From contig OZ004608.1 in NCBI GenBank assembly GCA_963924565.1, forward strand, positions 11,904,001-11,968,000: a DNA stretch of 64,000 nt, given 5' to 3'. The DNA comes from Ascidiella aspersa. Lineage: Eukaryota. The position numbers and the translations under genes were made by a program. The notes beneath the pieces are model-generated. The model was not told where the DNA came from. It made no database searches and saw only the letters and a list, made by a program, of their open reading frames with translations. Positions 1-64,000 of the stretch are shown here, in pieces (positions within the stretch are counted from its first letter, which is position 1; each line of letters opens with the position of its first letter).

Positions 1-974
1 ATTCCCACCAAGGTTTGAAGCTTAGCTCAGTAAACAAATTCGTCCATCCTAAAACTTCGCCGTACGTCATGTTGATAATTAAATAATTTGAAACTTAGTA
101 TTTGCAAGTTAATGACTCGTTTTTTTGTATGTTGGACTACCTGTTGGATATACAAGTAAACAATTTGAATTAAAAGTTCTAACGGTAGCCTAAAGCCCTG
201 TCGTCTTTTAATCAGGTGTATCTCACGGCCTGACAAAACGCTCCTATAAAGATACCTTTATTGAAGTATTTTTTTAGTTTATAAACAAACAAGAAACAGG
301 TGATGTGTACCTGCAGGTATTTCCAACCTTGTAGATTCCTCATATTTTTTACCTAACTAAACCGTTTGGAAAGTTAGTAATTTATATTTGGTTGATCAAA
401 TCGACATTTCTAAAATCGTTTAATTATTAGGCCTAATATCTAAAACTGTTACTAAAAAATCAAATTTTGTTACTCGAAATGTTAAAAAAAACTCTGAAGC
501 TTGAATGTAATCCCGCATCATGAGCGTCTGGTGTTCTGTTAGTAAAAATATATTGTATTATACCTATACCTACTATGAACACCTAGAACTGGCTTACATC
601 AGACTTGATCGACTCTCATAAAATCTAGCATATCTTGGTTAATGGTTAGCATGGTAATCAGCTTCCCAATTGCAAATATAGCTTCTCAAACAGTTGCGCT
701 GCAGCTTTGCGAACACAAAGCATTGTTTATTATGTAAAGTTCATAACAACATTACCATATTGTCCAAAGTGTATTCAGCGATCCGGTACATTTTGTTTTT
801 CACTTGCAACTCGTGATGCCAATCAATGCAGGCTAACAAAAACTAGATATCTATATGCGCATAAGCAAAAATGTTATTTCTTCAATTTTAATTTTTTTTA
901 ATTACTTTGTTAGGCTATCTGAATATTAAAATTAGGCTATAGGCTATATTAAATTGATTTTCTTGACAACAAGG

Positions 975-2235
975 ATGTCGTACCGTGAGATTTTAGGATG
1001 GAAGGATGTCTTTGCTCAGTTAGGTTTCACAACTTGGTGGGAATCATTTCGATCTTACACTTTAATTATTATATCAGCCAGCACTTTATTCTATGTGTAC
1101 AGTTCAAGTTCAGGACATGTCGTTTGTCTGCCTTCTGATAATGGGACAGCTATGTTTATAAACTTTGGTTCAGCTGAAGCGGCGTTCACTGATCTTAGAT
1201 GTATTTCATTTTTGCCTCTGGGAAGTTTTTTAACAAACTTCTGGTGGATAAGTTTAGTGGCAACTGCTTCGATTTTCCTGGCAAACAACTTTTGGGAATA
1301 TGCCACACCGTTGGTTGCAGCAATCAACGACCTTAAATCTTTCTACGACAACATTCTGAAAGAGGAAAGAAAATGTCAAATACACGATTTGTTAGACTAC
1401 AAACTAGTAGGCAAACCTCTTCTACCAGCAGATGAACCACAGTCTACCAGCAGGAGTGTTAGTGAGCAGCAAAACTATTCAAAACATACGGAATCAAGGA
1501 AATTATGGAAGGCATTTTTGCAACAAGAACGAAGTCACTTTGGGTCCTGGTATCGCGCGAGAAACGTCATTTCCCTTTTTGTGTCAGCCATGTACGCCAT
1601 AGCGATGGCCGTGTTGGTAATGTTGTTGTTGATACAAATGCAACCTGAATTTGACTGCGTCGTCAACAACACAAGCTTTGTTTGCATCTATCCGCAACAG
1701 AATGTTATCTTGCCTGTTGTCGTGACGCATATGGTGATGTCATCGGTGCAGTGCCTAATATTTTTGGTCGTTCTTTGCAAATATGGAAAACTTGGGAATA
1801 TCAAGCTGTTTCTTCGTATTATGAACCATTCAGGAATTAGCAAAAGGTTAGTAGCTTTTAAAGAGATAGGCCGACTGCAGTTTCTAGATCTGACATTTGC
1901 AGTTTTCTAAATCTCATTATTTCTTATCCTAGTTTTTAAGATATTGTAAAAGTATGATTAAAATTATGGTTTTGTTTTGCAGCGAAAACCACGAGGAGTT
2001 CAAAACAATTGTTGAAGAAATCAAAGACAATAAGAAAAATCTAAAAAAGGCTATAAAGGATGAAATTAAGAATTTCCAAACAATAACCAGTGAAAACGAA
2101 GAATATTTCCATATCTACAAATTGACTGGAGGTCAATTAGAGGATGTTTTTAAAGAGTTAGAGTCACGATTTGCGGTAAATATTGATAAGCTTCGGGTAC
2201 AAGAAAAGGATGATTTTTGCTTTTCTGATGTTTGA
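975..2235 (+). CDS. LRRC8/pannexin-like four-TM large-pore channel protein without an LRR domain (2 coding exons: 975-1846, 1983-2235; ~374 aa)
   Basis: The intron 1847-1982 (AG|gttagt...ttttgcag|C) joins ORF 954..1910 to ORF 1954..2235 in frame (..GISKS-ENHEEF..). Motifs match the LRRC8 TM region as recalled: TTWWESFRSY ~ KPWWDVFTDY, VVCLP ~ MICLP, AFTDLRC ~ NYVDAVC, IFLANNFW ~ IFLACSNFW, FDCVV...FVCIYP ~ VDCTV...YRCAHP. There are four hydrophobic segments and two Cys per extracellular loop. Confidence 0.75.
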
Positions 2236-3432
2236 TCGTGTTAGTAAATCATGAATTACCTTGACCATAGTTCATAAGGCTGTAGAATTATAAACAAAAA
2301 AGTATTCTCAAAACAGTGTTGTAAACGATGCAAATCTAAATTGACTGTACCAATCAAGTCATTTGTAAATAACCTAGGTCACAGTCCAGTAATTTGCCAA
2401 AAAAATAATAATAAGTCAAACCCAAGTCCAAGTCACCGAGGGTATATTGGCCTAGTTCAAATTTCACCCAAAAAAAAACAGCTTACCAATTATATTTATA
2501 TTGCTTTAATTTTTTATGTTACAGCCCTCAAATATGCAATTTCTGCGTATTAGTAACATTTTTGAAATTTTAACGTATTTACAATAATATGTAGGCCAAT
2601 CAAGCTCATAATTTTTTGTTTTTTTACATGCATTTTTTTGTGCTTCGCGCGAACGCCATGCCTTTGTTTTTAGAACACAATGAGACTTTTTTCATTTGCA
2701 TAAAAATCTTTGATTAGTTTTTCTTTGAGACGTATTATATCGTAATTTAAAAAAAACGTGCGTTTAACAACAAATTTATTAGTGGAAACCTAAACGGAAC
2801 GGTTCGGAAGGCGTTGTGAAAATATTTTTGCAGGTACGACGTTCCGTTAAAAATAATGTTCATTTCTACAAGGCTATGTCGCTTTTTCACCTCTTCCCGC
2901 CATCTCCTTGAATGTATTTATACTAAGAATTAGGATGCATATTTGTGAAGAAATGCGTTTCGATGATAATTGCTTTACTTCCCCCTGGTTACTTCGTTCG
3001 GGTTATATAGGCTAAATCGATCGTATAATTTGATATCCGGTATTATTGCTTAAGCCTATTGTTAATCTTTTTAACATTCATTTTATAATTAGCTTAGAAA
3101 AACTGATTTGTGAAAAAATGTGAAAAAATAATCGTGTAGGTTGGTGTTCGACACACAATGTTTGCCAGGTACAAGTCATCCTGATGGCTAAATTTAGACT
3201 TCCACTTTGATGCGTCAAGCTACAGCACTGAGTTTAGGCAAATGTTTTGTTTTAACATACTACCTAAATTTACATTTATAAAAATCAGTTGTTTGTTGTG
3301 GTATGGCTGTTTTTCACTTTAAAAATACTTAAATAAAGATATTTTATCCAATTAAACGATGACAAAACACTTAAAATGAATTATGCACGCCAAAGGCTCA
3401 GTCATTTTGTATACACAAAAAATAATAATTAA

Positions 3433-3800
3433 TAGAGATTGACCGAAACCGATACCCGACTTTTTACAATTTTGTCATCCGATACCCGATACGATTTTTT
3501 ATATACCTGGGAAATGTTCAAAACTTGAATTAAATGAAACTAAAATCCAAATAACGTTTTAGTTTATATACCTATATTCATTATTAAACTACTATTTTGC
3601 ATATTGCCTTGACATAATGCTGAAACCCAAATTTGTTGATTAAAAATAGTTATGTTGTTTGTTCTACAGGAAATATTATATCATTTTACATACTAAAATA
3701 TCGTCAGAAGTATCGGCTTACATTTACCGATACTAATATATCGGTAGAAGCCAAATATCGGCCGATATTATCAACAAACCGATATATCGGTCAATCTCTA
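3433..3800. mobile_element. Non-autonomous hAT-like MITE
   Basis: Perfect 14-bp terminal inverted repeats TAGAGATTGACCGA / TCGGTCAATCTCTA, multiple subterminal CCGATA/TATCGG motifs, and a degenerate 8-bp flank (ataattaa / ataatgac). Confidence 0.75.
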
Positions 3801-3878
3801 ATAATGACACAAAGGTAGAAACTTTATGACTAGGACTCCGGAATATTCACAATGAAAAGTTTGGCAGACCTTTTAGAG

Positions 3879-3950
3879 CAGGGATGGGCAATTATTTTTA
3901 GTCGCGGGCCGCATGAGAAACTTAAAATGATGTGACGGGCCGGGTCAAAA
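3879..3950. mobile_element. Truncated hAT/Charlie-like element end
   Basis: CAGGGATGGGCAA...CGCGGGCCGCAT...CGGGCCG resembles the left termini of the hAT MITEs at 12601 and 41529. No matching right end was found. Confidence 0.45.
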
Positions 3951-4904
3951 AAAACCTCAAATACACGCAACATGACGTCATACTCTGGCGCCATAAAACA
4001 AATAAGCTAACGAACTTGTTGTTACGTTTGGAGTTGTGCGAAAATGTGCAATTTAAATCAAATTTAAAGAAGGCCACAAGACGTTTTAAAATGCAAACTT
4101 TAAATTAGATTTAGAGGGGAACGTGACGCATTGAGCACAGATAAAAGAATGTACCTTACTTGATAAATTGGCGTTTATTAAGTTGTTGCCTGGTGTGAAC
4201 TCATGCGACAATCTTGCCTAACTACTGTGGTATTGTCCGACTTACAGGACTAAAGGCTAAAATCTATCTATTGCTACGAACCAAATTAGCAAAATCCGTG
4301 CAACTGAATACAAACTACAACTGAAAAGTGACTGGTTTACCCTGACCAACACCAAATATAGCTAAGGTACAAAAGCACGAAAACAAAATAAATCTTGGCG
4401 AGAATCTTTACCACATTAGGATATAGGGTACTTTAATATTAATAAAAATACACAGCGCAGCTATACAAGCAGTTTTTTCAAATTCGAACAGAATTATTAA
4501 ACAGCATTTAATTTACCTCGATCATTAATACGCAAAACAAAAGTTAAAATGAAAACCGGGACACCATTGGAAGCGGAATCGGCAACGACATATTGCACCA
4601 TCGCGTGATACTATTTCATTGTCAGACGCATAGCTCTCAAGCGGTACGTTTGGTTTAATTTTGACTTCAAGCAAATGAATACATATCGAACTTTTAGTGC
4701 AACATAGTTGACAAATTCCTAAATAAACCTCATACAGACTAAGATCCTTAAACTTTGACCACGAAAATTGAAAATTCCCAAAATTAGGTGGCGCCGATTC
4801 GTATCAAATCAGTTTTTAAAGTAACTGGGACAATATCCAGTTTAGGGTGAAACGTGTGAACTAACGAAGTGCTACGGAGGGTCGAAAGCGTTTGGTGGCA
4901 ATCA

Positions 4905-7900
4905 TCAGGTGGTCCTGAGCTGGTAATCTGAAAAACAATAAACGATATAAAGTACACATTAAGACTAAAAACGTTACCGTTAGAACCATTCGACTGTTAA
5001 ACAACAAAAACAAGGGAAACAAAAGGGCAAACGTGAATTGTAATAAATTAGTCAAAAGGCGCACACTTGAAATTGTCGGCCAAGAGCAAAAAGTCGCAGA
5101 AGTTTGAACAAAGCTGCCCTCGTGTTTATCAGCCTCTAAACACCTGGGTTTTGACAAATTTATAAAAACCTTGTTTTTGAAGCAATATTTCCCGGATTAG
5201 GCAGTACCATTTTTCAAATTTATTCAACGTGCGAAAATACTTTCTAAACAAGAAAGGAAATCCAAATCCAGGTTTAAAACATAGCATTTGATTAAATAGT
5301 AAAACGGATGAAAAGTACTGAAATCCGCAGTGATAAAAGAAAAGTTTTAAGTTTATAACTTACCGCCGTTCTGGGTTATGTAGCGCACCCAGGGAAGTGC
5401 TTGGTAGCCGCTTTTCTCAATGATTTTAAGATACCGCACCTTTACAACAAACGAACCAATAGTTATTTAGACTTGAATATTAAAGCCCATATAGAAGTAG
5501 GTATCAAGTTTAACGTTTCGAATAACTCTTTATTTATCTTCAACAGTTGTTTGAAATGTTCAAAATAATACTACATATGTATGGGATTTTATATTCGTAT
5601 TACGTCTTACTCCAACCTTCAACCATTATGCTCAATTAATTATTTGTTTTGATAAATATTTATTAAAATCGTTTATCATTAAAAGGAAGCAATACTAAAA
5701 TGCTCATACCTTTAGTTCCAACGAAAGCTTAATTTCACACCATAATCCTTTGATTTATCGGAATTTTGCCACGAATGGTCTTATATCTTTGTACTTATGT
5801 TACTCACCTGAATGCCAGATGTTGTGAAGTAGGGAATTTCGAACTTGACGCTGATCGGGGGGCGTCCCTCAACCTCTTCACTTTCCACGCTGGGAAGTCC
5901 GAAGTGAGCTCTCATCAAATACTCTTTTCCACCCTAATAAAGACAACTTGGTCGCTGATTTAATTTAAAAAAAACGTAGATCTTAATCTCACTTCTGCCT
6001 TTATTACGAAAGGCGTGGTTTACTATTATAAGTTAGGCAAACATTTATATTTTTGGAGCACTCGGACTGATTACGCGACTTTTTAAACACAAACGCAACC
6101 AAAGCGTGGCAACTCGCAATTTAAGATGTTTAAACATATTGTAAGTAGGTCGCAAGGTGCTTACTATTGTAGGTATATGAACCTTAATAATTTCTTAACT
6201 GTAGGTAGGCATATAAACTGCCAGGGTTACACCAAGATTACACCATTGACGTAACCTAATCACACGCTAAAAATGATGTGAAGTCATTCTTATTCCATTT
6301 CTGCTGCTTTTCCTTTCATGGATAAGTATAGGTTTGGTAACAAAAATGGCGTTCGTCCATTTTTAACTTTTGCCCTAGTGTTTTTTTACCGGAAAAGACT
6401 TGATTTGCCAGACGATTTGGGTCGACTCCGGCACCCAGCGCACACTACCAACGGAGGTCTTGAACTTTGGCGAATCGGCGTCGTTGGGAACTGGAATCAC
6501 AATCTCCACGTTGTTTGCTGTGGATCGCCTCTTGAACTGGCTCTTTGCCTGTGTGAGAAAATTTGTTCACGTTGATGCCGAATCGGCGTTTTAGATATAT
6601 TCGGCGCCGTGAAATTACAAAAAACGATCTTTTATAAATCTATAGCGCGTAACGATTTAGATCAGTCAGCTTTGTGTTGGAAAAAACACAGATTACTTTT
6701 TAGCTCAGCAAAATCATACACACGATACATTACTGCTGAAACAAACCACTGATTTTTGCAGAACACTATGTTTGAAAATAAAATTACGATGGTTGTATTT
6801 TCCCTGGAGCAGTTTTCTCGTATGTTGGCATGATCTAACTTCCGTAATCGTAATTGCTACCTACACACCAGTTGGGCAATAAGGTTCTAGAGAGAAATGA
6901 CTTATTAAAAAAATACCATACCTTGACCATGATCTCTACTCGGCTGTGTGAGTGTCTCTCAATCACTGATTCGATCCATATCAACGGCTTTACCTACAAA
7001 AGTTTCGGGTGTTTTCAGGGAGGGGATTTAAATAGTACACAATTTTCTTCAGCGGCCTGTTACTTTGGAAATCAAAAATATACAAGAGACATGGAAGAGG
7101 CTTAGGCAGCCGTCAGTTCTCGCCTGAAGGGCTAGTGCCTTACTAACCCACAGCAATGCTAAACACTAAAACAGTCTACTTTCTTATTCAGCCTTATACT
7201 GAAAAATACTAGGTTTAGTATTACAAGACTCATTATGTATTACGTGGGTGTTAAGGCGATAGGACATCAATTCGAATTCCCCATCTGGCGGTATAAAGGA
7301 TATGGTGCGGTCGTTTTCGAAGCGGGAAAGTCGCACGCACTGGTGAAATTTGATGTCCTCCATTTCCACCGCTTTGCTCTTACCCCCTGGAAATTTTAAC
7401 CGCATTAATTATTTTATCGGAGTGACGTGAATTGTGTCAGGAAATAAGTTGAGCTGCGAAGATTTAGAACTATAAAACAAAGGGGACAGCATTTGTTGGA
7501 TTTTTACAACATGGTAGGTTTCCCCTTCCGTAATATGTTGGTGTGTTGCAACTTGCAGGGTTTAAAATTTTTTGTAAAAAAATATCGAACAAATTATACG
7601 ACCTTTTAAAGAAACGGTGGTGGAATACTTTTAGACCATAATATACCAGTTTTGCATACAAACAGATTTTATCATAGAATATAGTATGAATATCACATAT
7701 ACACAATTATAGAAGCTTTTCTGGGTCATACTTCCAGTGTTTTGGAACAGCACTTTGTCATTGAGGCCCAATCTAAGCTCTGGCATGCCGGAGAGAAAAA
7801 CCCTCATTTTCACACTTCCCACAATCTCTGAGCGCAGCACGTTTCCAGTTGTGCTAACAAGAAGGTTCACTGATTCAATCACATCCAAGAACACCTATGT

Positions 7901-9091
7901 AAAAATAACAAAACATTAGAACAATCACACCAATGTATGATTTGTTTTAAATCAGTGCAAAGGCTGTTTTAATCAGGGTGAAATCTTGATTAGGAAATAG
8001 CTAACCTCGTTTTTGCGATATTTAAGTCCCTCTGATCGCCAGGAAACAGCATTTGTTACAGTGGAAGGAGGACGCACTTGTATCTCAAGTTTGTGACTTT
8101 CCTGTGTTATATATCTAGGGAAAGCAAATTGTGTAAAATATGCCATCAATAGTTGAGTTTAAAACCTTGTTGATAAAAACTTATGGCCCAACAACAAAAT
8201 AGTGTCAGGGCATAACATTCAGATATAACTTACTCTTGCAATACTTTTGCATCACTGAACTGTGGATAGCCAAAGTCCATAACCTCATCAAACAGTTCAT
8301 AAACAATCACAAAATTGTCTTTAATGCTCTCTTCTTCCAGTTCTTTGAAGTAATGCGTTAAAATCTAGATTCAACATAAATACCACAGGTTAAACCTCAA
8401 ACGTTTGGACTGCTTTTAATCACAATTTAGGTATTTACCAACCTGGCATAGTTTGTGCATAAATGCCATGATCATCATAACATTGGAATTTTTGTTTGTG
8501 GTCGCCACCATATAAAGGTTTGTAAAACTTATAAACACAAACGTAATATCACCATGTTGTATTACAGGGGAAAGGGTGCCTTCCTGTAAAATTAAAAATG
8601 TAACACATTCTCAATTGAAGTTTAAGCTTTTACATTTTTATGCTTAAAACCGATTTAAAAAACGTTTAGCCCTGAAACTTTATCTCAACCATTTTTTCAA
8701 CAAAACAAATCACTAAACCTTTTGCATTTAAAAAAAAGCATGTTTTAACCAACTTTTTTAAGTTAAAATACTTGAAATATTATCATGACCTCTTCCTGTT
8801 CCATTATAAGCTTGGGAAAGGAGTCAATGGAATTCATCGGAATATCACCTCGATAATTCCTTGATATTAGCACCTGTGGAAAAATTTTGAAAAGCAAACA
8901 TTAAGATCAGTATAAAGCCCAATATAATACTATCTATTCAGTTTTCATTAACCTGTAAAATGCAGCTAAAACAAACAGTAGGTAAAATAATAAAGTATTT
9001 AAATCATATTTTCCTACATAATAACATGATAGAACTTTTTTTGTCATACCTTCCCTTTAAAGTCCAGTATGTACAGTGCAGATGCAACCAT
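4905..9091 (-). CDS. AP1M1: AP-1 complex subunit mu-1 (12 coding exons)
   Basis: Spliced translation: MVASALYILDFKGK|VLISRNYRGD...|EGTLSP...|...ELEEESIKDNFVIVYEL...|...VSWRSEGLKYRKNE|VFLDVIESVNLL...GMPELRLGLNDK|...DIKFHQCVRLSRFENDRTISFIPPDGEFELMSYRL|...|AKSQFKRRSTANNVEI...|GGKEYLMRAHFGLPSV...|VRYLKIIEKSGYQALPWVRYITQNG|DYQLRTT*. All introns are GT-AG and phases are consistent. Confidence 0.96.
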
Positions 9092-9449
9092 TTTGTTGAT
9101 TTGTGGATCAAACTTGTTACAGTATTCAGTGAAAGTTTTATTCTAAAAACTGTGAACCAATATTTTTTTTTTACTTTTTTTAACCTATAAATATCTACAA
9201 AAAGAAAAGAAAATAGACTTTAGGACAAAAGAAAAAATAAGACTCAAAAAGAAATCCTCGTTTTTTTAAACTTAACAGGGATAAAGGTTAAACAATGTCA
9301 CTATTTTTTTTAACTTGTTTAAATAAATCTTGCTCAGGAATAAGAAAAATGTAAGAAAAAATAAAAATACAATAAATCGATATAATCGCAGTGAACAAAA
9401 ATCTAAACAACACTTTTGTATAAAATTAAAAAACAAAAACAGGACAGTA

Positions 9450-11216
9450 TCAGTTTTCTTGCTGAGTCTTGAAGGTATTTAACCATGTTGCTAAGTGATC
9501 AGCAATTTGAGTGAGGTAAGTAAAAGAGGATGGTCCTCCAGATTTCTTTTTTGGTGGTTGTATTTTGTATGGACTTGGTCTAAAGATAAAAAAATAAATG
9601 ATTTGAGCTGGCTTAGTTTGCAAGTTATTTTACTTTGGGTCAAAAAATGTGGTTATAATCATAAATCACTAAAAAAAATAATCATAAATCACTACTTTAG
9701 AAACTAAAAGGTTATTGTCCACTTTAAATGTACAAACCGACCTGCAGTTTAGTTTTGCATTTGTTTCTTCAACATCAACATTTTGTTTGAAGATCTGCCT
9801 TTTACTTTTTGAAGGCCGTTTCTTTTTGTACTTATCTAAAAATGCAACAACAGCTTTATTGTGCATTTCTTCAACCTCCCTCAGGTGTACATCATCTTCA
9901 GATTCAAAATTGTGTGGGGTTAACAGAAAGCCCACAGGAACAACATCAAGAACTTGGTTTCCATTTTCCATAAAAGTGGTCTGTGGTGTTGTTGCCGCAA
10001 TGGCTTCAATGTAACTTCTATCTTCTTTACTTACCAGTTCAGATTTGCGAATTGAAGGATTAATGGTTGCATCTCTATAGTTGTGTTCAGTGTTTCTTGT
10101 AGTTTCATCCCCAAACTCAGAGGTAATGTCTGAAATTGCACCATTAGTATATCCCATAGAATGTTTACCAAGGCCTTCACTAATTACTGGTTTTACTGCT
10201 ACTTCAGTTACCGATATAACATCAGCTCTTGCCTCCTCTTTATCTTCATTCATGTAAAAAGCACTTTTTGTGTTAACAGATTCCATACTTAACTCATTTC
10301 CGGTAAGGCTTTTAGGTTCATTAACATGATCACCATTTTCAGTGGTCTGTGACTTTAAAGTATCTTTATTTTTAGATAGAGACAAAACATTAAACCTGGC
10401 ATCGACTTGTGATCCTGCTATGTAGCTAGGTTTTTCATTGTACACAGACATATTTGTTTCTTTATTTTTAGAATCTGATATCACATCAGATATTGCGTTA
10501 TTTCTTGTTTTATTATTGTGAGTGCTATTTGTACTGTCCCCAAGCTTAGAAGTATTTGTAATTTTAGATTCATTACAAACATCAGATTTCCTGCTTCTGT
10601 TATCATTGATTTGCGCAGCATGTTCAGTGTTAGTAGATTCATTGGCAACAACTTTAGAAAACATGGAAACATTTGATAGTGCATTATTTATATTTTCTTT
10701 AATGGCACCATTGTTTTCTTGATTCACTCTATGTATATAATCAACATCAACCAAGGATTTGCTGGCAACTGTTTCATTACCTATATCAGATTGCACAGTT
10801 TCTGATAAATTTTCCTTGATAGTTTGCAAAGTTTTAGATGAGTGGACTTTAATTGGTGAAAGTCTTATTTTCTTAATTGCATTTGAAGTATCGTCTTCTG
10901 GCAAAGGAGCTTCTATTCTGGTTGAAGACATGATGATGTCTGTAGTTTGCGATAAGGGAATATCAACCAACTGTGCATCATTGTCATTTACTGTAAAATT
11001 GTTGACATTCTTCAAGTAAGATTCAGACTCCGGTGCTGCATTTACAAATTTCTTGAGCCTTTCTGGCAGTTTAATGGCAAGGGGCTTTTGCAAGTCAATT
11101 GGATCCCTTTTGTTGCGTGATGAAAAGTTGTACGCCTTGTGTTTTTTTGTTCCTGTGTCCCTATAATGAACTCCAAAAACGTCTTCCATTTCTTGCCATG
11201 TGCTAATAGAATTCAT
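9450..11216 (-). CDS. Uncharacterised, largely disordered N/S/T/E/K-rich protein (~534 aa; exons 11216-9742 and 9579-9450)
   Basis: A 515-codon ORF in AT-rich DNA. The donor CAG|gtcggt at 9741 and acceptor tttatctttag at 9580 continue in frame (..NCRPSPYKIQPPKKKSGG...KTQQEN*). It has a 5' acceptor at 11262 and a basic NLS-like KYKKKRPSKSKR. No family was recognised. Confidence 0.7.
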
Positions 11217-12600
11217 TGTGATATGTTTATCTGGTGATAATCAGGCCAAGAGACAATTTACCTGAAGAACAAACTAGTTAAATATAAATGGTTGTATCAG
11301 TACTCAAGCCATACATACTACTCATTGAGTAAATTTTAGAAATGAGCAAAACTCAATAAATTAAATATTTATTATACCACCACCCTAACCCAAACGCTGA
11401 CCAACTGCTTCCCAACCTTTTTTCCCTCAGAAATAAGAAATAGGTTTCTACTTTATTAATTCACTTTAATGTCACAATAAACTCTAATCATACACTAAGA
11501 GTTGTAGAAAGAGGCTACTATGTAAACCAATTTCTAGCAAAATCCAATTTTTTCGATGACCTCATATTTCTCGACATTAGAAATAGCGCCCTGGGGTGCC
11601 ACAGCACTGCTGGTTGCAAACCACTGCGCTAACCCTTTTATTATTAAATGGACACTTCATTAACAGATAAAGACAACAGGATCAACTTTATTGTTTCAGC
11701 TTAACTTTTATGATTTAATTTAAAACATTTACCTAGGTCCTACAGCTTCGACTAATCTGTATTTTAACTAAAATATCTTTATGACATATTTTATGAAACA
11801 AGACGTGGCCAATTTGATTTCGCAAAATTCGATTTTAGCAATAAATTTTGTTGTTGTTCTGATTTAAGCCTAAACTGGTTGTTATAGGGATATGTGGTTT
11901 TATTCTTAAAAGTTTATCTGACACATTAAAGAACTGTTTTAATACAACTTCGGTTATAGCACACATCAGCAAACAAAAATGATTGTGTGAATTATTACTG
12001 TTTAATGCGTTAAGTACACTTTCAGTGAAAAATGCTGCAGTGGACTTCACAACTTTATTTACAAATAAGTTTGTGGTGATTTAAACATAAGCTTAGAAAA
12101 AATTGCCAGCATTGGTTGTCGATTCATGTTGACACCGGCATGTGTCAATCATTTGTTGCCAAAATATGTTCCCAATAGTCGTAGTACTATAAAACGGTGT
12201 TAAACAGAAACTCGTAGCACAGTGTAGCGAATTATAGTTTTAAATAGGCAATTAAAGGTATTTTATAAAGTTTAACCAAAAAATATTACAAAAGTTTTTG
12301 ATTTGTTATTACAAACACTGCCAAATACCGGCTGCCACGCACCCGGTTGCCACCTGATGCTGCCGCTTGTCAGTGATCGTAACGTATCTCATGCGTGGCA
12401 GGGAAATAGGAATTTGTTTCAACTTTAAATTAATAAACCTTAAATCAATAATTCTATATATTATTATTGTATTAAACACTACTGTATAGTATTGTTGATT
12501 AAACTTGGCAAAACAGGAAGGCAAGCGCGTCATTTATCCTGGAGTGCTCGGGTATCTATTAGCTTAGCACAAATAGCACTTCCTAATCTACTTTTTAAGG

Positions 12601-13345
12601 CAGGGGTCGGCAACCTAGGCCCGCCCATTTAATTTATCCGGCCAGCCACCTCTTTGACAAATTAGACACGAGTCTATTTCACATACTTTTTGACTATTTT
12701 AACTATACGTAAGTGCAAAAAATGTTCGGGCTTTGCGCGAATCATCATTCACCGTCCGCCTTATTTACGTTTTGATGTTGTGTTTTCACCTAGATCAGCG
12801 CTTCTTTACCATTGCGTCGTGAAAGGCAGCCAAGTGCATCATGGAAAAACGGAAAACGAATTCAATATATTGAACACATATTTTTTAACATTTTTTTATA
12901 TTTTCGGCAATGTAATATTAAAAACTTGCAAGAAATTTGAAAGAAATGCCGGTATACCAAAAAAATCACGCTCGCTTCGCTTGCCAGGCGTGCCTTAACT
13001 TAAAAGGCTAACAAACACTGAGCTAGATTAACTTTAAATGTAAGCGCGTTCCCTCAACGTAGTTTTATTAGCCTACAGTTTCATGGATAGTATGGATGAC
13101 GACGTGTGAACTCGAATTTCAAACAAACAAACAAACGCTTTTTTCGCGCTCTGCTCCAACATTCTACTGCCTCCTTAAACGTAAGAAATACATTTTTAAA
13201 TGCAAAAACGATCCGAGGCAGCTGATTCACAGTTGTTCTAACATGAAAATAACACAATTCTTAGTTATCGTTTTGTGCGGCCCACAGAGATCTTTCTAGA
13301 TTTGGTTTTGGCCCGAGACGAAATAGGTTGCCGATTTTTCCCCTG
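12601..13345. mobile_element. Non-autonomous hAT (Charlie/Buster-like) MITE
   Basis: TIRs CAGGGGTCGGCAACC / GGTTGCCGA(ttttt)CCCCTG with an exact 8-bp target-site duplication TTTTAAGG on both sides. Confidence 0.85.
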
Positions 13346-14083
13346 TTTTAAGGTAATGTATTGCTCTTGACAGACAATGTTTTTTTTGATAATAGAACTC
13401 CCATTTTCCAACCACTAACAACTAAATGAAAACTCTTTTTCAATATTTTGAGAAACTAAATACTTGGTTGACCTAAAAAAAACTGCTTTTGGCGATGAAC
13501 AAATCAAGTATTTCTTAGCGTTATATAGTTTTCTTTCAGATAAAATTGTTTGAGAACTAGGGCTATTACTAAAGAAATCTTGAAGCGTGGTATTCTAGAC
13601 CGAACTGGTATGCAGAAAATGTCTGATAACTGAACAAAAAGCACAACCGCATGATTTAAAACGACGATTTATTAAATTATTTTATTACTAATTCTGTCAC
13701 GACAAATGTACGCATTTGTATGAATACCGGTAGTTATTTTTTAATCAAAATATACAAACGTTCTTAGATATGCGAGAAATACAATACTCATTTTTAAACA
13801 GATTGTATTTAAACAGGCTCAGGTTCAGTTCATAAAAGGAAGGGTATTTATTAGGTATAGCGGGCGTGAAAGTTCTTGTGGTAAGACAACCCAGTGAACC
13901 CACTTATGTTGCGTCATTGTTTTTAATTGTGAATATCAGATGAAGTGTCAATCAAATGGCTTCGTATCGATATTGTAAAATATATTCATTTCAAAATGGT
14001 GCTGTAATTAGCCGTGCGACATGTGTTTTATCTTGTTGAAATTATGCACCGAGGTTATTATACTTTTTCGAAAAAATGTCTGC

Positions 14084-15994
14084 TTAAATTTTCTTATAAA
14101 CGTACAGCGAAGCAGTCAATTGATCTACATTCCTCATTTGAATGACTTCTTTGTTTTCTGCTAATTTCATTTTTCCCTGTGCCACCAGGTCGTTAGCTAC
14201 TTCTAGCACCTTAGAATTGTAATTGCTGACAATCTCCTGAAATCGTTCTCTCGTGTTGAAAATCAAATAACCTCCTGGCTTGGTGACCTTGAGAAGTGCC
14301 TGTACACCGCAATAACACAATAAAACCGGGTAATGAACAATTGCTAAACAAGCACAAAAAAATGTCAGTTACCAAAACCTACTTTGGGCATTTATACATG
14401 ATCTGTTTTTTGTTTTCCCAAAAAAAACACGAATGAATTACCTTAATAATAAGGTTTACAGAGTGAAAGTTAAAAGTAAAATCGTTCTTAAGTCTGGCGA
14501 AAGTATTTTTGTTTTATCAGCGAACTACATTTATTTATGCTTACCCGAAAAACATGCTTACTCGAAAATAGGCACATACTAATGTTTCTCAATAGAGCTG
14601 TCTAAATGTTTGCCATAAAAATGTTTAATTGAAAACTTGCTTACATATAGAAAGAAAAAAACAGGGGTAGCCTAATGTATATTATGAGCTGTTGTAACAT
14701 AAAGGCCTATTAGTGTGACGTCTTTATAAACCTTTTAAAATCTTATTGTTTGCACAGCCCAGCACAAGTGATTGAAAAAACGAAATCATTTTGTTTATTA
14801 TTTTATCATTTTTTTAACTTTAGGGTGTTTTATTCTTGGGTTATCAAGTTGTGTCAAATATTTCTTTTCCCCAAACACTTGACGGCCTTCTGGCTACGAA
14901 CGGAGGCCTTATGAATTATACTAACGGAATATTCTAATAGAGAAATTAACCTGGATATCAGTTGGGGCCAAGTGATTCGGCATAAAGGATCCGATGCACG
15001 TGACGCCGTCGTAGGAATCGGGCACAATAGGGAGATCCCCGCCCTCGACAAGCCAGTGGCAAAACAAGGTCCTGCCATTACAAGCAATAAAAAATTATTA
15101 AACTGAACTGTCAAAAAACAATTCAAGTGAAATTATTTTAACGACCAAGCGAGTATTCATAAATTTTCTCTATTCTAAATATTTTAAAGTTGTCGCCTGT
15201 TTACTTACGCTTGATTAATGGGACTATAATTAAAAGTTGTTCATTTTTTTACCCTACATACAATACCGGTACCGCATAATATTAACTTATTCTACAGAGA
15301 AGGACCGATGTTTTCGTTTCGAAAACTATACGTAGGCCTACACCCCACGTATTAAGTTAGTAATGTCAGTTTTATATTGCTGAATTAGTTTGTCATTTAC
15401 ATTCGTCAATTTAGTTTTAAAATAACTAGCTAGCTCAAAAATACATTTACCTGAGCGCCAAATTCTTTTGTTGAGCAACTGCAAGCATTTCAATGTTGGC
15501 GTCCACGACATCGATGTGGCCATTATAGCTGCACGAATTGCGTAGGTAGTAGGGTAAGAGTCCAGTTCCTAGCGTTACAAAGCAATTGTTATCATCGTGT
15601 TAAAATCACTTTTATATAAACCCACTTTCTTTAGCGGTCATAGCACACAAAATACATCTACGCAATCACACAGTGACGCAAATCTTCAATGATGAATAGC
15701 AACCGAACCCTTTAAACAAAATACTGTTGTCACAAACAAACACTAAAAAGCGTTTTTTTTACCTGTGCAAACATCCAGTATAGCGGCATCCTTGGTGTTT
15801 TTGACATATTTCATGCACAGTTTGGCACCATCCTCCGGCACTGTGTAACCCAGAGTCTTGGAATCGACGTCGTAGTCATGTGACCAATTTGTATACGCAC
15901 GTTGAGTCTCTTCAGTGGTGCCAGTCAGCATGGTTGACTTTGAAATGTTGACTTTCTCGGGAAATTTTACGTCTGCTTTGTTTGAGGAAGTCAT
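14084..15994 (-). CDS. Class I SAM-dependent methyltransferase, METTL27/WBSCR27-like (4 coding exons)
   Basis: Spliced translation: ...AYTNWSHDYDVD...GYTVP...AAILDVCTG|TGLL (SAM motif I)...HIDVVDANIEMLAVA...|...DSYDGVTCIGSFMPNHL..|ALLKVTKPGGYLIFN... GT-AG introns in consistent phase, plus a 5'-UTR intron at ~16052-16117. Confidence 0.85.
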
Positions 15995-18435
15995 GTTTGA
16001 AACATTTGTTCACGAATGAGCTTTAATTATACAGTTAATACACCAATTTTCCTGCAAACCAAAAATGTCCAAGAAAAACGTATATATTGAACAACTAACT
16101 CACGGACGATATCTTACCTGCGTAAACTTTTATATTTAGTATACCGTCTAGCCTAGTCGTTTTCATCTTTTCGAACCTAATGGCTTTTCACTGACAATGC
16201 GTACCATCTCGATTGAAACGAAACTTTTTAGCTGTAAATTTACTTTCGGTTATTCAAACCCTAAATATAATTTAAAAAAACTCGCTTTTAGCGCTAGCCT
16301 AATATTTTATAAATAGATCTGTTTATTGTTGGTGTAGCAAAAAAAAACGTTAGATACATCAAATTCAGCTGTTCCCTAAAGGCATCGTTAGCAAACTGCA
16401 CGTGCAGGCATACGGTTTACATTGCGAAAAACTTATGGACGTTAATTTACTTAAACCGCACAAAAGACTGAGAAGCTGCTGTCGTACACCTTAAAAAACC
16501 TTCCATGTTTATTTGCAAAAGGTTGCACTACCTCGCTGTCTGTTACAGCACAAGAAAGGGCAAGAAGCCAAGCCAACATGGCGAGGGCAGGGCATATGTC
16601 GAGGCCCAAGGGAATAATGACGGGCATTTATAACTACTGATGTTAGATTAAAACTTTTTTTTGTATCGCCTTAGACGAAGATAGAGTTTTGAGTTAAGGT
16701 CAGCTGTTTAGTCGAACTCCAGCCATAAAACAGAGATAAGAACAACACCAGCGTCGCAATAAAATACAGTTTGAAACTAAACCAAATTTTTCGGCTGTTC
16801 TTATTTTTGGGTCCATGTCTATGGCAACCATGCTAATAGAAGATGTGACAATATTACACGGCGCCTTTAGGATAGATAGCGCCATAAAGCTTTTTGCCTT
16901 GTTCAGTAAATCTTTTTTCATTGCTTTCCTACACTGACATTAGGCAATCTAGATCAGCAACTGAGGCTGATGGCCTACAACATCCTGGCTTACAAAATAA
17001 AACCCTGCGTACCGTTGGACCACTTTTAAAAGTTAAATTTTCGTTAAAGTGAAAAAATGTTTGTAGCAACGTTCGGTCACCAAAACAATTTTACAAAGAT
17101 GTGCACGTGCGGCAAAAGTATGATACATTACACTTATTGAACAGTATAAGTGATAATTACACTGATTAAAATCTGGCATTGACAAACGTTTATTTATTTT
17201 AATTCTTCTGCGGCAGTGCTAGGCCTACCAATAGGGGGTACTTGTTCAAACAGTATTCATACTCAGCTCTCCGGCACGACCAATCTCTTGAATTAACTAC
17301 TCAATATATCATATTTTGCAAAAACATCAGCAAGAGTAATTCTCCCTATACTGTTCTTATCGAATATGTTAGTCAGACACAGATAGAATACTACGTAAAC
17401 TACATCATTTTTTAGCATTACATGATATTAATAATACCACAAAACATTACAAAAAATGACCAGTGTTATTGGATTGCTGTAAACAAGAGCGCGTAGCCTA
17501 TGATTGAAAAGCTGTGTTGACAGTTAACGGCTTAGTATATACATATATAAAACAATTAAGCAAACATATTGCGAAAGAGATAAAAACACAAAAAGTAAAG
17601 CGTGGTGAATTTAATAGAGACAGGAAAAAAAATTAAGAAAAATAGTTTTTTTTAAAGGCACATGTATAATTAAACAATAACAGGCAGGCCTACTATTTTG
17701 GATAGAAATAGCTTCTCTAAAAAGTATTCTAAAGGTAAAAAATCATTTTATAATGTTTAACTAGAAAGAAGTTGGTAACATAATAATTATCAAGTCGCTT
17801 ACTGAATTTATTTTTTGTGGTAGAATTTATTCTCATGATGTGAGACTTATTTTTAATGATGTGAGACCTTTGTAATCATAGCCAAAATTGATAAGTTACC
17901 GCAGTCGGTATGTTAAATTTCCAAGATTTGTTTGGGATCACACAAAAGCTATACAATAGCTGTAGAAATATCGCTTACGCAAACAATATATTACAGTTTC
18001 AATATACATCAGCGCTGATCAATTGCATAAGCGTACCGCTGATAAAACAAACAAAAAACGACAAACAAAAAGTGTATAGGTAACAGACGTTTAATCACTC
18101 TCTTAACAATTTTATGTTCATTCGTTTTTTTTTTAATTGCAATTTGTATTTCATATACAGGGCCTCGAGTTAAAAGTAAAAGCGAACAAATCTAGTAAAT
18201 CTAACACTAGCTGACACATCATTGGACTAAAAATAGTTTTCATCTGATGATACGTGATATAGAAGAAGCTGAATATAAGCTTGAGACGCTGTAGCAAATT
18301 TAATGTCGTATCAAGTCGCTTAAGTATGCTAACTTTCGTTGAAATAAAGTTTCCCAATCAAACATGTCCATACAATACTCCAATAAAACGTGGACATCAA
18401 TAGTGAAGCGCGATAAAAAATGAAACCAAAAAAAA

Positions 18436-25850
<7,415 letters not shown>

Positions 25851-27831
25851 ACCCTGTATATTTCCTGCAATTGCGACTTCAGCTTTGCCGCGGTATGCTC
25901 GTGCTCATATTTTATCTGTATCTATTTCGATCACTGAACTGCTGAACAGCGTCCACCTGTAGGTTAAATAAAAAACTATCAATTTGCGAACTTGGCAAAA
26001 AAAGACTGAATAATACTGCTTGGTTGAAAATAAATTTATACAGGCCTACAGATTGTAGAGTATTGGTTTAACTTTGCATTTGTCAGGCTTGCTAATTGGA
26101 TTCTGGAAACAAAATTGCCTCATTGTACGTTTCTATTTCACCACAACAAAACATTCCAACGATATAGGCTGCAGCTGTACTGCAATTTTTTCCTGTAAGA
26201 TTGTCAAAACGACAAGTATTGGCGTCAATAGGTAATCCCACGGTCGCTTGTGCCTTTTAATGCAAACATGCAATCATGTTGGTTGATCGCCGTGATAAGC
26301 TTCCATAAAACTAAAACCACAAAGTACAAAGTACATGCACGTAGCCTAGTATCGCACGTTAAACTTGGCGCTGACCAACGGTCTTTGCTGTATGTCATAC
26401 CAGCAATTGTCAGGACTGTTCTTAATGTTTGCAATTATTATTCAATAATGTATTATTCGAACACACACTAAGCAACGAACGTTTATTACACACGAAACGT
26501 CACTTCCTATATTTGAAACACAGGACATTTTAATCCGGTATTCAAGCTGACATGCTAATCTACAATATATTAGTAACGCGCTTATTTGCAGTGTACAACT
26601 GATCTATCATTTTATCCAGTAGACTGATGATTATAACAGGAGCTGCGTCTACATGATAGTTCTCTATATCGAATGCCTTGTTAACAGAAAACGTATTTTC
26701 TAAACTGCCAACGATCCGACGCTCGAAACCGAATCAAGCTACTCAAAGATCACACCAACATGTTAATCTTGAAATACCTGAAGCTATGTAGACCAACACA
26801 GCGTGTTCCAGCGGGCTGACTTGTGCCGTACAGCCTTGGCTACACGCTTGGCTTGCTTTGCTTGCCAGAAATAGTTGTCATGCCGAGGCGGTGAGACCGC
26901 TCGAATCTTGACGCCTACTTCGTGCCTTCAGGGCGTCATGAAAGTCTATTGCTATCTCAATCGCTTGAGCCTTGGCCGCCTTCGAACTGCAATTTATTGG
27001 CAATTCGAACGCGTGCAAGTGCATTTGGCGAAAGCAGTAAAAGTCGACAGTTTAATTGGCCGCTTGAATGAAGTGATTGTTGTTTAAGGGTAACGACGCG
27101 ATAATTACGCAGAAATGGCATTGATGAAACGACAATTTAATTAACTAATAAAAAAATGGGCACGAACAATTGCTAAACTTTATTTAAGCAAATAGGTCTT
27201 CTATTTATGACATAGTTACCTCGAAAACTACAATAACTTTGTTCTGTGTGATGCAACAGAATCTGTCGTGGAACATTTTTATTACGTTTGTGGTCCACTG
27301 TAACGAAATGCCCAACGATTGTCCACGATAACACTAATAGCAGAAATGATGTTTATAGAATTTAAAATGGTTTGCATTACGGTGTAGTTGGTCCAGGGAT
27401 GTAAAGCATTACCTTTTTTCACGCACACTTTCGTAGGATTTTCCAAATGGTCAAAACGATGGAAATTTGAATAAATATTCAACTGTAAGTTGTTTTACGC
27501 ACGTTGTCTACTCTTGATGACCACCAATTTTTAGAATCTAACTCCTGGGCTAAAGCGTCTCTTTTGTAAGTCTGAATTACCTGCACTGCTAAAATCAAAC
27601 TTCTTAATTCTTTTTGAGATAAAAAAATAATTAAAGTTACCTACCATTCCTGTCCTAACCGTCTCACAAATCGAATACCATTGAAAAAGTTTTCTTTGCG
27701 AAATAGAACACAGAAATGGCAGCACGAAAAACGGCAGTGACAGTATCAGTCACAGTCGAAAACCAAGTTACCTAAAGGTGAAAATACGCGAAAAATCGCT
27801 TTTGAAGAGAAAATTCGCCAAGGTAATCTTT

Positions 27832-30800
27832 TCAATCGCTGAAATCCTCTATCACAAGAGGTTCATCTTCTTCTACTTGGTCAGTTGGCGTCGATCCTTC
27901 AGCGATTTGATCGCATGGAGCGTTTTGCGACGACGATGGTTCGGGAGTATCGTCACCGGCCAGTTGTTCTGTTACACGGTCGTCCTGGCCACTGTAACGC
28001 AAAAGTTTTAAAGCGTGCCAAAAATGTCAACACCTTAGAAGGTAAATCGCGAAAGTAAAGATGAAAATGAAACCCTTATGGTTGATTTATTGAAATAATT
28101 TTGTCAAGAAGTGTAAATAAGAGAAGAAAAGCAAGAAGTTTTGACAAACTGGTAAATGATTACACCAAAGGTCGCCTTTATATCAGACAAAAGCGAAGCA
28201 GCAAGAGGTGACAATGTAAGCCGTGTTCTTTTGTGTTTTTTGGCATTGTTTGACTGATAAATTAATTTTTTTTCGCTGAGTTGTAAGTTCATTGTCCTGG
28301 CGAAACTTACCTGAATACGTCATCAAGAAAGTTGGCACATTTAATACAAAATACTTGTCGAATGAACAATTTTATAATTGAAAGGGTGATTAGTTTGGCA
28401 CAATTCTTCAGTTTAGATTTGACCAAAAAAGTTTCTTCTCGAAACCAATATATATCGCAAAATGCCCTACTTAAAAATCTAACTAGCAGCTTAGGAACAA
28501 ATTCGCGAAAAAATGTTCCTTCAGAAATATAAATGGTTTATTGACTTTAAACTAACATATGGATCACCCGATCAGTGGTTTTCAATATGGGAAATGTAAG
28601 TGTTTGTAGTAAAAGATCGAAATAATATACATATGATAATAACTGATATGTAGTAGTTCAGGCGGGGCCTGACATTTTTTGTAAACAAAAGTAGGACCTG
28701 GTTTAAAAAAGTTCGATAAATCACTTTTGAACGAGAACCATACGGATAAAAAGCAGACTGTGCTACCTTCGAAACACTTTCCACTTCGGCAGGGCGACGA
28801 CGTCTTCGAGCAGCGTCCGTTGCGCCGCGTCGCACTCATAATGGGACCGGAGTTTGAGTAGGTAGGGTAGGGTGGTGCACAGCAGCTCCTGGGGCGGCTG
28901 ACGAAGCTTCCAGAAGGTACTCGACACGTTTACCTTGTTCTCCTGGTGGCGCTTCGAAACCTAGAATGCAAAAAGCGACATTCTTGTGCCGAATGAAGGC
29001 AATATAAACTAAGCACTATCGAGTTTGAATGGGCAATGTGCAATGAATGTTTAATTATTTGTAAAATTGTTTTTGGACCATACATAAAACGTCAAATAAA
29101 TTGTTTTATTATCACAAAACTTGTTTGAGACAAACAGTAAGTTTACACAGTGGTTCTTAACCTTTCGACATTTACTGTAAAAAGAAAAAAAAATTAGGTC
29201 GACAACCAGAATTTAAGGCACGATTTCTTACTGAGAGCAAAAAAAAAACTATGAATTTACGCAGATAAACTTGGCAAAAAAATCGCGGGCTAGCGGTTAG
29301 AAACCACTGGTTTACAATTACTGGGTTTCAAACACAATTTACTATTTGTGGGCTACAAAAACGGTCCCTATTTTCCAAATAGGCCTGTAAGAAAGTATTT
29401 CACTAACAAGTGAAGAGTGCTATTATTTTTTTTAAACAATTAACTTGCACCAGCGGTGAAGAATCACCGTTTTACGATTACACGATTTCCAGAACAACAC
29501 AAAGGTTTCCAGAACAACAAAACTATTGGTGGGCTATTAAAATGGGTAAGTTTGTAAGAAGCTGTTTCAATAACAAGTGAACTGAAGAGTGCTATGAAAT
29601 TCTAAGTTGCGGATCAAGTAAACCGTAAACCTCTATCACGAGACCGCAAAACTGATCACTCACAAAGAGCGCCATCACGGAGTCAAAGGGCAAAAGACCC
29701 GTGATGCAATGTCGCAAACAGCAACAAACATACCAGGTACCAGCTTGGCTTGTGAAGCGGTCGCCATGAACCCGATGCTTTGGCGCAAAGGTCGGAGGTT
29801 GCCCGTTGCGAGTTGGAGAAGACTAAACCGCGGGCAGCGATGATGCCTGCAACAAAATTTAATGATTGTGAACAGAAGACTCCCGAAAACTAATCTGGAA
29901 TTTCGTGCATTTGTCATTACATAAACGCACACAAAGTTAACACGATTTGTTGCGCAAAAGTTTCGGTAAACGATTTATTTCGTGCCGTTTGACATAAAAA
30001 AATTACTGCTGTTAAATATATTTATAAAAAAATAGTAAAGAAATGACAGTTCAACTTGGTTAAAAATATTTACAATAGGGCATAAGAGTATTAACGGGAA
30101 ACTTGTAATTTTACATCTGAAGCGCCCAAACCTATATACTTAGAAATTGACTGCCATAAGCAAACATCCAGTTGTTCGGCTTACAATAAACGCACCTTCG
30201 TAGCGATCAAGCGCTGCCGCGGCACCCGACGATGGGTCGCTGGATGTCAGCGGAGAGTTCATGAGGTCAGAGTCGCTGAAGTGTTCGGTCGCTATGGAGA
30301 GGTCCTCGACGCTGTTGCAATCGTAGAAGGGCAGGTAGTTGTGGTGGAGGAAGAGACTGAAAGCCTTGCCGCTGAGACAGCACCGCTCGATCACTTCCTG
30401 CCGAAACCAATAGAAAACGATTGGCGAAAACTTTAACGATTTTTTAAAGTTTATGAGGTTCATATAATAGTTAGACAAGTCGTTTTAGCCTGACGAGTCT
30501 TGTGTTGGGCAAAAAGCGATCATGCACAACGCGTTATATAGAAGTCATTCATGGTGATTTTTGTGTCAAAACGTTTAAAACGGACAGCTTATCTGGTGGA
30601 CACTGTTTATTTCCAAGCTGCCCAAAACTGTACGAAACAAACAAGAAAAGGAGCAAATGAATAGCAGTTTCATTTAAACTTGCAATACAAACTAGCATTT
30701 TAGCACGTAACGGCTGCTTTCATCTATTGTCGTGCGTTATACCTCTGGTGGGTAACTCAGTGGGTCTCTGTGGCGCGGGTCCGACCTGTCTCGTTTCGGG

Positions 30801-33800
30801 TCTGGATTTCCTGAAAAAAAAATCAAAATATATTAAAAAATATATAAACAAAAATGTATTAACTTGATTTGCCTATTAATTGCAGTGATGATATTAAGAT
30901 AACATTACGGAACATATTATTAGTAAGTTGTATATTGCGAAGCATATTAACAATAAAATTTAAGAGTTAATAGAAATGTACAATCAATTAATTACCTATA
31001 GCTAGGTGGATATTAAAAAATCCAATTCCAACAGATATTACTGACATAAGTTTGTTTTTTATATAGTATGCACGTAGCCTACTATTGCTCACTTTTGCAG
31101 TAGAGTATTTTGCCCAGGGCGCGGAATAGGATAAGGCTGGAGTCTTTGCCGCCCAAACATGAGACTTTGCTTTTGCTGCTTGCAGTTGTCTTTTTGCCAA
31201 TTGTCGAATCTGTGAAAATAATAGCGCACAAAGGCTGTCATAGTTTTAAAAGCAGCCGACCACTTTTTTCTCTGTTATTTTCGATAAAGTAAAAAAGTTG
31301 GTTAAATAATAGATTAAACATGTCTTCATTAGTTGCTACTTCGAACAACATAACGCCAAGGGGTTGAACAAAAAAGTACACCCAAATGTTTCTTTGTGGA
31401 AAACTCCTAAAGTGTTTGGATTTAAAAAAACATAAAAATCTATCAAAATTTTAATCATTGGTATCTGACAACATTTAGTAATTTGAAACGCGCCCATGCA
31501 CCACCGCCTTCATGCCAGCTTTACTCAACCAAGCATCAGGTTAAATCAAATGGCCATGTTTAGGTATTTTAAGCCTTTAAACAGGACGCAGCACCCTTAT
31601 CAGGAAGAGATCCAGGCATAAACATGTTTGTCGTCTTACCGGACTGCGACGAAAACTGCAGCGCGTTGATGGCGGCTCTGATGTCTCCACCGCAAGAGCT
31701 GGACAGCGCCGAAAGCTGCTCCTTACCGAGGCTCTTGCGCTCACGTTGCGCTATTTTGCTGAGGGCCTTCGACATCAGGGTGGCCGACACTCCATTGAAA
31801 CTGAAACGAGAAAGACCGTTGGTTTTTCAAGCTGTGAGTGACGGGGTAACGTAAGTAAACTGATTGAATTATATTTGGAAAATTTGGGCACAATTTAAAC
31901 AGCAACAACGAAGTTTTTAATATAACGTTTGCACAACCAATTTTTTCTCATCGATCAACTGTTATTTCTCAACAATTCTCATCGCTTAACTGTTACTTCC
32001 CGACGGTTGTAGTTAACTAAAAAGTTGACCTTGTGATCAAAATTGGCTGGTTTGCTAAGTCCGAACAAAAATGAACTGTTTAATATCGATTTAGCAAATC
32101 CCGCACATCCAAAGAAGAAAGTGAACATTAACTGACGAATTTTTCTAACAAAAGATCATTTGTATTAGAGATTTACTGTAACAAGATGAGAACCTGATAT
32201 TTGTTATGCCGGTTTGCTGCAGGAAGTCTCGAGGAATCAGCTGCCTCTTTACTGCGTCGGTTGATGAACCGTCGCTCACAATCAAAACAAGTGGGCGCCG
32301 CTGTGTTAATTTGTACTTCCTGAAAAAGTCGAGGTTTAAAGCCTCGCTCGGCAGGCACTGAGCAATGACGCTTTGAAGTACAAACAAAAGATATTTTTAC
32401 AAATTAGTGGTGAGATTTCACCCTGGGAATCAACCTGGATAAAAAAATCGCTCTAAAACACTAAACGAAGCTGTTTTAGGAAGCAGAGTTTAAAAACGAT
32501 GTAAGCATACCTTAAAATATCCTTGAACAGGGGCGGTTCCTGGTAAATGTGGTTTGGCAACTCTTCAATTAAAACCAGTTTATTTGAAGAAGTCTCGCAA
32601 GCTTCTTGTGGCTGCTTGCTGTCGAGTAAAAGAGAGGGATACTTGCCACAACGGAAGAGGAAGTCTTCAAACACCAAGTTCTGTGGCTGGAATTTGATGC
32701 CTAAAGTTTTGACATAACCAAGTGTTGAATGGATTTTTTTTAGAAAATGCAGAGCTTATAAAGGTGTCTAGGAATTCCATAAGTTTTAAATTAATGTTGG
32801 TAATACAATTTCCTTTACTAAACAACCTGCTTGTCTGGTTACAGCATAGGGGGTTGTGAGGGGATTTATCCACTCCTCAACATGAATTCCATGTTTCTTT
32901 GCGATTACCATCAGTGTGGCAGTCTTGCCGCATCCAGGTGGACCTGTCAGCAAGAGGATTGGTGCTCCCCGCTGTGCAAAAACATATTTTTTTGGTGGCT
33001 AGTGTTGTGCTGCTGTACACAATACAGGTGCATATAGCTACACCTGGGACGCAAACCATTACAAATTTGTGAAATCCTGAATAAAAAGTGGTGTATTTCT
33101 AAAATGAAAATTTTGTATACAGAATAAGCCAGTTTAACTTCAAGATATTTGCTGTTAATAAAGGTATTTCTTCCTCAGTTTTGTACTAAAAAAAATAAGT
33201 CAGGTGTACCTTGACTAAAACAGATGTATCATGTATATTTAGCTTTTCAGTATAACACCTGCTAAACTGAATATAAAATAAAACCTATTTATTGGTGCAC
33301 TAAAATAATAAAATATGCAATCACCTTTTTCGAAGTGAGGTGTGAATTTAACCATGTATCTACTTCCCCAATCTTCTTTTTATGGACAGCTAAGTCTTCC
33401 TAAATATGCACCAACCAACATACAAATCTATTAGCACATGATCATTTTACGATGCAAAAAAACTTTTTTATTTATTTTTATTCGAAAGAAACTGAAATAC
33501 TATCTGTAATAAACTAATAATAATTTATATAATGCAGTAGAGTGAGAAATTATAAATAAATCATTTATGATTGACATAAATCTTACAAGAAAAATACTAC
33601 CTCTTTAGTGGGTGCATAACGCTCAAGCCAAGTATCGCTAGAAACGGTAGGAGGTTTGGAACAAACTTCAAACGAGCTATGGCGAACAAACTTTCTCTTT
33701 TTAGAATTTGGTGCTTGCTAAAAGAAACGAAAAATACAAACAATAACAACTTTTTGGTACTGTGGTCAAACATTGTTATGAGGAGTGGAAAGAGCTTTAT

Positions 33801-34112
33801 AATAACTTTAAATTTCACATCAAATGGTATAAATTACCAATTGTGTAATGTTTGTACAAGTTCATAGTCACAAATTAAACCATATTTTTTAACTCATTAA
33901 ATGTGAGGTTACCATTTTTGAAGGACTGACATCCATAAATGAAGGTGAAACCCAATCACTAATCTTCTTGCTCTGAATAGAAACAACAAAGGAAACAAAG
34001 GTTTACACACAAAAACAAATGACTATGAAAAACAAATTATTTCTAAAACAATGTTTATTTTTACCCTTCGGTTCAAGTGAGATGAAGAAGCAGTAAGATC
34101 TATGACATCCAT
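27832..34112 (-). CDS. RAD17: Cell-cycle checkpoint clamp loader RAD17 (~14 coding exons)
   Basis: SDWVSPSF, TWLERYAPTKE|EDLAVHKKKI, Walker A LLLTGPPGCGKT, EEWINP, LVLIEELPN, PLVLIVSD, GGDIRAAINALQF, GGKDSSLILFRALGKILYCK, FLHHNY, WRPLHKPSWY, and an acidic C-terminus LVIEDFSD*. GT-AG introns in phase. Confidence 0.94.
29148..29309. mobile_element. Short hAT-like MITE in a RAD17 intron
   Basis: TIRs CAGTGGTTCTTAACC / GGTTAGAAACCACTG flanked by a direct repeat GTTTACA. Confidence 0.7.
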
Positions 34113-34921
34113 CCTGGCCGAAAAGTTTTCCAATTGGCCTAATTATTTATGGTTTCTGTCTTTCGGACAGATTTCTTAATTACATTTTCTGCAATGAAAT
34201 GAATGAACAATAAATGACATAATGCACTTTGAATTGAACTCAAAAAATCTCATTTAAACAATAAACTTCAATACATAAAAACAGCAATTAAAAAAAGGTT
34301 CATGAAAATATTAAACATACAAGTAACATAGAAATACACAATACAAACTTTCAATGGAAAAATATTACATACGTTTTTGGAAAATCATGCAAGGATTTAG
34401 AAAATTGCATAACAAGATAAAGGATTAAACAAAAAATATAAGTATTTTTGGGATCCGACATTTTTGCCTTATTATAACCCCAAAGCTATAGAAAAGTCTA
34501 AAGTAACAGTTATCATGGCAGCCCAACTTCATTCTATAATTTGTGGCTCCAAAGATTCATGTCAAAAAATTAGGGGGCTGAAATCTGACATTAAAATTGT
34601 ACAATATATATGACAAAAAGCGATTCTTGATGACCAGCAGAAAACAGATGATGATAAAATGCAAATTAGCCAAAACAATGAAAAAACAAAAAAACACATA
34701 TACGATTTCATGGTATCCTTTTATATGAGAGAGAATTTGTTATTGCACAGTAAATAGATATATATATATATATATTTTTAGTAAATTTTTTTTTTGATTT
34801 TTACTAGAAAAAAAAGTTTTGAAATCTTAAAATATCTTAACTTGACTAATAAAATTGTTGACAAAAACTTTTTGGTGATGATTCATTGTGTTTAATGTTA
34901 AATAGACATTTATATGGAGTT

Positions 34922-36235
34922 TTAGTGATAGAACTTGCAGTATTTCCCTAAGAAACCATCATAACATTGACAGCTAACTTGATAATGCTGGTTTTCCTGT
35001 AGGGTGATTTGGAGAAACTCTGTCATAATTTCAGGTAGAAAAACCAACTTGTCATTGTAAGTACTCTTTTGGAAAACGCATCGGCCATGACCATGGCACA
35101 AGTTGATGCTACAAATAGAGGCAGAATCAGATGCCATTTTAAGGTAAGGACCAAGAGTGCCTGACACATATGTCTGCAGTTTCTCACACCAGCTTTTATT
35201 TGTCTGCATATAGTCGCCCCAAAGAACAACACCAGACGCCCCTAGAATTGCGGCTGCCCCAGAACTGTGGATCACATCTTTCTTGGTAAGAAACTCACGA
35301 GTCAATCTGTAGACCAAGTTGTTGTAAGCATAAATAGGAACACTCGTGTTGGATGGTCGGTTTTTATCCACCCTTATAGCCTCCTTAACTCTGTTGCCAG
35401 CATATTCAATTGTGTACTCACTATTTTTAAACCACAACCCAACATAGGTAGAAGGGTATAATGCACTGCTGTTACCAAACAACCACTCCAGGATATCGTT
35501 GTCAGCAAGTACTTGCTTGTGACAAGTGTAGTCACTTCCATTCTTTGCATAGTTATAACAATCGGGAAATAAATAATAGCCCCAGTCTCCATTAGGGCGC
35601 ATTCGTTCTCCCAACTTCAAGGTTTCTAGCATGAACGCTTTTGAAGCTGTTTCAAATTCCAATTTTGCTTGAGCTTTAATTTCAGTTTCTGACCAGTCTG
35701 GATGTTCCCGTTTTACTTTGTCCATAGAAGCATTTTGATAAATAAGGCCTTCACCCCAACCGTTGTGAACCCAAAGAGGTCGCCAGCTTTCCCAATCTAT
35801 AACAGAAAGACCCTTAAAATTTGCATCAGGCAAAAACTGATTGATGTCCTTCTCACACTTTTTTAAATGTTCTGTCAGGTTCCCGAGTTGTGGTATTCCG
35901 CCATTGACTGGATTTCCATTTTTGTCAAAGTTAGGGTAAAGGCCAAGTCGGTTGCTATAAAATATCATCATATTTTTGCCGTCACTGGTTTCATCTGGAT
36001 TATGGACAATGTCAAAAGACGTGAGATCAATAGGCACTCCATATTTCGACCCACATGCGCCAGTATCAATATTCCACACTGCTACAAATGGTCGGAAGGG
36101 TAAAACTGGTGCAGAAATGAAGGGCTTGTAATTTTCTGTAAAAACTTCAAAGGATTCACCTGATGCAAACTTGCAGGTAATCAAAGTGAAAAAAACTGTA
36201 GTTAGCAAACATAGAAATCTTTCCATTTTGTACAT
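34922..36235 (-). CDS. Secreted hyaluronidase / glycoside hydrolase family 56, single coding exon (437 aa)
   Basis: Signal peptide; PFVAVWN, IFYSNRLGLYP, NGGIPQ, catalytic IDWESWRP, WGYYLFPDCYNY, WLFGNSSALYPS, GASGVVLWG; C-terminal EGF-like CSINLCHGHGRC...CQCYDGFLGKYC. No GPI/TM tail. Confidence 0.96.
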   Translation of the reverse strand: MYKMERFLCLLTTVFFTLITCKFASGESFEVFTENYKPFISAPVLPFRPFVAVWNIDTGACGSKYGVPIDLTSFDIVHNPDETSDGKNMMIFYSNRLGLYPNFDKNGNPVNGGIPQLGNLTEHLKKCEKDINQFLPDANFKGLSVIDWESWRPLWVHNGWGEGLIYQNASMDKVKREHPDWSETEIKAQAKLEFETASKAFMLETLKLGERMRPNGDWGYYLFPDCYNYAKNGSDYTCHKQVLADNDILEWLFGNSSALYPSTYVGLWFKNSEYTIEYAGNRVKEAIRVDKNRPSNTSVPIYAYNNLVYRLTREFLTKKDVIHSSGAAAILGASGVVLWGDYMQTNKSWCEKLQTYVSGTLGPYLKMASDSASICSINLCHGHGRCVFQKSTYNDKLVFLPEIMTEFLQITLQENQHYQVSCQCYDGFLGKYCKFYH

Positions 36236-36552
36236 AACACTAAAGTTGTCTACAAATTAAAACAGACCATACATTATTTTACTGTGATTAGTTTTCCATA
36301 ACCACAACAGACTGGTCATCAAACAGGTATCTTTCTTAGTTATTCAACTGATATATACCACATGGTCATGTGCCCGTTGGGAAGTCCGAAAAGTATGGCA
36401 GATCTCAATTCAATCTCACAGTTGAACAGCCCAAAAAATGAGTAACATATAGGGAAATTATGTGCACATTTGAATTCTTACGATGCAAGTTGGGTCTGTT
36501 AAAACTAAAATTAATGGTGCAATTGTGATTCTTTTAAGTCTGCCGACCTACT

Positions 36553-36813
36553 GTGGCAGGTGCACACCCAAATTAATTTAAATAAATTGTGCGCAGCTTA
36601 GTATATTGCACACCTAAATTTTGGAAAAAATAGTTGCAGGATTGTAAACCTCAGGTAATTTGAGGTATGCAGGTGTCAAATAATGTTTTTCATACACCAA
36701 ATTTAAGAATACTACCACATTTTAATCTTTTTTTTTTCAAAATTTAGGTGTGTTATGTACTAATTTAGGTGTGCACAGACAATTCTTTAAAAAATCAGTT
36801 GTACACCTGCCAC
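36553..36813. mobile_element. Foldback/MITE-like element with long imperfect inverted arms
   Basis: GTGGCAGGTGCACACC ... GCACACCTAAATTTTGGAAAAAA pairs with TTTTTTCAAAATTTAGGTGTG ... GTACACCTGCCAC. Confidence 0.65.
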
Positions 36814-36825
36814 ACTGCCACACGA

Positions 36826-37028
36826 CAGCAGCTGCAGCTAGCTTAAAGTTACGCTTTGGAGCGATTTTCACGCTTTGCTAAACTCAAGCCCGCAGTGCAG
36901 CTAGTGAAACATGTTACGTTTTGGGGCGATTTTTACGCCCAGCGCAGCTCACTGCAGCTGTAGTGAAAATAATTTCACGCCCAGTGCAGCTCAGCTCCGC
37001 TCAGTGCAGCTGTAGTGTAAACGGGCCT
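36826..37028. mobile_element. PIF/Harbinger-like non-autonomous element end with internal tandem repeats
   Basis: Repeated (CGCCCAG)TGCAGCT...GTAGTGAAA units, ending in GTGTAAACGGGCCT followed by TTA (Harbinger-type terminus and TAA/TTA target). The other end was not identified. Confidence 0.5.
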
Positions 37029-37389
37029 TTATGATCTGAAGTATTGCTTCTGCAATCTTACAAGACGTTCTTGTATTAAATGCTGCACCCGTATTTGTTC
37101 TTATTTAGAAAACAAGCGCATACTGGGCGCATTTTTATTGGTAAAATAAATTCAATTATGTGTTCCACTGGTAAGCGCAAATAAAGCAACTCAGGCAGTA
37201 TTAGTGCTCTATGGTTGGACCAAAGTTCTCTTTGGTTGGACTTGATTGTTTTGATCTGCGGCGATTTCGCTAAAGCAAAAACCATTGGTTGGTACAAAGC
37301 ATTGCATCCCAAAAATGTCACCAATAATAGAAATATCTTTATTGCAGGCCGCTTAATTTTATATTTTAGTCTAAATTTTACATACAAAA

Positions 37390-37586
37390 ATTCCTAAAAA
37401 AGTACCAACATGTTTACTGTGATGTTTCATTATTCATGTTATACCAACACTTCGTAGGAAAGCGTTGTTGGTAAAAATTACTTTGGGTTATTTTCCATTG
37501 GTAGTTTCGTGGGAGTTTTCTCCTGAAAGAGAAAAGTAAGGATTTGTTGAGGAAAGTAAGCTCCGCGACTGACAAATATTAAAATA
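37390..37586. promoter_or_regulatory. Probable bidirectional promoter region between THOC3 (+) and the hyaluronidase/RAD17 unit (-)
   Basis: Head-to-head arrangement: THOC3 ATG at 37587, hyaluronidase acceptor at 36250, candidate minus-strand donor at 37385. The position is inferred; no core motif was identified. Confidence 0.4.
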
Positions 37587-40500
37587 ATGGTTGCTGGGCT
37601 TGATCAGCTTCAACAGCATTTCAAATCCAATGGAAAAACAAAGGAGCATTCAGCCCACAGTGCCAAAGTACACTCAGTCGCTTGGAATGCAAATGGGAAG
37701 AAGTTAGCATCTGGATCCTACGACCAAACAGTTTGCGTCTTCATACTTGAACGAGATCGATTGGTGAGTTTTGTTCTTGTACTTAAATATTTTCCTTTGT
37801 TATACCAATGGTACAACACTTGATTTCTGTCAAATACTGTATAGATGTAGGCAACTAAACGTGCCACCATGGAAGAATGTGTGCACTGCTAGTGTTTTTT
37901 CACAAACCAAAGCTGCACCCCCAGACATATTCACTTTTCACAAAAAAGGTGTACATTTGACCTTTGTTGCACCTGGTCATGCCGAATTTTCTGGCGGTGC
38001 ACCCACAAGATCCAACTAAGTTCTTTTCGGCCCAATTGCATTCCAGTGGCTTTCGGCCAGAGATCTTTGACATGAAATACTTGCATAAAATCATGCCATT
38101 GTCGTCATTTGGCGTGGAACATCGCCGGCCTAGTGAATTTACCAAAAACAATGATCCTTTTTGGCATATATATTGTCCGATTTTATATGTAGGATTTCAG
38201 CAAATCTTTGGCTTGAATCTTTGGCGGCCACCAATTATGGAATGTCCCCAGTTATGAGTATGTACTTTCCAACAGGGAGAATGTGTACCATTGTTATTTT
38301 GGCAAGTAGTTGTAAAACTGTCTGTGCAAATGTAATATTTTTCTAAACAATTTAATACTTTTATGAAAAAGGGATTAGGGCTTATCTTTTAAACAATCAA
38401 TCCAGGTCGTTTGTAAAACAGGTACTAAAATCCATAATTAAAATCCCAATCTCTTTAAAAATAAAATTACTTTTCTAGACGAAAGACTTCACCTGCAAGG
38501 GTCACACAGACAGTGTTGACCAGTTGTGCTGGCACCCAACCTCAAGCGATGTGTTTGCAACAGCATCTGGAGATAAAACTGTCAGAATATGGGATGCAAG
38601 AAGCGGAAAATGCTCCTCAACTATTAATACAAAAGGTGTTGTATATTGTTTACTTATACTATTTGGTTGCAGTGTATATATATATATGTTTAATTATTAA
38701 AGCAATTTTATTATTTTTATCTTAATGGAAAGGTTTGGTATCAGTAGTCAATTTGGCGCTGGTCTAGAATGCTACCACAATTATTAAATAGACGCACAAT
38801 ATTTGGGTTAGGGTGCGAGTTGGCGTTTGGGTGTGGGTGGGTCAAGTATTGTTATATTCATTATTAAATAATAATAATTTCCCACTGTTACCCAAACGCT
38901 AATCAGCACCCTAACCCAAATAATGTACGTTGTGGTAGGATTCCAGACCAGCGCCGTCAATTGTATTTTGAATAAATTCCAAAATTATATATCCGGAATG
39001 TTTAACTTACAAAACCATAGAACTTTAAGTTTGGGTCAAAAATCACTTTAAATTTAAAAAATATTTTAATGATCTTTGATCAGGTGAAAATATCAACATA
39101 TGCTGGAGTCCAAATGGTCAAAGCATTGCTGTAGGTAACAAGGAAGATTTGGTGACATTTATTGATACCAAGACTTTCAAGTCAAGAGCTCATGAGCAGT
39201 TTAAAGTCGAGGTTAAGTAAACTTCCTATATATTATTTTTTCTAAGTTTCCATTTTTTAATGTTCTTTAAATATTAGGTTAATGAAATTGCTTGGAACAA
39301 TACAAACAACCTATTTTTTATCACCACCGGTTTGGGAACAATTCAAATATATAGGTAAATTAAGCTAACAGAGTATTTTTTTAAAGATTTTAAAAATATA
39401 TTGACTAATGTTTCACCATTTGTAAACAAAGTTATTCATCTGGATAAATGAAATAAATTGCTATCCAGTGCAATACATTGCTTAAAATTCATAGTTTTAT
39501 TTTTTTATTTTTTAAACGTTGTTTCTGCTTTATTTCTCAGCTGTGTTAAAGTTCAGATTTTCAGCTGTGCTGGTTTAATTTGGTTAGTTTAATGAATATG
39601 TGTGTAATTTAATCAGTATCCTTCAACCCCTCGATAAATCCAATTTTTTTCATGCAAATAAAATGATTAAATGGTTGTTAATGACATGCTTAAGTGCCAA
39701 CTAAAAAAAAAAATTATGTTGAACTTAATGCTTTTTATATGTAATACCTTGTTTCTTTTGGTTTCTCATCTGCCATTAATTATCATTTTCAATCAATACC
39801 CAGACAGTGCTACATATAAAACTCACTTGATTTGAGTCCAATTTAAAAAAAAATACTGTTACTGTACATCATAATTTCAGAAAATTTGTCCTAATATTTA
39901 GGAAATGGAAAAGATTGATTTAAAGTCAAGAGTTGGACCAAATATTTATGTGTATTTTTGCAGCTATCCTGAGTTAAAGCAAGTTGCGTCTCTCTGTGGT
40001 CACACGGCCAACTGCATATGCATTAAATTTGACCCCTCTGGGCAATATTTCGCTACAGGTAGTGCAGATGCTCTTGTAAACCTGTGGGATGTATCTGAAC
40101 TGGTGTGCGTCAAAACCTTTTCACGGTAGGCAATTTAGAACCGTTTTACTGAGTGTTGTTTTATGGGTTTCTTACTGTCCTGACTTTGAGTTTTATGTTT
40201 CTAACTTTATCCAGGCTTGATTGGCCAGTTAGAACTCTCAGCTTTAGCGCAGATGGACAGATACTTGCTTCTGCATCGGAAGATCACTTCATTGACATTT
40301 CTCATGTGGACACTGGGGAGAAAATTTGCGAGGTTCTGTTAAAGTTAATTAGTTTGTCTAACTTAGGCTTCTAAATTGTTTAGTCTGGAACCACTTTAGT
40401 TATTTAAAAAAATCCTAGGTTTTACTTTTCATATAACATTGATAGTCCGGCAAACATTTGTAATGTTTAGCGTAAATTGAAATTACGTTCCACTAGTTTT

Positions 40501-41030
40501 CAACATGCTACAAAAACTCTTTAGGCCGGCGACCCCAGATTGAGAAGCCCTGGTCGTAGTTATAATCAAACAGTTTAAAAATGAATGGTATCCTTGTTTT
40601 AACTTGGTACCGAACAATAAAAAAAATCCAACGATTACAGTTTAGTTATAAAATATTTTCTTTAGGCATAATTTAATTAGGGAGGAGGTACGCTGTGTTT
40701 TTGATTGCGTTAATATAATATTATTCAGGCAGTTATCCTGGACTTGTGTGCACTCTATTGGCCGTGCAATCCTATTAATTTTATATTAGCCAATGCTCAT
40801 TTTTGTGCAAAAATCTGATGTGACGCGTCATACAATAGTGGAAATTCAGGCCACCACAACCGGCCTCAATATACTTTTGTCTGCTTGTCGAGTAGGTTCC
40901 CTGCGACTCGCCCACCTTCACAGTTGCCTGGCACCCGCGTAGCAAGCTGTTGGCTTATGCGTGTGACGACAAGGACAAGTACGGAAGGGACGCAGGCACC
41001 GTTAAGCTCTTTGGTTTGCCCAACGACTGA
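37587..41030 (+). CDS. THOC3: THO complex subunit 3 (WD40; 7 coding exons)
   Basis: AHSAKVHSVAWNANGKKLASGSYDQTV|GHTDSVDQLCWHP...TASGDKTVRIWD...NTK|GENINICWSPNG...GNKEDLVTFID|VNEIAWN|SYPELK...GHTANCICIKFDPSGQYFATGSADALV|RLDWPVRTLSFS..LASASEDHFIDI|VPCDSPTFTVAWHP...RDAGTVKLFGLPND*. GT-AG introns in phase. Confidence 0.95.
38755..38955. mobile_element. ~200-bp palindromic MITE in THOC3 intron 2
   Basis: TIRs GGCGCTGGTCTAGAATGCTACCACAA / TTGTGGTAGGATTCCAGACCAGCGCC, inner arms TTTGGGTTAGGGTGC / GCACCCTAACCCAAA, and a flanking direct repeat GTCAATT(t/g). Confidence 0.8.
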
Positions 41031-41528
41031 AGCTCGCAGCTCTACGTGCTAGGATTCTTCCTTTTGGCTAGTGCGTCACTTTCGCCTTATCTGGTCAACA
41101 CTGCCCCGACCAGACGACAAAGCTCGTTACTTTGCTGTAACAAATGCTTTCACCTGTTTAAGTCCAGAATTTTGAAGAATAAATTTTTTCTACACAAATG
41201 TTTGTTTAAAGAGCCTTTTCGTTGATTGCTGAGAGCTCGCAAACATTTCTTCCTCTTATTATCCACAAATCAATTTGAAAAAATCTATTCTTGATTGTGT
41301 AGGGTTAACGTATAGCAGCAACATTTCAATGTGTCACAGGCCACACATTTAGACGACCATTATTTTCATTTTTCAACTGATAAACTTTTCCGAAAAAATA
41401 GGCCGATATGTATTCACTTTACCGCTTTGGGATTCAACCTGATTAACGGATGTTAGCCCAAATGCCATAATGCAGGGGCTTTAAACTCGACACTGATTTC
41501 GCCCTTAACTGCTAAAAATGATTTAAGG

Positions 41529-42333
41529 CGGGGGCGGGCAACATACGACCCGCAACGGAATTTTGAGCGGCCCGCAGACACCTTCCGGTTTTACATGATA
41601 ATGTGGCCCGCGGCAATAGTCTGCCGCAATCCCCCACTACTTCTTACTACGTCAAATATTAGTGATTCTTAGTTATTCTTCGGTTCTTTGTCTTGGGTTA
41701 AAATTATAGGAATCCAGCCATAAGATCGAAATAAGAACAACATTAACGTCGGAATAGCACACAGTTCGGAATAAGACCGTAATAGGACTAATACCTTATC
41801 GTCGTAGTACAGTCTAAATCGGAATACGTCATAAACCCGTCGGAATAAGACTTAAATGACCACAACTAGGCCTATAAAACATCTTAGCTAATCCAAACCC
41901 CATCCCTAATACATCGCCCCTAATAATTTCAACCCTAATTACCCACCAATAACCCTAAATAGGGCCAGAAAATCAGGTGCCAAAACAGCGGCGCCATACG
42001 GCGCCCAAAATTCGACACAAAACGGCCGATGCCATTATACTTATAGCCCCCGATCGTCCCATATTTTCCTTGGATTTTGCCAAGAATCGTTAAGTTGCAA
42101 ATTTAACAAGGATTGGATACCGAAGTACTTATTCACTCAAATTGGCAAGAAAGCAGTATGTTTGCTGTACAATGAAAGTGTTGCTGTGTTTAAAAAGTAC
42201 AACATTAGCCGCCGTTATGGGACAAAACATGTAGACTATGACAGTACAATTAATATATCGATCAGGAATCCCGCCCGCCAAGTACTTTTTTTCCCAAATC
42301 AGGCCCGTCGACTGGAAAAGTTGCCCGCCCCTG
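41529..42333. mobile_element. Non-autonomous hAT element with probable nested repeat-rich insert
   Basis: TIRs CGGGGGCGGGCAAC / GTTGCCCGCCCCTG with exact 8-bp TSD ATTTAAGG. Internal CGGAATAAGAC repeats and (A)CCCTAA-rich tract at ~41725-41960. Confidence 0.85.
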
Positions 42334-42652
42334 ATTTAAGGCATGGTATTGCAGGTAGGTTAAAATATTAACTGCAGTTTTGAAGTAAGGCGGTGGCATA
42401 AGCAAGGCTTGATTTTTTCTAAACAACAAATCTTTGACTATGTTGGTGCAGCAAAAAAATTTGCTCAACGGAAATCCAAATTTATGTTTAGATTTATGGT
42501 TTTTATACAAACTCTCGTAATTTTGTGTCAAAGAAAAATACTTGACAGGTAACTAATAGGTATTTGTTGACCCGTGCTTCGTTTACCCTTGTTTGGGCGA
42601 TAGCGTCTAACCTTCTGCAGTAGAAGAAATAATTCACTTATTCTATCTAGCC

Positions 42653-42927
42653 CGGTGGTTCTTAGCCTAAATTCTCAACCTTACGGCACCCCTTATGCTT
42701 CCTCGAAACAATGGCGGACGCTTAAACTTTTTTTTAACAAAATAAAAACAAAATCACTGTAATATAGTGTTACTCTTAACATTGAATTTAATTCTCATAC
42801 AAAAGACTTACTATACACAACATCTCAAAATACTTATTTTGGTTACAAAAGAATGGTGTACGGCTCTAATGACGCATTAATAAATTTGACCCCCAGGAGT
42901 ACGCGTAACCCAGGTTGAGAACCACTG
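42653..42927. mobile_element. Degenerate hAT-like MITE (same end family as 29148)
   Basis: CGGTGGTTCTTAGCCT ... AGGTTGAGAACCACTG termini. Confidence 0.55.
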
Positions 42928-44415
42928 CATATCTAACTTTTTTTACCGCATTAAAAAAAATGTATAAACGACACATGTGGGATTTGGCAAGACGTGAACA
43001 CCGTTTAATAGAGATCGTAATCGTTCGCTGAAGATCGGGCGCATGCACATTTCGTCGCTAGAGGTCGGCAGAGGTGAGGCGGTGACGACCAATAACAACT
43101 ACACAACATGAGCAATAACAAAAACTGAATAATAAGAAAAAGAAAACGAGTGAAGTAAGAGATTGTACGAAAGGGGGAAAACGATGTAACACACCTTGTT
43201 GGTCGTGGGGAAAAATGCAAAAAATGTTGAAAGAATAGTTGGGAAAGAAACAAACGTAAAATCTTCGTTCTTAGGGATCAAAGATGGGGCTATGCTTCTC
43301 AACGGACAAGCTGGTAATTTAAATAAACCCTAAGATATTGAAGCAAACGCGGAGCTCCAGACCTTTCGTTAGAGGTTGGTTTATTTTCACAAAGTGACGG
43401 AAACAGTCCATTTTAAATCGAGTTTACCAAATCTTAGAGAATGTGTTGCGCATATAATTTGAACCCGTTGAACGAACAGGAGCGTTTCCTGAAAGGAATC
43501 TATAACAACTATTTGACAGGGCAGTGTAGAAAAAAACAAGAAATACGCACCACAGAGTAACAAGCGATTCAAAAACAGAAGCGTGGTGAACGCTTGTCAA
43601 ACTGCAAGGTTTAAAAGCAAGCGCGGACAACGCACACAATTAAGTCATATTGGTGCTTCGAATTTTATCAAAAAAAATGAGCAAATAAAAAATATTTTAG
43701 GTACACATTACTTCTTGTGAAGAACCCTCAAACATGTATTCAAGTTCGGCGGTTCTTAATATTTACAAAAGAATAAATTGATTAAAACTTTTTTCCATCT
43801 CTTGGACATATATTTAGAGTTTTAGACATAGGCTATTTTCAGGACAAATATTTTTCCGAAATAAATAAGTCAATTAACGTCTCTTTGGAGAGTGTGGAAC
43901 ATCAGAAAAGTGAAGGCAAAATACTTTGAACTCCTCGAAGTTGTTCAAATTGCATTGAACAAGGGGTATATAAATCTTCGAATCCACAAGCAAGCAAAAA
44001 GCGGCACAACGTTCGCGAGAACCCGAATGTGTTCGCGGACCAAGGGTTTTACATTTGAGACCTTAGGAAACGTGCCCCATACCCCAGCAGTACTTGACAT
44101 GTATACCGTTGCACACTGAAATAATAAATCGATTGAAATGGCCCTGGACTTTGTTTTCCTTCAACGAGCTGCATGTTGTAGGCCTAGAAACGATTGACAG
44201 GAAATACTATACGCAATGCTGTAATGTCCCAAAGATTGGAATAAACCGTACTGATCGCAGAATGAATTGATCAAAACGCAGCGTTGTTTATACGGTGGCT
44301 ACGTATTAGAGCTACGTTCTAACGTAATCGAGGTACATTTCAACGTAATCGAGTTACGATTCCAGGCTGTACGGAAATGATTCTCCCGCCTTTGCTAAGA
44401 AACGGTATCTTAACG

Positions 44416-47400
44416 TCAGATTTCCATAGGGTAGCACATATCGACGGGAATAATGCCGCTCGGAGAATGGACACCGGCAGGGCTGAGCGGCGACCCCAGG
44501 GGACTAACGGGACCCCCCAGCTGCGAGGTAAGAATTTCAACTTCCTCCTCCAGTGCCTGAGAGCGCTTGAACATTTGTACGTAGTTGAGCTGCAGTTGCT
44601 TCTGGTACCTGCGCGAGAAAAACAATGTTCGTTATGATTTGCGTAAGAATTTGCCTTTATGTTGCGACACAGCCGACCTAAATAGGAATATAATAGGAAT
44701 ATTTTCCCTATAGGAATATAGAAACCTCATTAACAGAACTCTACAAAACTAGCAATTCAAGTGCAACATATTGTACTATTTTTTGTTTTTATTATTTCTG
44801 CCTTTTTTAAATTAGTGGACAGAAAGTGGTTAGTTAATAACGTTTTAGGCCAAAGAAAAATAGGTGGCCAACTAACTATGTAAAACCGTAAATCCCCTTC
44901 AACGCAATAGTTTGATCGTATAAAAATCATCTTGTGACTCTTTTCGAATGCACTTGTAATGCAATCATAAAATGATTAACTCATAAAACGGCCATTCTCA
45001 AGTGGCGACAAACCAACAAAAATCGCGAAAACGCACCTGATGACGCGGTTCTTTTCCTGCGCCCACTGCTGTCGCTCCCTGTCGAAGAGGCGCGTCTGCT
45101 CAGCACGGAGCTCCTCGGATTCGCGCAGTCGCAACAGCAGCTCATCGCTGTCCACTTGTGTCGGGTACAACTGAACAGCCCCGTCCCCATTGTTGGGGTC
45201 GCAGCGCTTCAGCGGCGCCAAGTAGTTACGGTCGTCGCGCGAGGTGCTGTTGTTGTTCAGGTGCTGGTTTCGACTGACAGTGGGCGATAGGTTGGCCAGC
45301 GAGCTCTCGGCAGCGTCAAGGCTGCGCTCCAGCTGGTCGACTTCGCGCTCGCGTTCCAACAGTCTAGCGGCCAGCTCGTTGGCCTCGCAGTCGCGCTGCT
45401 TCAATCGCGCGCCAAGGTCGCGGTTCCTCGTTCGAAGCGCAACCGTTTCGCCAGTGCGCTGTTCCAGCTCGGCTTGTCGGTCCTTGAGCTGGCGCTTGAG
45501 GTGCGAAAGCTCGCCGTGCTTGTGCTGCACTTGCGATTCGCTCTCCTCCAGCCGGGCGCGCAGATCGGCCAGCGATTCCTGCTGGTGACCCCGTCGCCTC
45601 TCCAAGCTGTCCGACATCGACTTGACGCGGTCTTCCAGCTAAATAGACCACAAAGGTTTAGGTTAAACTGTGTGGTCGGGGTGGTGCTTATCGTACAAAT
45701 GGCGGTTTAAATACGGCCGCAGGCAAAACGAAGTTCAGGTGCAGTACAGTGGAAGTCGATTCTAGCAAGTATATTTAAAAGAATGTGCTTAATCATCTAT
45801 CTACTACCCCGTTTCCTTATTTATAAACGCATGTTTGAACGCCTTAATTGGTAGCCAAGGTGTTTTGTGTTTCATATTACATGTCGCCAAAGAATTATTT
45901 CACTTTAAAAAATTTGTTACTGTTCAACCCACTCGAAACCAGCGCGTTTTTAATCGATATTCTTAGCTTGTTAAAACTTCAACAACACATGGTAAACCGG
46001 AGTTAAATTCAAATTGCGTGGCTCAATTTGTCACGCTACGAGTTACGTCATTCAAGATCAGCGACAACCCCCTCTCTGTGGTGTCCGTCCGACAGCTAAG
46101 ACTGACAAAAGCCACAAAAGCCTCTTAAGCCTTTCACCGCGATGACCGCACTGGTGAGACAATTTAACTTGGGCACTGGTGAGACAATTTAACTTGGACA
46201 ATGGATAAGCCCATGGATTGATAGCCACACTTTAATTACAGTTTACACGTTACACTTAGCAAACATGAACAACTGTCAGCATCAACCGTCGCGGTTAGTA
46301 AATGTCCATCATTAAATCGACAGTCAATATTCTAAATCTCAACGCCTCTGCTTATAAACGACACATCTCTACGCTTAAAATTGGCATGCAATGAGTAAGG
46401 GCAAGGTTGTTAAAAAACATGCGGAAAACTGTCAGCCAGAAAATGGTCTCATAGCCTTGTCTTAGCACCGGGCGCGGGCCATTACCTCGATGTTAGTTCG
46501 CAAAAGTTGCCGGTTCTCTTCCCTCGCTTGCTGGTATTCGCGCTCCAGTTTTCGTTGCTGCTTCATCACCTTGGCAGTCTGCGGTCAGCACGGGGCAAAA
46601 ACGCAAGAGAGAAACAACTGGTTAGTTGGCGAGAATTCGGTTATTCTTTAGTTAGGCCAAGGAAAGAGTTGCCGATAGGGGAGTAGTGCATGCGATCAAC
46701 TATATGACGTAAGGCAGCTGGGTTGTGGTTATAATTTGCAGGCTCAGCTCTACGGAGGAGTGAGTTAATACGGAACAAAAATTGATTTAGTGTTCGATTT
46801 CCATGAATTATTTACAAGCCTAAGTTTGTTATCAGTTCGCTTATCCCGCTAATGAAAATGGGGCGCACAAACGAAAAGAGGCCAAAGGCCCTTTTAAACG
46901 AAAGCCTAAAACCGAAAGCATTTAAAAGCGCGTAATCGGAACAGACGACTGAAAAATCGAACGGCGATCAATTTTAGCCAATCAGTCTTGCGAAACATGT
47001 GACTCACGTGGTTCGGTTTTCGCTTAAATTAAACGTTGACCTGCTAAAAAGGCAGCCGGCCACGCCTTCGCGTCTGGTACAATTAACGGGCTGGCTTAGC
47101 TGGACTTTAATTGGAATTTCTAGGCGCCGCAAAGCGCTCTCTTGCGAGAGTAAGCTGTGCGTTAAGGGCGAGTGTGCCCTGTCGAATGGAAAATGTTATT
47201 TCACGCGCAGAGCTAATTCCAGGATTGAAAGGGTTAAATTGGCGAGTCTATTTTCGGTTAATGGATCACTGCGGTGAAAATAAGGAACCGATGGTTGTAC
47301 GACCGCTTCCTGGGAAAACACGGCCTAATAAAACTGAAAATTGCCTGTTTGTTGGTTCCTGTAAGATTTTCGATTGTACGTGATTTTAACTTTAAAGTTG

Positions 47401-50400
47401 CATTAGCTGCTATCTTTTATGTTGTTTGCTTTTACAGACTGGTAAAGAGTATATCGAATTGAAACGGTTGATATGTGTTTAATCTCAAATCTCAATTAAC
47501 TTTGTCTATTCGTTAGTAAAATAGCGATTCTGACTGACAACTACACACATTTTGATGTTAAGAAATTAACGATTGTGGCTCGTTTTGTCATTGTAAATGT
47601 CGCGGGGCGTATAAGTATGACAGTTTAGTCGCCAGTAATTCACTTGGTTATTTCAACTAAAATTATCACTGCAACAAAACACAAACATGCCTTCTATCAA
47701 AAGTACTTGCCTGGGCACGAAGCTGATTCGAGTATCTTTGCTTCAGATCCTGCATCTCGTTGTCCCTGGTCACGTGACGGTCTTCGTACACCTGAGATTC
47801 AAACGAAAAACAAATCACTGTGACGTCATAATGGAAACTAGCCACGTCGGCCGAGCTAAGGCGTAGGTGTTTAACGTGCTGATATATATACAAATAAATT
47901 TCGTGACCACTGTCCAGTTTGATTAGCAAACGTATGAGCTCTCATATAATAGTCAATAGTCCGGTTCCATTTTGCGGCCGATTTTAAATCTATATTTGCC
48001 CTGCTAAGAAGAAAGGGGCACAAACAGGGAGCCGGTCAATTTGAAAATCGTGAGTGCCTGGCGAGCCAAGGTCAAACGGGATCTCTCGAAGCTGCGTAAA
48101 CAAGCCAGAGCAGATTATCCTGTAGCGGCCTTTGCTTCGTTGGTCGACGCACTTTTATTTTTAGAAGCCGACTGGCGATGACGAACGAGCTTTGAAAGCT
48201 GAGACGATCTCTCAATTTTCACACACTATGATCACAGTCAACCGATAAAATCTTGTGGAAATTGAAAGGTTTATACGGATATTGTCAAAGGAGAAATGCA
48301 CAAATCACAAAAAGTTCTTTTTGGTGTGGTCAACTTGAACAAAGTTAAAAACTTGGCTTCTAATTTGGCCGAAAAAATACAGCAAAATAGTTTTGATAGA
48401 GGCCCAAAATACTGTCTTGTGACAGGAAATAAGCTTTGCGCATCTGCGCTTCCAAGCACAAATGTTTGTTTCCAGTAAACAATGGATGCCGAGAGCAAGC
48501 TAGTATATGTCAGCAGTACGAACTTCACGTTTTTTGCCAACGTACTCGTTTACCAGATGGCGAGTTTTTTTTATGGAATTTCCGTTTCTATGCGCGCGGC
48601 AGTAGCCAGTGGTTCCTGCGTTTTACAAAGGAGTCCAACTGTAACGAAAAACATCGAACGCTCACCGAACCAGCCACCCTTTACAGTTTTACCATTTACA
48701 TCGCTACCGGAAATGCAGCGATAAAGAAAAACATATTTACGAGACTTGCAGATTGAACCATTGAGCCTCGCTAACCGAACAATAAGGGTTTCAAAATAAA
48801 TCAGCTTGACAATGACAGGCCTGGTGACGCTCCGGCGTTGCATTTAGTACCTTTTCAGCGCCGCGATCTAGGTTCGTGTGAAGTGTAAGCGCCTCAAGGG
48901 TCCGCGATAACGAGAATTTCTGATCTGCGACGGTGACGGATCGATTTTCGGGCGACGCTTTTGATGAAGCGCAAATCGCGATAATTTGACGAACGAAAAA
49001 AGAAGAATAAAAACCCTATACAGCTAATCGATGACCGTTAAACGTTAACTTTCGCAAACGAAGAGATATGCGGGTTTTGCGTTCGGGCAATGCGAGAGCT
49101 GCACACAATGTCAAGCAAACGATCGATTGGAAGGTTTATTTGCATTCGATCACTTTGGAAACGCGTCAGAGCTATTTACCGAAGGTGAACAAGCCAACTC
49201 TGCGACTATCAGGTCGGGAGAATTTGATTTCCAAGTACCGGTCTTACGCTGGGCAATTCGATTTAATAAGCTGGCAATACGGCCGAATGGCAAAGGCTAG
49301 GCCAAGCTTTGGACTGTTAGGGCTAGCATCAAAGGATGGCAGCGCCAATAAGGCAATTACCGATGTGAGCCCTCCTGGGTGACGCATAGGTGCCAATTAC
49401 ACTGCAGGCCTGCGGTTACGGGTACATGCGAAATTCGTACCTAACGACCTTCCGTTGCAACGAAAACGCCCATTCTTTTGAATGCATTATACCGCCATCG
49501 CCTGATATCAAGAAAATGATTATTCAAGTCATATATTACTTAGGTGATATCATACACATAAAACAGTCATTACATTTTAGTCAGGTAAGTCAGGTCCGTC
49601 GGTATTCCTTTTAACTATAAAAGTGTCACAACATACAAAGGGCGAATATACGAATAGGCAAACCAAGCAAGAGAATATTTGATGGGAAGGTGAACCGGGC
49701 TAAGATACAGGTAAAAAATTACCTAGAGGCTTTTAAACGACGGCTGCAGCTGAGTACCGTTATTACGATAAAGAAACAAACAACAACAACCAAGTCTCAA
49801 AACCCGGTGATCACCCACCATGTGCAAGGCCTTCTCATTGTCCTCGAAGCTTCTGCGCAGCAACTGAAGTTCACCTTCCTTCGCCTTCACTCGGCACTCG
49901 AGGTCGCGAATCATGACGTCATCAGAAAGGTTCCTGCGCGATAAACGACCGTGTTTTCACTAACACTGAAGCAGCTTAGTTTTATCACTTTTCGCGAGGG
50001 TTGTAACCTTCCGTAAACTGCTGTACCCTTTGTTCAGTCGCATTTCGCCTAACGTTAAAAAAAGGTGGAAAACAATTAAGAGTGCGTTCTAATTATTTTA
50101 AAGCAATGGAACTCGGAATATCGCCCCTTCTGCCAATCTAAATTTCGCAGTGCAGAGCAATTTACAGCCTTGCCTGCTTTTTTATTATTGAAATTGGTTC
50201 CACACTACCACAAAAGAAAATTTACCATCAGGGAATTTAGGGGGTCAAGCTATGAGTATAGCTACAAACCAAAAGATCGAATTTTATTATTGTTGATTTC
50301 AGTGTAAGGTTGCATATCATATATTAGCAGGTCGCGAATCATGACGTCATCAGAAAGGTTCCTGCGCAATAAACGGCCATGTTCACTACAAAGGCAGCGG

Positions 50401-53400
50401 AGTGACCTTTACTTTTACGACCATGTGACCTTCGTCGAGCCCCATTTAGCGCAACGTACCTCGAAAGGGATGAGAAAATACACATGTTGTACAAAACAAT
50501 AAAATTAGGCCTACTTTCAAAGAGGCGGTTTTATGAAGTACTAATAACCAAAGTAGTAAAACGAATTTCGTTATCCCCGCAAACACCATTTTCGCAGAGT
50601 TTGTTTCAGAGCAATTTACAGCCTTGTTTGCTGTTTTCTTAATGGAGCTGGTCCCTCCGACAACACAAAATTGATGGTAATTAAGGTTATCCAGCCCTGA
50701 ATTATAACATGGACAGGTAAACAAAACAAATAGGTCTAATCTAATTCGATTACAGTGCAAGGTTGTATACCACAAATTTCCTTTACCTTTTTAACTTGGT
50801 AATATAACTGAAAAACAAAAATGTTACACTTACTTTGGCGAATAGAGCAGCGACGAATCCGAAACGTTGGGGTCGTTCTCGTGCATTGCGCTGTGATTAG
50901 TGGAGGACGAAACCCGCGCGCTATCGTACCCTTCTGACCCGGAACAACAAAAGCTTTCGCCAGCGCTGTTGTTGCTTGTGACAGGAATGCTTGTTGCTGA
51001 ATGGCGACCTAAAAAATGCATATTCAATAAAAATATTTTGGTTGCATGTACAAATCGCTACAAACAAGGAGCGGCAAAATTTGTCAAACAATTTACTCTT
51101 ACGTAACACAATAGCCTTTAGCAAAATCCATTAAGCGATGCAACACTTTCTCATGCCAACTACGGTTGGTCGGCTAGGCGTTAGTCGCATAGCATAGCAC
51201 TTTTTATTGACGCTCAAACTGAAGCAAACCTGATGAGAGGCTTGTGTAGGATAGCTGTTCCCATTTCCAACAATCCTCCATATTCAACACAGATATCTTA
51301 AAAATCGGCGCCTCGCAACAGTCAGTACTTATTCAACACAAGATTCTGTCCTATCGAAGCTGTTAATGTTGGCGCGCTAAACCTACAACAAATCTGGCAA
51401 TAAGTATGAAAGCACTTCCCGCTCGATAAACCGCGAAAACCTCGAGAGAAGAGGATTTCGAAATTGCGTTTTTTAGTTCGCCAAAATAAGAGGGGACTCT
51501 CGAAGACAACTGGGCGCGGGCGTAAAATTGCGGCTGAACCGCCACTCGAAACGACCTGGGCTTTCCGGTTATCGAATTAAAGCAGACGCGCGACCTTCCT
51601 ACGCGCTGACAAATGACAAGTCGGCGTGGCGAGACAGCATCTTTAATTATAACGGAGCGGGTCGAAACTTGTGTAGGACAACAGCGCGCACGCGAGCCAT
51701 TCGGTTTTCTGGCGAAAAAACAGACGCGTCTCACTTGGCTAACAAAAAAGCCACTAAGAGTGCGGGAGCTTTTTTCTGCATACCTTTACAACGTTTTGGC
51801 AAGGTGTTTTCAGAAAAGTCTAATTAGGCAAAGGTTGTAATCTAAGCAAGGTTGGAACAACGACGTTAACTGAGCTGCTAACTGGTTCAACTGAGCAGTT
51901 TGGCGCTTGGTGCTCAAACCATACACCTGTCCTAAAGTGCTAAAAGTGCTAAGCTGACTATCTGAAATAAATCTTAAACTAAGTCTGCCTTGATTTAGGA
52001 CTTACGTCCAAAAAGGTTGCCCATAAGTCGTCTCTAAGCCATTTTCTGCCTGCCACTGGATTATATCAGAGTCATACGCTTGTTCTTCTGTCATAGCCCG
52101 ATCTGGACAGCGACCGTGGTCCTTCGCGGCTAAATTTAGGCACAAATCTACCTGAAGATAAAACAGCACAAACTTCTGCGAAGTAGCCACCTGGCCTCTA
52201 AGCCGCTAAACATGGCGCAAAGCCGCCAGAAGCGCCGCCACGCGAACAACGACAGCAGCTGAGCCTGTAAACATCATAGCTCTTGACCGCGTCCCACCTG
52301 AGTCTGAATGATTCGATTCGTCGGAAGCGGCGGTCTTGATATCCAGCGTTCCGTCGGCGCCGGCGCCCGCAGCGGAGGTTGTTGCGATGTTGGAAGCCGC
52401 AGCGGCGGTCGTGGTATTCGAGGTGGCGGCGAAACCGTCGACCCGCGGCGAGGAGCCTGCGCGAAACGACACCGAACAGTCAAACAACGGCGCTGGAAAA
52501 CAGACGTTAGACACTATCCCATTACCGGGTTAGAGAAAACCCGCTCGCCCGCAGCCCGCCGTTACGTCAAAAGGCTTTGTGTCTTCCAGGGCTATAACGG
52601 TTTACCCGCATATCATACACGAAGCCGCAGCAACGGAACAGATACAGGTGAAGAGCCCCCAGACTTTACCGAGAGAGCGCGCAAGAATGGGCATGAGTAA
52701 ACGTGAGTTTGTGGTCGAAACAACGCGAGGCTTGCGTTACTTTGGGCTCGCGTCTTAAGTGTCTCTACTCCTGACAACACGGCGGGACGGGGCTTTGAAA
52801 GCGAGAAGCATAACGCAATGATTGGTTTATTATCGCAGGAAACCTGCGTCAAACGTGCCTTAAAGCGCATGCTAAACGTTAGTGTGAAGCGGATGGAAAC
52901 TATTATTCTTTTGAAACTAAGGCGTGGTATCGTGATGTATCAATCGCAGCCACCCGAAAACTTTACATCTATTTATATTGGCATCAATCTTGTCGACATG
53001 CTGATAAATCAACTGAGGCACATAACAAAACCCGTGCTAAAAATATATCCTCGATTTCAGTTGTGCGAGTGGTAGGGGAGGGAAATGCGCAAGGGGTGTT
53101 TGCATTACATGAGAAAAACCGAAAAAGTGATACTTATCACGCCCAATACACACACCATAGACGTGAATAGTTTCGCTTAACCAGGCTCGTAATAGAATGG
53201 GTACAATATCGATCTGACAATATGAACCCAATACCCCAGACCACACGCATTTCAAACCCCACCCTCAAAGGGGCGTGCAATTAAAGGCGATATCGTTGAC
53301 CCACCGTCGGATGCGATGCGTTCCCACGAGCCGGCGTGTGCTATCACCATTCCTTCGCGCGCCGCTCTGCTCTGCTGCACAACCGGCTTGAAGGCGGTCG

Positions 53401-56400
53401 GGCGAAGAATGGTGGAGTCGGAAGCCTGCAACAACACATTGAAGTACAGTTTATGTCAGAAGCTTACTGCGTTACGTTATCCGTTAAAACCGAGTTATTG
53501 GCCTGGCTGCCAAATGGAGGGCCTGTTTTTTTTACCTTCACGACATGTTGTTGGCTAGTATTAACACTTCATTAAAAACTCGAAGAGTATTACTATATAA
53601 TATGGCACAAAACTAGGAAAATCTCAGAAACCTGTCGAACATACTTTAATATACGACTTGTATTCTGTCGCCTGGTTTTGATCGAACTAACCATCCCACA
53701 TGTTTTTGCATATTTTTAACGACCTTTTCCCATCGAGTCTTACATTCATTTACTTCCATTTGACGAAAACAGGCCTAGACACATTTATCTCACTCGATAA
53801 CGAATGTCGAATGTGTCTGATTGATTCTCAGTGGTTAATGCAATTACGTTACGTACAAGTACGACAAATAAGTTTGTACGCGATTGAATGCTTCGAAAAC
53901 GAGCCAAGTGTAAAGGAGTTCTGTCGTTAAAAGGTGTGTTTAACATGAGCACCCGTGAAACCAGAGAAAACACCATTACATGGATAAATCGGTGGTCTGA
54001 CGTAAGCCGAAACAGCAGCCTCTCAAATCGTGTTGCCACCCCATGTTTTGGCAGCCCCACGGGAAATGTTATCTCTTGGTGTGGTCTACTGCGCAGCCCA
54101 GGCACATATGCTGCCTTTTACGTGATCACGAAATTATACACCGATCTAATGCGATTGGACGGCCTCCTGTGATATCCATCTTTCTAGCATCAACGTGCTG
54201 TCATTTGTGAGGTAAACGGTTCCGGGAAAGGGCTGTTATTCTACCGCGATCGCAGAAAACTGTCGTTTGATGAACGGCTTGATTGGGCTCGGGCCTTTTC
54301 ACCGAAGTTTGTGTTTGCGCCGGTAATTATTCAAAAGTAAACAATAGAACAGTTCGTCAAATTGCTGTAAGCATTAAAAGCTTATTGCTAATAATAATTT
54401 GTGCTTTAAAAGTCAAAAATTAAAACTATATATATTGACAATTATTAACAGGGTTTCTTAATCTGGGGTTTACGAACCCTATAAGGGTCCGAGGTAGTTC
54501 CGCAGAACATTTTTTAACATTTTATATAAACCTATAATAGCCAGAATCTATAATTTTTATTAAAACTTAATGAAATTTGAGCATTTAACGATGAGTACAT
54601 TGTAGCATTGTATTGTAGGGTAGTATTGTAGGGTATTTTTTGAAAAATCTATGCTTTAAGAATGTATGAAAAAACATCATTTTTAAGAAGCAAACGGAGC
54701 CTGCCAAGTGCCAAGTACAAAAGCTTGGAACAACTGATTTATAAATACAAACTTTGTTGTAAATACATTTATGAATGTCTACAATGTTGACTTTAACGTA
54801 TAAAAATGCCACCCAACCTCTGTATTGATTGGGATTATTTTAAGCATATCATATATTTACGTCGTTTGTTACGCCCGAAAACCAGTATAAGGCGAGACTT
54901 TACGCGATGTTGGTGCGCAGTTTGTCTGGCTGTTAAACGTCAATTGCACTACCCTACGAATTGTCGTGAATTGTTCTGCTTCAAAACTCAGTCAAGAGAG
55001 ACAAACCTGGTGTCACGCGAGGACCCTGGTGACCCGGAAGAAGACACGGAACAGGGGACAAACACAAGGGGGAAGCGGCTTGTTTGTCTGGCCGGGTCGG
55101 CCCTTGGCCCCATGGTGACGTCAATGGTTCCCATACCACACCCTGGTGCGGTGTTGTTTTAGAAAACAACCTGATTATACCGGACTAGAACTGCAACGCA
55201 GCAAGGATTTCTTTTCACTGCAAATCAGTCGAGACAGGCGAAAGTTTTTTCTCTAATAGCGTTAAAAAAAAAAAAAAAGGCTTAGGCTAAACTAAAATGC
55301 CCGATGCTTTATTTCAGTTTTGTAATAAAGACGTTTAACGTAATAATAAATAATTATGGAGTTTGGTCAATTTTAGACTGCTCATATCTGAGACATTATA
55401 AGCTGCAGAAGAGTTGCGTCAAGTAAACTCAGGCGTATCATGCTCTTACAAAAAAAAACGCTTTAATTCGATTAAACGCTTTATAATGAACGCAACGATT
55501 TTTATTTCAAAGTCATCCACAATGACCCTCAATTCAATTATTGGCAAATAGCACTCCACAAATCCTGCAAAACTGTCACGTAATCTAAAATTATCTTGAG
55601 TAAAATGTAGCTAGTGTTTCAAAACTGCTATTTTATTGTTTTAAACACTGGATTATTATCAATCTAAGAGGAGCTACTGAATACGTTGTTTTAAAGCGTG
55701 CATTTGGGCACGCCGACGCGCGCAACCCTTTTGTTTTCGTAGCGGAAATAATTCGGACGCTCGAATCGATATTTAATGGAGAATCGGCGCTGGGCCGTCG
55801 GGACTCGGTCATCAAATCGAGACTGATGAACGAAAGATGCCGATTGCGCTCGTTCTGCCCCAAGGGGTTGCACGCTACCAATGGCGTGTGCTGTCTTAAA
55901 TTCCACTCAGCTAACAGCAGACGCCCGGCTGCAATGCGAGGTTGCTTGCATGTTAAACACATGTCGGGAGTTTCTATTCAAACCAAGTCCGTTCTTTTTA
56001 GCAACACTTCGCACGCAAATGAATTGCACCTGGACAAACGCCACTTATGTTTCCAAAGAGAGGGAAACAAAGGTTTGCCGGAGTTGGAAATCGATTTATG
56101 GGAAGATTAAAATTGTATAAGGCTGCCGTGGCGAATTACTACAAAAGTTGCGTTTCATAAGGTCGCAAATAGGATACACGAATTGATTGCAGGAACTACG
56201 CATCCCTATCATTTAGCCTAAAAAAATGAGGTAATTGACAAAGCAACCGTTAAAAGGCTGTCCACCATAAAACAATCAAAATTTCGCATATAATGCAATG
56301 GCGACTGAGCAGTGAAATCATAGGCGCCAGGGCCGGTGAATTTAAGGTTTTCCGAGTTCGTCTAAACATCCCTTTCCTGTCATTTATGAAAATAAACCTC

Positions 56401-64000: not shown

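What the first reader, a model, noticed from the sequence alone, without database searches (positions are those of the whole stretch)
975..2235. LRRC8-type channel pore with no leucine-rich repeats: a possible new large-pore channel subfamily
Seen: a two-exon gene encoding four TM helices with LRRC8-like signature motifs (WWESF, VCLP, D-x-x-C, IFLANNFW, EL2 C...C-x-x-P). It has only two Cys per extracellular loop, N-glycosylation sequons in both loops (NGT, NNT), and a short ~85-aa charged helical tail that ends in a stop. No LRR-coding sequence is visible in the 2.7 kb before the convergent AP1M1 3' end. Established: LRRC8 (VRAC) proteins are a pannexin-related TM domain fused to a large LRR domain, and pannexins/innexins have two Cys per loop. 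Inference: this is either an LRRC8 paralogue that replaced its LRRs with a novel tail, or a relic intermediate between pannexins and LRRC8. It could form its own channel or modulate LRRC8 heteromers.
Basis: partly seen in the sequence, partly recalled or inferred. Interest (0 to 1): 0.8.

Follow-up and report, generated by a model that had tools for sequence, protein, structure and literature searches.

The report
Sea-squirt LRRC8-type pore protein without repeats
This sea-squirt gene encodes a four-helix membrane protein clearly related to the pore half of the vertebrate volume-regulated anion channel LRRC8, but it carries a short helical tail instead of the leucine-rich repeats. It belongs to a family of at least 19 genes that standard annotation misses and that no paper I could search describes.

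Summary
Window 975-1846 plus 1983-2235 is an intact two-exon gene for a 374-aa protein with four TM helices, two Cys per extracellular loop and no LRRs.

The single sequence hits nothing in Pfam or PDB. A profile of 14 paralogs from the same genome hits LRRC8C/D/A pore domains (E 4e-8) and no pannexin. The AlphaFold model matches LRRC8A best (Z 16.4), then pannexins.

The genome is a tunicate with at least 19 such loci. It has no canonical LRRC8 and no detectable innexin. All copies fall in a strongly supported clade with 36 unnamed metagenome/SRA proteins. This clade is separate from one holding vertebrate LRRC8 plus LRR-less amphioxus, coral, myxozoan and Lingula proteins.

LRR-less LRRC8-type pores are therefore widespread, and some are already auto-annotated. 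This divergent tunicate branch, with its conserved helical tail (FFxIYKLxGG), is undescribed in the literature I could search.

An AU test cannot say whether the branch is sister to vertebrate LRRC8. Expression and channel activity are untested.

Verdict: a real, new variant of a known kind, of moderate to high interest.

The parts
975..1846 (+). Exon 1: start codon, N-terminal pore-lining segment, TM1-TM4, both extracellular loops, intracellular loop and first post-TM4 helix (residues 1-290, plus 2 bases of codon 291)
   Evidence: ORF and donor AG|GTTAGT. The same phase-2 donor occurs after 'SGxGK' in 12 paralogs. AF2 model: pLDDT 79, pTM 0.71.
1035..1112 (+). TM1 (residues 21-46), beginning with the TWWE motif (KPWWE in paralogs, KPWWD/E in LRRC8)
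   Evidence: Helix 21-46 in the model. WWE is invariant in the 14 own-genome sequences. It aligns to LRRC8C 'LKPWWDVF'.
1113..1238 (+). Extracellular loop 1: C51 (VCLPS), N-glycosylation sequon N56-G-T, EL1 helix, C76
   Evidence: Strand 50-55 and helix 66-79. C51 and C76 are invariant. An EL1 sequon is present in 32 of 38 clade members.
1239..1301 (+). TM2 (residues 89-109; FWWISLVATASIFLANNFW)
   Evidence: Helix 89-109. It aligns to LRRC8C TM2.
1302..1538 (+). Intracellular loop 1: two helices flanking a low-confidence, charged linker (residues ~134-161)
   Evidence: Helices 111-133 and 162-185; pLDDT below 50 at 137-148.
1539..1637 (+). TM3 (residues 189-221), preceded by the invariant R196 (YRARN)
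   Evidence: Helix 189-221. R196 is invariant.
1638..1697 (+). Extracellular loop 2: beta hairpin with C228 and C237, sequon NNTS
   Evidence: Strands 225-230 and 233-238. Both Cys are conserved.
1698..1784 (+). TM4 (residues 242-270)
   Evidence: Helix 242-270.
1847..1982 (+). Intron (136 nt, GT...AG, phase 2)
   Evidence: Sequence. The position is conserved in paralogs. The intron is absent in the intronless relative P0002.
1983..2235 (+). Exon 2: 83-aa helical cytoplasmic tail with the family motif EEYFHIYKLTGGQLEDVF, then stop TGA at 2233-2235
   Evidence: The tail is conserved in every close paralog examined and in P0002, P0019, P0005 and P0010. dN/dS is 0.18-0.28. It is confidently helical in the P0002 model. 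It has no PDB or LRRC8D similarity.
1..70 (-). First 23 codons of the closest paralog (51% identical), head-to-head with this gene; the rest lies left of the window
   Evidence: G000:C2:11903183-11904070(-). The reverse complement of window 1-70 reads MTYGEVLGWTNLFTELSFKPWWE.
71..974 (.). 904-bp region between the two divergent start codons (presumed shared promoter region)
   Evidence: Coordinates only. No functional test was done.

Best explanation
The gene encodes a subunit of an LRRC8/pannexin-type large-pore channel that lacks the leucine-rich-repeat domain.

Shown here:
- It is homologous in sequence profile and in predicted fold to the LRRC8 pore domain. The shared elements are the N-terminal segment, four TM helices, the EL1 strand and helix, the EL2 hairpin, and cytoplasmic helices from the intracellular loop and after TM4.
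- It has two conserved Cys in each extracellular loop and a conserved N-glycosylation sequon in EL1.
- A conserved, family-specific C-terminal helical module stands where LRRC8 has its repeats.
- It is under purifying selection and belongs to a family of at least 19 genes in a tunicate genome. That genome shows no canonical LRRC8.

Inferred:
- Like LRRC8 and pannexins, six or seven subunits assemble around a central pore lined by the N-terminus and TM1/TM2, and the loops are locked by two disulfides.
- The EL1 glycan keeps the channel non-junctional.
- The channel passes small ions or metabolites between cytosol and outside, or across an organelle membrane.
- Gating must use the cytoplasmic helical domain rather than LRRs.
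- Head-to-head and tandem paralogs probably co-assemble into heteromers.
- The position aligned to LRRC8A's selectivity Arg103 is Ser66. An Arg-based anion filter is therefore not expected; this rests on a low-identity alignment.
For: - Profile of 14 paralogs vs PDB: LRRC8C E 4.2e-8, LRRC8D 6e-7, LRRC8A 3e-5, covering profile positions 18-253 = LRRC8 residues 20-341. No pannexin or innexin chain appears at E<=10.
- AF2 model (pLDDT 79, pTM 0.71). The Foldseek rows shown (ranks 1-47) are all LRRC8 pore domains, E 4e-8, TM 0.6-0.67. VIA wide: LRRC8A Z 16.4 over 251 residues, then pannexin-2 at 15.3 and pannexin-1 at 14.6.
- The full-length intronless relative P0002 aligns to LRRC8A residues 5-397 (Z 16.9, 270 residues).
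- 20 of 38 clade members hit Pfam Pannexin_like (best 1.8e-6) and none hits Innexin.
- Cys and WWE positions are invariant; 32 of 38 have an EL1 sequon.
- The genome holds at least 19 intact loci. Splice sites and tail are conserved. dN/dS is 0.18-0.41 on exon 1 and 0.18-0.72 on exon 2 in five of six pairs; the sixth, near-identical pair L006/L011 gives 2.03 on exon 1.
- No LRR motifs lie downstream, and only 2 of 62 relatives carry LRRs.
Against: - The window's own protein alone gives no Pfam or PDB hit. Homology rests on a profile and a predicted fold.
- No transcript evidence exists, and no canonical poly(A) signal lies within 1 kb of the stop.
- Oligomeric state, pore, permeant species, membrane location and gating are all inferred by analogy.
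- The fold Z-scores for LRRC8 and pannexins are within about 1-2 units. 'LRRC8-type rather than pannexin-type' therefore rests mainly on sequence profiles.
- The tail was judged from exon 2 alone and from an intronless relative.
Confidence: 0.75

Rival explanations
1. Secondary loss. The tunicate family is the fast-evolving co-orthologue of vertebrate LRRC8. It once had LRRs and lost them, keeping a short helical stump.
For: [quoted passage not shown] The AU test does not reject a tree joining the tunicate clade with vertebrate LRRC8 (delta lnL 2.2, p 0.446). Tunicate proteins evolve fast (PMC8769644, citing Berna and Alvarez-Valin).
Against: The free tree places vertebrate LRRC8 with coral, Lingula and amphioxus proteins, across a 99% SH-aLRT split from the tunicate clade. 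Amphioxus, cnidarian and Lingula relatives are also LRR-less, so LRR-less is the simpler ancestral state. The tail profile shows no similarity to the fish LRRC8D C-terminal half (hhalign probability 0.03) or to any PDB LRR.
Confidence: 0.3
2. It is the tunicate's highly divergent pannexin/innexin lineage, not an LRRC8-type protein. The LRRC8 hits would then reflect only the shared superfamily.
For: It has two Cys per loop and a glycosylated EL1, as in pannexins. The language-model neighbours of relative P0003 are 'pannexin-1-like' clusters (0.92). Pannexin-2 Z 15.3 is close to LRRC8A Z 16.4. No Innexin-family hit was found in this genome, whereas most tunicates are reported to have one innexin (PMC8769644).
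Against: The family profile finds 26 LRRC8 sequences and no pannexin or innexin in PDB at E<=10. Pfam Pannexin_like hits 20 of 38 members and Innexin hits none. The KPWW[DE] start of TM1 is shared with LRRC8. The negative Innexin genome scan is weak evidence, because it works exon by exon and its controls did not ring.
Confidence: 0.1
3. The locus is a non-functional or untranscribed duplicate (young pseudogene) within a gene family expansion.
For: No RNA run holds the stretch. There is no canonical poly(A) signal. The window copy has TTWWE where nearly all relatives have KPWWE.
Against: Both exons are intact with consensus splice sites. All invariant Cys, W, E and R positions are kept. It is only 51% identical to its nearest paralog yet has no stop or frameshift. 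The family shows dN/dS well below 1.
Confidence: 0.07

Closest known systems
LRRC8A-E, subunits of the vertebrate volume-regulated anion channel (VRAC); Pfam PF12534 Pannexin_like + LRR domain
   Same: - Pore-domain homology by profile (E 4e-8) and by fold (Z 16.4-16.9).
- KPWW[DE] motif at the start of TM1.
- The same order of EL1 strand/helix and EL2 hairpin.
- Cytoplasmic helices in IL1 and after TM4, matching up to LRRC8A residue ~397.
- A glycosylated EL1.
   Different: - No LRR domain. An ~60-residue family-specific helical module with the motif FFxIYKLxGG stands in its place.
- EL1 and IL1 are much shorter.
- Two Cys per loop.
- Ser at the position aligned to the LRRC8A Arg103 filter (low-identity alignment).
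- The single sequence scores below the Pfam threshold.
- It falls in a separate clade in the tree.
LRR-less 'LRRC8 pannexin-like TM region domain-containing' proteins of amphioxus (453-469 aa, annotated LRRC8A/E-like), Thelohanellus kitauei (610-619 aa), Acropora (367 aa) and Lingula (fused to FN3 repeats)
   Same: They have an LRRC8-type pore domain without LRRs. All are found by the same profile. None has been characterised functionally.
   Different: They pass or approach the Pfam threshold (amphioxus 67.8 bits) and group with vertebrate LRRC8 in clade A. The tunicate family is in clade B across a 99% split. It has its own N-terminal pattern (LGWxDxxxxxxxKPWWES) and its own tail.
Pannexins 1-3 / innexins (Pfam PF00876)
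   Same: Same superfamily fold (Z 13.6-15.3). Two Cys per extracellular loop and N-glycosylated loops. No LRRs, and a helical cytoplasmic C-terminus.
   Different: No sequence-profile match to pannexin or innexin chains or to Pfam Innexin. Pannexins lack the KPWW motif (from my own knowledge of the sequences, not tested here).

Membership tests
LRRC8 (VRAC subunit proper) | N-terminal Pannexin_like TM domain recognised by Pfam PF12534 at its gathering score | tested here: not met
   The window exon-1 protein gives no Pfam family at E<=10. Paralogs score 12-20 bits against a cut-off of 25. Three paralog loci reach 25-29 bits only when fragments are summed. Homology is nevertheless shown at profile level.
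LRRC8 (VRAC subunit proper) | C-terminal domain of about 15-17 leucine-rich repeats | tested here: not met
   Exon 2 ends in a stop after 83 aa with no LRR Pfam hit. No LRR motif occurs in any frame of 2236-5000 or downstream of distant paralogs. The tail profile has no similarity to the LRRC8D C-terminal half.
LRRC8 (VRAC subunit proper) | Swelling-activated, anion-selective current; Arg ring (LRRC8A R103) at the extracellular constriction | not testable with these tools
   Counting back from the conserved Cys in the alignment, the aligned position is Ser66.
LRRC8/pannexin pore-domain superfamily (fold level) | Four TM helices with N-terminal segment, EL1 beta-strand plus helix, EL2 beta-hairpin, and a cytoplasmic helical bundle from IL1 and the C-terminus | tested here: met
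   The AF2 secondary structure has this order. Foldseek E 4e-8 to LRRC8 chains. VIA Z 16.4 to LRRC8A and 15.3 and 14.6 to pannexins. P0002 Z 16.9 over 270 residues.
LRRC8/pannexin pore-domain superfamily (fold level) | Conserved extracellular Cys pairs linking EL1 and EL2 | tested here: met
   C51, C76, C228 and C237 are invariant or nearly so across 38 clade members. Disulfide formation itself was not tested.
Innexin/pannexin (Pfam PF00876) | Match to the Innexin profile | tested here: not met
   0 of 38 clade members at E<=0.1 and 0 of 62 relatives at E<=0.001. No pannexin or innexin chain is found in the PDB profile search at E<=10.
Connexin (Pfam PF00029) | Connexin profile match; three Cys per extracellular loop | tested here: not met
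   No Pfam hit. There are two Cys per loop. Connexin chains score lower (Z 11-13) and over fewer residues.

The most novel reading that the evidence does not exclude
The tunicate clade is a distinct, previously unrecognised branch of large-pore channels. It works without LRRs, uses its own conserved cytoplasmic helical module as gate or sensor, and has taken over in sea squirts the roles played by VRAC (and perhaps pannexin) in vertebrates. Together with the LRR-less amphioxus, cnidarian and brachiopod proteins, it would show that the LRRC8-type pore split from innexins long before chordates, and that the LRR fusion was a late, vertebrate-stem event.
Probability: 0.3. Interest if true: 0.75.

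Novelty: new variant of a known kind. Interest (0 to 1): 0.58.

Why it matters
[quoted passage not shown] They also state that LRRC8 arose at the origin of chordates, when a pannexin pore fused to an LRR domain, and that the LRRs may confer volume sensing (PMC6363415, PMC3928549). One review mentions only LRRC8-like genes in Nematostella (PMC9399500).

What was found here is a large, selected family of LRRC8-type pores with no LRRs in the sister group of vertebrates, in a genome with no canonical LRRC8. Similar LRR-less proteins occur in amphioxus, cnidarians and a brachiopod. This matters in three ways:
- It gives natural 'LRR-deleted' channels for testing what the LRRs contribute to gating.
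- It points to an earlier origin of the LRRC8-type pore than the literature states.
- It flags a family that Pfam-based annotation misses in tunicates.

Tried and rejected
1. Single-sequence searches of exon 1 found nothing: Pfam, PDB phmmer and the word-indexed search of 5.8 billion proteins. Only the paralog profile worked.
2. The word-indexed search with a 38-sequence alignment returned just one protein that was already known.
It was rerun with P0002.
4. Tail idea: from memory, the motif FHIYKLTGGQLEDVF looked like the first LRR of LRRC8A. I tested this with tail profiles against PDB and by hhalign against fish LRRC8D (probability 0.03). There was no support, so I dropped it.
5. I looked for LRR exons behind the distant paralogs L017 and L019 and the weak Pannexin_like locus L023, over 10-19 kb. 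None were found.
6. I tried to resolve 'sister of vertebrate LRRC8' against 'separate lineage' by AU test. It was inconclusive (p 0.446).
7. No pannexin or innexin sequence was available from any tool, so the tree has no outgroup.
8. The taxon of the closest public relatives could not be established.
9. The first Atlas call failed.
10. No RNA run holds the stretch.

Full report
**1. What is in the sequence**

Window 975-1846 is an open frame starting at ATG. It ends at a consensus donor (AAAAG|GTTAGT). After a 136-nt intron, the acceptor ttttgcag|C opens exon 2 (1983-2235), which stops at TGA 2233-2235. The product is 374 aa.

The sequons NGT and NNT/NTS are also there, and each extracellular loop has exactly two Cys.

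**2. The single sequence is silent; the family is not**

Exon 1 alone gives no Pfam family at E<=10, no PDB sequence hit and no word-index homologue.

The window's own genome is 308 Mb in 75 contigs. It holds many paralogs:
- the nearest copy (51% identity) lies head-to-head, with its first 23 codons occupying window 1-70 on the minus strand;
- a second head-to-head pair lies on C4;
- seven tandem copies lie on C3 at 30.575-30.628 Mb;
- single copies lie on C9 and C4;
- six more distant intact ORFs also exist.

In all there are at least 19 intact loci plus fragments. WWE, four Cys and R196 are invariant in the 14-sequence own-genome alignment, and Pro20 is kept in at least 90% of them (the window itself has Thr).

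The close paralogs share the phase-2 donor after 'SGxGK'. They also share an exon-2 tail with the motif [DE]E[FY]FxIYKLxGG. dN/dS between diverged paralogs is 0.23-0.27 on exon 1 and 0.18-0.28 on exon 2. These are selected coding genes.

**3. Homology to the LRRC8 pore**

A profile of 14 paralogs, searched against all PDB sequences, finds LRRC8C (E 4.2e-8), LRRC8D (6e-7) and LRRC8A (3e-5). The match covers profile positions 18-253, equal to LRRC8 residues 20-341. No pannexin, innexin, connexin or CALHM chain appears at E<=10.

The AlphaFold2 model of exon 1 (pLDDT 79, pTM 0.71) has the LRRC8 order of elements:
- N-terminal segment and TM1;
- EL1 strand and helix;
- TM2;
- two IL1 helices around a disordered linker;
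- TM3;
- EL2 hairpin;
- TM4 and a post-TM4 helix.

The Foldseek rows shown (ranks 1-47) are all LRRC8 pore domains (E 4e-8 to 1e-6, TM 0.6-0.67). A Foldseek-independent scan of 48,161 chains ranks LRRC8A first (Z 16.4, 251 residues). Pannexin-2 (15.3) and pannexin-1 (14.6, 13.9, 13.6) come next, followed by connexins and innexin-6 (11-13).

Fold alone therefore says 'LRRC8/pannexin superfamily'. The sequence profiles say 'LRRC8 side'.

**4. Relatives elsewhere**

The same profile, scored against 1.84 billion representatives, finds 85 proteins at E<=1e-3. The best is only 2e-33. Of 62 scanned, 37 carry Pfam Pannexin_like, only 2 carry LRRs and none carries Innexin.

The named relatives are:
- fish LRRC8D;
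- amphioxus 'LRRC8A/E-like' proteins of 453-469 aa without LRRs;
- two Thelohanellus kitauei (Myxozoa) proteins of 610-619 aa;
- an Acropora palmata protein of 367 aa;
- a Lingula model with the pore domain fused to FN3 repeats.

A maximum-likelihood tree of 78 sequences and 288 columns splits into two clans with 99% SH-aLRT support. Clade A holds vertebrate LRRC8 together with the amphioxus, cnidarian and Lingula proteins. Clade B holds all 14 copies from this genome plus 36 proteins. The 20 clade-B representatives I looked up carry no name and come only from JGI/ENA metagenomes or SRA assemblies. Within clade B, 20 of 38 reach Pannexin_like at E<=0.1 and none reaches Innexin.

Forcing clade B to join vertebrate LRRC8 costs only 2.2 log-likelihood units (AU p 0.446). 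The data do not decide whether the tunicate family is the fast-evolving sister of vertebrate LRRC8 or an older separate branch. I had no pannexin or innexin sequence from a tool, so the tree has no outgroup.

**5. The tail**

An intronless relative, P0002 (394 aa; metagenome contig L027, itself beside a tandem paralog), has the pore domain and tail in one ORF. It carries the same motif: DIDFFHFIYKTFG against the window's EEYFHIYKLTGG. This supports the exon 1 to exon 2 join.

Its full-length model (pLDDT 78, pTM 0.72) shows seven confident helices after TM4. Residues up to ~324 superpose on LRRC8A up to ~397 (Z 16.9, 270 residues). These are the IL2 helices that precede the LRR domain. The remaining ~60 residues, which hold the conserved motif, lie beyond the match.

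Tail profiles find nothing in PDB and nothing in the fish LRRC8D C-terminal half (hhalign probability 0.03). Only its end is a family-specific helical module of unknown relationship.

**6. No LRRs, and the genomic setting**

No LRR-type motif occurs in any frame between the stop and the convergent gene. That gene is an adaptor-complex mu subunit (Adap_comp_sub on three exons).

A scan of the whole genome with Pfam Pannexin_like finds only these paralogs, weakly, plus one further weak ORF (L023). No LRR motifs lie within 19 kb downstream of L023. This assembly therefore shows no canonical LRRC8.

Innexin finds nothing even at E<=10. That scan works exon by exon and its controls did not ring, so absence is not shown.

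The genome has many intron-containing connexin genes and a cellulose-synthase-like ORF. Earlier notes of this scan call it a sea squirt. I take it to be a tunicate.

**7. Likely mechanism (inference)**

By homology, six or seven subunits should form a central pore.
- The loops carry two conserved Cys each.
- An EL1 N-glycosylation sequon is present in 32 of 38 clade members. In pannexins such glycans prevent gap-junction docking (PMC8769644), so a non-junctional channel is expected.
- Counting back from the conserved Cys in the alignment, the position equivalent to LRRC8A Arg103 is Ser66. An Arg-based anion filter is therefore not expected. This rests on a low-identity alignment.
- Without LRRs, gating must use the cytoplasmic helical domain.
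- The head-to-head and tandem arrangement, with pair members being each other's closest relatives, would suit co-expressed heteromers. This is speculation.

**8. Novelty**

[quoted passage not shown] One review notes LRRC8-like genes in Nematostella, citing Abascal and Zardoya 2012 (PMC9399500). I could not read the 2012 paper.

No paper in the searchable library combines LRRC8 with Ciona in a relevant way, or mentions PF12534 proteins of invertebrates.

LRR-less LRRC8-type proteins are thus present and auto-named in databases, but undescribed in the literature I could search. The tunicate clade is too divergent even for that auto-naming. I rate the finding a new variant of a known kind.

**9. 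Limits**

- There is no RNA evidence and no canonical poly(A) signal within 1 kb.
- No multimer model or functional data exist.
- The taxon of the closest public relatives is unknown.

Noticed in passing
window 1-70 (-) and G000:C2:11903183-11904070; also G000:C4:28437212-28438090(-) / 28440189-28441061(+): The gene's nearest paralog lies head-to-head with it, 904 bp between the start codons. A second head-to-head pair exists on another chromosome. In the tree the members of each pair are each other's sisters. This suggests either independent inverted duplications or concerted evolution within pairs.
   Followed up: partly
G000:C3:30575384-30627987: A tandem array of seven same-strand copies of the family lies within 53 kb. 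Some are nearly identical. One very young pair (L006/L011) gives dN/dS of about 2 on exon 1, from very few changes.
   Followed up: partly
window 2236-3300: There is no AATAAA or ATTAAA in the 1,065 nt after the stop codon, so the poly(A) site of the gene is not evident from sequence.
   Followed up: no
window ~5356-8900 (-): A convergent multi-exon adaptor-complex mu-subunit gene (AP-1 mu-like) lies here. Three exons hit Pfam Adap_comp_sub.
   Followed up: partly
L023 = G000:C1:21646717-21647199 (+): A 208-aa ORF gives a weak Pannexin_like hit (19.8 bits, model positions 18-147). It has a long asparagine/serine-rich EL1 and lacks the PWW motif. No LRR motifs lie within 19 kb downstream. It may be a further, very divergent family member or a fragment.
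   Followed up: partly
L017 (G000:C3:38660744-38661844) and L019 (G000:C5:6496465-6497565): Two distant paralogs have a long Cys-rich insertion after TM4 (…CCLWFDLGLTLTRCGFFSGCNDCC…) and a likely further splice donor. Their 3' exons were not found.
   Followed up: no
L027 6001-7185 and 9394-10631 (metagenome contig Ga0210059_1000733): A eukaryotic contig in a JGI metagenome carries two tandem intronless relatives. The second is split over two frames, by a frameshift or a short intron. The source organism is unknown and may be another tunicate.
   Followed up: no
P0052 (Lingula anatina XP_013407927.1, 2,457 aa): This database model, named 'tenascin-X', begins with an LRRC8-type pore domain (residues 22-263) followed by many FN3 repeats. 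It is either a real fusion of a pore to another extracellular or intracellular repeat domain, or a gene-model merger.
   Followed up: no
G000 genome-wide: No Innexin-family (PF00876) hit appears even at E<=10, although most tunicates are reported to have one innexin. There are 49 connexin exon hits. The exon-by-exon scan may simply miss a short-exon pannexin gene.
   Followed up: partly
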